From positions 24,118,001-24,182,000 of the forward strand of contig OX597837.1 of assembly GCA_951406725.2 (NCBI GenBank): a stretch of 64,000 nt of DNA. Direction: 5' to 3'. The number at the start of each line of letters is the position of its first letter. Position 1 is the first letter of the stretch. This DNA comes from Octopus vulgaris. Its lineage: Eukaryota. Position numbers and translations under genes: made by a program. This document shows positions 1 through 64,000 of the stretch, one piece after another. Under the pieces are notes generated by a model, which saw nothing but the letters and a program-made list of their open reading frames with translations, did no database searches and had not been told where the DNA came from.

Positions 1-379
1 TAGGAAACGAGGATGGTAATTTTCATGCTTTTCAGGTGTGAATTTGCAGCGAATGGCTCAAGTCGGGAATCGAAAGCAGTTCGTAAACCCAACTTGAGAG
101 AAGCAAAATTAGAAAGTGACGAACAGTCAGTCATATGGCTGGCCTGAGAGCACGGAGGAGGGAAGGAAGCTAGGTATTTTATTTTTCGATCCGAATCGAC
201 CCTGAAAAATTTAAGTACCATGTTGACCTCGGCGGTATTTGAATCAAAATGAATGAATACCTAAAGGCATTCTATCCGAAGTTCTAATGACTGTTAATTA
301 ATTCAGCTGAAGAAAAAACTGCACCAATGGTCTTTGCAGACCCATCGAAATCCTGAGATCGACACAGTAAACGCTCTTC

Positions 380-1740
380 TTCAGCAATTACTCGACTTTT
401 GAAGGAAAAGTGTTTTCAAGAGACCGAACTGCTGGGAAGAAAGGAAGGGTTGGTGTGCGGTTTAGTACAGAGCCTAGAAAATAGACATAACATGAATGAT
501 GAAAGATTTCGTGCAGGTCAAGCTGAAGGTGATACGAGACAATCTAGTTACGAGGAGCAGAGACGGCAGTGGAGTCGCAATGGCCCAGTGGTTAAGGCAG
601 CGGACTCGCGGTCAGAGGATCGCGGTTTCGATTCCCAGACCGGGCGTTGTGTGTGTTTATTGAGCGAAAACACCTAAATCTCCACGAGGCTCCGGCAGGG
701 GGTGGTGGCGACCCCTGTTGTACTCTTTCGCCCCAACTTTCTCTTACTCTTTCTTCCTGTTTCTTGTCCCCGACTTCCTATGCAACTGCTGAGCCTGGAT
801 GCGCATTCATCCATCCGTCGATGCTCTCGGTGTTGGGGGTTGACCTGCTTACTCTTCTGCGGGTCTTACGAATAGCAAAGGACTGCTCAACAGCAACAGC
901 AGAGACGGCAGTATTACCAGTAGAAAAGGCCGAGACAAGAGACAGTTCGTCTGAAAGCCAGACACATACGATGTCATGTCGACAATGTGCAATTACCAGA
1001 AGAGATCCTCAATGATATCGAGGCTTATCATTTGAACGATTTTGCATGTTCTAATTGCGCACAGCTTGATTTTAGGTGTGGCGCTGGAGTATAATAACGT
1101 TTGTCTATGGGCAGTAGTTGTGTTGAAAAAGATAATGGTTCGACTCTATTGGAGGATGTTATCGAGGTCTATGCTCATGAAGTTATTGCACATTTGGCTT
1201 GAGATGTCTAAGCTGCATAAGAGAGAGAAAAGTCTAGAAACGGAATATTTGAGTGGAATAAACAGTGGTATTAACTGCATAAGAATGACTGTTGCTGCAG
1301 ATGAGAGCAAATAGTTCTTTGTCGTATAGAAAAGAGCAGGAGCAAAACAGAACCTTGGGGGACATCCGAGTTAAGTGAATATGTTTCAGAAAGAGAGGGG
1401 CGGGATTCATCAGCTGATACTTGATGGTACAATTTGCCCGGAACCCCTGTTGCATGAGATAAGAGACAGGTTGAGCCAGTAGGTGGGCAATTTTGCCAGA
1501 CACAATTAAAAAATATTTTTAATGTCGAAGGCATCAATATTGCTTTCAGCAAATTTCTCGAAGGCAAGGACCCATTGGTAAGAAACACAGACCATTGGTT
1601 CCTTAGTAGGTTTGCCTTTACGGTATCCATACTGGCTGTTATTAAGGAGGGTTTGAGATCCCATACTGTCTCCATTACCTTTCTGATGTAATCCTGCAGT
1701 ACAGAATTACATTTGTCAGGGTTAGAGGGCAGCACTTGTG
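380..1740 (-). mobile_element. Decayed LINE 3' fragment (RT domain, L2/Crack/CR1 group), interrupted by a SINE
   Basis: Minus-strand DVPQGSVL, a degenerate YADD (HSYAVNTTVYS) and the C-terminal VSCLGLFYW*YCRLCSS*L motif. Many stops and frameshifts. Confidence 0.7.
571..897 (+). mobile_element. tRNA-derived SINE (family A head/body, variant tail)
   Basis: A box TGGCCCAGTGG, B box GGTTTCGATTCC. 15-bp TSD agcagagacggcagt at 556-570 and 898-912. Confidence 0.85.
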
Positions 1741-1784
1741 GAAATGGAAAATATTCTAACGTGTTTTAAAATATATACATGTAT

Positions 1785-2207
1785 AGGCGCAGGAGTGGCT
1801 GTGTGGTAAGTAGCTTGCTAACCAACCACATGGTTCCGGGTTCAGTCCTACTGCGTGGCATCTTGGGCAAGTGTCTTCTGCTATAGCCCCGGGCCGACCA
1901 ATGCCTTGTGAGTGGATTTGGTAGACGGAAACTGAAAGAAGCCTCTCGTATATATGTATGTATATATGTGTATGTATGTGTATGTATGTGTGTTTGTGTG
2001 TGTGTGTTTGTCCCCCTAGCATTGCTTGACAACCGATGCTGGTGTGTTTACGTCCCCGTCACTTAGCGGTTCGGAAAAAGAGACCGATAGAATAAGTACT
2101 GGGCTTACAAAGAATAAGTCCCGGGGTCGATTTGCTCGACTAAAGGCGGTGCTCCAGCATGGCCGCAGTCAAATGACTGAAACAAGTAAAAGAGAGAAAA
2201 AAGAGTA
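1785..2207 (+). mobile_element. tRNA-derived SINE family C (internal TA/TG microsatellite, tail ...GACTGAAACAAGTAAAAGAG)
   Basis: Near-identical copies recur throughout the window, e.g. 5165-5588, 26125-26520, 37965-38365, 40290-40683, 45705-46129, 46553-46959, 63230-63590. Confidence 0.85.
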
Positions 2208-2550
2208 ATTCCACTTTTACAATCGTAGAAGGTTCTATAATTAAAACGAATTATATTTGTGTGTGTGTGTTCGTGTGTATATGTGTATGTGTATATGTAT
2301 GTATTATATATGTAAATATGCTTAGCGGCATTTCGTCCGTCTTTACAGCCCGAGTTCATCCTCTGTCGAGGTCGACTTTACCTTTTATACTTTCGGGGTT
2401 GATGAAATAAGTACCAGTTCAGCTCAGGGTTCGATATAATCGTCTATCCTCCTCCCCACAAATTTCAGGCCTTGTATCAATAGTAGAAAGGATTGTATGT
2501 ATGTATGTATGTATGTATGTATGTATGTATGTATGTATGTATGTATCTGT

Positions 2551-2589
<39 letters not shown>

Positions 2590-2939
2590 TGTGTGTGTAT
2601 ATGTATGTATTATACGTATATGTATTATGCTGTGGGGCGGTTATCTCCCCTGCCAGTATATGGAAATTTGCTTCCTTTGGCTCTGAGGGCATTTGAGCAA
2701 TGTCGATGCTATCCTGCATCCTCAGTCACAACTAGTGACAATTGAATTTTTCCTTTTTTGGTTTTATATTGCGTACAGTCACTTTCATCATTTCGCGCGT
2801 GTGTGTGTATAAAATCGAAGGCTACCTTCCACTTTTTCTATCCAAAATAAGGTTTTAAACCCCAAAGGATCTGTAGTTTGCTTGCTGGTAATAATAATAA
2901 TAACGAAATTATTGTATACAGTGCTCAGGTGCACCACAA

Positions 2940-3200
2940 CAAAATAAATGCGCCCCTTTTTTTAAAGCCTAGTCAGGCTCATGGGCCCGGTTTCCCGGTT
3001 TCCATGGCGTATTTGTTCCCCAGCTGGACGGGACGCCAGTCCATCGCAGCATTACTCATTTTTGCCAGCTGTGTGGACTAGAGCAACGTGAAATGAAGTG
3101 TTTTGCTCAAGAACACAACGCGTCGCCCGGTTCAGGAATCGAAACCACAATCTTACGATCATGATGCTGACACCCTAACCACTGAGCCACGCGCCTCCAC
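2940..3200 (-). mobile_element. tRNA-derived SINE, body B with tail 2
   Basis: Minus strand GTGGAGGCGCGTGGCTCAGTGG...GGTTTCGATTCC, then a core TTGTGTTCTTGAGCAAAACAC and a tail GACTGGCGTCCCGTCCAG shared with 18173-18468. Confidence 0.75.
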
Positions 3201-3556
3201 GATGTGATGCTTGCAATTTCGGTTGGATCGGGACCTTATGGGCGTTAGAGAATAGGAACGAGAATTTTCGAGCTTGTTTAATTTCACTTTGCGCTATCGA
3301 GGTAGTGTAAGGGGATTAGGGGGATATCAACGCGCAGCTAGGTCAAGGTAACCCCCTGCCAGGAGACTGGTTCAGGTGCGTGTCTATACTAAATATCATT
3401 TAATTTATCTATCTATCTGTGTGTGTGTGTGTGTGTGTGTATGTGTCTATCTGCCTGTCCGTCTATCTGCCTGTTTGTCTGTCTGTCTGTCTGTTTGTCT
3501 GTCTGCCTGTCTGTATATCAGTATTTCTTTTAATCTATTTGTGTCAGTCTGTCCGT

Positions 3557-3972
3557 CTATATGTGTGTGTGTGTATAAAGTGTGTGTATATATAAAGTGT
3601 GTGTGTATGTGTATGTGTATATAAAGTGTACGTGTGTGTGTATGTGTTGTGTTATAAAGTGTGTGTGTGTGTATGTGTATATAAAGTGTATGTGTGTGTG
3701 TATGTGTATATAAAGTGTATGTGTGTGTGTATGTGTATGTATATATAAAGTGTGTGTGTGTGTATGTGTATATAAAGTGTATGTGTGTGTGTGTATGTGT
3801 GTGTGTATATAAAGTGTGTGTGTGTATGTGTATGTGTTATAAATGTGTGTGTGTGTATGTGTATATAAAGTGTATGTGTGTGTGTGTATGTGTATATAAA
3901 GTGTATGTGTGTGTGTATATGTATGTGTATATAAAGTGTATGTGTGTGTGTATGTGTATATAAAGTGTGTGT
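3557..3972 (+). repeat. ~28-30-bp minisatellite (ATAAAGTGTATGTGTGTGTGTATGTGTAT)n
   Basis: Periodic ATAAAG landmarks within TG/TATG repeats. Confidence 0.85.
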
Positions 3973-4082
3973 GAGCGAGAAAGTGAGTGCGTGTCACAGA
4001 CCTTTCGTGCTGGCATGTGCGCATTAGGGGACTTCTTAAAACAAACATCTGGTATATGATACCATATACACGCAAACTCGCG

Positions 4083-4127
<45 letters not shown>

Positions 4128-4391
4128 GAACCCACATACCTGTGCATAGACACATAAATAGGTACACGCATAACTTAGTTACGTGATGAAATTCATTTTT
4201 TTGTTTTCAGTTAAACACGCATGCAACATATACATATACAGATTTACACACACGAACACACAGACGCATATGGCTGTACGTATATACTTATATAGATATC
4301 TGTGTGTGTATGCGTGCATGTACACACACACCAGCATGGCCATAACCTCTGGCTGAAACCAATTAAAGAATAAAATGAAAGAACATATGTG

Positions 4392-4428
<37 letters not shown>

Positions 4429-4504
4429 TCATATCACACACTCACACACAAACATACGCACACACATATATACGCACAAATATATGTATATGTACATATA
4501 TCTA

Positions 4505-4539
<35 letters not shown>

Positions 4540-5164
4540 TTACACATATATATATTTACACATATACATATATACATTCTTATATATGCACACATATATA
4601 TATATATATATATACATACATACATATATATATATATACTCATAAATATATGTACATATATGTGTGTGTGTATGTACATATGTACATGTGTATGTATATA
4701 TATATATACACACACACACATACTTATACACACACACACGCATACTTATACACACACACACATACTTATACACACACACACACACACATGCACAAACACG
4801 AATATAGTTACGTGATAACATTTTCTTTCGTTTATTTTGCTTTTCTCTGAATCCAGTAAAACCAGCTGAAAAACAAAAAGTTCGTCAATAATCCTCTTTT
4901 GTGCAATTCTGATGTACATTGAAGAGTTGCAGTGGCACTGTGAACATTCGTAGTTGTTTAAGCCCCAGGTTAGACCTTATCTAGCAGACCTATGGTCGAA
5001 GGTATTCCAAACGTGACCTTCCCGTCTTTTCGGAATATTTTGGACTGCGTTATCTTTTTATTTATTATTATTTGTTTCATTAGACTGGTGCTTTGCCTCA
5101 CATGGTCACTTATCCCCCTCCCCACAATTTCCTGTCCAAAACCATACGACGGGCTTCTTTCAGT

Positions 5165-5692
<528 letters not shown>

Positions 5693-6053
5693 TTGCAAGG
5701 AAAGAAACCGAGGCCCTGCGTAAAAGGGGAAATATTATAAGGATAAAGTGAGATACTAGTCGAAATAGGGACAGTAAACAGGGAAGAGATGGAAAGAGAA
5801 AGGGTTAAGAAGTTAAAAACGTAATCAGGCAGTGTAAGATTTTTAAAAAAGCCCTATCTCGTAGGGAATTAAAAGTAATCGTTGAGTTGAAATCTTCAAA
5901 AACAGAAATATGAAAACCATATTCTGATAAAAATATACTAAAATTGGAATTTTTGAGAATTTTGTAGATAATGTAGACTTTGATACTTGCTTTCTTTTAG
6001 TAAAAGCTACATATTCATAGCTACTTAAAAAGTATCTTTCTTCATCATTATAT

Positions 6054-6280
6054 CAGTGGTTCCCAAACTATGAGTCGCGACCCACAGATGGGTCGCGAAC
6101 GGAATCTTAGTGGGTCGCAAAAAATTATAAAATTACGCATTAGCTTTGATCAACTGCTGTCTATCGAGATACTCAGTAGAGTTAAGTGGGTCGTCATAAA
6201 CTGGTGTGATAAATAGTGGGTCGTCATAAACTGGTGTGATAAATAGTGGGTCGCGACTCTAAAAAGTTTGGGAACCACTG
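6054..6280. mobile_element. hAT (Charlie-like) MITE
   Basis: 16-bp TIRs CAGTGGTTCCCAAACT / AGTTTGGGAACCACTG. Subterminal GGGTCGC motifs and an internal 30-bp tandem duplication. Confidence 0.8.
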
Positions 6281-6557
6281 CTATAGATACTGACATTAAT
6301 TAGAACTGGTTTAGAAGATTTTGACATTTTGACGCTTGGGATATAGAGACATACGAGGCAATCTTTTGGTGGTGATGTTGGTAGTGGCAGTGGTGTTGTT
6401 TGGCGGTGATTGTGGAGGAGGTGATGGGCGTCGTCGTTGTCGCTATGTATAGGTGTTAGGAATTAAAAGAACTCCAAACGCTGGGGTGCCAGTCGTCGGC
6501 GCTTGTGATGGTAAGGCGGTGTAGCGCAATGACATGTGGCGGTATGTTACTGCGTTA

Positions 6558-6960
6558 AGGCGGCGAGCTGGCAGAAACGTTAGCACGCCGGGCGAAATGC
6601 GTAGCCGTATTTCGTCTGCCGTTACGTTCTGAGTTCAAATTCCGCCGAGGTCGACTTTGCCTTTCATCCTTTCGGGGGTCGATTAAATAAGTACCAGTTA
6701 TGCACTGGGGTCGATATAATCGACTTAATCTGTTTGTCTGTCCTTGTTTGTCCCCTCTGTGTTTAGCCCCTTGTGAGTAGTAAAGAAATGGGTATTTCGT
6801 CTGCTGTTACGTTCTGAGTTCAAATTCCGCCAAGGTCGACTTTGCCTTTCATCCTTTCGGGGTCGATTAAATAAGTACCAGTTATGCACTGGGGTCGATG
6901 TAATCGACTTAATCCGGTTGTCTGTCCTTGTTTGTCCCCTCTGTGTTTAGCCCCAAAGAA
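6558..6960 (+). mobile_element. tRNA-derived SINE family D, head plus two body units
   Basis: GGCGGCGAGCTGGCAGAAACGTTAGC head, GAGTTCAAATTCC B box, GTCGACTTTGCCTTTCATCCTTTCGGGGTCGAT core. The body is repeated. Confidence 0.85.
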
Positions 6961-6962
6961 AT

Positions 6963-7356
6963 GGATGGATGGAAGCACTCCGTCGGTTACGACGATGAGG
7001 GTTCCGGTTGATCCGGATCAACGGAACAGCCTGCTCGTGAAATTAACGTGTAAGTGGCTGAGCACTCCACAGACACGTGTACCCTTAACGTAGTTCTCGG
7101 GGATATTCAGCGTAACACAGAGAGTGACAAGGCCGGCCCCTTGAAATACAGGTACAATAGAAACAGGAAGTAAGAGTGAGAGAAAGTTGTGGTGAAAGAG
7201 TACAGCAGGGATCACCACCATCCCCTGCCGGAGCCTCGTGGAGCTTTTAGGTGTTTTCGCCCAATAAACACTCACAACGCCCGGTCTGGGAATCGAAACC
7301 GCGATCCTACGACCGCGAGTCCGCTGCCCTAACCACTGGGCCATTGCGCCTCCACC
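6963..7356 (-). mobile_element. SINE family A (tRNA-Arg-like head; resembles octopus OR-type SINEs), nested in a family D tail
   Basis: Full-length reverse copy of 19002-19383, flanked by aaagaaat on both sides. Confidence 0.9.
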
Positions 7357-8359
7357 AGTAAAGAAATAGGTATGTTATTGCGTGAACGAGCAGTGTGTGG
7401 GTATAATGTCGTATGGTGGAATGGCTGAACAGTAGAATGTGCCACTTTAAATTTACATCCTTTTCTCGAAAAAACTTTGTTTTCAGTTTTAAAAAATACA
7501 AATATAATAATAATAAATATCCAAATGGCTTTGTAGCCTCGAGTATTAAGGTTTATGTCGTCGGATTATGCGATTAACGGGAATTTTGTTGAAAGGGTAT
7601 TAGGAAGGTTTCTGAATCTACATAGCAAAATAGTTCAGCCCATGCACACGTCATCGCCGCCAGCACTGCTGTCCTTCACCCCTCTGTTCGTGTCCCCGCC
7701 CTGTTGTCTTTACTACCGCGATCACCCCCACCTCTCCCTACATCTGTTTTCTACTATCTCTGGCCTTGTTTCCTACCATCCTTTCCTTCGGGCATGCAAA
7801 TCCTGCACGAAGTATAAAACCTCAATGAAACAGAAGGTGTCAAGACAACTCACAAAAAAAAAAGACCAATTCTCTCCCCCTCTCCTTTCCCTTTTCAACA
7901 CACTGCAGGAAAAACATTCACCCAACACACAAAACACTCAACATAGCTAGAACCATTGCACTCCCACACAATGACTGACAATATCTGATGACACCTTACA
8001 ATAATTCATACAGTTGCGTTACGTCGTAGGATATACGTTAACCGCCCTTTCTAACTCGGCGGTGAACTGGAGACCAAAAAGAAAATTCCTAGCGTATTTC
8101 ACACGGAAATAAAATACAATGTTAAGTTAAAAATATAGAAAAGTTGTTTTTTTTAAAAAAGCTATTGCTTATTTTATTACTCTACTCTTTTACTTGTTTC
8201 AGTCATGTGTGTATGTGGATATATGTGTGTGTATGTGTGTATGTGTATGTGTGTGTATGTATATATTTTTTTGTGTATATGTGTATGTGTGGTCGTGTGT
8301 GTGTGTATATATACATGTGTGTGTGTATATGTATGTGCATGTATATGTGTATGTATATA

Positions 8360-11813
<3,454 letters not shown>

Positions 11814-11952
11814 AAAGAATAGAGTTGAAAAAAAACATACAAATTTCCACACGAAAGTACGTAACTTCAAACGTGGTCTTCTCTGATGTGAATTTGCTAC
11901 CCAGGTATCGGTTAACCGAATTATCCATAACAAGATAATTCATTCAACTACT

Positions 11953-11994
<42 letters not shown>

Positions 11995-11996
<2 letters not shown>

Positions 11997-12995
11997 GTCA
12001 CTGCTAAATTTTTTGCTAACTCTGTATAATCTTTGTTTCAGAAAATAATAATGGCAGACCCTCAGCTTACTCAAGAAATGAAGAGGCATGCTGTTATAGT
12101 GGTTATAAAGGCTGAGCATAGCGATTTAAAAATATCTAAGTTTTTAAAAGTTGACATATCTTTCGTCTACAAGGTTTGTAAGGATCTAGAGACTGAAGAT
12201 GGAAACGTGTCACTAATATCAAAAGCATAAAAAGCATTCTAAACGCTCTGAAATCATCAGAACACCTGAATTTATCCAGCAAGTTCAACAGAAGATTTAA
12301 TTTGATTTTTCTCAAACGAGAAAAACTTCGACGAAGATAAAAAAAAATTAACAGAAGAAATGACAGATGGTTATGTGCAGAGCATTCTGAAGTTCCAAGT
12401 GTTAAGCATGCAAAATTTCCTGCAACTGTCATGGTTTTAGGAGTTGTCAGCAATGGAGGACATGTGATGCCTCCTTACATCTTTCCACAAAGCCTTAGAG
12501 TTAATTCTGCCACCTACATTGAGGTCCTGGAAATGATTGTTAAGCCGCGGATAGACAGTGTATGCAATTGACGGCTATATGTGTTTCAGTAAGTCTCTGC
12601 ACTATCACACATGGCTCTAGTAACAGAGGAATGGATGGCTAAAAATGTTCATGATCATATAACCCCTAACATTTGGCCTCCTAATTCCCCAGATCTCAAT
12701 CCATTGGACTATTACATGTGGAGTGTTGTTGAGAGAGAGATCAATGAACACGCCCATAACACCAAAGATTCTTTGAAAGTTGCCATAGTGAGAGTAGTGT
12801 CCAAAATTAACCAGGACTATGTAGATGATTCGAACATGTAGATGATTTAGATCCCATATAGAAGCAGTTGTTGAAGCTGAAGGTGGCTTTATTGAATAAC
12901 ATAGAAAAGGTTTATTTTTATCCGCATAGCATTTTTTTTTATAAATAAAGTTATTATCTGTTATTATATATCTGTCTTTTTATAAACATAAATCT
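11995..12995 (+). mobile_element. Decayed Tc1/mariner DD37D (maT) transposon
   Basis: Transposase remnants FFSNEKNF...KFPATVMVLGVVS...VFQ*VSALSH...WPPNSPDLNPLDY...EAVVEAEGGFIE*. There are 37 residues between the mutated second D and the third D. Confidence 0.85.
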
Positions 12996-13189
12996 GTCGT
13001 CTGTCGTTACGTTCTGAGTTCAAATTCCGCCGAGGTCGACTTTGCCTTTCATCCTTTCGGGGTCGATAAATAAAGTACCAGTTTCGCACTGGGGTTGATG
13101 TAATCAACTTAATCCCTTTGGCTGTCCTTGTTTGTCTCCTCTATGTTTAGCCCGTTATGGGCAATAAAGAAATATCCTACGCACTCTAT

Positions 13190-13225
<36 letters not shown>

Positions 13226-13465
13226 ACATACATACACACACATAGTTATAGGGGAGTACAATCCAAAAGATTCTGGTATACGAAGTTAGTAAGTTTCAAG
13301 CATGTACACAGCAAGTACAAATGACAAGAGGTGGACAATATACGATGAAGAGTGTTTAGTAGCTGTTGTATGTTATACACTTCGTCCCAACAGGAATTTT
13401 GATCAGCTGACAATCATTATACAACTTACGGTTTAGCGACAAAAAAAGCTGCTAAATATACAAAT

Positions 13466-13854
13466 GGATGGAAGCACTCCGTCGGTTACGACGACGAGGG
13501 TTCCGGTTGATCCGAATCAACGGAACAGCCTGCTCGTGAAATTAACGTGTAAGTGGCTGAGCACTCCACAGACACGTGTACCCTTAACGTAGTTCTCGGG
13601 GATATTCAGCGTGACACAGAGAGTGACAAGGCCGGCTCTTTGAAATACAGGTACAACAGAAACAGGAAGTAAGAGTGAGAGAAAGTTGTGGTGAAAGAGT
13701 ACAGCAGGGATCACCACCATCCCCTGCCGGAGCCTCGTGGAGCTTTTAGGTGTTTTCGCTCAATAAACACTCACAACGCCCGGTCTGGGAATAGAAACCG
13801 CGATCCTATGACCGCGAGTCCGCTGCCCTAACCACTGGGCCATTGCGCCTCCAC
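13466..13854 (-). mobile_element. SINE family A, full length
   Basis: 12-bp TSD aaatatacaaat at 13454-13465 and 13855-13866. Confidence 0.9.
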
Positions 13855-14659
13855 AAATATACAAATAAAAATCCGAGAACGTAAGGAATGGAATATGTAA
13901 ATAAAGACAGTATGTTTCATAATAATATTTCCACTATCTTTATTTTGACTCTTACTGTCTTATTATTCTATATTTTTTGTTCTCGGTTATACAGTAATCC
14001 CTCGCTATATCGCGGTAAGCTTAAAGCTTACGTCGATTCGTCCGTGATGTTGTTTTGCTTTTATAATAAAATAAATATATAAGAACTAAAAAAAAATAGG
14101 CGTAGGAGTGGCTGTGTGGTAAGCAGCTTGCTTACCAACCACATGGTTCTGTGTTCAGTCCCACTGCGTGGCACCTTGGGCAAGTGTCTTCTACTATAGC
14201 CTCGGGCCGACCAAAGCCTTGTGAGTGGAACTATGTGGTTCGTAAGCAAGCTACTCACCACACAATCACTCTTCTTACCAATAGAGAAAGAGCCGGTTTC
14301 TAACCTAGATCCGAGGCTTCATCCTTCAACATCAACAACAGGATATTTTTGTTTGTTTGTATGTATGTATGTATGTATGTATGTATGTATGTATGTATGT
14401 ATGTATGTATGTATGTATGTATGTATGTATGTATGTATGTATGTAGTTGTGTTCCCGTATCGTTAGAAATAACAGTTTTATGAATTATAGAAATCGGTAC
14501 ATCTGTTCAAAGCGAAGGGTGAATCTACTGATAAATTTCTTTGTTTAAATATTTCGTCGACTGTATTTAAATAACAAAATATCACGAATAATTCTTCATA
14601 TGATTGGGCATATTACTCGCTGAAAATTATGGATCACAATGCTATATAAGCACATAGCG

Positions 14660-15170
14660 CTTTGTGGGCAAAACTTCCTTTTGTACCCCACCCAAAAAAC
14701 ACCCCTTTTTAAAATTTTTTTTTTTTTCTACACAGACCTCCGGTTTTTTTTTTGGGTTTTTTTTTGGCTACGGAGAAAACAAATCTACAAAAAAACTGGC
14801 AAAAATCGGCATTTTGAAATTACCGCCCCCACCACACACACATACACGTACACACACACAATTCTTCATTTTAAAGATTTTTTTTTTTTCAAAATATGCG
14901 GAAAAATATGGAAATTATGATTCTGAAAAATTTTCCAAAATTTTTTTTGTTAGGTTTAGGGTTTTCGGGTTAGGGTTAGGGTTAGGGTTTTAGGGTTAGG
15001 GTTAGAGTTAAGGTTTTAGGGTTACGGTTTTGGGGGGAAAGGCGGGAAGTGAGGACCGAAATTTCAAAATGCCGATTTTTGGCAATTTTCCAGAATCTCT
15101 GTATCCGAAAACGGGGGGTTTTGACAAAAAGAAAAAAATATGGAGAAAATGGGGTTTGTGTTGTTAAAAA
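14660..15170. mobile_element. Non-autonomous DNA element with internal (TTAGGG)n
   Basis: Inverted 20-mers AAAATCGGCATTTTGAAATT (~14801) and AATTTCAAAATGCCGATTTT (~15060) bracket degenerate telomeric repeats at 14950-15030. Ends are approximate. Confidence 0.5.
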
Positions 15171-16275
15171 TCAAGCTTTCACTTTTAACATTAGTTTACT
15201 GGCTTACTGAATAGTTTATTGGTAGTTATAAAAATTGAATTAAAAATGATGATACAATAATCATAAAACTATTATGAGGCCTGCTTTCAGAACAGATCCC
15301 TGAAAGCGTAAATTATTGATGAAAGACTGGTTTAATTTTCAAAAAACAAAACTTAAAACATTTTTACAAATAAATATTTGGGCTGAGATCAGTGAAGTTA
15401 TTATATGTCGGATATTTAAAGTTACACCTACTTGCAGAAAACCTCTCAGAGGGCATTTTCCTACTAATGTGTGTTGAAGATATTGCAGCATATGTAGTGT
15501 ATTAATGTATTCTAATCAATATGTCAAACGAAATTATCACCTTGTCCAACAATAAACTCAAAGTCGAAGTAGACACAGAAAATAACCTAAGGCTTCCATT
15601 ACTCAAAGGACCGTGGCTTTCACATTTATGTATTACTGAATAAAATGTTAAATAAAAATGTTCTATATAATTTTGACTGGTTTAACTTTCAAAAAACAAA
15701 ATTTAAAACATTTTTACAAATAAATATTTGGGCGCTGCGAGCAGTGAAGTTATTATATGTCGGATATTTGAAGCTGGGTGAGAACAGTGAAATTGTTGTT
15801 TCGTGAAAAATATTTATATTATAGAGGCAGATAATAAAACATGCAAATGGTAAGAGAAAACGGAATGTTATAAAGCTCAGGTTTCATAATATAAGTGAAA
15901 TGAAAATAAAATCGGTGTCATCTGATAATCGAAATCGAATCGATGACGCGGGTTATTAAGCAGGAATTTGATTTTGATTCTTACTCAACCGCGTTCGGCA
16001 CTAGATAACACTGATTGCTTACATTGTAGGGAAAGGGGATATATTTGATTGAATCTATCAGTAGTACATGCCTAGTGATTACTTTATCGAACTTGGAGAT
16101 AATAAAGTCAAATACGACTCGAGAGGAATCCAAACTCCGAAAGTAAGAGGAGGTAATTAGGAGTTATTAAAATGAAGAGAGCATCTATCTTTTAAGTCAT
16201 TAAGAAAGTAATAATTTCGTTTTGGGATTTGGTTTGCAAGATTCTTTATATGAGTTCGTGTGTTGAAGCATATTC

Positions 16276-16560
16276 TGTTGTGTCTGGGGAGAGTCATTCT
16301 CTTTTAGTGCCTTATTATTTAACACACTCACCGGTAAAATTTCCACTTATTTCTTATTTTCCTATTTTTATTTTCTAAAATTTTCGTTGCGTGTTGCAAC
16401 CTTTTCAATAGTCTTGACAATAGAGTCAAGACAATTGAAAAGGTTGCAAGACGCAATGAAAATTTTAGGAAAATAAAAATAAGAAATAAGTGGAAATTTT
16501 ACCGATGAGTGTGTTAAATAATAAGGCACTAAAAGAGAATGACTCACCCCAGACACAACA
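16276..16560. mobile_element. Fold-back inverted repeat (~140-bp arms, 6-nt spacer), probable Penelope-like remnant
   Basis: 16276-16418 is approximately the reverse complement of 16425-16560. Confidence 0.7.
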
Positions 16561-16866
16561 AACTAATAATTATTTTACTATTGTTGAAGGTGGCGAGCTG
16601 GCAGAAACGTTAGCACGCCAGGCGTACGTTCTGAGTTCAAATTCCGCTGAGGACGACTTTACCTTCCATCCTTTCGAGTTCGATAAATTAAGTATCAGTT
16701 GCGTACTAAGGTAGATGTAATCGACTGCCCCCCCCCGCCACCACCACCTCCCCAAAAATTTCGGGCTTTTTGCCTAGAGTAGAAAAGAATAATTATTGTA
16801 TTATTGTTGTTATTGATGTTGTTGTTTTTTTTTTAGATAGAATTAAGGGAGATTAAGCAGTCTTAC

Positions 16867-17154
16867 CGACTTAACAAGTGTTGCAGACGAATGGCCATCA
16901 TCAAATGTGTTGAAATCAACACCGTTGGAGTTATTATAGTCGCTGAGCTGTGCACTGGGCTCTCTGTGTTTTTCTGTGGCTTCTGCCCCACTAACGCCGT
17001 ATCTTTCGCCACTGTCGAACACCGTACCCTTGTTTTCATAGACGAACATGGCCTCCGGTGTGTAGGGCGGCGCCGACAACCAGTTGCGTCTATATCCCAT
17101 TTCTTCTGGATCTTCCGGGATACAAAATTTCTGCCTGATGTGTCGCCTTGACCA
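16867..17154 (-). CDS. Mucin cytoplasmic-tail exon (WSRRHIRQKF...ATLVKS)
   Basis: Acceptor aatgttccag|TGG TCA AGG CGA in phase 0. Basic stop-transfer residues follow the TM helix. Ends at the donor TCG|gtaaga, or reads through to TAA at 16843-16845. Confidence 0.8.
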
Positions 17155-17369
17155 CTGGAACATTGAAGCGGGAACTCATTGGAATTTATTGCTCTTTGTT
17201 TGTTTGTTTTGTTTGTTGGATGATGGTTGGATGGTTGGAGAGAATTAGGTTATGGTAGACATGTTGGAAATGTCTGTGAGAGAAGGCAAGGCGTTGAAAA
17301 ATATGAAGAGCAAGAAACATGGCAAAACTGTAAATAGTGAGAGTTGGCACGTGAGGGAGAGAGACAGAA

Positions 17370-17438
<69 letters not shown>

Positions 17439-18172
17439 GAGAGAGAGAGAGAAAGAGCGGGGGTGAAAAAGAGATAGAAAAAGAGAATAGGAGAGGTAAG
17501 TTACACCTTTATTAGACATATTGAAATATCTTAGAGAAGAAATGAAATCAATAAGACGATGTAGAGCAGGAGAGAGAGAGAAATAGTGAGATAAGATTAT
17601 GTATATGTGTGAAAGAAGCTGGGAGAAATAAAATGGCAAAGATGCGGTATTCATTGGCCGCCATTGCTGGCAGGCCTTTCGTTGAAAAAAAAAAAACGAG
17701 AAAAATGATAGACTAATATATACAAGGTCACGTTTTAAATGAATACTGAGGAAATAAGAGAGATGAGGAACATGAATAGAAGGCAGAAGTGGACTGAAAG
17801 GTGATAAAGGGTAATGAGTTGGGTGAAATAATTGTCAAGAAAGAGTTAAAGAGGAAGTAAGGGAGCGAAGTAGATATCTTTAACAGTCACTGATTTTTTC
17901 CGTTCTTATAACGAACCATAAAATCCATAATGTCTTGAAATTGCAAATTTTGAAACGTTAGAATGTTGAGGTGGTATGAAGTCAACAATGGTAGTCCTAA
18001 ACGTGCAGCCTTGAGAGAGAACATCTTTGAAAACGATATTCTTTGTTATACACTTGTCCCTCTTCTAACTTATCCATTATTTCTATCATTATACCAGAGG
18101 TAAACGATCTTAAATATGGAACACAATTGAAGACATAATTTATTCATAATATCATTCTGCTACTGTACGATT

Positions 18173-18468
18173 GTGGAGGCACATGGCCAAGTGGTTAGAG
18201 CAGCGGACTCGCGGTCGAGGGATCGCGGGTTCGAATCTAAGACCGGGCGATGTGTGTGTTTATGAGCGAAACACCTAAGCTCCACGCGACTCCGGCAGAA
18301 GGTAATGGCGAAACTTCTGCTGACTCTTTCGCCACAACTTTCTCTCACTCTTTCCTCCTGCATCTTGCAGCTCACCTGCGACAGACTGGCGTCCCGTCCA
18401 GATGGGGAACCTATACGCCAAGGAAACCGGCCCTTATAAGTCAGGCATGGCTCGAGAAGGAACAAACA
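18173..18468 (+). mobile_element. SINE with family A head/body and tail 2
   Basis: tRNA head GTGGAGGCACATGGCCAAGTGG...GGTTCGAATC. TSD actgtacgatt/actgtacaatt. Confidence 0.8.
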
Positions 18469-18856
18469 ACTGTACAATTACGTTTGAAAATTTTAGTGGT
18501 TCCTTGTTTTCCTATCAAAACTAAATGGCTGCCATCGAAGTACAAAAGCTCCTCCCTTCACCACGAGCTACGGATTCTAAAAGAAAATATCAGTATTGTA
18601 TGTGTGTTTGATAGTTAATTCAAAATATTTTATTTATCAAAATATGTATTTATCAGTCATCTATTTATCTATCAGTCATTATGAATTATAAAACTGTTCA
18701 TATAATAGGTTATCTCTTTGATTTTGTTCCATACTTTAAGTGCTACATAAGTAGGCTGTAATACCCTATTATTATTCATAAGATTTGGAAATTGTCGAAC
18801 TGCTGGTAGCACAGCTAATTCCCTTCGAGCACTCAAAATAAAAAGGATTGTTAATA

Positions 18857-20024
18857 CAACACTGGGTCTCTTATCCGGCTTCCAGAAATCCGGAATTTTC
18901 AGAAGTTCAGGAATACTGTTCAATGTCGTACAATATACACTACTTTGTACCGAGTAAAGAGACTCTGTTTTTGATGTTGGTTAATTTGTATACGGTATGT
19001 TGTGGAGGCGCAATGGCCCAGTGGTTAGGGCAGCGGACTCGCGGTCATAGGATCGCGGTTTCGATTCTCAGACCGGGCGTTGTGAGTGTTTATTGAGCGA
19101 AAACACCTAAAAGCTCCACGAGGCTCCGGCAGGGAATGGTGGTGATCCCTGCTGTACTCTTTCACCACAACTTTCTCTCACTCTTACTTCCTGTTTCTGT
19201 TGTACCTGTACTTCAAAGGGCCGGCCTTGTCACTCTCTGTGTCACGCTGAATATCCCCGAGAACTACGTTAAGGGTACACGTGTCTGTGGAGTGTTCAGC
19301 CACTTACACGTTAATTTCACGAGCAGGCTGTTCCGTTGATTCGGATCAACCGGAACCCTCTTCGTCGTAACCGACGGAGTGCTTATGTTAAAAATAGTTT
19401 TAATCATCCTGAAACACGTGTCCCTAGATGCAGCCCGGGCGGCCGGGGGTGTTTGTCTCCCCTTCGTAAATGTATATAAGGACACAGGAAAAATGCGTCA
19501 AAGCCATCAGGAGGCGTCGATGCTTCCTAGGGCTAAACAGCGGTGGTGTACCCCCCTACTGTCACGTTCGTGTTAGATTGACAGTATACAACCATTCTAT
19601 CGCCCCACCACCGTACATGTCTCTATGAGAGATTTAGAAATTTAGTATTTCTAGTTTTAATGTACCTTCTATTAAGTTGATTGATAAATATTTACTTTAG
19701 GATTGTATTAGTTTGTACCGGTATCTGTTAAATAAAATAATGTTATTTTTCTTCATTTTGGTTTCGTGTTATAAACATTATACTGTTTGCGTGGTACATT
19801 ATGATATATTTTAAGAATTATAAAAGGATTAATGAATATCAAACAGATCCTGCTTTAGAAGTGTATTCATTTGAATCTGATTGATACAATTTTGTTCTTT
19901 ACTTTTCATAGTTTCTTTTGTATTTAAGTATATATTTCGGCTGTCTCCAGAAAATCGGAAAGTCCAGAAATCCGGGCCATTTCCGGCCCTAAGGTTACCG
20001 GATGGATAGCTGGTCCGGTACTGT
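18857..20024. mobile_element. pogo/Tigger-like non-autonomous DNA transposon containing a SINE
   Basis: Imperfect inverted ends (TACAACACTGGGTCTCTTATCCGG / ...GGTCCGGTACTGTA) with repeated TCCAGAAATCCGG. A related end occurs at 62130-62190. Confidence 0.55.
19002..19383 (+). mobile_element. SINE family A, full length
   Basis: A and B boxes present. Short TSD tatgtt. Confidence 0.9.
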
Positions 20025-20725
20025 ACTATATTTTTAAAATATGCTATAGGGTTTCACGAAATAAACCTCGATGAAAAGAGATTTCTATTGGCTTTATTTA
20101 TTTATTTATTTTTGTCAGAACTAAATCTGTAAGTGATGGTTGAGAGAGCGTAACGAATTTAGAACACCTTCTGCGCCAGCTACGTGAGACAAGTACAAAT
20201 CTTCAGTTTTTCTAAGCTACGGTCAGAAGTGACGGTGAGTGATGTGTGAGAAACAACAGCAACAACAAAATAAAAATGATAATAGAAAGGGGACCCTTTG
20301 GTACATCCAAATAATTCCGGATGAATGGGTGGTTTAAAAGTACAAGAGACAGAACGATTTAAAAGTAAGAGAGATAGAGATGGAGAGGGAGAGGAAAAGA
20401 GAGGGAGGTTTTAAAAGGGGTTCTTTGTTGAGGTTTAAGTGATCCTAATGTTGAATGAGTGACGAAGATAAACGAGGTGATTGGGTGAAAAACCAAGCAA
20501 GAGGAATGCAGGTGATGCTGAATATTAATAAATATGTGGAACAAAAATGTGTTGATAGTTGTGTAGTGATAGTTGTGGTGATAGTTGTGTAGTGGTGATA
20601 ACAGCAGTTGTTGTAGAAGTGACGGTTGTGATGGTGGGTGGTGGGTGGTAGTGAATGAACAAAGAGGATTACGGTAATTAATAGTTATGATAGTAATTAT
20701 TGCTGATAACAAATTTTTTTCTTAC

Positions 20726-20838
20726 CAAAACGCAAACCATGAAGATTATGAAAAACAAAACTACGCATCCACATACGATGATGGCGATACCCCAGTTTGG
20801 AAGAGGTTCAGTGGTTTGTGCAAGAGTAGCCACGGGAA
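20726..20838 (-). CDS. Mucin transmembrane exon (IPVATLAQTTEPLPNWGIAIIVCGCVVLFFIIFMVCVL)
   Basis: Reads ttttgtatttcag|TT CCC...GTT TTG|gtaaga. 113 nt, phase 1 to phase 0. Encodes a ~23-residue hydrophobic helix. Confidence 0.9.
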
Positions 20839-20852
20839 CTGAAATACAAAAC

Positions 20853-20905
<53 letters not shown>

Positions 20906-20920
20906 TGATGATAATAATAA

Positions 20921-21390
20921 TGCCTCCTCATTGACATGACTGTCCCAATCGATATAAACGTATCTGTCAAGACCTACCAAAAACTGAGCTAATATAAAGA
21001 TCTTGAAATAGAAATCAGCAAAATGTGGAACCTGAAGACTAAAACAATACCTGTTGTCATAGGTGCCCTTGGAATGATAGCGAAAGGGGCTGATTGCTAC
21101 CTAACTCAAATACCAGGAAACCCCAAAATGGCAGAAATTCAAAAGATAGTGCTCATGGGAACTGCTCATATCCTACGCAAAATACTCTCTATGTAATCCC
21201 AAGGTTTAAAACAAACTTTTTTTTAAAATTTATTTATCAGACATTCACTAGTACAACACCAAAAAAAAAAGCCGAAATATATGGCACACTAGGCATAACA
21301 ACAACGTGAACTTCCAACCTGTTGTCTCTTGAGGTCTCTGGGTGAGACTTGGAGCCAACTTGTACAGACATAAAGCAAAAGTCAAACATA

Positions 21391-21391
<1 letters not shown>
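20921..21391 (+). mobile_element. 5'-truncated R4/Dong-like non-LTR element (restriction-like endonuclease C-terminus plus 3'UTR) in (AAT)n
   Basis: Translates CLLIDMTVPIDINVSVKTYQKLS*YKDLEIEISKMWNLKTKTIPVVIGALG...GTAHILRKILSM*. (AAT)n on both sides. Confidence 0.8.
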
Positions 21392-21460
<69 letters not shown>

Positions 21461-21991
21461 TCGTTCGCTTATTGGCCACAAGGGCTAACAAAAATCAATT
21501 AAAACATAAAGGGACAAAACACAGGACGAAAGTTACAAAGGGTTTTGTCCGTTTGAAAAAAGTCTGTGTACAAAATCAGGATAACAACGAAATATAAGTA
21601 ACAATTAAAACTCCCAATTGGGGGAGGCGCTTTGAAAGGTTACTCGTGGAAAAACCCATAAAAGCCACGGGAGCCTGGTCAAAAGGGGTGGTAGAGAGCC
21701 CCTTTCTCCTTTTATATTTCCTTTTAATTTTTCACAGGTGTATCCTTATAATGATAATGACGATGGTGGTGGTGGTGGTGGTGGTGGTGGTAGTGGTCTC
21801 TTTATTAATTATGTTACTTGTCCTGTTTTCCATTTGTTTCTTTCGTTGTTTGCATATTGAAATCATTGTTTTCGTATTTCATGTTGTTTACTGTTGGTGA
21901 CGTCCTGTACTCATATATGCATATGTATATATATAGATATGTGTGTGTATGCATATATATATGTATTATTCATATCATTTATATATATATA

Positions 21992-22032
<41 letters not shown>

Positions 22033-22094
22033 ATGCATATATATATGTATTATTCATATCATTATATATATATATATATATGTGTATATATATA

Positions 22095-22161
<67 letters not shown>

Positions 22162-22371
22162 CGAAACGCGGAGTAGTTGAAACAGGGACAACTGAAGAAG
22201 GGGAATATTCTTTATGCTGTATGCCTCGTTTCTCTGTTTGTTTTTTTTTCGTTGTTCGAAAAAAAGTTCGTTTCTATGTTTTTGTTTTCGTTTCTCATTG
22301 TGCTCCACGTTTTTTTTATGTCCTGTACACATATATGCATGTATATGTTCATATATTTATATATTATTTAT

Positions 22372-22402
<31 letters not shown>

Positions 22403-22431
22403 CATATATATACATATACATATATACATAT

Positions 22432-22504
<73 letters not shown>

Positions 22505-22535
22505 CATATATATACATACATACATATATATACAT

Positions 22536-22578
<43 letters not shown>

Positions 22579-22580
22579 CA

Positions 22581-22616
<36 letters not shown>

Positions 22617-22625
22617 TACATATAT

Positions 22626-22666
<41 letters not shown>

Positions 22667-22783
22667 CATACATACATATACATACATACATGCATATATA
22701 TATATACATATATATACATACATATATATACATATATATATACTCACATACATATATACATATATATATATACACATACATAT

Positions 22784-22876
<93 letters not shown>

Positions 22877-22954
22877 GTTACTTATCCAAACAAACAGTAG
22901 TACAGGAGAAATAAATGAAGTAGAAAATACACAGAGAATATATGCTTCACTTAC

Positions 22955-23112
22955 TTGAATGATAGATGGAAGTTTTATTTAATTCAAAAGGACCCAAGTA
23001 ATAGGTCGGCTCCAACTGACTGTCAAAGAACTGGTTGACCATCGTGGAATTGATCTCGGTTCCCTTTGTAAGCACGAAAGAAGCTTCGTAGTAGACCACC
23101 ACGCTTCCTTGC
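22955..23112 (-). CDS. Mucin exon, SEA C-terminal part with (R)QG/SVVV cleavage motif
   Basis: Reads tctattccag|G CAA GGA AGC GTG GTG GTC...CAT TCA A|gtaagt. 158 nt, phase 2 to phase 1. Confidence 0.9.
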
Positions 23113-23210
23113 CTGGAATAGACAATGGAAAAAAACTGTAATGTCTTGCGATTGGAAGGATTAGGTGTATATATATACATAGACGCGAACACATGCATAC
23201 ACGCGCGTGT

Positions 23211-23262
<52 letters not shown>

Positions 23263-23446
23263 ATATAACTATGCTAAGACACTGCCTTGAATTGTTTATT
23301 TATGTATGCATGTATGTATGTATGTATGTATGTATGTATGTATGTATGTACCAGTCTTTACCATGTATGTATACATACATACATACGTACATAAATACAT
23401 ACATACATGCATATGTATACATGTGTGTATACATACATACATACAT

Positions 23447-23477
<31 letters not shown>

Positions 23478-23612
23478 AATACATACATACATGCATGCAT
23501 GCATATATATACACACACACATACATACACACATAATAATAATATTATTATTATCATTATTATTATTATTAATATTATTATCATTATTGTTATTATTATC
23601 ATTATTATCATT

Positions 23613-23654
<42 letters not shown>

Positions 23655-23806
23655 CATGTCACTGCTTGGAATCGAACTCGGAATCTTGGGGTTAGTAGCC
23701 CGCGCTCTTAACCACAGCCGAAACGTTGTGTTAACAACAAACAAGATGAGGACGATCGTTCACTTGGCTTCCACGTTAGAGCAAACTTTTACAGCTATGA
23801 ATCTAT

Positions 23807-24109
23807 GAAAACAATTGCAGTGTGGAAGGTGTTTGTAAGCCATTTAAGAAACACACAAAAAGCCGTTCGATTCACTTCAACATTTAAGTTTAATTTGTCA
23901 AAAGATGCAGCACGGATTTTTGTCAGTGAACAGGTTGCGGTCTGATAGTGACGAAAATATTTTGACAAATTAAACTTAAATGTTGAAGTGAATCGAACGG
24001 CTTTTGTGTGTTTCTTAAATGGCTTACAAACACCTTCCACGCTGCAATTGTTTTCGTTTCAGCACACGATCTCAGATCAAATCACTTGCTATGCAAGTAC
24101 ATCTCCGTA
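23807..24109. mobile_element. Fold-back element (~97-bp arms) with TSD, probable Penelope-like remnant
   Basis: 23807-23903 is the reverse complement of 23960-24055. aatctatgaa occurs at 23800-23809 and 24110-24119. Confidence 0.7.
23919..23969 (+). ncRNA. Minimal type I hammerhead-like ribozyme, G3-C8 core variant
   Basis: tttgtca-GTGAACA-g-gttgc/gtgac-GAAA-atat-TT-tgacaaa. Confidence 0.55.
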
Positions 24110-24307
24110 AATCTATGAATACAATTGGATGAAAGGTGAGGCCAACAATACTGATTTTCTCAATATACAATATTTGTGGAGAAGAGATGTTTATGATGTC
24201 CAATAATACAATGAGTTATAAGTTTCATAACACACCCACACACACACACATTAACAAACTCGTGCAGAATCACATTTTATCTTTAAAATACACGTATGTT
24301 TCTTTAC

Positions 24308-24372
24308 CTGAATGTCATACTTCCTATACGTACAAACACTGCGAAGGGGTTCTTCTTCCAAAGATCCGAAAG
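24308..24372 (-). CDS. Mucin exon, 65 nt, SEA middle (LSDLWKKNPFAVFVRIGSMTF+AG)
   Basis: Reads tgaatttctag|CTTTCG...TTCAG|gtaaag. Phase 0 in and phase 2 out, which bridges the flanking exons exactly. Confidence 0.85.
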
Positions 24373-24496
24373 CTAGAAATTCAACATACAAACAAGAAAT
24401 ACTTAAAGGGTTATACTTTAAAACAAAATAATAGGAAATCCACCACCGCCCGTCCCGTGAGCAAAATTTTGGTGACTATTCAGATATAAACCCACC

Positions 24497-24659
24497 TTAT
24501 TTACATTATTTACATTACTTACATTTGATGGATATTTGTCCTCGACTAGTTTGTTGTTAACACAACGTTTCGGCTGATATACCCTCCAGCCCTCTTCAGG
24601 TGTCTTGGGGAAATTTCGAACCTGGGTTCTCATTCCTAATGTATTCTTCGATGTTGTTG

Positions 24660-24696
<37 letters not shown>

Positions 24697-25110
24697 CATT
24701 ATTTTTATTATTATTATCATTATTATTATCATTATTATTATTACTATTATTATTATTATTATTATTATTATCATTATTATTATTATTATCATTATTATTA
24801 TCATTATTATTATTACTATTATTATTATTATTATTATTATTATCATTATTTTTATTATTATTATCATTATTATTATCATTATTATTATTACTATTATTAT
24901 TATTATTATTATTATTATATTATCATTATCATTATTATTGTTGTTCATGTCACTGCTTGGAATCGAACTCGGAATCTTGGGGTTAGTAGCCCGCGCTCTT
25001 AACCACAGCCGAAACGTTGTGTTAACAACAAACAAGATGAGGACGAATATCCGTCGAATGTAAATAATGTAAACAATGTACATAATTCCTCATCTCTTAA
25101 ATATAGAACT
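24497..25110 (-). mobile_element. Composite element: inverted tail copy, tRNA-like head, (AAT)n, hammerhead-containing tail
   Basis: Head 25007-24949 with B box GAGTTCGATTCC. Microsatellite 24940-24652. Hammerhead 24604-24559. The tail is repeated in inverted orientation at 25006-25085. Confidence 0.7.
24559..24604 (-). ncRNA. Minimal type I hammerhead ribozyme (Penelope type)
   Basis: gacac-CTGAAGA-g-ggctg/cagcc-GAAA-cg-TT-gtgtt. Palindromic AACGTT stem III. Confidence 0.7.
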
Positions 25111-25562
25111 ATAAAACCCACCTGTTGACAATTATATTTTTTTCGAAAATCCACGGGAGGTCTCTTCCCCTGGGAAAGATTAAGCAAAGCGCAAGAAATA
25201 CCATGCTGTAGGGGTATTCAAATCGTAACGAACCACCTGGTTAATTAATGCACAGTACCATTTACATCAATGTTGTAGTTTAGTGTGATTGCGTGCATAA
25301 CCATAAATTTGTGGAATTGATGGACTCGTTAGTTTCTCTCAACACAAGTGAATTCCGCCATACCACCCGAACCCCTCGTGGATTGGATTCTTATACATTT
25401 GCAGTTCGACCCCTGCTACTAATATTCCCCATCGCTTGCTTTTTAGAAAACATTATCATGCGTTGTTTATATACAGACGTTTTACTCTGCGAACAGTTGT
25501 TAATGTATGGCTGAGCGCAGGCTGACATATTTAGAGTAGCGAGCGAAAATAAAAAAAAGTTT

Positions 25563-25999
25563 GATCTTTTCGGTTTGAACGGCAGTTTTACTAGCGGTGT
25601 CATATGAAATTGTCACCCATAATTATAACCCTTGTATCGATCTATTTCAATCTGTTTTAGGGTTAGGGTCAGTTAGGGTTAAGGTTAGGGTTAGGGTTAG
25701 GGTTAGGGGAAGGGTATCTTTTTTTATTCAGAAATGTAAATAAACCCAATCTGTTTCCTAAACGAGGGACATATTCATACGGCACAGAATGTTTTCAACT
25801 CAATGGACGTCATTGATTGGTTGAAATTGCAGAAATTGAAGAAGAAAAAGAACAAATATCTTACAAACTATAGAATTTTCTCAATAAAGCCAAGAGAAAA
25901 AGATGTTTTATAAACACATTCTACCAGTATACGAAGTTTAAAAGTGTTTAGTTACGTGGAAATTATTTTTAAAAACTGCCGGTCAAACCGAAAAGATTC
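25563..25999. mobile_element. Mutator-like MITE with internal (TTAGGG)n
   Basis: ~27-bp TIRs GATCTTTTCGGTTTGAACGGCAGTTTT / AAAACTGCCGGTCAAACCGAAAAGAT. 9-bp TSD aaaaagttt. A related partial copy lies at 42150-42510. Confidence 0.7.
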
Positions 26000-26124
26000 A
26001 AAAAGTTTTAATGAAATGAAATGAAATTACATATATCATAAGAAGAAAAGTTACGAGCCTTAAACCTTTTGTTACCATATTTCTTCTGAAATACATTAAC
26101 TTTGTTTCAGTTAATTTTCAAAAT

Positions 26125-26280
26125 GTGTGGTAAGTAGCTTGCTTACCAACCACATGGTTCCAGGTTCAGTCCCACTACGTGGCACCTTAGGCAAGTGTCT
26201 TCTACTATAGCCTCAGACCGACCAAAGCCTTGCGAGTGGATTTGGTAGATGGAAACTGGAAGAAGCCCGTCGTATATATG

Positions 26281-26319
<39 letters not shown>

Positions 26320-26516
26320 TTGTGTGTCCGTGTTTGTCCCCCCAACATCGCTTGACAACCGATGCTGGTGTGTTTACGTCCCCGTAACTTAGCGTTTCGG
26401 CAAAAGAGACCGATAGGATAAGTACTAGGCTTAGACAGAATAAGCTCAGGGGTCGATTTGCTCGACTAAAGGCGCTGCTCCAGCATGGCCGCAGTCAAAA
26501 TGACTGAAACAAGTAA

Positions 26517-26520
<4 letters not shown>
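26125..26520 (+). mobile_element. SINE family C with (GAAA)n tail
   Basis: Matches 1785-2207. Confidence 0.85.
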
Positions 26521-26584
<64 letters not shown>

Positions 26585-27529
26585 AAAAAGAAAGAAGTTA
26601 GCGAAATATTTTCGTCATTATAGAATTAAAATGAAATTTTGAAGAAAGGCTTTAAATTTAAATCATTTTGTAACAGGAAGTTTGTATCATAGGACCAGCG
26701 GCAGTCTGAGGCGGGTAGGTATCAAAAGGGTTAATGACTAATCTCGATAAAAGGGTAAGGGAAAGAAGCCTTATATTTAACCCTTTAGCGTTTAAACCGG
26801 TTATATATAGCCCATGTGTTCTACCTGTTTTCTGTTTAATAAGTACTAGTTGAGCACTGGGGTCGAGGTAGTCGACTTAACCCCTGCTCCGATATTAGTG
26901 GCCTTGTACCAAAATTTGAAACCAATATTATGCCCATCAAAGGCCGCAAGCTGGCCGAATCGTTAGCAGCCAGCAAAATCCGGCCTCTCACGTTCACCCT
27001 GCAGTGTCTTTCAAAAAAATTAATAGCCTCATTATCGAAATCTCGAAGCTACGAGATAATGCATGAGTAATTCCAAACAACGTGAATAAATAAGTGTTAC
27101 AGTTGAATAAGCAAGCATTACATTTGACAGAATAAGCTAAGTGATGAAGGGCTAAATTGAATAAAACTAAATAGGAGTGTGAGACTGATCTTTGCTGATG
27201 ATCAATAGGTTTATGGTGACAACTTCGGGTGTATTTCGGTGTCATCAGACCGCACATGACTGGTTCAATATGGCAGCCAACTCTCTTCAAAGATCGTCTT
27301 TAAAATGAGTTAACATGAACGAACGAAGGGGCAGAAAACTATGTCACTTTCCGAACTGCTTAACGTGCCATTTTGAAAAATAAGTAAGTTTTGGTTCTAT
27401 ATATTTAAGTTAATATACTCCACAATGAAAGCAGGTTGACTAGACCCGAAGGTTATTTGTTCATTAACTACTTTCCGTTTACACAAGCAAAACTGAGACC
27501 GTTGCTATTTAATTCTTTCAACGATAGAC

Positions 27530-28300
27530 AAAAGGCCTAAATTTTGTAAGGGAAGAGCTAATCAAATACATCCATCACCGCACTCAATCGGTACTTATTT
27601 TATCGACTCTGAAATGGTGAAAGGCAAAGTCGACCTCGTCGACATTTGAACTCAGAGCGTAAAGCCGGATTCAAACATTGTGTTCAGGGTGCTAACGACT
27701 CTGCCAGCCCGGTGCCTCACCGCTGCAACTTAATAACAGTAATAATGATGCCAGCAATGACAGCGGCAAAAGTTTAAAGTACAAAATGTTGAGAATCTGT
27801 AATAACATGAAAATGGGTGATCTCGGTGGACTAAGATTATTTTAATAATTCATTCAATGTGATGGCATAATATTGGCTTCAAATTTTGGCATAAGGCCAG
27901 ACATTTTGGGGCAGCGAATAAGTCAATGACATCGAGCCTAGTACTCAACTGGTACTTATTTCATCGACCCTGAAAGGATGAAAGGCAAAGATGCCCTCGG
28001 CAGTATTTGAACTCAGAACGTAAATGCAGACGAAATGCCACTAAGCATTTTGCCCGGCGTGCTAATGATTCTGCCAGTTCGCCGCCTTTGATGGGAGTAA
28101 TATTGGTTTCAAATTTTGGTACAAGGCCAGAAATTTCGGGACAGGAGTTAAGCCGATTACATCGACCCCAGTACTCAACTGGTACTTATTTTTTCGACCC
28201 CGAAAGGATAAAAGATAGTGTTGATCATAGTATAAAGACAGACGAAATGCCGCTAAACATTTTGCCCGACGTACTAACGATTCTGCGCGCTCACCGTCTT
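27530..28300 (-). mobile_element. Three diverged family D-related SINE copies
   Basis: Reverse-complement GGTACTTATTT..CGAC..GAAA..GATGAAAGGCAAAG cores. Confidence 0.7.
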
Positions 28301-28632
28301 GAGGGACATGATATTAATGAGACAAACAAGCAATATGACAAACATGGAGGCAGATAGATAAATAGAGAGAGAGAGAAATAGACTGAATGGCAGGCAGAAA
28401 ATTGGAAAAGAAATGGAAAAAAAAATAAAATAAGAGACTGGTAGACAGAAACTGATAGAGACGAAATTGATGGCAAGAGAAATTTATCTGTTATCTGGTA
28501 GGCGGACAGAGACAAGACAGACAAACAAAGAGACAGTTAGGCTGATGGAGAGACAGACCAAGAGAAAGAAACAGCAATGGCAGACTGGTAGGGAGACAGA
28601 GAAAGCTAGGCGGATAAATAAAGATTACCAAC

Positions 28633-31600
28633 CAATGTATTTAGTTGTTTCTGCAACTCGAAATATTCTGTAGAATTCGTGTCTGCAAGTTCTTTCGACC
28701 AAACGGCACCTTTTATTATAGTAAATCTTCCATTAATCGTCAGTGGTCCTCCTTGTATTTCTGCTTCAGGAGTGCTTTTCCATGGAATTTCTGTAGAGAA
28801 ACTACTACTTGTAGTAGCATCATTATTTGTAGTAGTAGGAGTAGTAGTAGAAGTAGTAGCAGTAGCAACCTTTTCAGTAGTAGTGGCTGTTGTAGTTGCT
28901 ACTGTTGTTGTTGTAGTTGCTGTTGTTGTTGTTGTTGTCGCTGCAGAAGTGCTTGCTTCACTAGTGTCTATTGTACTACGTTCAGTGGAACCCAGTGTGG
29001 ATGAGGGAGTAATCGGTGTGCTTCCTGTTTCTGTATCATTTATGTTGTGGGGCTTTGACTTGGTTGACAAAATGTGCGTAGTGCTGCTTGTGGCCGTTGT
29101 CAAACCTTCAGAACTTGTCTCGGTCACCGTTTCATTATCTGTCGTAGATGATGTAGGAAGCTGGGACCGCGATGTTGTAGGTTCGGTTGTAGAGGGAGTG
29201 TTTGTAGATTCAACCGTAGGCGAGGTTGTTGGAGATTCGGTTGTGGGTGGGGTTGTTGGAAGTTCGGTTGCAGGAAAGGTTATCGGCGGTTCGGTTGTGG
29301 GCGAGGTGGTCGACGGTTCGGTTGCAGGGAGAGTTGTTGAATGTTCGGTTGTTAGCGGAGTTGTTGGAGGTTCGGTTGTGGGCGGGGTCGTCTGAGGTTC
29401 GGTTGCAGGAAAGGTTGTTGGAGGTTCGGTTGTGGGCGGGGTCGTCGGAGGTTCGGTTGTGGGCAGGGTCGTTAGAGGTTCGGTTGCAGGAAGGGTTGTT
29501 GGAGATTCAGTTGTGGGCGGAGTTGTTGGAGGTTCGGTTGTGGGAGGGGTCGTTGGAGGTTGGGTTGCAGGAAAGGTTGTTAGAGGTTCGGTTGTGGGCG
29601 GAGTTGAGGGTTCGGTTGTAGATGGGGTTGGTGGAGGTTCGGTTGTGGGAAGAGTTGTTGGAGGCTCAGTTGTGGACGGGGTTGCTGAAGGTTCGGTTGT
29701 GGACGGGATTGCTGGGGGTTCGGTTATGAGTGAGGTTGTTGGGAGTTCGGTTGTGGGCGGAGTTGTAGGTTCGGTTGTGGGAAGGATTGTTGTAGCTTCG
29801 GACATGAGCGGGGTTATTGAAGGCTCAGTTGTGGCTGGGGTTGTAGATTCGGTTGTGGATGGGATTGTTGGAAGTTCGATTATGGGCGAGGTTGCTGGAG
29901 GTTCGGTTGTGGGCGAGGTTGTTGGAGGTTCGGTTGTGGGTGGGGTTGTTGGAGGTTCATTTGTGAGCAGAGTGGTTGCGGTCTGAGTTATTACTGAATC
30001 TGTTGAAGGTACGGTTGTGTTCGAAGTCGCTGAAGATTCACTTGTACCCGGGGTGGTTGAAGACTCAAATATTACAGGGAAGACTGAAGTTTCTGTTGTT
30101 GCTTCGTTTGTGGACGATGACCTGGATGTAATTGTAACGGGTGGAGATTGGTGGCTGATCGGGGTGATTGTAGATGGCTCAGATGTGGTTGAAATGTATG
30201 AAGGCTCGTATGTGGTTGAGTTAGTAGGAAATTCCGGTGTGATCGAGGCGGATGCAGACTCGGATGTAGCTGAGCTGGCTACAGCAGTTTGTGAGCTCAA
30301 AGGTACCTGAACAGTTGAAGAAAAACTTGAAAGTAATGTGTCCGATGTAGCTTGAGATAACGTTGATGATTCATTTACCGTTAGACCGACTGATTCGCCT
30401 GTTGATGCTACAGTGGCACTCTGAGTTGTTATAAATGACTCACCAGTGTCCCGAGTGGCTGTTGAAAAATTTGTTATGTCTAGGTTGAGTGTTGAGGTTT
30501 CAGTAATGCTCTGTGTAGCTGCTGAGGCATCAACGGTGCTCTGGTTGACTGTCGAGAAATCAAATGTGTTTTGGGGGAGAGTTGAGGATTCTGGTGAGCC
30601 TTCGGTTACTTTCGAGAACTCAGTTGTACCTTTTGTTTCTGTTGCAGTCTCAGTTGTATCTTGAAATGTTTTTGAAGACTCAAATGTGAAGTCAGTTGCT
30701 TGTGTAATAGGCGTTTCCTCTAAGAACTGAGTCGTTGTAGCCTGGGAAGTTGAAAAGGATGTAGTTTCTAAGTCGGTTGAAAATAACCCGAATGTGTGTG
30801 CTGCGGGAGTAGAGGGTTCATCTGTACTAGGAATGACTGTGGACGACTCAGACGTAGCCTGTACTGGTGTAGTAATTTCATTTGTGAATGATTCAGTTAT
30901 ATACTGAGACGACGATGATGATGAAGATGTTGATGATGGTGTTGATGATGACGACAACGATGACAATTCCCCATTGAAAAGAGTGGACTCAGGTGCTCTT
31001 GAAGTAGATGTAGGTTCTTCACTTGTAGACTGTGTATTTGTAAACTGCTCGACTGTTGACTGGATGGAGTGAACTGGTAATGTAACATTATGTGATTCAG
31101 TAGTTGACTGAAGGTCACTAGTTGGCCCCACTGACGGAACGTCTGTAGGCTGCTCAGTGCTAGACTGAGCAGCTGTAGTTTCCCCAACCGTAGTCAGCTC
31201 AACAGTAGCTGTTCCAGCTGCAGTCAAGTCAACTGTAGTTGGTTCAATTGTAGTCGGCTCATGTGTTGACTCAACTGTAGTCAGCTCAACTGTAGTCGGT
31301 TCAACTGTAGTCGGCTCAACTGTAGTCGGCTCAACTGTAGTCGGCTCAACTGTAGTCAGCTCAACTGTAGTCAGATCAACTGTAGTCGGCTCATTTGTTG
31401 TTGTCTCAACTGTAGTCAGCTCAACTGTTGTCCCAGTTATAGTTGCCTCAACTGTGCCTATTCGAGCAGTAGTCGGCTCAACTGTAGTTTTCTCCACTGT
31501 AGATGTCGGAGTTGTAGTTGCTTCAGCTGTGATTCTCCGAGCTGTAGTCGGCTCAACGGTAGCCGGTTCGACTGTGGTCGGCTCAACTGTAGTTTGCTCA

Positions 31601-34028
31601 ACTGTAGTCGGTTGAACTGTAGTTAGGTCAACTGTAGTCTGTTCAAGTGAAGTCGGCTCAACTGTAGTTGATTCAACTTTTATCAGGTCAATTGTTGTTG
31701 TCTCAGGTGTAGTCGTCTCAACTGTACGCGGTTCAGTTGTCTCAGTTGTAGTTTTTTCGACTGTGTCTATCCGAGATGTAGTCGGTTTAACTCTAGTTGA
31801 CTGAACTGTAGTCGACTCAACTGTAGTTAGCTCAACTGTAGTCGGCTCAACTGTAGTCAGCTCAACCGTAGTTGTCCTAGCTGTAGTCGGCTCACCTGTA
31901 GTTAGCTCAATTATAGTCGGCTCAACTGTAGTTAGCTCAACTGTAGTCGGCTCAACTGTAGTTGTCCTAGATGTAGTCGGCTCAACTGTAGTTATCCTAG
32001 CTGTAGTCGGCTTACCTGTAGTTAGCTCAACTGTAGTCGGCTCAACTGTAGTTGTCCTAGCTGTAGTCGGCTCAACTGTAGTTAGCTCATTTATAGTCGG
32101 CTCAACTGTAGTCAGCTCAGCTGTAGTCGACTCAACTGTAGTCGGCTTATTTGTTGTTATCCTAGTTGTTGTGGGCTCAACTGTTGTTCCAGCAGTGGTT
32201 GCCTCAACTGTGCTTGTTTGAGCTGTAGTTGGCACATCCGTTGTCGACTCAACTGTAGTTGTCCCAGTTGTAGTTGACTGAACTGTAGTCGGCTCAGTTG
32301 TTGTGGCCTCAAGTGTAGACGTCTCAACTGGAGTTGTTCTCGCCGTAGTTGCTTCGGTAGTACTTCTCTGAGTCATAGCCGGCTCAACTGTTGTGGTCTC
32401 CGCTGTAGTCAGCCTGGCTGTAGTTGTCGCCGATGTAGTCGGCTCAAGTGTAGTCGCTTCAGTTGTGGTTGTGTCAGCTATAACTGTTTCAGCTCCAGGC
32501 AGTTTGTTTGTGGTCAACGTAGCTGTAGTTGAGCTAGCTGTAGGTAGTTCAAACGTGTCCGTCCGTGTTGTTGTCGGTTTAACTGTAGTTGTCTCAGTTG
32601 TAAACTGAGAAGGGGTTGTCAGTTCAGTTGGTGACTGGGAAGCTGTATGCTGATTAGTTGTAACTGGAATGACAGAAGCCGCTTTGCTCTCAGAGTGAGG
32701 GACTATAATATCAGATGTTATATGCTGATTGGTTGTGTATTGCTTATCTGCAGACGAAATAGTTGTAAATGATTCGGAGACTGACTGAGTGGCTGTAGAC
32801 TGAGTGTGTGTAGATTGAGTAGTTACAGATGAACTCATTGTAGACTGAGTCTCTGTAGAAGGCTCAGCAGAAGAACGAGTGACTGTTGACTTAGAGTCAG
32901 TACTCTGAGTAATCGTAGATTGTGTAGTTGTAGACTTTGGCACTAGAGTTTGAGAGTCTGTGGATTTGGTGGTCACGGACTGGGCAGCCGAAAATTGCGT
33001 GGTCGTTGACTGAGTTGTCGCAGCCTGGGTAGCTGCAGCGGCATTAGCTGTGGCCTGAGCAACTGTCGACTGAACTACCGTAGTCGTAGGAACTATAGAT
33101 GAATTAGGTTTAGTGCTAAAATCTAAGGAAACATCATTTGGTTTATTCGTTGGCAATTTTGTATTTGTTGTTGGATGAGTCCCTGAGAAAGTTGTTGATA
33201 ATGATGGTGGTATGGCTGATGTTTCCGTTTCAGCGACAAGATTTGCGTTATTGAGAATGGCTGCCTCTTTTGTTGGAACCCTTTTGGAAGTTGTCGGAAT
33301 CACCCGTGAAATCATTGTTGTTTTTGATGCTATCGTCTGCGGCACTGAAGTTATCTGCGGGTTGATCGCTGTCGTCTGGTATTCAGCATAGCCCACTAAC
33401 GAATCACTCTCTTTTAGATTCAATTTCACTGTTTCTGGAGAGACACCAAACGAATTATCATTGTCTTCTAAATAAGTTTTCAATGAAAATTCTTGCTGTG
33501 AATCATCATTCGTTTGGTTATTTTGCTTCTTTTCTTCATGCAACGATTCACTGCGAACTGTGGGGTTCATTGTAGCTACAAAATGTTCTGCTCCCTGCAT
33601 AATAACTGGAGTATTTACTTCCAAATGTGATTTGTCTGAAGTAACATTTTTCACAATTGTCGCTTCGTGATCAGTGGATGTAAAGATTCTCGAATCGTTC
33701 TTAACTGGAGCCGCTATTTTCAATGCTTGCCGTGCTTCGTCTACAACATTTGCCGAAGTAATTTCCAGCAGAGGATGTGCAATAGTTGCAAGCGACAACG
33801 AACTTGGCGTCGTTACAAACCGATGTACATCGTTAGGTTTAACAGTCGTTTGACTAAGAGAAGTAGCTGTATGAAAGATATTCGAGACGAAACTTAAATG
33901 CTTCTTTTCATCTAAACCTGGTTCAGTCGAACTAAAAGAATCCGGAAATTTTGAAAATGGCAACTCTTCGCCTTGATAAAACTGATTGGTTGGTGAAGTA
34001 TAGTTTCCAGTAAAATCTGCTCGGGACT
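28633..34028 (-). CDS. Large mucin (PTS) exon of a transmembrane SEA-domain mucin, ending in the first part of the SEA domain
   Basis: Lies within the 1825-aa ORF 28606-34083. Thr/Ser/Pro/Glu-rich with TTVEP and PTTEPPTT repeats. Acceptor ttttttccttgtcttacag|AG (phase 1) at 34028. Ends ...RFTIIKGAVWSKELADTNSTEYFELQKQLNTL|gttggt (phase 0), which resembles a SEA N-terminus. Confidence 0.9.
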
Positions 34029-34436
34029 CTGTAAGACAAGGAAAAAAATGCTGTAGTATTATAATGGTTTCGAATTTTGGCACAGGGCCTGCAATTTTAG
34101 GGGGCGAGGGTTGTCGGTGTAATTTATTTTATCGTCCCCGAAAGGATGAAAGGCAAAGTCAACTTCGGTGGAATCTGAACTCAAAACAAAACCGGAAGAA
34201 AAGACGCTAAGCATTTTGTCCGACATGCTAATGATTCTGCCAGATCACCACCTTAATAACAACAACAACAATAATGATAACAATAATAATAATAATAAAT
34301 ATAGAAATAAAAAATAGAAGAGTAGCATAGTTATCATGTGAAATTGGTTGAACGATATTTCAGCATATAGCGTGCCTTCCACAGGTTCAAAAAATTACTA
34401 TTTTTTATTTCTGTATAACCTCAGTCCTATATAATC

Positions 34437-34483
<47 letters not shown>

Positions 34484-34840
34484 CCTTTCTACTATAGGCA
34501 CAAAACATGAAATTTGGGGGATGGGGAAAGTCGATTACATCGACCCCAGTCTTCAACTGGTACTTATTTTATTGACCCCGAAAGGATGATAGGCAAAGTC
34601 GACCCCGGCAGCATTTGAACTCAGAACGTAAGGACGGACGAAATGCCACTAAGAATTTTAACCGGCGTACTAACGATTCTGCCGGTTCGCCGGCTTAATA
34701 TTAACAACAACAACAACAACAAGTTGGACATGAAGGAATGTAGTGACCTCCCTAAAATCCACAATAGTAAAGAAAAATGACAAAATGATCCGTCAGGCGA
34801 AGACGGCCCTAAATCCATCGTAAATAAAAATGAACTAGAC

Positions 34841-35217
34841 ATTACAGCCTTGAATGGGGTACTCCATGCTGCTGCAAGCTAGACAGAAAGGCAGAAATAA
34901 AGAACGGAAAAAGATCGACCAAGCAGTGGTACTTCGTTTATCGACCCTCGGAAGGAGGAAAGGCAAAGCTGACCTGGACAGGATTTGAACGCATAACATC
35001 AAGAATCCGAACTGATCATGGTTACAGAATTACAGCTTTTAATGGGGTATTCCATGCTGCTGCAATCTAGACAGAAAGACAGAAATAAAGAACGGAAAAA
35101 GCTCGACCAAGCAGTGGTACTTTGTTTATCGACCCTCGGAAGGAGGAAAGGCAAAGCTGACCTGGACGGGATTTGAACGCATAACACCAAGAATCCGAAC
35201 TGATCATGGTTACAGAT
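34841..35217. repeat. Tandem duplication, 2 x ~187 bp, containing a diverged SINE core
   Basis: ATTACAGC...GATCATGGTTACAGA is repeated starting at 34841 and 35028. Confidence 0.9.
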
Positions 35218-35605
35218 CAACAAGAAACGTATACAAGATGTGGAAGTGGTTTGTGTGTATGGATACGTTTCATGATGTGTACGATGTTTGTGTGTGTGTG
35301 TGTGAGTGTGTAAATAAAGGGAGTGAAGCACCACACCTAAAACCGCAAATATATTAAGATATTTTATTCAAAAAAGAATTCCATTGATTTCCTCGTTTAG
35401 AATATATTAAGGAATGTGTAGGTGCGTGTGGGTGTTATGTGCGCATGTCACTTCTGTATATCTATAATGGCCGTTCATATTTCAGTCAATTAGTCAATCT
35501 CTCTCACGTTTTCCCTTCCTTTGATTCAATATTTCTTTCTCCCTTTCTTTAGTTCAATCTACTTCTCTTTCTCCTACATTTTAATAGATAGATAGACAGA
35601 CAGAC

Positions 35606-35723
<118 letters not shown>

Positions 35724-35728
35724 TCAGT

Positions 35729-35805
<77 letters not shown>

Positions 35806-36105
35806 GGGGAGAGAGGGAGAGAGGGAGAGAGAGAGAGATATAATGATGCAAATAAACAAATAAAACTGCTTGGGCTAAATAAACAAAATATACATTTTTG
35901 CATATTTTGTATATTTAACCCAAGCGGTTTAATTTGTTTATCTGCACCATTATCTCTGTATCTGCATACCTGCATTCTTCTTATAACCACTCTTTACTCT
36001 GTAGACTTAGTCCTCAGTAAAGATATCGAAGTGCAAGCTGAAATCATTTGAGCACTACTAAGTGTTTTCTATATTGAGCATCTCTGGATCTCACCTGTTA
36101 ACCAT

Positions 36106-36142
<37 letters not shown>

Positions 36143-36343
36143 CAATAACAATATAGGGTGAAATTAATTAATTTGGAATAATCCTTAATTTCACCAAGTA
36201 GATTTCGGCATGTAAAAGCCCCATTCAAGGAAGGTTTAAGTAATACTAAGTAATTAAGGGTTTAGCAACGATTTGCCTCACCATTTGCCTCACGATTTGC
36301 CTCGGTGTGTGGTGAGGCAAATCGTTGCTAATTACCTTAATTA

Positions 36344-36421
<78 letters not shown>

Positions 36422-36602
36422 CTTTATAATAGGGTTCAGCAAAGATTTGCTTTTACCACATACCGAAGTTTAGAAATAGCAGCCAAAGAACCTTAGCTAT
36501 TTCCTCTACTTTAAAAAGAGACTCCCGGAAAAAACAAATTACTCGAAAACAATCCACGAAGGCAGAGAGGAAAAATAACGAAAACCAATCGATATTAGAT
36601 TA

Positions 36603-36685
36603 CCCATGTACGCGTTTCGGAATTAGGTCGGTATAAAGAATGTGCAATTTATACTTTACCCGAACATTTTCTTCATCAGCATGGG
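36603..36685 (-). ncRNA. Minimal type I hammerhead ribozyme with long stem II
   Basis: cccatg-CTGATGA-...gtataaa/tttatac...-GAAA-cgcg-TA-catggg. Confidence 0.75.
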
Positions 36686-37001
36686 ACTTCACAATATTAA
36701 ATATTAAAAATATTAAATTCGAAGGCACTGGAGGAACTGAACATATCTCTCCAACTAACGGTATCAGACATCAAATTCAACGTCAGTACCGCCGAATTTT
36801 AAAATATACGAATAAAGTTCATCACCTTCCCCTGCCCACCCACGTGTGTCGTCAAGTAAAATACTACAGAAAAACTCTGCAGTTTATTATCATAAATATA
36901 TATATATATATATATACATACACACATACGTACATATATATTGAGAAAAAAGGTCGTCAAACTTTTGGAAAACGGATTGTTCATTATAAAACAAAAACAT
37001 C

Positions 37002-37067
<66 letters not shown>

Positions 37068-37355
37068 AAAAGCTGTTTGTACATTCACAAAATTGTATTT
37101 GACAAGTTCTAGAGAGGAACGAAAGCGCTAATTATAATGAAGAGATAGAAAGGATTTTTCCAAAATTCTGATGACTTTTTCTCAGTATTCAATTCAGTAC
37201 ATTACACCTAACACACTCTCTGTTTCTCTCTTTCTCTCTCTACATATATATATATATATATATAATTGAGATTCAGTTGAATTAGGTACTGAAGTTGAAA
37301 CACCAGATCAGTGCGGTATTATCCGTACAACTCAAAGTAAGGTGAATAAAATCAA

Positions 37356-37555
37356 AATAAGCAACAGGATATCAAGAGTTGATGCAGTACGACCGTTTCA
37401 AGCGGATCCATTTAATTGAACAATGCAATCATTACATCAATTTAAATGCAGGGATAGCCCTGTATTTAAACTGATGCAATGATTGCATTGTTCAATTAAA
37501 TGGAGTCGCTTGAAACGGTCGTAGTGCATCACCTCTTGATATCCTGTTGCTTATT
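37356..37555. mobile_element. Fold-back inverted repeat (98-bp arms, 4-nt loop)
   Basis: 37356-37453 is approximately the reverse complement of 37458-37555. Carries GAAA-cgg-TC, a possible hammerhead 3' half. Confidence 0.7.
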
Positions 37556-37559
37556 ATAT

Positions 37560-37758
37560 ATTGCAAGAAAACAGCTAGGTTTCTTTCCTAAATGTTTTAC
37601 ATAGTTCAACCTATACAAGGGAATGTGCGAAAAACAAATAGGAATTTTGAGAGCAGTATCTATAAAACTAGATTTTAAACACTGAATGACTGTCGGAGTT
37701 CATTGGAACAGAAGAATAATCAAAGGGGTCCCTAGATAAAAATTGGTTGAGAATCCCT
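37560..37758. mobile_element. hAT-like MITE end
   Basis: Ends in TGGTTGAGAATCCCT. A reverse copy lies at 46335-46540 and a related copy at 56820-57366. Confidence 0.6.
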
Positions 37759-39183
37759 TTGAAGTGATGCCCCAGCATGACCACAGTCCAATGACTGAAA
37801 CAAGTAAAAGATAAAAGATAATCATTTAGTGTGCCTCACACGACTTTTTTTTATTACAAATTAGAGATATATAACTCTTACCGAGAAGTGTCCTATTTTG
37901 AATTTTATATATGTCCTCATCCAAATAACTAAGTCGATAATATTTTTAAAAAATAAATAGTGACACTGTATGGTAAGAAACTTGCTTCCCAGTCTCGTGG
38001 TTTCGGGTTCAAATCCATTGCGTGGCACCTTGGACAAGTGTCTTCTACTATAGCCTCGGGCCGACCAAAACCTTGTGAGTGGATTTGGTAGACGGAAACA
38101 GAAAGAAGCCCTTCGAATATATACATGTGAGTGTGTGTGTGTGTTTGTCGGTCCCCCTCCACCGCTTGACAACCGGTGTTGACGTGTTTACGTCCCAGTA
38201 AATTAGCAGTTAGGCAAAGAGAGACGGATAGAATAAGTACCAGGGTTAAAGAAAAAAAAGAAAAAAATCAAGCACGCGGGGGGATTTCGATTATTTCGAC
38301 TAAAAGTTCTTCGAGGCGGTGCCACAGCATGGCCGCAGTCGAACAACTGAAACAAGTAAAAGAATAAATAAAAGATTCTGAACATACAAACCGAACGTTC
38401 ATCCATCGGTCGTATGCAACATGTCCGCCACAATATTTTTTCTATTTTTCCATCTAATTATTTCTTCTATATCCCTATGCCTACCGTAAAAAAAATCTTA
38501 CATCATGTAGTAAGTAAATCACTTTGGAACACCTCGTCACCTTGTCCCCGAATTCATGTCTATTTATAACCTCTAACTCGTCAGCAGTCTCACACTTTCA
38601 TACCTCAAATTTAAAGACCGGTGTTGCCTGCCTGCCTGGAAAACCACATTTAAGAAAATAAATTACTATCTCCACCACCCGTCCACGATTAAAGCAACGA
38701 CAAATGCAACATTGCTGTGATTGGTTATTACACGTGTCCAAGGTTTTCTTAACCTGAAAACGAAAATCCGGTGAATATATATACATTAAGCACGCCTAGT
38801 TCGTTAAAAGCATTATACCATAGTACAACAGTTACGTAGAATTCCATTTAGAGGCGACTCTTCATGCGTCGTTAATAAGACTGCAGATGAGAATTATTAT
38901 TATTATTAAATATTTTAAGATAACTGCGTTTAAGTCAGCCAAGAAAGATATGAAATCGCGTGCTCACACACAGGCATGCATGCATACATATGTATATATA
39001 TACGTTTGTATCGACCGTGTGGTGTACTAAGGAGCCATTCTCGTCAGCTCACTTCGAACGGACGTTAATCCATATATAAGCATGCATGCATGTATGTATG
39101 TATGTATGTATGTATGTATGTATGTATGTATGTATGTATGTATGTATGTATGTATGCATGCATGCATGCATACACACACGTAC

Positions 39184-39218
<35 letters not shown>

Positions 39219-39774
39219 GATCTTGCATGCATGAAGTAGATTCGATCCACCACAGCCAAATTTAAATTAACACCGCTACAGAACTGTTCCCACAGTGGAA
39301 CAATGGTTTTCCTCTGACAGCAGTTTTACATTTTCCAGCTGCCTTTAGCAAGGCCGAAATAATGTCTTCACCACTTGACCCTTTCTAACCTCTTCTACTT
39401 CACCAAAAGCTAGAATAGAGATAACAAGACCACCAACTAAATCTATTGTTCTCAATGATATATCTATCCTTCTGGATAGTTGCATAAGCCAGTACATCCC
39501 AAGCAAAAATCAGTTCCTCACAGTCGTGACGACTCAACGGAGTTTGTCACTTGTCGACAACTGAACGAGGCAGTTAATGAAAGGACTGCTAGAATATAAT
39601 GGTCAGCGAGAGAAATGAAAATCCCTGTCAGCAGCTGTGAGACAACACCTTACAATTCTATCTCTCTCGGTAATTACTACTACTAAACAACGAAGAGGAC
39701 ACAAACACAAACTTTACTTTTGCGTGCTTTTGGATTTATTATAACCTGCCCGTCGAGGCATGGTATTGTAACGT

Positions 39775-40007
39775 AACGGAGCTAGCAGAAGCGTTAGCAC
39801 ACCGGGCGAAATGCTTTGCGGTACTTCGTCTGTCGCTATGTTCTGAGTTCAAATTCCGCCGAGGTCGACTTTGCCTTTCATCCTTTCGGGGTCGATAAAT
39901 TAAGTACCAGTTACGCACTGGGGTCGATGTAATCGACATAATACCTATGTCTGTCCTTGTTTGTCCCCTCTATGTTTAGCCCCTTGTGGATAATAAAGAA
40001 ATAGGTA
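39775..40007 (+). mobile_element. SINE family D monomer
   Basis: Head, core and tail ending AAAGAAATAGGT. Other copies at 41908-42140, 12995-13172 and 16588-16790. Confidence 0.85.
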
Positions 40008-40681
40008 AAATAAATACTTTCTTAAAACTTTATGCATTGTCCATCTTAAAGTAAGCAACCAATAATAACAACAAACATTTTATCATCATAACTACTGAGT
40101 CCAACATTTCATCATGATAATGTGTACCTAATCAATTTCAACGGTTACAATTGTTTATGCGTATAAACTTTCGAGAGAATGACACAATTCGTTTTTTGGA
40201 ACAGTGGATATCGAAGCATATAAAGCTATAAGTAATAGGATGTAAATATTAGTCTAAAAACCTATACATGTATATGCGTGTGTATATTACTCATTTACTT
40301 GTTTCAGTCATTTGACTATGGCCATACTGGAGCACTGCCTTTAGTCGATCAAATCGACCCCAGGACTTATTCTTTGTAAGCCTAGTACTTATTCTATTGG
40401 TCTCTTTTGCCAAACCGCTAAATTACGGGGACGTAAACACACCAGCATCGGTTGTCAAGCGATGTTGGAGGGACAAACACAGACACACAAATACACACAC
40501 ACACACACATATATATATATACATATATACGACGGGCTTCTTTCAGTTTCCGTCTACGAAATCCACTCACAAGGCTTTGGTCGGCCCGAGGCTATAGTAG
40601 AAGACGCCCAAGGTGCCTCGCAGTCGGGCTGAACCCGGAACCATGTGGTTTGCAAGCAACCTACTTATCACATACCCACTC

Positions 40682-41401
<720 letters not shown>

Positions 41402-41446
41402 CCAGTTAAATGAAGAAAAGAAAATAGAGGGTAGGAAGTTAATCGA

Positions 41447-41797
41447 GGCACTCCGTCGGTTACGACGACGAGGGTTCCAATTGATCCGATTAACAGAACA
41501 GCCTGCTCGTGAAATTAACGTGCAAGTGGCTGAGCACTCCACAGACTCGTGCACCCTTAATGTAGTTGTCGGGTAGATTCAGCGTAACACAAATTGTGGC
41601 AAGGCTAGCCCCTTTGAAATACAGGTTCAACAGAAACAGGAAGAAAGCGTGAGAGAAAGTTGTGATGAAAGAGTATAGCATGGTTCGCCACCGCCCCCTG
41701 CCGCGGTCTCGTGGATCTTTAGGTGTTTTCACTCAATAAACCGCGACCTTTCGACCGCGAGTCCGCTGCCTTAACCACTGGGCCATTGCACCTCCAC
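41447..41797 (-). mobile_element. SINE family A, diverged
   Basis: TSD aggaagttaa at 41433-41442 and 41798-41807. Confidence 0.85.
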
Positions 41798-42544
41798 AGG
41801 AAGTTAAATTATTTATTAGTAGCAAATTACTATTAACCTTCTACCTTCCATTTTCTTTTGTTCATTTAACTGGATATAAACTATATGTTTAATATATAGC
41901 TATCGTAAGGTGGTGAGCTGGTAGAATCGTTAGCACGCCGGTCGAAATGCTTAGTGGTATTTCGTCTGTCTTTATGTTCTGAGTTCAAATTCCGCCGAAG
42001 TTGACTTTGCCATTCATCCTTTCGGGGTCGATTAAATAAGTACCAGTTACGCACTAGAGTCGATGTAATCGACTTAATCCCTTTGTTTGTCCATGTTTGT
42101 CCCCTGTACATTTAGCTACCTGTGGGCAATAAAGAAATAAATATATACCTATCGTTTTAGGGGGTTTCGTTCCCCAGTAATACTAGGTATTGAACCAGTA
42201 TTTCCTTGGGTTTTAGGGTTAGGGTTGTCATAAATAACAGTGATAAACGAAATATACACCGCCGGAAGTTCTTGTTGACAAACAAAAGCAGTAATTTTAT
42301 TCAGCTGAATACACGTCATTGATTGGTTGAAATTACCAAAATACGAGAACTTAAACGTGAAATAACTTCGTAAATATAAGTTTTTCTCAAAAATGCTAAG
42401 AGTAAAACATGTTTTATATGACACATTCTACCAGTGTCCGAAGTTTGAAAGTGTTTAGTTACAAAAAATTATTTTTTAACTCTGTAGGTCAAAAGGTAAA
42501 GAACCAAATCTTAAATGGACCCTGGTTGAGAACTACTGATGATG

Positions 42545-42929
42545 ATGGAAGCACTCCGTCGGTTACGACGATGAGGGTTCCGGTTGATCCGAATCAACGG
42601 AACAGCCTGCTCGTGAAATTAACGTGTAAATGGCTGAGCACTCCACAGACACGTGTACCCTTAACGTAGTTCTCGGGGATATTCAGCGTGACACAGAGAG
42701 TGACAAGGCCGGCCCTTTGAAGTACAGGTACAACAGAAACAGGAAGTAAGAGTGAGAGAAAGTTGTGGTGAAAGAGTACAGCAGGGATCACCACCATCCC
42801 CTGCCGGAGCCTCGTGGAGCTTTAGGTGTTTTCGCTCAATAAACACTCACGACGCCCGGTCTGGGAATCGAAACCACGATCCTATGACCGCGAGTCCGCT
42901 GCCCTAACCACTGGGCCATTGCGCCTCCA
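42545..42929 (-). mobile_element. SINE family A, full length
   Basis: 13-bp TSD gagaactactgat at 42528-42540 and 42932-42944. Confidence 0.9.
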
Positions 42930-43618
42930 AAGAGAACTACTGATATAGCAGCTAAAACTAATTAAAATTTGTCTTTCATCAAAACAATTCCTGAAATAAA
43001 AAGTATTTAGTTACAAAAAATTATGTTTTAAATCTGTAGGTCAAAAGATAAAGATCCCTGCAGACGATATAAGAACACACAGCCTCGCACTGTAACGTAT
43101 CATTGAGGTCGACCGACCTGCTAGAAACAGTGACCAAAATTTCCTCAATTCACACTCCACTATCTAGGAAAGTAATACGTTGAATAATGTAGTCTTGGGT
43201 CGGTCTTTTGTTCTTGGGGTGGGGATGGGGAGACGGGTTGGTCACGGATGGAATGTTTTTGATCATAGGTTTGTTTGATCAGGATTGATCTGGAATTAAT
43301 AACAGCATCACTTAATACAGCCACCATATCTCTTTCTCTGCAACACCACCATCACTTCCATCACTACTATAGCTACGTACACGACTACGCCTTCTTCCTT
43401 CCACCTAGCCTCCACTATCAACACTACTTATCCCTACCACCTTCACCGCTACCAACATGACCACCACTACTATTGTTACCCGCAACCAGGAGCAATGCTA
43501 TAGCCACTATGACATCTCTTTTCTCTGCAATACCCAGCATACCCTCATCATTATCATCATCATCACAAACGCTACAAAAGCCGCCGTCACGACCACCACC
43601 ACCATCACTATCATTAGC

Positions 43619-43619
<1 letters not shown>

Positions 43620-43650
<31 letters not shown>

Positions 43651-44200
43651 GACAACCTCATTGACATTATTATCGTCGTCGTCATCATCGTCATCGACAT
43701 CATCGTCGTCGTCGTCGTCATCTTCGAACTCGTCATCGTCGTCGTCTCCGTCAACGTCATCACATCATCACCATCATTGACATCATCATCGTCATCATCA
43801 TCATCATCATCATCATCACCATCATCGTCGTCATCATCATCATCACCATCATCGTCGTCATCATCATCATCATCATCACCATCATCGTCGTCATCATCAT
43901 CATCACCATCATCGTCGTCATCATCATCATCATCATCATCATGACAACCTCATTGACATCATCGTCGTCGTCGTCATCATCTGCGAAATCGTCATCGTCG
44001 TCGTCACCGTCAACGTCATCACATCATCATCATCATCACCATCATCGACATCATGATCATCATCATGATCATCATCATGATCACCATCATCGTCGTCATC
44101 ATCATCATCGACATCATCATCATCATCATCGCCATCATCGTCGTCATCATCATCATCATCATCATCGACATCATCATCATCATCATCATCATCCTCATCG
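43620..44200. repeat. Complex (CAT/CGT)n repeat with a duplicated ~290-bp unit
   Basis: Landmark ATGACAACCTCATTGACAT at ~43649 and 43941. Confidence 0.85.
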
Positions 44201-44552
44201 TAATGGCCAATGTCAGCGGCTGCACGTGTGTCTTGTAGCCTCTGTCCATCCGCATTCGAAGCCGTTGCCGTTGCCCCTACCATTAATGATATGTTTTAAG
44301 TAGACAAACCTGCTGAACTTGCGAGAGATTGAATATGGCTGGGTGGGAAAATGGATTGTCGTCTGGTTAGGAATGATACCTGTATACACGTCTATATACA
44401 TGCATACACACATACATATATACATACTTGCATACATACATACATACATACATACATACATACATACATACATGCATACATACATACATATACACACATA
44501 TATACACATCCATCCATCCATCCATCCATACATACATACATACATACATACA

Positions 44553-44584
<32 letters not shown>

Positions 44585-44673
44585 CACACATATATACACA
44601 TGCATGCATACATACATACATGTAGATAGATAGACAGTCAGACAAACAGACAGATAGATAGATAGACAGTTAA

Positions 44674-44772
<99 letters not shown>

Positions 44773-44837
44773 CATACATACATACATACATACATACATA
44801 CATACATACATACATACATACATACATACATACATAC

Positions 44838-44910
<73 letters not shown>

Positions 44911-45008
44911 CTTATGTGTGAATGTGCATGTGTGTATATACACGCATACTTATATATGTATATACTTATGTATATATGCATGTATATAATATAGATTTAT
45001 CTATTTAC

Positions 45009-45051
<43 letters not shown>

Positions 45052-45346
45052 GAAAAATAAGGTCATCCCCCTCCCCCATTTCCCCCACTATCACCCTCAC
45101 CCTCTTGCCACCGATTGCTTTCTCTTAGCTAAACGCCTCACGCTGATTCAAGCATTTGGGACTTGACTGTGGTGTGAGGATATCAGTTTTTCTCCCACCA
45201 GTCTCGGAAGCATTACGAAGGTCATGGTTGCTGTCTTTTATTCTCGAAGCAATAAAAATAGCACAAATAAAAGGGCATAAAAGAGCGGATGCTGTTAGAC
45301 TGCGTCAGCAAAAATCATTTAATAATAACAATAACAATAATAATAA

Positions 45347-45614
45347 TGGAACCTGAAAACAGAAACAATTCCTATCATAGTAGGTGCATTAGGCATGATA
45401 AAAAAATATTCAGACAAATACATAACAAAAACACCAGGACTTACAAACACATATAACATACAGAAAATTGCACTACTAGGCACTGCACACATCCTACGCA
45501 GAACACTTTCCATACAATAACCATCAGAGCATCACAACAAATCACAGCACATACCCAAGGCACACAGAGCTGCGCTCGGTAGTGAAGTGAAAGCACGCTA
45601 TAAAAATAAAACTA

Positions 45615-45617
<3 letters not shown>
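45347..45617 (+). mobile_element. Second R4/Dong-like 3' fragment in (AAT)n
   Basis: Translates WNLKTETIPIIVGALGMIKKYSDKYITKTPG...IQKIALLGTAHILRRTLSIQ*. Flanked by (AAT)n. Confidence 0.8.
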
Positions 45618-45689
<72 letters not shown>

Positions 45690-47399
45690 CCTACTATACT
45701 CTTTACTCTTTACTCTTTTACCCTTTTACTTGTTTCGGTCATTTGACTGCGGCCATGCTGGAGCACCGCCTTTAGTCGAGCAAATCGACCCCGGGACTTA
45801 TTCTTTGTAAGCCCAGTACTTATTCTATCGGTCTCTTTTGCCGAACCGCTATGTGACGGGGACGTAGACACACCAGCATCGGTTGTCAAGCAATGCTAGG
45901 TGGGGACAAACGCAGACACACAAACATATACATACACATACATACATACATATATATACATATATACGACAGGCTTCTTTCAGTTTCCGTCTACCAAATT
46001 CACTCACAAGGCATTGGTCGGCCCGAGGCTATAGCAGAAGACACTTGCCCAAGATGCTACGCAGTGGGACTGAACCCAGAACCATGTGGTTGGTAGGCAA
46101 GCTACTTACCACACAGCCACTCCTGCGCCAATAGGCACAAGACCTGTAATAATAAAAGACATTCGCTACTTCCGAAAAACTCGACGTGTGAGAACACTTG
46201 CACGAAACGTCGGGTTTCATGTTTGCACATTGCACACTGCAATAATCCAAATTTGTGAATTTTACAGTTGCAGCTTTTGCGCTTTTATATGTCATGACGA
46301 CTGTGTTGTTTATTCTTTTACTCTTTTACTTGTCCAGGGATTCTCAACCAATTTTTATCTAGGGACCCCTTTGATTATTCTTCTGTTCGAACGAACTCCG
46401 ACAGTCGTTCAGTGTTTAAAAACTAGTTTTATAGATACTGCTCTCAAAATTCCTATTTGTTTTTCACACATTCCCTTGTGTAGGTTGAACTATGTAAAAC
46501 ATTAACGAAAGAAACCTAGCTGTTTTCTTGCAATACATACTAATATATACATACTCTTTTACTTGTTTCAGTCATTTGACTGTGGCCATGCTGGAGCACC
46601 GCCCTTTAATCGAGCAAATCGACCCCAGGACTTATTCTTTGTAAGCCTAGTGCATATTCTATCGGCCTCTTTTGCCGAACCGCTAATGTTACGGGGACGT
46701 GAACACGCCAGCATCGGTTATCAAGTGATGATGGGAGAGGGGGCAAACATAGACACACAAACACATACGCATACATATATATATACACATATATACGATG
46801 GGCTTCTTTCAGTTTCCATCTACCAAATCCACTCACAATGCTTTGGTCGGCCCGAGGCTATAGTAGAAGACACTTACCCAAGGTGCCATGCAGTGGGACT
46901 GAACCTGGAACTATGTGGTTCGTAAGCAAGCTACTTGCCACACAGCCACTCCTGCGCCTATTTATAATATGGCATCTTTGACTCGGTATCATTTATTTAA
47001 AAAAATTTTATGTTTGTCTTATTTCAGTCATTAGACTGCGACCATGCTGGGGCACCGCCTTGAAGGATTTGTTTTTTAGTAGAACTAATCGGCCAATGTA
47101 TTTATTTTCTTTTAAGCTCGGTACTTATTCTATCGATCTCTCTGTTGCCGAGCCGCTAAGTTACGGAGATTTAAACACACCAACACCGGTTGCCAAGCGG
47201 TATGAGGGACAAAGACTCAAAGACACAAGCAGGTAAAGCTCGTTCCCGAGTCATGGAGATTCATAAGGACCTGTTTCCCTGTTTCTATGGCGTAAAAATT
47301 TCCCTACCAGTACGGGAGGCCGGTCCGTCGCAGGATTTCTCATTTTTGCCGCCTGAGTAGGCCAATTGTGGAAATCTTCATTGTTATTGCCAGTTGTTG

Positions 47400-47487
<88 letters not shown>

Positions 47488-47500
47488 CATTATTATTATT

Positions 47501-48047
47501 GAGTGAGAGAGCAGTTCATGCCATCAAAGTGACACTCGGGTAAAATATACGAAGCCCAATATACCCATCATGACTACCCGTCTGATAAGGGTACACCAGG
47601 CACATGCATCACAACCATATGTACGCGACATGGTGATCTCATATCAAAATAAACAGCACATGACCTTGCAGGTGGGACCTAGTTAGAATTTTCTTCAGGT
47701 TGAGTAGCCCATCCCGCTCAAAAGGTCCCTGAATTGTTTAAGGATGTTGAAAGAACCACCCATGTTTCCAGAGATGAATTATTCAAACCCCAAAGAATCC
47801 CTCTCAACACATGGCTATGATGCTCCCCCACTACTTCTGCTCGTGGTCAGAGATGCACATATCGTCAGCCACTAAGGGACATGCTCAACTGGTTAAGGTC
47901 AAACAACTGACAAGCAAATCTGTGGTATTGAGCAGAATATTTGCTGTAGCCCATCTTTTATACCAAGACAAAACTGTACATGATAACACTTCCAATCAGT
48001 TAAGATCAGAAGCCATGAGAGCTACTGCCTAATACTGCATCAGGGCA
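47501..48047 (-). mobile_element. ~550-bp non-coding element inserted in (ATT)n, copy 1
   Basis: Homologous to 54512-55065 with the same ends. Both are bounded by ATT repeats. Strand is inferred. Confidence 0.75.
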
Positions 48048-48244
48048 TTTATCATTATTATTATTGAAGGTGGCAAGCTGGCAGAATAGTTAGCATGCTG
48101 GGGAAAATGCTCAGCAGAATTTCATCTGTCTTCAAGTTCTGAGTTCAAATTCTGCCAAGTTTGACATTCAGGATCAATAAATTAAGTACTATTATTATTA
48201 TTATTATTATTATTATCATTACACATTTTGTTCATCATGGATAT

Positions 48245-48324
<80 letters not shown>

Positions 48325-48402
48325 GCGACATACTGACAAGAGACAGACAGGCAAACCGTCACATAGAGAGAGAGAGAGAGAGTGACAGACAGACAGGTAG
48401 TC

Positions 48403-48531
<129 letters not shown>

Positions 48532-49127
48532 CAGACGGTTAGACAAATAAATTGACATATAACAGACAGATACAGACAGACAGGACAGACACAGACAGAC
48601 AGGACAGACAAACAGACACAGACTGACAGACAGACAGATAAACTATTTCCTAATATTACTTTACATACGTAACCAGCACTGCCCTCCTCCTGTCTCTAGA
48701 TAACTAAGGTTAACAACAGCGGCGCACTCTTTAACGGATTATAACAGTAATTTTAATGACTTCGCAGGTACCATTTAAATCTCATTAAATTTCTAAGGGT
48801 GTCTGTGTGATTTCTTATTTGAATACAACAGGGCGAATCCATATGTAATTCTATATGATTTATCACTACAGGAGAGATAGAAGCAAAAAACAGGAACAGA
48901 CAGAGACTCAAGGATGAATAGATGAAATGCAAATCTTTAGAAATGTTTGCACGATAATGTCTGTAAGTTTATGTTTAGTTATTTTAATTTTAGATACATG
49001 GGTGCATGCGTGACTGCGTGGTAAGAAGTTTGCTTCCCAATCATGCGTTTCCTGGTTCAGTCCCACTGCGTGGCATCTTAGGCAATTGCCTTCTACCATG
49101 GCCCCGGCCCGATCATTTATATATATA

Positions 49128-49431
49128 CTAGCAGTATCGCCCGGCGTTGCTCGGCTTTTTAAGGGAAATAACTATATAAGCATTTTTAGAGAGTTACTTC
49201 CCTTATATAAACCGAACAAAAATGGATTAAAAATGCGGAAAAATTATGGCAAATTTCTTTTAAAATCGTAGACTCATTGTAGACGCGCGCTAATACCCAG
49301 AAGGGCTTGATATGAATCACGACTACAAGATACCCGCTTTTGGTTAAACTGCACCGCAAAATGTGGGAGTAGTTAGGAATCTAAATCGGGGTAGACAGAC
49401 ACACACACAACTACAGTTTTATATATAAAGA
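49128..49431 (-). mobile_element. Non-autonomous Helitron
   Basis: Minus strand A|TCTTTATATATAAAA...CCGAGCAACGCCGGG (hairpin)...CTAG|T, inserted at an AT site. Confidence 0.75.
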
Positions 49432-49449
49432 TATATAGTTCTTCAGTGG

Positions 49450-50905
49450 GGGACCTGAAGAACGCAGCTGGCTATATGATAGCTGACACCCAAGGAATTC
49501 TCGATCGCTAGAAGTCCCATTTCGACCACTCACACACTCCAGACGATCTCCTCCAAAACACCACACAGCTCCCCATCCGCCATTGGATTCCCTGCCGCCC
49601 TTGTCTTATGAGTTCAACAAGGCATTCGAGCGTATGAAGCCGGGTAAAGCTTCGGGACCAGACAACATCCCGTTTGAGTTTTTCCCGCACGGAGGTCCTA
49701 AGCTGAGAAATCATCTGACGCTCCTTATCCTCAAGACCTGAGAAAGCAAGACCCTCCCGAACGACTTCCTCGATGCAACTATCATCACCATCTACAAGAA
49801 GGGAGACCGTGAGGATTGCAACAACTATCGGGGCATCTCACTCCTGAGTATTGCAAGCAAGAACTTCGCCCGTATCCTACTCAATTACCTCCTCATCCTT
49901 GCAGAAGACGTCCTCCCTGAGTCCCAGGCACAATCGACATGATTTTTTATGCCCGCCAACTTCAGAAGTGTCAAGAACACCAACAGCCTACAATGTTCAT
50001 CTTCTGGGATCTAAAGAAAGCTTTTAACAAGGTCACCCGTCCTGCAATGTGGGCATCCTTGCTCGGTTTGGATATACGGAGGATTTCACTACCCTGGTCC
50101 ACTCCTTTCACGACGGCATAGTGGGTAGGGTATGCCATCAAAATGCTCTCACATACCCGTTTCTCATTACGGAGGGTCTTAAGCAAGGATGCGTCCTAGC
50201 ATCAACCTGTTTCTCTTTGTACAGAGCCGCCATATTCAACGAAATCCCACTAGACTCGCCTTCCATCAACATGCGCTACCGCTTGGATGGCGGACTCGCA
50301 CATCTCGGCGCAAAGACGAGGACCTCAGCCATCTCAGTCCGTGAGATGCAGTATGCCGACGACAATGCCACCCCGAGCCGAACCGTAGATGACCTACAAA
50401 GGACGGCTGATCTTTATAATGCGGCTTGTGAACGCTTCGGAATACAGGCAAACATATTAAAGGCCAAGACCCTGATCCAACCTGCACCAGGCCAGAACAA
50501 TCCACGAACATTAGCATCGATGGCAAATCCCCAGAAGTTGAACACTTCTCATACATTGAGAGTATTCTTTCGAAGACCCCCCACATGTGAAAAGGACTTA
50601 GAGAACCGGATCAGGGCGGCCCACTCCGCCTTCGATAGACTGAGCCAATGTGTATTCTTCAATCACGCGCTGACCATCCAGACAAAGATCATCGTCTTCG
50701 TGCTATTGTCCTGTAAACTCTTCTTTACGCTTGTGAGAATTGGACGCTGTACCGTCGTGACTTCACGCGCTTTGAATGCTTCCAGCAATCCAAGCTACGA
50801 CAGATCCTCAATATTCGATGAGAAGATTATATTACCAATAATGAAGTTCTTTGCCGCGCCTCACTACCAATCGTCAAAGCCACCATTCTTCGCCATCGTC
50901 TGTAC
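49450..50905 (+). mobile_element. Decayed RTE-clade LINE (reverse transcriptase)
   Basis: GKASGPDNIP, YKKGDREDCNNYRGISLLS, FWDLKKAF, GLKQGCVLA, QYADD. Frameshifts and stops. Confidence 0.9.
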
Positions 50906-51063
50906 GAATTCTGCCCACGACTCTTTCACTACAGCCTTGAACTTCAAAGTCACATTCGGCTCTAACATCTGCCGAGGAGACTTGATAGAAACTGACAAAC
51001 CCAACGCTCGGATACGAGTTGGAGCCGAGAACGACATGTATGTGTGTGTATATATATATGATT

Positions 51064-51423
51064 GCACTCCGTCGCTTATAACGACGAGGGTTCCGATCAA
51101 CGGAACAGCCTGCTCGTGAAATTAACGTGCAAGAGGCTGAGGACTCCACAGACACGTGTACCCTTAACGTAGTTCTCGGGGATATTCAGCGTGACACAGA
51201 ATGTGACAAGGCTGTACCTTTGAATTACAGGCCCAACAGAAACAGGAAGTAAAAGTGAGAGAAAGTTGTGGTGAAAGAGTACAACAGGGTTCGCCACCAT
51301 CCCCTGCCGGAGCCTCGTGGGGATTTAGGCGTTTTCGCTCAATAAACATTCACAAACGCCCAGTCTGGGAATCGAAACTGCGATCCTATAACCGCGAGTC
51401 CGCTGCCCTAACCACTGGGCCAT
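51064..51423 (-). mobile_element. SINE family A
   Basis: Reverse copy of 19002-19383. Confidence 0.85.
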
Positions 51424-51583
51424 GATGATGATGATGATGATGGTGATCGTGGTGGTGGTGATAGCGGTGGTGGTGGTGGTGGTGTGGTCATCTTCGTCTC
51501 GTGTTTTTGGAAAATGTGGCGGAGGATAGCAATCATAGCTTTACTGGTGCGAACAATCAAGGTCGGACAAAAAAGCTAGTTTG

Positions 51584-51615
<32 letters not shown>

Positions 51616-52141
51616 TGTATGTATGTATGTATGTATGTATGGGAGGTGGAGCGGGTCGAGTTTGGATTTGTGTGTGTGTGTGTCTTTTTTTCTTTTCCCA
51701 TACTCTCCTCCCTCCCTCCCTCCCACCCTGTCGAGAGGCGCGAAACAAAAATGTCGACCAAATTAGTTTTAAATGAAAATCGGAACATTTTGTCAATAGA
51801 GACATCCGCTTTGAGAAGGGGCCAGTCAGCAAGAAATAAAGAAAATAAAAGATACTTTAAAAGATAAGTGGACGGTGAGGAGTCGTCGAAATGTAAGGGA
51901 CAGACATTGGACGATAAGCATAGAGAGAAGATACACAGAAAGGAAAGACAATTCAAATTAATTATTACGGCGTTCGTAAGGAACGTCTGCTTTCCTTTAA
52001 AGAAACCTGTACAGACGACATTTTATGAAAGAAATTAGTGCTGCTGTTGATGTATGTTGAAGGGAACGGAAGTTTCTATGAAAGCTCCACGAACAGAGTA
52101 ATTTTATGATTGGATTGCGTTATCTCTTTCTCTCTTTTCCT

Positions 52142-52333
52142 CTTTTTACTTGTTTCAGTCATTTGACTGCGGCCATGATGGGACACCACCTTGGAGAACT
52201 CTTAGTCGAATGAATCTTAATTTTTTAAAGCCTGGTACCTATTCTACCGGTGTCTTTTTCCCGAACCGCTAAGTTATGGGGACGTAAACACACCAACACC
52301 AGTTATCAAGCGGTGGCGTGTGACAAACACAAA

Positions 52334-52382
<49 letters not shown>

Positions 52383-52415
52383 ACACACACACACAATATA
52401 TATATATTGTCCCCC

Positions 52416-52456
<41 letters not shown>

Positions 52457-52925
52457 GATTGAACAGACAGAACACAAGGAGAAAAAGTTGAACGAAAGCA
52501 GAGCAAACAGGAAACAAGACGGAAACTTAATAGACGGGGAATATTGACAAGGATATGATGCACGGAATATTCAGCTGCTACATCCATGTAGTGCAACGCA
52601 CACCTGTTTGTTTATGTTTATATAAATATGTATATATATATTGTGGTCAGTGGTTAGCCCTTAAAAGGTCTGAAACCAAAGACCTATAATGAGGAAAAGA
52701 GTGGGTTTTTATAGGAAACAGTAGGCTCGAAAAAGGTTCGAAAAAATTGTTCACGTGACGCTATCTAAAGTCTCTGACTGGCTATCCGCAGTCAGTTGGC
52801 ACAACAGAGTGGGATATAAATTGCGCCAATACCAATCAATCGGAGAAGTGGACACCACGGGGCACAAACAGCGGCCAAAGGCTAGCAGTTACCTACTACG
52901 TTTGAATGTATGTATATATAGTCTA

Positions 52926-52991
<66 letters not shown>

Positions 52992-53135
52992 GGCGGGTTT
53001 CTTTCTGTTTCCGTATCACAAGGTTTTGGTCGGCCCGAGGCGATAGTAGAAGACACATACCGAAGGTATCATGCAGTGAGACTGAACCTGGAACCATGAG
53101 GTTGAGAAGCAAGCTTTTTATCACACGCCTGCGCC
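52142..53135 (-). mobile_element. SINE family C split by an insertion in its internal microsatellite
   Basis: Tail half at 52142-52330 and head half at 52990-53135, with unrelated sequence at 52450-52900. Confidence 0.65.
52642..52897 (+). repeat. ~255-bp dispersed repeat, copy 1 (inverted copy at 60837-61096)
   Basis: Shared TGTGGTCAGTGGTTA, TCACGTGA, AATTGCGCCAATACCAA and GGCCAAAGG blocks. Confidence 0.7.
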
Positions 53136-54154
53136 TACACACTTTCACCTACAAAAACTGATTCCATGACTAATTTTTTTTTTTAATATTGTTGAAGCTC
53201 AACAAACGTCTTACAAAAGCCATTGGGTGTCAAAAGGTCTCTCACTCATAGTCCTGTCAAGCAGTTGACAAATACCTGGCAAAAATTATTCGACAACCTC
53301 CTGTCGTTTAATCATCGCAAAAATAATTTGGAAAACCCCCGTCGCTCAGATAACAACGTACGCAAACAGTTCTACCCGAGTTTCTCCTTATCAACCAAAG
53401 CATTTTTCATCATGAAACCACTGTTGACGATTTAAGCCAATTTTTTTTTCCTGCTATTCCCTGTCAGCGGCTTCCTAACATGCAACACCCGAATTCAAAC
53501 ATTGCTTATCTGAAAGTTCTACTGACTACCCATCAGCAGTTTACACGACTGTACATACATTTTGTTTGTTCTTTAACAATACAATATTGTAACGTCCGCT
53601 GTTTCCATTTACTTAAAGCGTCTCGTCAACTTATAAGCTAGAGATGACAAAAAATATTTAGTAGAGTTGACAAAGATAGTTTGTGTTTATATGAGCAAAG
53701 AGAATGAGAGAGGAAGAAAGGGGGAAGTGAGAGACAGAGGAAAATATGAAGGGTGGGAGAAAGAAGGGGAGGGAGGGAGAGAATAAGATGCGAATAACAA
53801 ACATGTTATACAAATGCTAAAGCCCAGATTGATGGTGTTTGCTGGCGACCCGAACTCCTAAAAAATTTGTCCAAATAGTCTCAGGAGAGATGAATGCTCT
53901 GTTTGTTGCTGGTTGACGATAGAAAAAGTACGAAAAGCTGTCGCGTCTATTATATTTCTAACTTGAAACGAGAGAACAGACAGACAGACAGACAGAAGAC
54001 TACAGAAGAAGGTGTATATACATAAAGACAGAAGAATAAACATACATACAAACAAGCGAAGGGTCATACAGACAGTGAGATGGACAGATAGACCGACAGA
54101 CAGATAGATGGACAGAAAGAGATATAGATAAACAGAAGAATAAATAGACAGACT

Positions 54155-54235
<81 letters not shown>

Positions 54236-54296
54236 GTAGGTAGGTAGGTAGGTAGGTAGGTAGGTAGGTAGGTAGGTAGATAGGTAGATAGATAGG

Positions 54297-54432
<136 letters not shown>

Positions 54433-54456
54433 AGACGACGGACAGACAACAGACAA

Positions 54457-54504
<48 letters not shown>

Positions 54505-54511
54505 CATCATT

Positions 54512-55063
54512 GAGTGAGAGAGCAGTGTATGCCATCAAAGTGACAATGGCGTAAACTATACGAAGCCCAGTATACCCATCATGACTACCTGTCTGATAAG
54601 GGTACTCCAGGCACATACATCACAACCATATGTGCGCGACATGGGGATCTCATATCAAGATTAACAGCACATGACCTTGCAGGTGGGGCCCAGTTAGAAT
54701 CATCTTCAAGTCGTGTAGCCCATCCTGTTCAAATGGCCCTTGAATAAGTGTTATTTAAGGATGTTGAACGAAACACACATGTTTCCAAAGATGAATTATC
54801 CAAACCTCAAAGAATTCCTATCAACACATGGCTATGATTCTCCCACACTATTTTTGCTCGTGATCAGAGGTGCACATATCGTCTGCCACTAAGGGACATG
54901 GTCAACTGGTTAGGGCCAAACAGCTGACAAGTAAATCTGTGGTATTAAGCAGAATATTTACTGTAGCCCGTAAAAACGACGAGTCAAAACAATGTACATG
55001 ATAACACTTCCAATCAGTTAAGATCAGAAGGCATGAGAGCCACTGTCTGGTACTGCATCAGGG

Positions 55064-55065
<2 letters not shown>
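54512..55065 (-). mobile_element. ~550-bp (ATT)n-inserted element, copy 2
   Basis: See 47501-48047. Confidence 0.75.
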
Positions 55066-55102
<37 letters not shown>

Positions 55103-55104
55103 GA

Positions 55105-55507
55105 CGGAATCATTAGCACGCTGGGCGAAATGCTTAGCGGTATTTCGTCTGCCGGTTACGTTCTGAGTTCAAATTTCGCCGAGGTCGACTTTGCCTTTCA
55201 TCCTTTCGGGGTCGATTGAATAAGTACCAGTTAAGCACTGGGGGTCGATGTAATCAACTTAATCCGTTTGTCTGTCCTTGTTTGTCCTCTCTGTGTTTAG
55301 CCCCTTGTCGGTTGTAAAGAAACAGGTATTTCGTCTGTAGCTACGTTCTGAGTTCAAATTCCGCCGAGGTCGACTTTGCCTTTCATCCTTTCGGAATCGA
55401 TTAAATAAGTACCAGTTACGCACTGGGGTCGATGTAACTGACTTAATCCCTTCCCCAAAATATGAGGCCTTGTGCTTCCAATAGAAAGGATAATCATCAT
55501 CATCATA

Positions 55508-55542
<35 letters not shown>

Positions 55543-55740
55543 TAAATTTAAGCAGTGAGCTAGCAGAATCGTTGGCATGCCAAGCAAAATACTTAATGGT
55601 ATTTGTTGCGGCTTTATGTTCTGAGTTCAAATTCCTCTGACGTCGACTTTGCCTTTCATTCTTCGAATTCGATAAAATAAGTATCAGACTAGCCACCTTA
55701 GCCCAAAATTTCAGACTTTGTGTCTATAGTAGAAAGAATT
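55105..55740 (+). mobile_element. SINE family D dimer plus a diverged copy
   Basis: Repeated core with junction AAAGAAACAG|GTATTTCGTCTG. Confidence 0.8.
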
Positions 55741-57374
55741 GTTATCGTTGAACTCTTACATTCACTCCCGGAATATTTTCGTTAGACGTCTGTAACCTTT
55801 TCATGTGAGTATTTAACTAAAAGCGTCTCTTGCAAGAGTTCGTTATGACCTGTCGTTTTCGTCTAAGTATGTAGTTGTTGTGGTGAACGTTCTTATGTAT
55901 GTGTGCGTGTGTATGTATGTGCCAGTCTTTGTTTGCTGTGTGTCTTTAATTGACAAATAAACAGTTAGAAAGATAAATAGACATAAATATAATTTCCTCC
56001 AACTTTTCCGGTTAGATCAAAGAAGCACAGAATTTATTTTTATTTTTATGCAGAATGTATATATGTACGTATGTATGTATGTATGTATGTATGTATGTAT
56101 ATATGTATGCATGCATGTATGTATGTATGTATGTATGTACGTATGTATGGATGTATGTATGCATGCATGCATGTATGTATGTGTGTATGCATGCATGTAT
56201 GTATGTATGTATGGATGCATGTATGGATGCATGTATGTATGTATGTATGTATGTATGTATGTATGTATGTATGTATGTATGCATGCATGTATGTATGTAT
56301 GTATGTATGTATGCATGCATGCATGCATGCATGTATGTATGTATGTATGTATGTATGCATGCATGCATGTATGTATGGATGGATGTATGGATGGATGTTT
56401 TTGAAATGACTTTAAACTAAATCCGGTTGTGGGTGTCCTTGTTTCGGAGTTCCAGGATTCTGAGGGGTGTGAAATCCCCTCTTAGCCCCTATTGATTCCA
56501 GGTCTACTCTGACCCGGAGTAGTAGCTCCTGTCAGGGTTCCAGCTATGGATTAATTAGCATATTAGAGCTTGCCTACCTATGCATGTGAAGGCTAAATCC
56601 GGTGGACTCTGCGCGAGACACCTCCATGGTTTAATGGAGAGAAAGGCGGCGGCGGCGGCAATGCATTGTAGAGAGCAGAGAGCAAGAAGAATCAAGACAT
56701 CTTATCATCCACTACATCCGTCTCACTCCCGCAGTCATTTTGACCTGGTCAGCCACTGAACTGAAGATGGTGACTGACGAACCAGTGAGGTTGACAGTAT
56801 GCAACTCTTCACTTTAAACTAGTGATTTCCGACCGTGATCTACATGGCCCGTGAGGGTCCACATAAGATTTTTGGAGGTCCACACAACAAAATAATGAAT
56901 TGGGAATCCGCAATAGCACTTTAAGGACCCCTGAAAAAATGCTACTTTTGATGTATGTATTGGTATGTATTGCAAGAAACAGCTCTTTTACTCTTTTATT
57001 TGTTTCAGTCATTTGACTGCGGCCATGCTGGAGCACCGCCTTTAGTCGAGAAAATCGATCCCATGACTTATTCTTTGTAAGCCTAGTACTTATTCTATCG
57101 GTCTCTTTTGCCGAACCGCTAGCTTACGGGGACCTGGAATCAATAGTGGCTAAGAGGTGATTCCACATCCCTCAAAATCCTGGAACTCCCGAAACAAGGA
57201 CACCCACCACCGGATTCAGTTTAAAGCTAGTGAATAACAAAATAGGAATCTTGAAGGAAGTTTGTATAAAACTAGTTTTAAAATATCGCATGGCTACGAG
57301 GGTCCACCAGAATAAAATAGTAACGAAAGAGGTCCATAGGTAAAAGAAAATGGCTGAGAACCCCTGCTCGAATA

Positions 57375-57377
57375 AAC

Positions 57378-57410
<33 letters not shown>

Positions 57411-57466
57411 TGTATGTATGTATGAATGTATGTATGTATGTATGTATGTTTATATGTATGTATGCC

Positions 57467-57500
<34 letters not shown>

Positions 57501-58435
57501 TGTATGAATGTATGTATGTATGTATGTATGTTTATATGTATGTATGCCTATATGTATGTATGCATATATGTATGTATATATGCATATATGTATGTATGCA
57601 TGTATGTATGTATGTATGTATGTATGTATGTATGTATGTATGTATGTATGCATGCATGTATGTTTATATGTATGCAAATATGCATATATTTATGTATGTA
57701 TGCATATATGTATGTATGCATGTATGTTTATATGTATGTATGCCTATATGTATGTATGCATAAATGTATGTATATATGCATATATGTATGTATGCATGTA
57801 TGTATGTATGTATGTACGTATGTATGCATGTATGTTTATATGTATGCAAATATGCATATATTTATGTATGTATGCATATATGTATGTATGCATGTATGTT
57901 TATATGTATGTATGCCTATATGTATGTATGCATATATGTATGTATGTATATATGCATATATGTATGTATTCATGTATGTATGTATGTATGTATGTATGTA
58001 TGTATGTATGTATGTATGTTTATATGTATGTATACATGCATATATGTATGTATGCATGTATGTATGTATGTATGTATGTATGTATGTATGTCCGTATGTA
58101 TGCATGTATGTTTGTTTATATGTATGCAAATATGCATATATTTATGTATGTATGCATATATGTATGTATGCATGTATGTTTATATGTATGTATGCCTATA
58201 TGTATGTATGTATATATGCATATATGTATGTATTCATGTATGTATGTATGTATGTTTATATGTATGTATACATGCATATATGTATGTATGCATGTATGTA
58301 TGTATGTATGTATGTATGTATGTATGTATGTATGTATGTATGTTTGTTTATATGTATGCAAATATGCATATATTTATGTATGTATGCATATATGTATGTA
58401 TACATGCATGTATGTCTATATGTATGTAAGTATGA
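57375..58435. repeat. (TATG)n with higher-order repeats
   Basis: Recurring GCAAATATGCATATATTTATG landmarks. Confidence 0.9.
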
Positions 58436-58560
58436 ACTACGTGCATATGTATGAATATATTTTCTGATGCGTATGGCTATGTGCGTGAATAAGTATGCGT
58501 GCATGACTGAATGTGTGCGATGAGTATGCGTGTGTATATTTATATTATATGTATGTTCGA

Positions 58561-59160
58561 AGGCGGCGAGCTGGCAGAAACGTTAGCACGCCGGGCGAAA
58601 TGCGTAGCCGTATTTCGTCTGCCGTTACGTTCTGAGTTCAAATTCCGCCGAGGTCGACTTTGCCTTTATTCCTTTCGGGGTCGATAAATTAAGTACCAGT
58701 TACGCACTGGGGTCGATGTAATCGACTTAATCCGTTTGCCTGTCCTTGTTTGTCCTCCCTGTGTTTAGCCCCTTGTGAGTAGTAAAGAAATAGGTATTTC
58801 GTCTGCCGTTACGTTCTGAGTTCAAAATCCGCCGAGGTCGACTTTGCCTATCATCCTTTCGGGGTCGATTAGATAAGCACCAGTTACGCACTAGGGTCTA
58901 TATAATCGACTTAATCCGTGTGTCTGTCCTTGTTTATCCCCTCTGTGTTTAGCCTCTTGTGGGTAGTAAAGAAATAGGTATTTCGTCTGCCACTGCGTTC
59001 TGAGTTCAAATTCCGCCGAGGTCGACTTTGCCTTTCATCCTTTCGGGGTCGATAAATTAAGTACCAGTTACGCACTGGGGTCGATATAATCGACTTAATC
59101 CCTTTGTCTGTCCTTGTTTGTCCTCTCTATGCTTAGCCCCTTGTGGGCAATAAAGAAATA
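58561..59160 (+). mobile_element. SINE family D trimer (one head plus three 184-bp body units)
   Basis: GTATTTCGTCTGCC starts at 58610, 58794 and 58978. Confidence 0.9.
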
Positions 59161-59431
59161 TGAATCGTTAGTGCGCCGGGCAAAATGCTTAGTGACATTT
59201 CGTCCGCCTTTAAGCTACTTACCACACAGCCACCTCTGCGCCTATATGTGTATGTGTGTGTATATACTTGTAGATGTATATAAGTGTCTGCAGGCGTTTG
59301 TATACATGTACGTATGTTTGCGGGGGAAGTGCTTATTTCTACCGGAAAATCCTGTTATTTCTTTAGAATTAAACATTATTATTTGCTTGTTTTGTTCTGC
59401 AGCTAAAAAACTTTTACACACACACACGCAT

Positions 59432-59501
<70 letters not shown>

Positions 59502-59798
59502 GCACGCACGCACACACACACAAACACACACACAAATAAACTCAGGGAAAGTGAAACGCGCGCGCGCGCGCGCTCGTGAAGCAACAGGGCAGCTTCTACG
59601 TTGACATGCGGCATGCTAGAAATAACAGTCACATCTCCCTCGTCTCACACAATGCCATCTTTAGAAAAAGAAAGCCGGAATGTCAGCCCGGTCGTCATTG
59701 CAGTATTACAAACCCTTCCCATCCCAGGGTAATTCAGTGCACTGGCCCCTATTAGTATTTATTGACAGAAGCCACTACATTCATAGAGCAGACTTGGG

Positions 59799-59978
59799 CA
59801 CTAACGTAGCCGGGGGGGGGGGGGCGGTTCGCCCCGGGCGGCACTTTTAAAGGGGCACCGCTTTTGGGTCTGCTATAGGCAATATGTGATTTTTGTGGGG
59901 GCGGCAAACGGAAGGGGACGCCTCGGGCGGCAAACGGAAGGGCCGCCCCGGGCGACATTCATTCTTGCTACGCTAGTG
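59799..59978. mobile_element. GC-rich hAT MITE
   Basis: TIRs CACTAACGTAGC / GCTACGCTAGTG. 8-bp TSD gacttggg/gacttgga. Confidence 0.8.
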
Positions 59979-60599
59979 GACTTGGACCCCTAAACCCATG
60001 TGGTGACAGCCCAGTGTACCCATGTCTAAAGAGTAGCTGTGTGGTAAGTAGCTTGCTAACCAACCACATGGTTCCGGGTTCAGTCCCACTGCGTGGCACC
60101 TTGGGCAACAGTGATGGAAATGACCTGGTTTTTCCACTGGGATGAAGATGGAAACAGACGAAAGAGCGAGGCTGATGGTGTGCAACTTCAAATAAAGTTA
60201 CGGTGCCAGTCATCAGTTATCTTAGAGGTGACTTGATGGCCTTCGAGGCCCTGACGTACGAAAATGTTGCATGTATGCATGTACGTACATATATGTATGA
60301 ATAAAATAAGTACCAGTTGAACACTGGAGTCGGTGTAATCGAGTTGTCGCGAACTCTAGTGAACTTCCTCTCTCTATTATATATATATATATATATATAT
60401 AATGAGATGGGGGTTGTAAATTCAACCCTCCATGAGATAACATATATCCAATATACTGCTAGAGAAGTACCCAACAAAGCTAATACATAAATGTTAAGAA
60501 TTGCGATGCAATTAATTCATTTACTGTATTAGGTGGGCAACGGTAAAATTATTTTTACCATAAATTAATAATACAAAATGAGTCTCCATTTTCTCATTT

Positions 60600-60637
<38 letters not shown>

Positions 60638-60735
60638 ATCCAAACATGAAAACACAAAGAGAAAACACAGCAACGCGAGGACGTGGAATAAGTATAGTGT
60701 TATTGGACGCTCAGGAAAGGAAAGAAAGAAGGAGG

Positions 60736-60770
60736 ATTTAACGTTTCGAGCGGAGTTCTTCGTCAGAAAC
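60736..60770 (-). ncRNA. Minimal type I hammerhead ribozyme (Penelope type)
   Basis: gttt-CTGACGA-a-gaac/gctc-GAAA-cg-TT-aaat. One mismatch in stem II. Confidence 0.6.
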
Positions 60771-61814
60771 ATGGAAATAGGAAAGATCCAAGGAAGGGAA
60801 GACAGAGGGAAAAAAATCGCCAACGATACACACGCGAGTAGATAACAGCTAACCTTTGGCCTCTGTTTTGACCCCGTTGTGTCCAGTACTCTGATTGGTT
60901 GGTATTGGCGCAATTAGTCTCTTACTCCATCGTGCGTTAATATGCAACCTAACCAATCGCAACCACCAAATAAATCACGTGAGACAATCTGTTCTAAACT
61001 CCAATTTTGAACCTACCATTAGCTATAAAATCTCACCTCCTCCTAGTCTCGAGGTCTGTTGGTTCCATACCTTCTAAGGTTTAACCACTGACCACACGAC
61101 AGCCAGTTCCAGCGACGACGCCAGACAACAGCATTACAGCGACCTCCATCTTTGTCGCCACCATCATGTCTCTCACTGACGTCGTCAGCAACATCTCTAC
61201 ACAGCACCAACAACACTGCACAGGTTCTAACATATCGCTGTTCGTGAACAACATCACCATGGTTAACGGCAAACATACAACTCACGCAGATGCATGTAGA
61301 TATATGAATAAGTGTTCATCAACCATTTCTATTTATCATTCAGCTTGTATATATGTGTGGCCGGCATTAAAGACATTTAAAGTTACCACCTTGTACTATG
61401 TATTTCTTTATACCGTGTTCCTGTCAAATGATATTACAGCCTTCTGAGTAGAGTCACATTAGGTGGCTCCACAACCTATCTATAGAGTAATTCCTTCCCC
61501 CGAATTTACTGGCCTTGTACCAAAATTTGAAACTAAAGTAATATACTTATAGAGTAGAGTCTGATGTTTATAAATCAACTTAAAATTCTTAAAATATATC
61601 ATAACGTACCATGCATGCAGTATGAGGCATTATGAAAATTAAACAAAAAAAAATTTTAAGAACATGAAAAGTAATGTTTGTTGCCACTTCAACATGGCTT
61701 TTCCTTATGGATTTAGCAACTACCATTTTCTTTAACCCCGGGAGGACATCTTCGCCAGCTGATTAACGACATAATCCGTGTCCAATATACTGCGAGCAGG
61801 GAAGCGAACCCCTA

Positions 61815-61900
61815 CCATCTAGCAGTGACAAAACCAGTAGACCAGTCTGGTTTCAGGATATTTCCCTTCGTCAGTACTGGATACCTATCTGCTAGACATG
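61815..61900 (-). ncRNA. Type I hammerhead ribozyme with GUC site and extended stem I
   Basis: ccagta-CTGACGA-a-ggga/tcct-GAAA-ccag/ctgg-TC-tactgg (61880-61834), plus a distal ctagcag/ctgctag helix. Confidence 0.8.
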
Positions 61901-62486
61901 GCAGTATATAGAAAAATAAGCGACATTCAGCGTAAAGAACACGATTATATTTAAAAGATACGGCTGCAAATTAGTACGCTAATAAAGCAGAGTATTTTAA
62001 TGTTTATCAATGCATTTGAAAATAATTAAGAACAAAACAGCTTTTAACACACCGTATGCAAATTAGCTTCGAAAACCGGGTCTGTTTACTCAATGCAGAG
62101 TGCTGTATATTGCACGGAATTGCAGTGTTCTCCAGATTTCTTGAAATTCCGGATTTCTGGAAGAGCCGGATAAGAGGTCCGGTACTGTGCCACCTCCAGC
62201 CCTACTGACTTAAGAACGAATATACCGGTTATTGCGTTGTTGTTAAAGTTGAAAGTCGTGCAGAGTTGTGGTGGTGGTGGAGGCAGCGGTGGCATTGATG
62301 GTGGTAATAGTGGTACAGAAAGGTACTGATAAATAGTGGTGGTGTGAGCGAGGGTGGGTGGTAGTTGAGGTGGTGGTGGTTGCGGTGGGTGGTGTGACGC
62401 AGCATATTTGTTGCAATGGCATTAGGGAATAATGGTGGTGGTGATAGTAGTAGTAGTAGTAGTAGTAGTAATAGTAGTAGTAGTAG

Positions 62487-62569
<83 letters not shown>

Positions 62570-63719
62570 ATTGGCTGAAGCGGTGGTTTTTTGGTGCAAC
62601 AGCTTTGATCGGCGAACTGAAGTTCTTTATTCACGTGGGACATATTCTCACTAGATTGACGAGAGAAACACCTTAAAAATAGAGTAGATATGTAGATATG
62701 CTTGTCCCAAGCAAGTAATTAATGCACATACACATGTTTGTGCGTGTACGTGTGTGTGTGTGAGTGTGTATGTGTGTATGTGTGTTTGTGCATTTGTATA
62801 CATAGATAATTGTCTGTCTAAATATGTACACAAGTTCTGTATATATGCGCCCTTGATAATGCACAACCAATTTTCGCTATACACACACGTATACTTGTAT
62901 TATACACATGCATCAGTATTCCTTTGTGCCTCTCTATGAAGTATATGTATACGCTGACCTGTATATGTATGTGTCAGCGAATGTTACATATGTATGCATG
63001 CATGTATGTATGCACTAGGGTAGCCGAGCCTGCTAGGTAAGGAGGGTGGTTTTCATTGGACACCCAGCAGAACGTAAAACAAAACCTGTCAAAGGACGGC
63101 TGGGAATGAGAAACTCCCTAGACCAGCAGTTCTTAGCCATTTTTCGCCTATGGATCCCCTTCGAATCCTTTTTTTATTCGGATGGACCCACTCCGTCCCC
63201 CTTAGCATTTCGATGTTTAAAAAGTTCCCAGGCGTAGGAGTAGCTGTGTGGTAAGTAGCTTGCCTTGGGCAAGTGTCTTCTACTATAGCCGCGGGCCGAC
63301 CAAAGCCTTATGAGTGGATTTGGTGGACGGAAACTGAAAGAAGCCCGTCGTACATTTGTATATATATATGTATGTGTGTGTATATGTTTGTGTGTCTGTG
63401 TCTTCCCACCTCCGCCTCCAACATCGCTTGACAACCGATACTGGTGTGTTTACGTTCCCGTAAAAGAGACCGATAGAATAAGTACTAGGCTTACAGAGAA
63501 TAAGTCCTGGGGTCGATATACTCGACTAAAGGCGGTGCTCCAGCATGGCCACATTCAAATGACTGAAACAAGTAAAAGAGTAAAAGAGTAACTATATTTC
63601 TATAATTAAATATTATTAGGATTTGTATTTAAAAAATTGCTAGAATATTTCATGCATTGTAGAAATATAAGTAATTTATTGCTTATAAATTTTAACAACA
63701 AAATTTTATAGGATTCGAC

Positions 63720-63985
63720 TGACCCGATTAACGGAACAGCCAACTCGTGAAATTAATATGCAAGTGGATGAGACAAGCGTATCCTTAGCATAGTTCTCAG
63801 GGAGATTCAGCGTGACACAAAATGTGACAAAGCTGTCCCTTTGAAATACAGGTACGACTCATCTTTACCAGTTGAGCGAACTGGAGCAACGTGAAATAAA
63901 GTGTCTTACTCAAGGACACAACGTGAGCCGAATACCCTACGATCATGAGCCCGAATGCTCTAACCACTAAGCCACGCATCTTCAC
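63720..63985 (-). mobile_element. SINE with body B and the family A tail
   Basis: Core matches 2940-3200. Tail GTACCTGTATTTCAAAGGG...AATTTCACGAG matches family A. Confidence 0.7.
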
Positions 63986-64000
63986 TCGGGTCACGTAGAC

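Follow-up and report, generated by a model that had tools for sequence, protein, structure and literature searches.

A candidate octopus membrane mucin with SEA intron positions shared by vertebrate MUC16-type genes

A gene on the minus strand of the octopus window (the whole stretch of DNA that was analysed, 64,000 nt of Octopus vulgaris) likely encodes a SEA-type membrane mucin, though a distant one, and not an orthologue of MUC1. Its five predicted exons would cover the last 2,000 residues, up to the C-terminal end, of a mucin that crosses the membrane once, apparently an undescribed invertebrate member of this known class. The predicted introns within its SEA domain lie at the positions found in MUC16-type repeats of vertebrate genomic DNA. 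The exons, and the tandem repeats inside the largest of them, are as follows.

28633..34028, minus strand: large exon with the PTS region and the SEA start, 5,396 nt, phase 1 in and 0 out, ending YFELQKQLNTL
31185..32334, minus strand: 15-nt tandem repeat, about 78 copies of a TTVEP-type unit, inside the PTS exon
29219..29965, minus strand: 27-nt tandem repeat, 28 copies of a Pro/Thr-rich 9-residue unit, inside the PTS exon
24308..24372, minus strand: 65-nt SEA exon, phase 0 to 2, with a split Arg codon before QGSVVV
22955..23112, minus strand: 158-nt SEA exon, phase 2 to 1, with GSVVV (predicted self-cleavage site) and an LGPFEL motif
20726..20838, minus strand: linker and TM exon, 113 nt, phase 1 to 0, LPNWGIAIIV
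16867..17154, minus strand: cytoplasmic tail exon, 288 nt, 96 codons, five Tyr

Joined through AG acceptors and GT donors throughout, these exons give a stop-free frame of 2,007 codons under the predicted splicing, with phases of 0, 2, 1 and 0 across the four junctions and a possible further 0 at the end of the tail exon. At the level of sequence the gene is real, its five exons being joined by prediction. Much of the structure had been proposed from the letters of the DNA: a sequence-only reading described a PTS exon starting in phase 1 and ending YFELQKQLNTL in phase 0, a 65-nt exon leaving in phase 2 through the split Arg codon of FR/QGSVVV, a SEA exon leaving in phase 1 and a TM exon (LPNWGIAIIV) leaving in phase 0. 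We recovered all four with the frame kept, the first at 34028-28633 with AG and GT ends, and the second at 24372-24308, where it scored highest among 24 possible phase 0-to-2 exons in the intron span (33.8 bits; runner-up 28.6). The tail exon described there was also present, but its phase 0 end did not hold in the same way: the exon stops either at a GTAAGA donor in phase 0 or, after 7 more codons, at a TAA at 16845-16843. This last donor may go unused, and no convincing candidate for an exon downstream of the tail exon was found in the window. Of 24 sequencing runs listed, 20 contain part of the tail exon, with no RNA run among those listed as containing it; these runs were not used as evidence.

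The first donor (GTTGGT) is a weak site, and another donor 4 nt further on (GTAATC) was rejected because it causes a frameshift. If the weak donor were skipped, the PTS exon would continue for 8 codons to a stop (28606-28632, minus strand), and this read-through would yield a secreted, SEA-truncated form. A secreted isoform of MUC1 exists, and the read-through form of the octopus gene would be much like it. In the 30 kb upstream (34029-64000), nothing stood out convincingly as a signal-peptide exon; the N-terminus is missing from the model, and extra domains may therefore lie further upstream.

The large exon opens with about 300 low-complexity N-terminal residues, followed by about 1,460 residues of PTS sequence and then by the first strand and helix of the SEA domain. 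Over residues 300-1760 the PTS region is Cys-free and made up of 56% P+T+S, and with its two tandem arrays it provides the long PTS-rich region expected of SEA-type membrane mucins. A SEA domain beside one TM helix and a tail, also expected of this class, is found as well.

Against a profile built from SEA repeats of shark and lamprey, the joined SEA domain scored 34.2 bits (best of 1,000 shuffles: 6.3), in an alignment that runs continuously across both internal junctions. On single exons, Pfam SEA reached 16.2 bits (E 0.012, at the 3' end of the large exon), under the cut-off of 26.4; the six frames of the window hold one SEA match. Searched alone against 1.84 billion proteins, the 158-nt exon gave four matches at E up to 0.001, three of which are SEA-rich mucins of sawfish, bamboo shark and lamprey; the fourth, P0002, a bacterial repeat protein, was rejected as chance. 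Best matches overall are shark and lamprey MUC16-like proteins, and no vertebrate SEA domain compared exceeds 28% identity to the octopus domain. A wider search yielded 21 SEA proteins among 8,000 scored candidates, 20 named to vertebrates and one without organism, with no MUC1 and no named invertebrate among them; multi-SEA proteins may have crowded out others here, and the search profiles were built from mucins. Protein relatives were found neither for the tail (0 of 49 candidates) nor for the SEA start (0 of 6), and in metagenome contigs the tail gave 0 of 361. In the PDB, single exons gave two chance matches and none, the C-half profile gave none, and an AlphaFold model of a 52-residue SEA half (pLDDT 75.9, pTM 0.43) had no Foldseek match, while the SEA clusters at 0.82-0.86 in the ESM Atlas are leads only. 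We also built a tree from 71 of 174 SEA domains (kept if at least 105 residues long and below 70% identity), without MUC1 or an outgroup. The octopus domain sat there beside GS-type domains (support 58/63) on a branch of 3.5 changes per site; given this long branch, the weak support and the composition of the set, the tree was not used for orthology.

Five loci were fetched with a reptile MUC16 alignment, and four of them are MUC16-type genomic repeats. L001 was rejected as a source of introns, being intronless and frameshifted; its positions 1-1946 are a copy of a MUC16-type 3' part in a contig collection, either a transcript or a processed copy. The exons in the other four measure 143 nt (phase 1 to 0), 68 nt (0 to 2, split Arg), 173 nt (2 to 1) and 39 nt (1 to 1). 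The 65-nt octopus exon has its counterpart in the 68-nt exon of L002-L005, and the 158-nt exon in the 173-nt exon of L002, L003 and L005. In L003, the one locus mapped, the phase 0 junction falls at profile position 42, the phase 2 junction with its split Arg at 65 and the phase 1 junction at 122; in the octopus gene the first two likewise lie at 42 and 65, and the third reaches 122 if three residues are counted beyond the last one aligned. The octopus gene has predicted SEA introns in phases 0, 2 and 1 at the fixed MUC16 positions. These are not four independent tests, since L002, L004 and L005 are near-identical and the four loci represent one gene family. Protein models bear the same marks: among 24 vertebrate proteins, some from one species, 15 finish in a TM segment and nine are truncated gene models, seven of which stop or lose homology at the same SEA junction positions (three end in Arg at 65, one departs after 65, two read Val after 42 and one ends at 121-122); the remaining two end further on.

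The intron pattern is not specific to MUC1. Its positions are common to the MUC16-type SEA repeats in genomic DNA, and it is therefore no pointer to MUC1. Of the deep conservation suggested by the sequence-only reading, the intron positions stand, matching MUC16-type DNA, but the part that pointed to MUC1 falls away because the same pattern occurs in those repeats. That reading had also allowed that a pattern common to all SEA genes would be uninformative, and we find it in at least one other mucin family, the MUC16-type. The shared introns are, judging by sequence, those of an ancient SEA exon module. In PDB chains of TMPRSS11 an Arg occupies the split position, 22 residues past the helix end, a spacing that suits a 68-nt exon; the TMPRSS11 SEA exon is 68 nt long, and the 0/2/1 pattern is probably also present in these proteases. 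The available portions of PMC4948705, PMC10829539, PMC3912027, PMC7359498 and PMC8234110 contain no exon data.

The fourth exon encodes a clear TM helix (best 19-residue hydropathy 3.37) and ends 26 residues after the L of LPNW. The turtle model P0016 loses homology exactly 26 residues after LPxW, at the octopus TM exon end, a match drawn from this one gene model. In this part of the protein, identity to P0013 is 9/21. A likeness of the tail to MUC16-like tails seen by eye was rejected: it scored -2.3 bits, and of 1,000 shuffles run 600 were reported, 563 of which scored equal or higher.

We consider it somewhat more probable than the alternatives taken together that the octopus gene encodes a distant membrane mucin whose SEA exon module was inherited, as its SEA-TM cassette probably was too. 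An ancient whole SEA-TM cassette is plausible, and its SEA and TM exons would have travelled together since before the protostome/deuterostome split. What counts against such continuity across animals is that our protein and metagenome searches contained no invertebrate relative. A wider proposal, possible but on balance doubtful, is that one membrane-mucin gene in the last common bilaterian ancestor (perhaps cnidarian too) gave rise to both MUC1 and MUC16, with a cleavable Cys-free SEA domain, the TM exon and four intron positions kept in this invertebrate.

Independent assembly would account for the same gene differently, and we regard it as unlikely though far from negligible: an ancient SEA exon module would have been shuffled beside a generic TM exon while a PTS tract grew in the first SEA exon, so that only the SEA module would be homologous to vertebrate mucins. 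The first SEA exon of L002-L004 starts in phase 1 and carries a short Pro/Thr linker, and a fused PTS-SEA exon would therefore need repeat expansion only. Likewise, the Arg and the 22-residue spacing of TMPRSS11, together with its exon sizes, suggest a domain-wide pattern, and the octopus and MUC16-like tails are unrelated. PTS-SEA-TM layouts occur in fungi too, as in yeast Msb2, according to the available part of a preprint (bioRxiv 10.64898/2026.05.06.723240). It is the TM exon that argues against a fresh assembly, with its LPxW[GA]I start, a similar SEA-to-TM distance, a phase-0 boundary 26 residues on and the identity to P0013; moreover, the best matches are mucins and not proteases or agrin, albeit with profiles built from mucins.

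That the gene is a true MUC1 orthologue kept in an invertebrate is very improbable, even if one can easily see what suggests it. The protein has a single Cys-free SEA domain with FRxGSVVV and no EGF domains, its PTS region is fused to the SEA start, and its TM exon directly follows the SEA exon. In MUC1 the exons of this region measure 56, 137, 122 and 150 nt, and their phase series and number agree with the octopus gene. The MUC1 helix quoted by the sequence-only reading is indeed the one in the PDB (YYQELQRDISEM), and the Leu at the end of the first octopus exon is aligned with the final Met of this helix. GSVVV and PxWGI, taken there as MUC1-like, are both present but are not specific to MUC1: GSVVV occurs in 5 of 173 MUC16-like domains, and is thus not diagnostic, and PxWGI in 2 of 14 TM segments of MUC16-like proteins. 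Nor is the SEA domain closer to MUC1 than to other SEA families. Over 39 positions of the N-half, compared by eye, it shares 9 identities with MUC1, 13 with the membrane-near SEA domain of whale-shark P0007 and 7 with TMPRSS11D. With no MUC1 among the sequence matches either, MUC1 orthology is unsupported. We saw in the tail none of the motifs that we take to characterise the MUC1 tail. The published view, in the available text of PMC9564314, is that MUC1 appears first in mammals with a SEA domain from perlecan, and a chicken Muc1 candidate was left unresolved in the accessible part of PMC1552070. MUC1 had been described to us as a vertebrate innovation, which the portions available of PMC9578598 and PMC9564314 do state, but which is challenged by the anemone mucin1-like proteins of PMC9080433, as excerpted. 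Equally remote is a wrong gene model or a pseudogene, with the phase match built in by the reader: the first donor is weak, the first exon missing and the last uncertain, but the 5.4-kb exon is open, four junctions keep the frame, the SEA alignment runs across them, and they land on positions fixed independently by vertebrate DNA.

If the octopus gene is a distant membrane mucin, its product can be pictured by analogy. The PTS region, from its composition and by comparison with MUC1 (PMC9564314, available text), would be densely O-glycosylated and form a rod in the glycocalyx. The SEA domain, which contains the motif, would undergo self-cleavage at the Gly-Ser bond of GSVVV during folding, and its halves would stay non-covalently joined, as in MUC1. 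Force or proteases could then shed the outer part, leaving in the membrane a TM subunit whose Tyr-containing tail may signal. A signal peptide and a role in some tissue would likewise be expected of such a mucin.

The window is AT-rich, with many microsatellites and short interspersed repeats, a landscape typical of Octopus; together with the long branch to the vertebrate domains, it fits an octopus-like invertebrate. Directly downstream of the last exon lies an inverted repeat (16291-16545) with arms of about 120 nt that match at about 90%; it resembles a small non-autonomous DNA transposon, and the earliest AATAAA beyond the stop falls within it. The intron preceding the TM exon carries, opposite to the gene, a degenerate fragment with one stop (20924-21199, plus strand); we take it to resemble the C-terminal endonuclease end of a non-LTR retroelement. 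A reverse transcriptase remnant lies at 50028-51119 (plus strand; Pfam RVT_1 E 1e-4, under cut-off). The introns flanking the 65-nt exon contain a near-identical block of about 100 nt (23655-23755 and 24945-25045), each copy by a trinucleotide tract. Head-to-tail arrays of 184-188-nt units occur at 6607-6954, 34841-35216 and 58610-59160, the 184-nt unit being part of an interspersed repeat with many copies in the window. There are also a 3.5-kb (TA)n array (8342-11812) and TTAGGG-like runs (14949-15035 and 25657-25715). We found no Rfam or tRNA matches and recognised no neighbouring host gene in the window.

Trees cannot settle the origin of these mucins, the SEA sequences having diverged too far. 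Intron positions change slowly, and three match MUC16-type DNA, so the origin of MUC1 and MUC16 becomes testable through gene structures across animals. If there was one ancestral gene, MUC1 would be a fast-evolving survivor rather than a mosaic that arose in mammals from parts of MUC5B and perlecan. The octopus gene also adds a candidate mucin for the glycocalyx of a soft-bodied invertebrate. What is gained has its limits, since anemones have already been reported to possess this architecture and most classical SEA domains may share the intron pattern. We found no paper describing a SEA mucin from a cephalopod or another mollusc, or the intron positions of SEA domains, a weak negative, as most subscription journals lie outside the coverage.

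Among the closest known systems are the 'mucin1-like' proteins of sea anemones and coral (Haridi 2022, PMC9080433, as far as its available text goes), which share an invertebrate PTS-SEA-TM architecture, preceded in the cnidarian proteins by a signal peptide (SP-PTS-SEA-TM), and were called MUC1-like from domain layout and BLAST. The anemone proteins measure 448-454 aa, with hamster MUC1 as the listed match, so they are some 450 aa long against more than 2,000 in the octopus protein. TMPRSS11D/E, IMPG1/2, agrin, perlecan and ADGRF1 match the same profiles weakly, and TMPRSS11 has the Arg and its spacing, but all differ in architecture and topology. GSxxV, a general autoproteolytic motif in the available part of PMC9478142, likens the octopus domain to IMPG SEA-2 and, in that of PMC4398486, to placozoan perlecan.

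MUC1 itself (PDB 2ACM, 6BSB) resembles the octopus protein in its PTS region, single SEA, TM and tail, in the lack of EGF domains and in the GSVVV site; it differs in its repeat units and was not retrieved by sequence search. MUC16 and mucin-16-like proteins of lamprey, sharks, rays and reptiles (XP_051893943.1, XP_061407377.1; PDB 7SA9, 1IVZ) give the best sequence matches and share the three SEA intron positions with their phases, the LGP[YF]xL motif, the LPxW TM start, GS-type membrane-near SEA domains and, it would seem, the TM exon end. Lamprey P0004, P0006 and P0019, named 'mucin-2-like' or unnamed, are multi-SEA mucins of this type, two with a TM segment, and would place MUC16 at the base of vertebrates. 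MUC16 has many SEA domains where the octopus window has one, although the 5' end could hide more; the octopus domain has no Cys where all 173 MUC16-like domains have at least two; the octopus gene goes without a separate small linker exon after SEA; and its tail is longer and unrelated. The tandem SEA repeats, the conserved Cys pair and the short conserved tail of MUC16 are each absent from the gene as modelled, and a SEA domain without those cysteines, together with the unrelated tail, means that the octopus protein is not MUC16. It combines traits like those of MUC1 (a single Cys-free SEA, followed at once by the TM exon) and others like those of MUC16 (LGPFEL and the best scores), a mixture that an outgroup to both MUC1 and MUC16 might show.

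Follow-up and report, generated by a model that had tools for sequence, protein, structure and literature searches.

The insertion described here lies in a stretch of 64,000 nucleotides of the Octopus vulgaris genome (contig OX597837.1, positions 24,118,001 to 24,182,000, from here on the window) and is, with hardly any doubt, a stub left by a coding Penelope/Poseidon element, of which it represents the terminal repeat (pLTR). The tRNA-like head, the (AAT)n linker and the hammerhead-bearing tail together are the whole pLTR of that element. Every part of the anatomy given in the initial annotation of the insertion (head, B box, (AAT)n, hammerhead, tail and inverted copy) was found. The positions, counted from the first nucleotide of the window, are the following:

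23649-23755, minus strand: local duplicate of 24940-25046, the junction of inverted arm and head (107 nt, 100% identity)
24488-24497, no strand: left copy of the target-site duplication AAACCCACCT, 10 bp, exact
24497-24654, minus strand: forward-arm tail, covering family tail positions 1-158 at the 3' side of the pLTR
24559-24604, minus strand: minimal type I hammerhead motif, predicted cut at 24564/24563
24633, minus strand: ATG of the first codons of the ORF, within the window tail; the frame 24418-25089 reads MRTQVRNFPKTPEEG...
24655-24948, minus strand: (AAT/AAC)n linker, expanded in the window copy (TRF 24663-24939)
24945-25005, minus strand: tRNA-like head, 5'-truncated (family positions 16-76), with the A box cut off
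24968-24960, minus strand: B box, present inside the window head
25006-25110, plus strand: inverted second arm (tail positions 79-183), beginning in stem II and reaching the full 3' end
25114-25123, no strand: right copy of the target-site duplication AAACCCACCT, 10 bp, exact

Both arms, the head and the linker are enclosed in a single 10-bp target duplication, which extends to about 12-13 bp if one indel is allowed. In its layout the window copy is canonical: two pLTR arms inserted head-to-head, with the tail on one side only, as described for Penelope-like elements in PMC8557442 and PMC3846280. The inverted tail that caps the head does start in stem II, as had been annotated, but it is the forward arm, with about 25 nt missing relative to the full 3' end, and not the inverted arm, that is short at the 3' side. 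The same (AAT)n linker is a component of the pLTR in the coding copies. The window copy contains one complete hammerhead motif, of the type I minimal class described in the corresponding part of PMC4209133, with stems I and II of 5 bp each and a palindromic ACGT replacing stem III; the motif does not correspond to the monomer's minimum-energy fold (z -0.58). Rfam at the gathering score produced no match in the whole window, hammerheads included, an Rfam E-value scan of eight family loci returned microsatellite matches only, with neither tRNA nor hammerhead, and ARAGORN found no tRNA in the window.

The junction of head and inverted tail had also been reported to recur at 23652-23755. The sequence present there is indeed identical, but it is a local duplicate and not an independent insertion. 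The arm/head junction, with up to one mismatch, has only two occurrences in 2.8 Gb, both in the window, and hence the second one is not independent evidence. The duplicate has no tail downstream, sits outside the target duplication, ends in a microsatellite and is 1.29 kb away from its source; it may have originated by a template switch or an assembly error. Regarding the surroundings, a Ser/Thr/Pro-rich repeat frame of 1840 amino acids occupies the minus strand from 28606 to 34128 and closes with the beginning of a probable SEA domain (Pfam E 0.0015, under the cut-off). This frame is a mucin-like exon, and the Penelope insertion is likely located in a downstream intron. An imperfect, MITE-like palindrome of about 250 bp (23807-24055, 84% between arms) is a dispersed repeat with further copies in L099, L121, L259, L089 and other loci. 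Tandem units of 184-188 bp, belonging to an abundant dispersed repeat, were observed at 6607-6954, 58610-59160 and 34841-35216, and a (TA)n tract of 3.5 kb with interspersed unique islands at 8342-11812.

The coding parent is recognizable on both sides of the head. A conserved stretch located 5' of the head in L026, L129, L130 and in RNA loose ends translates as the C-terminus of an endonuclease, and the head begins 29 nt past the stop codon of an RT/GIY-YIG frame in 28 of the 30 best loci for that ORF end, 27 of them identified by BLAST and L217 by eye. RT motifs lie upstream of the endonuclease region (RVT_1, E 2.4e-10). The GIY-YIG domain was assigned by alignment, and the Pfam GIY-YIG profile gave no match to the ORF of the element. 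A frame of 569 amino acids shows 37% identity, endonuclease region included, with an 836-amino acid Anolis protein, which we infer to be PAc; in a quick tree, made with no curated reference set, the ORF groups with the clade of the Anolis protein, apart from two Neptune-type ORFs. Of 58 genome matches to that protein, the 20 that were examined all belong to the tRNA-headed family. No intact ORF was found among the family copies examined, in which the longest stop-free match spans 569 amino acids. At the 5' side, the frame starts from an ATG that the tail contains 5' of the hammerhead, and it continues beyond the tail end. The tail frame is identical at 71 of 179 positions to the N-terminus of P0001, the nearest outside protein (E 5e-37), and the window arm at 11 of 16.

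The full element is thereby ordered as head, (AAT)n, hammerhead, ORF (RT, GIY-YIG), stop, 29 nt, head, (AAT)n, hammerhead and tail. Two loci are near full-length: L350, whose order (ORF end, head, tail, ORF, head, tail) is that of a partial tandem, and L351 (inverted arm, tail end, 2.3-kb ORF body, head, tail). Partial tandems that take in the ORF start are found in L350, L410/L394, L425 and L426. The use of Penelope machinery, proposed from the sequence of the window, becomes firmer than it was, the tail being the pLTR and ORF start of a coding Penelope/Poseidon element. Neptune-type families, reached through the Pfam GIY-YIG profile, were considered as the partner and rejected, after 30 loci and 20 wider regions had shown no match to the tail; the stubs contained in two Neptune-type regions were there by chance. 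A young Neptune-type family with many open frames of 781 amino acids (L091, L092, L095 and others) and a second young family with open frames of 775 amino acids were also observed.

The family is abundant. The genome contains 8450 exact copies of a tail 25-mer and none of the reversed control, so the match of the tail is not due to chance; an exact 32-mer occurs 3269 times, again with none for the reversed control. In a rough estimate by one 25-mer each, the ORF end is found 697 times and the ORF start 19 times, and the ratio of stubs to ORF ends is about 12:1. The linkage of head and tail holds when counted beyond the window: in 24 of 28 head-picked loci a full tail follows on the same strand within 1.5 kb downstream of the head, in one it is partial and in three there is none. 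Patterns for the non-microsatellite sequence 5' of the tail retrieved only family copies among the 100 listed of 109 matches, and two patterns that allowed different loop lengths, meant to reveal sister hammerheads, matched 19 and 10 sequences, all of them copies of the tRNA-headed family. The hammerhead core and stem II are intact in 42 of 141 arms.

The pattern of insertion was analyzed in 142 distinct two-armed insertions, taken from 463 loci that were chosen by several searches and are non-random. Exactly one of the arms has a full 3' end in 119 of them, while 70.8 would be expected under independence, and a flanking duplication of at least 8 bp is present in 72 of the 142 versus 139 of 4830 mismatched pairs. 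The target duplications of the family peak at 10-13 bp. Sister arms are discordant at tail position 60 in 17 of 95 cases (42.8 expected), and at CpG-decay sites they behave independently. The diagnostic letters being usually common to sister arms and the CpG-decay sites independent, both arms mostly derive from one RNA or one master. The ends of the arms are also defined. Of 83 intact head starts in the position-ordered loci (C1), 72 end within about -7 to +3 and 11 continue into the ORF end, as do, by eye, about 4-6 of the 100 that come first among 1671 exact matches to the head. Among 91 tail-picked arms, 33 reach head positions 1-8 before stopping; the others stop within the head (13), the linker (25), the tail (17) or the ORF (3). 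Their 3' ends fall at tail positions 178-185 (about ORF +163) in 37 arms and at 141-160 in 51, the latter class being blurred by private changes in the reference used. According to the available part of PMC11167929, the Poseidon protein of anole nicks both strands, reverse transcription begins at two internal sites near the start of the ORF, which account for the tail, the first 172 nt of the ORF are required, and hammerhead cleavage is dispensable. The octopus 3' ends sit at places matching the anole start sites, and the hammerhead cut does not set the inserted ends.

The insertion, a stub of the coding retrotransposon, is likely not a separate SINE. It had been annotated as a non-autonomous SINE with a borrowed Penelope tail, a proposal at odds with the head itself being part of the terminal repeat of the coding element. 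A SINE2 is defined by a head that is absent from its autonomous partner, and here the head follows the ORF stop. Neither do the short arms stand apart from those attached to an ORF, with which they share the same variants: A and G at head position 64 are found at 62:50 in short and 13:12 in ORF-attached arms, and A and T at tail position 60 at 44:70 and 6:18. In a larger set, 355 arms are nearly star-like, with three common non-CpG variants, none of them a stop, and 12 pairs having at least three rare variants in common against 3.6 by permutation, 3-4 of these pairs being duplicated loci. No clear separate SINE lineage was detected in 141 and 355 arms, a small sample of many thousands. That head and tail would be independent elements that both landed in one (AAT)n microsatellite is extremely improbable. 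The 3' ends of other AAT-tailed repeats do lie within the linker in L115, L116, L121, L131, L133 and L137, so that the linker looks like a hot spot of insertion or recombination, and 25 of the 91 arms could not be traced past it; but independent insertion is refuted by the order of ORF end, head, linker and tail, fixed in the coding copies, by the 24 of 28 linkage and by the single target duplication around both parts. An amended form of the initial annotation, with the entire unit derived from the pLTR, would have the stubs with intact A and B boxes transcribed by Pol III and copied in trans by the Penelope enzyme. This is unlikely, although the excess of tails (8450) over ORF ends (697) and ORF starts (19) favours it, 62 of 141 arms retain the two boxes intact and, as stated in PMC3846280, pLTR sequences are able to act in trans. 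The short arms are also slightly less diverged, with a distance from the column majority of 0.054 in 114 short arms and 0.064 in 27 ORF-attached ones, a gap that may reflect how the loci were picked, and two haplotypes (9 and 7 arms) are restricted to short arms, with 0 of 27 ORF-attached, which may be sampling. The similar frequency of the diagnostic variants in both kinds of arms, the three common variants and the few pairs sharing rare ones in the 355 arms argue against it, as does the lack of RNA past the last start site (the first 172 nt of the ORF) in the stubs, if the octopus enzyme resembles that of anole.

The A and B boxes of the family head fit the consensus and lie at tRNA spacing, the window copy being without its A box. 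The best alignments of the head with host tRNA genes reach z 6.4-8.3 against shuffled tRNA genes, the closest being Arg, with Thr, Cys and Ala near (26 distinct genes, few isotypes). The arms have a sharp 5' edge located 14 nt upstream of a perfect A box, and the 5' end of the RNA would somewhat probably be a Pol III start. An RNase P-type cut at the start of the tRNA-like segment was discarded, many arms reaching -7, unlike a cut at +1. Pol III terminates at oligo-T, and for this reason T runs were counted in the element; counted by eye, a run of at least T4 follows within 30 nt downstream in 23 of 30 host tRNA loci. The sense strand of L351 (2620 nt) has no T4 run versus 32 A4 runs, G4 runs also being rare (1), and 4.7 T4 runs would be expected by base shuffle. 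L350 and L448 have 2 and 3 T4 runs, as expected from later mutation, and 162 distinct family hits contain 0.36 per kb, with no common site, the most frequent ones recurring in 4 of 54 copies and in 4 of 31. In nine other RT families, each taken by one representative (eight from the same genome and one Poseidon-type metagenome contig), T4 runs number 1.0-5.3 per kb and the longest T4-free stretch is 871 nt, and the sole unrelated Poseidon-type control with DNA, L467, has 7 runs. Searches for the DNA behind the nearest outside proteins turned up one distant locus and nothing closer. The absence of T4 has a P of about 0.001 from the T4:T3 ratio of the nine control families, of 0.035 by dinucleotide shuffle and, when synonymous codons are shuffled and four segments multiplied, of about 0.08. 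Given its own composition, the element would thus lack T4 with moderate improbability, though these two last nulls absorb any selection already acting on the sequence. The missing T4 runs are suggestive of reading by Pol III, short of proof, and the sequence signs make it plausible, in an indirect way, that Pol III drives the element.

A tentative reading of these signs is that an autonomous coding retrotransposon would be read end to end by Pol III through a tRNA-type promoter in its terminal repeat; with the same reserve, the element would have purged oligo-T terminators from the 2.6-kb coding strand and would shed thousands of SINE-like stubs. The RNAs made by Pol III are uncapped, which leaves the translation of a Pol III-made ORF unexplained, and a cap makes the translation of a coding RNA easier, a point counted for transcription by Pol II. 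In such a case the same Penelope element would carry the tRNA-like segment as a passenger, for instance an old captured SINE, which is rather doubtful, and so is the corresponding transcription, in which Pol II would work from the pLTR or the RNA would arise through read-through, with the edge of the arms representing a Pol II start or a palindrome fold-back. Fold-back letters are found at no fewer than 16 of 83 head starts, that is, at least at these, and the P of 0.035-0.08 for the absence of T4 under composition-aware nulls is compatible with the passenger. Palindromes at the 5' ends of pLTRs, and self-priming, are known from rotifer Penelopes, and a sharp 5' edge does not need Pol III because known pLTRs begin with palindromes and contain Pol II-like motifs (both from PMC3846280). 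Nevertheless, the hairpin at the head start is weak (-9.6 kcal/mol) and stronger stems inside the unit have no comparable pile-up of arm ends, the edge lies 14 nt ahead of a perfect A box, and the controls provide at most 871 nt free of T4 against 2.6 kb.

The RNA data consisted of three raw, unstranded runs from a related organism, with thousands of family reads. Between 85 and 87% of these reads continue into unlike sequence, and in two of the runs the RNA depth on L351 tracks the DNA depth, dropping from the 3' repeat to where the ORF begins. No pile-up of read starts or ends was seen on the short unit in the three runs, and so no discrete transcript. The family reads stem from embedded copies and are uninformative on Pol III or on cleavage; with these copies dominant in the three unstranded runs, no read ended at the predicted hammerhead cut.

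The reading by Pol III, combined with the properties of the anole protein, would give a likely route to the stubs. By analogy with the available part of PMC11167929, the octopus enzyme would nick both target strands and start at about 135 and about 163 nt into the ORF. The transcript, presumably made by Pol III, would be reverse-transcribed from these two internal sites to the 5' end of the RNA. Priming in the 5' repeat would leave about 280 nt to the RNA 5' end, at position -7, generating a SINE-like stub, and the small palindrome at -7 would allow the cDNA to fold back or to join the second arm. Priming in the downstream repeat would instead be followed by copying into the ORF, producing the rarer long copies. 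In a separate group of loci (L387, L388, L390, L391, L392, L396 and L398) the tail enters the ORF for 75-255 nt and then returns to head, linker or tail, in some cases switching at a short shared word, suggestive either of template jumping to short RNAs or of internal deletion.

The pattern of insertion is that of an ordinary Penelope, and its unusual features are the tRNA-like segment that sits in a coding element's terminal repeat and the missing T runs. The family may be identical with one of the named octopus SINEs or with a Repbase or Dfam entry; its annotation should read Penelope element and not SINE. If Pol III reads the ORF, this would be a natural and unusual case of a coding RNA made by Pol III, and the origin of SINE-like elements would become testable; the shedding of stubs would, if true, be a ready route for SINEs to arise from their own partner. 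Even if Pol III does not read the element, the 142 two-armed insertions, in which a long end is paired with a short one, support, in a genome, the two internal start sites determined in vitro for anole. In the full-text literature searched, a scope that leaves most subscription papers and repeat databases outside, no tRNA-headed Penelope pLTR or Pol III-read Penelope ORF was found.

The octopus family can be compared with several known systems, as these appear in the accessible parts of the sources cited. The animal non-LTR retrozymes (PMC7229834; bioRxiv 10.64898/2026.07.22.740005) and the non-autonomous Chlamys/MRC1 (PMC8557442) are likewise short non-coding relatives of pLTRs moved by Penelope-type enzymes. 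However, the retrozymes form head-to-tail arrays set by two hammerheads, whereas the octopus stubs are inverted pairs in which a lineage of their own was not seen. Identity with a non-LTR retrozyme was rejected, the window copy having one complete hammerhead and the usual layout of the family being an inverted pair. In Sm-alpha and Sj-alpha of Schistosoma (PMC6765202) a Pol III-type promoter is similarly followed by a hammerhead in a short repeat, but these are non-coding tandem repeats freed by cleavage, while in octopus the unit forms the end of a coding element, insertion is head-to-head and the ends do not correspond to the cut site. The TRIMp3 elements (Cassandra, Helenus and Ajax; PMC10886601) also have a probable Pol III promoter derived from a small RNA in the terminal repeat. 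They are non-coding LTR elements with PBS and PPT, whose autonomous partners, according to this 2024 paper, must use Pol II, while in octopus the tRNA-like segment is in the coding element itself. Identity with TRIMp3 was discarded on the inverted arms, the duplications peaking at 10-13 bp instead of 4-5 bp and the coding parent. The closest system is Penelope/Poseidon (Anolis, PMC11167929; Pen2a_Av of Adineta, PMC3846280), with which the octopus element shares the single ORF with RT and C-terminal GIY-YIG, a pLTR that overlaps the ORF start and carries the hammerhead there, the partial tandems, the inverted 5' pLTR with one-sided tail and short target duplication, and, as far as the three RNA runs go, the lack of RNA ends at the hammerhead cut. 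For known pLTRs, the available part of PMC3846280 describes TATA/Inr-like motifs rather than Pol III boxes. The octopus pLTR differs from those of Poseidon and Pen2a_Av in that its first parts are a tRNA-like segment with A and B boxes and a microsatellite, and the family in its TTTT-free sense strand and in the sharp-edged pLTR stubs that outnumber ORF ends by about 12:1.

Follow-up and report, generated by a model that had tools for sequence, protein, structure and literature searches.

Short repeats that carry hammerhead ribozymes are known from many animal phyla, so that one more such locus is unsurprising in itself. Among the closest described systems are the non-LTR retrozymes that Cervera and de la Pena (2020, PMC7229834) report from coral, mussel and axolotl. 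Metazoan retrozymes are there described as non-coding repeats of 150–450 bp with type I hammerheads, low GC content and long duplications. Their multimeric transcripts are reported to be cut and ligated into circles, and reinsertion is thought to occur via LINE or Penelope-like enzymes (PMC7229834, PMC7761336, PMC4918200). For Nematostella, duplications of 15 bp are given, and retrozyme RNAs are quoted as more than 70% self-paired (PMC4918200). Two features of the ribozyme itself bear on what follows: in fast hammerheads the U at the seventh base past the cut is described as pairing with a loop II A, a rule given for a tetraloop (PMC9217987), and a reverse Hoogsteen pair is reported as conserved in hammerhead types I and III (PMC6155905).

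A literature search, with most subscription papers outside its scope, found no description of such a family in cephalopods, although the supplements of PMC7229834 and PMC13282606 may bear on the point. The words ribozyme, hammerhead and retrozyme are absent from the main text of the 2026 Octopus vulgaris repeat annotation; the giant squid genome paper counts 235 hammerhead-1 matches, with no further analysis. Octopus is apparently an unreported host group for hammerhead-bearing retroposons, which are of a kind already known. What the present locus adds is a hammerhead family in octopus that is invisible to Rfam.

A type I hammerhead on the minus strand

The 64-kb stretch of octopus DNA analyzed here (the window) carries on its minus strand an intact type I hammerhead, identified both by reading the sequence and by a descriptor scan (Table 1). 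The CUGANGA, GAAA and UH elements of the core lie between three helices, of which helix I is open-ended, and the full-hammerhead descriptor has a single match in the window, namely this site. Cleavage is predicted 3′ of C61840, the C17 of the GUC triplet. An earlier note, made from the sequence alone, had proposed a full-length GUC hammerhead at this position, and its outline holds: core, GAAA and GUC are all present, as are the 6-bp proximal stem I, the distal ctagcag/ctgctag helix (7 bp, 61895–61889 with 61819–61825, pair probabilities 0.69–1.0 on folding) and a stem III, given as 3–4 bp, that comes to 4 bp when A15.1-U16.1 is counted and has a 3-nt loop.

Two details required revision. Stem II does have four pairs (A-U, G-C, G-C, G-U), but the AATA loop ascribed to it is a 5-nt loop, AAAUA (61863–61859), whose last base is A61859. 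Pair 10.1-11.1 is A61867-U61855, with no spare base between A9 and stem II; the G-U that had been assigned to this pair instead closes loop II. The register previously proposed was rejected because it needs an additional A in the core and because the majority G-C at the fourth pair in other copies fits only the A61867-U61855 register. Among hammerheads, G-C is commoner than A-U at 10.1-11.1. The second detail concerns stem I, where the supposed 8×8 internal loop is better drawn as a wobble-rich helix preceded by a 3-nt bulge that faces U1.7: six additional pairs are possible within the loop, three of them G-U in the copy at 61819–61895. U61833 is the seventh base past the cut and A61859 ends loop II, so that the sequence basis of a contact between helix I and loop II is present; the sequence requirements are satisfied, and the contact itself is predicted.

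To assess chance, the descriptors were run over both strands of 3,402 versions of the whole window made by block-wise dinucleotide shuffling. The loosest descriptor gave 140 matches (0.04 per window), the middle one 27, and the tightest, fixed post hoc to the stem lengths observed, a single match. The chance expectation is thus 0.0003–0.04 per window, and the motif at 61840–61874 is real and far above chance. Neither at gathering score nor with the threshold relaxed to E≤10 did Rfam 15 match a hammerhead family in the whole window or in segments of 6 kb, 211 bases and 86 bases. Matches in a bacterial promoter scan were at chance level only.

Two minimal, Penelope-type hammerheads were also seen on the minus strand. 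The one at 60736–60770 (core from 60766) has four stem I pairs and a broken first stem II pair; it lies in what we take to be a Penelope-like terminal repeat, with CCAAT-like boxes at ∼60890–60960. The other, at 24558–24604 (core from 24599), has a 5-bp stem I, a palindromic stem III and a U at the cut position, and adjoins a long ATT/AAT microsatellite.

Table 1. Positions of the hammerhead, of the insertion that contains it and of the surrounding repeat.
Feature	Positions	Strand	Description	Basis
Hammerhead core	61840–61874	−	C3-A9 61874–61868; stem II and 5-nt loop 61867–61855; GAAA 61854–61851; stem III; GUC	sequence, descriptor scan, shuffles
Proximal stem I, 6 bp	61834–61880	−	61880–61875 paired with 61834–61839	descriptor scan
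Stem I extension	61819–61895	−	3-nt bulge 61883–61881 opposite U61833 (1.7), wobble-rich middle helix, 7-bp distal helix	folding; majority letters at 61887, 61882, 61832
Folded module	61780–61912	−	basal helix 61912–61899 with 61781–61793, hammerhead arm, hairpin 61817–61795	fold z −3.8
Most widely shared family block	61668–61704	−	3′ end of hammerhead-strand RNA	summed depth 10,800–34,200 (X1, X14) versus 1,600–2,600 over core
Whole insertion, 265 bp	61668–61932	−	GC about 0.43, non-coding, single in window	empty form in X1 joins 61624 to 61932
Left target-site duplication	61656–61667	+	12 nt (2 mismatches) or, counted from 61658, 10 nt (1 mismatch)	
Right target-site duplication	61933–61944	+		repeat search and alignment to paralogue
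Older host repeat, MITE-like, inverted terminal motif	61535–62187	+	71–74% alike to ∼18860–20023 copy	interrupted by insertion

The insertion and its relatives in other contigs

The hammerhead is not a lone ribozyme: it is part of an inserted, multi-copy repeat. The parts of the host repeat on either side (61535–61665 and 61934–62187) match a second copy, at ∼18860–20023, on the other strand. The segment 61668–61932 is thus an insertion with target-site duplication: the middle is absent from this paralogue, both flanks align to the identical nine bases of it (19748–19740), a 10–12-nt repeat borders the middle, and a contig of run X1 has an empty joint, with 28 host-repeat letters in between. 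The terminal 12-mer of the host repeat (62176–62187) is the inverse of the other end of the second copy, and its left end is lost beside a SINE tail at ∼61495–61533, with loose contig ends at 61493–61536. The second copy lies on the minus strand and is interrupted by other repeats at ∼19010–19600; owing to such nested insertions the two copies were compared by local alignments.

The insertion contains no open reading frame of 90 codons and has no second copy within the window. Neither a long direct repeat nor LTRs were found, and no terminal inverted repeats of the insert occur among the 25 longest of the 33 pairs listed. There is no tandem unit at the locus, which consists of one unit only. 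That the unit is dispersed and single, with a clean target-site duplication and empty paralogues, is good evidence that it moved by target-primed insertion; the 10–12-nt duplication points to a LINE or Penelope-like enzyme.

Sequence from 61400–62250 is in part present in 20 of the 24 runs listed (13 studies), and contigs from four of them (X1, X11, X12 and X14) were compared, the comparison covering 40 of 123 differences, 15 of 73 joints and 32 of 8,726 pieces. X1, X12 and X14 are DNA or unlabelled runs, from organisms A, E and F, in which depth does not equal copy number. Dozens of related contigs, mostly 80–95% alike, are found in these three organisms, with tens of distinct contigs per run. 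Homologues, whose lack the earlier note had named as counting against a ribozyme, therefore exist. Of the retrozyme-like setting that it had suggested looking for, high copy number is borne out at the level of the family; the tandem context is not, the locus being one copy flanked by a target-site duplication. Run X11, RNA by guess, has one listed 43-base piece in the insert, at a low depth similar to that of the host repeat.

Sharing is uneven along the insert. Two blocks, 61668–61704 and 61788–61813, are the most shared, the common letter occurring in 42–80 contigs (67–80 at 61700); the hammerhead is less shared, with common letters in 9–39 contigs per DNA run. The first of these blocks is a candidate signal for a borrowed reverse transcriptase, and may offer a handle on which enzyme moves animal retrozymes. 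The joints 61824→61901 of X1 and X14 show that part of the family resembles the locus on either side of the hammerhead arm and not in its core; the arm is therefore lost or strongly diverged in those copies. No joint of the kind that goes back, as in a tandem array, lies within the insertion among the 15 of 73 joints listed.

Sixteen listed pieces reach 61886. Half of these end at 61904–61905 and run on into unlike letters, none of the eight stopping at a contig end (in one contig 515 unlike letters stand directly behind the 61905 limit); six end at 61886–61900, and two continue over the right junction to 62198. The latter (X12 record 24 and X14 record 32) are apparent orthologues: over about 375–395 bases each differs by 23 letters, with 9 and 4 gaps respectively (∼94% alike), and a further piece, X14 record 25, spans the left junction. 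The insertion appears to predate the split from organisms E and F, having diverged by ∼6% there; alternatively, the composite of insertion and host repeat may have been copied as one.

Outside these runs, a 22-mer had 0 matches in metagenomes and there were 0 matches in prokaryote genomes and none in phage records. One metagenome match to a 19-mer was set aside as chance, being in coding-looking DNA; two matches to viral contigs had no further likeness to the locus.

Fold and condition of the copy

The best predicted fold of the locus copy is inactive: the 5′ strand of stem I, together with three core bases, pairs with the stem III strands, and within the predicted ensemble the proximal stem I has a probability of only 0.04. 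In each of seven contexts the active fold is less stable than the ensemble by 5.1 kcal/mol (4.4 with looser constraints), a gap that falls to 1.8 kcal/mol when four majority letters of other copies are placed in the hammerhead. Since the folding model has no tertiary or Mg2+ terms, cleavage is still possible despite the inactive best fold.

The majority letter at 61858, carried by 14, 13 and 22 contigs in X1, X12 and X14, makes the fourth pair of stem II a G-C and raises the stem II pair probability in the A61867-U61855 register from 0.06 to 0.96. Two G-U pairs of the middle helix become G-C with the letters that prevail at 61887 and 61832, and the middle base of the bulge, 61882, likewise departs from the majority. 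Overall, a Watson-Crick pair replaces a wobble or mismatch wherever the common letter is put in at 61858, 61887, 61832, 61802 or 61772. Twelve letters account for half or more of the depth in every one of the three DNA runs, and with them the ensemble energy of 61668–61905 falls by 8.1 kcal/mol. Among 400 random sets of similar changes, 19 equal this stabilization, and the plus strand gains as much. One of the twelve, at 61790, weakens a pair (+1.1 kcal/mol), and a frequent letter at 61823 would break a distal pair unless a partner outside the listed differences also changes. These data lend modest support to a family source that was better folded and from which the locus copy has drifted. The locus copy looks decayed, given that common letters turn wobbles into Watson-Crick pairs and that its best predicted fold is inactive.

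Across the whole insert 61–62% of bases are paired and the fold is modest, with a z of −2.0. Side hairpins at 61768–61782 and 61700–61713 are imperfect at the locus and perfect with letters common elsewhere, the repair of the latter resting partly on 2 contigs per run.

This qualifies the earlier description of the motif as the window's best candidate for an active monomeric ribozyme that cleaves fast at low Mg2+. It is the only non-minimal hammerhead that the scans found in the window, its 4-bp stem III suits a monomer, and the sequence requirements of the stem I/loop II contact are in place; its best predicted fold, however, is inactive, and the gap of 4.4–5.1 kcal/mol makes fast activity questionable. 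We would expect the locus copy, on balance, to cleave measurably in vitro, and consider fast cleavage at low Mg2+ doubtful.

Origin of the repeat and comparison with known systems

The locus is probably a lone, aged copy of a retrozyme-like family carrying a type I hammerhead. The basis for this is observed: the motif, the insertion, the target-site duplication, the empty paralogues, the multi-copy family and the sharing with organisms E and F. In such a family, transcripts of source copies would cut themselves into unit-length pieces; after ligation into circles, these would serve a borrowed enzyme as templates for reverse transcription back into the genome. As the cleavage site of a type I hammerhead is close to the 3′ end of the motif, a linear RNA, once cut, would lose the 65 bases upstream of the site (61905–61841), and whole hammerheads would then persist only via a circular, tandem or uncut template; a single turn of reverse transcription round a circle would yield a 265-base unit with the ribozyme inside. 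The copy at the locus could at most cut a passing transcript once, without release of unit-length RNA, because there is no second hammerhead. Candidate helpers within the window are the minimal Penelope-type hammerheads and a reverse-transcriptase relic. The relic, at 50028–51116 on the plus strand, is a decayed LINE fragment (RVT_1 E 0.00011, below cut-off).

Several findings do not sit easily with this reading. The 61–62% pairing is below the figure quoted for retrozyme RNAs, there is no tandem copy at the locus and no Rfam match. We file the element as retrozyme-like, and not as a member, because the tandem arrangement fails at the locus. The sharp limit at 61905 could be a fixed 5′ end, which a promoter-defined SINE would explain better than a circle.

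A SINE-like retroposon with an internal RNA polymerase III promoter, the hammerhead lying between its boxes, is the likeliest alternative, though we think it rather unlikely. It would account for the abrupt end of similarity at 61904–61905. With the A-box and B-box consensus, the scan of the insert found an A-box-like 11-mer from 61894, 11 bases inside that limit, and a B-box-like 9-mer at 61809–61801; yet the insert holds three matches to the loose A-box pattern, A-plus-B combinations occur in 26 of 2,986 background segments of the window, and the B-box-like motif has a mismatch at the conserved A, with no common letter listed there, and sits in a hairpin with a 6-nt loop, unlike a tRNA T arm. 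ARAGORN detects no tRNA. Depth drops from the hairpin block toward the 5′ side over the cut site in all three DNA runs (12,675, 5,918 and 2,642 in X14), as a SINE might show if it inserted from uncut or multimer-derived RNA while cut products gave rise to many shorter copies. Precedent exists in the SINE-like elements Sm-alpha and Sj-alpha of schistosomes, as described in PMC6765202 and PMC2770079. Reviews, on the other hand, present retrozymes as seemingly promoterless and Sm-alpha as mostly tandem (PMC7761336, PMC6765202), and for this reason the SINE and retrozyme readings overlap. We would give still less credence to the specific proposal that octopus holds a family of Rfam-invisible ‘ribozyme SINEs’: scattered, solitary units, each with an invariant 5′ end and with Pol III boxes of its own around a full-length hammerhead. 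If it were true, self-cleavage would yield two kinds of RNA, one whole and mobile and the other decapitated and without promoter, and the element would be self-limiting and free of tandem arrays.

It is improbable that the hammerhead is a passenger, either in a segment captured by a non-autonomous DNA transposon and moved as DNA or in a fragment of a Penelope-like element. The location of the segment inside an inverted-repeat element invites such a reading, as do the Penelope-type hammerheads 1 kb away (60766) and at 24599. Against it are host-element copies that lack the insertion, family pieces that end close to the insert limits, a hammerhead whose complete stem III sets it apart from the minimal Penelope type, and an insert with neither an ORF nor, among the 25 longest of 33 pairs listed, terminal inverted repeats.

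Domestication at the locus, the copy cutting a host transcript as amniote intronic hammerheads do, is more improbable again. The core is intact, the insertion is common to organisms E and F (X12 record 24; X14 records 25 and 32), and a mucin-like SEA-domain gene lies on the same strand 28 kb downstream. The orthologous contigs are nevertheless far from ultraconserved, with their 23 letters and 4–9 gaps of difference; the locus copy carries pair-weakening changes and a predicted misfold; and a search for 5′ exons of the gene found none that would make the location intronic. On the hammerhead strand, the large exon of this gene begins near 34020: a Thr/Pro-rich exon of ∼1,800 codons (28606–34020) that closes with the first part of a SEA domain (below the Pfam cut-off, E 0.00015), with a probable second SEA exon at 22950–23115 and a probable transmembrane exon at ∼20700–20850. 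No signal-peptide exon was found between 34100 and 64000, and no orthologue of the protein was found (seven weak matches; Atlas score 0.76).

The idea of a chance match, to which the missing Rfam match and the non-hammerhead best fold might be thought to lend weight, is effectively refuted by the expectation of 0.0003–0.04 per window and by the distal helix, U1.7, the loop II A and the pair-restoring letters in other copies.

With the metazoan retrozymes the locus shares a canonical type I hammerhead with a stable stem III, a non-coding unit of 265 bp, GC of 0.43 (<50%), a duplication of 10–12 nt (>4 bp being the criterion), many copies and no LTRs. It differs in being a single unit where they form tandem arrays, in being less self-paired and in having A-U at 10.1-11.1. 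Circular RNA and cleavage, which belong to the retrozymes, are putative for the octopus family. In the main text of PMC7229834, mussel is the sole mollusc named; its supplement possibly has more.

To Sm-alpha and Sj-alpha, compared here by description (PMC6765202, PMC2770079), the octopus insert is likened by a type I hammerhead whose stem I extension is bulged, by being a short, multi-copy retroposon and by possible internal Pol III boxes; unlike them it has no detected tRNA-derived segment and its B-box-like motif is imperfect. With the minimal hammerheads of Penelope-like elements it shares type I topology, and both kinds occur in the window. The minimal ones are described as lacking stem III and the loop contact and as cleaving as dimers (PMC6155905, PMC6765202), whereas the octopus hammerhead has a 4-bp stem III and a stem I extension. 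Finally, like the amniote intronic type I hammerheads, it is a single full-length motif at a locus shared between species; the amniote motifs are reported to be highly conserved (PMC6155905), while that of octopus is a member of a repeat family, with ∼6% change and signs of decay.
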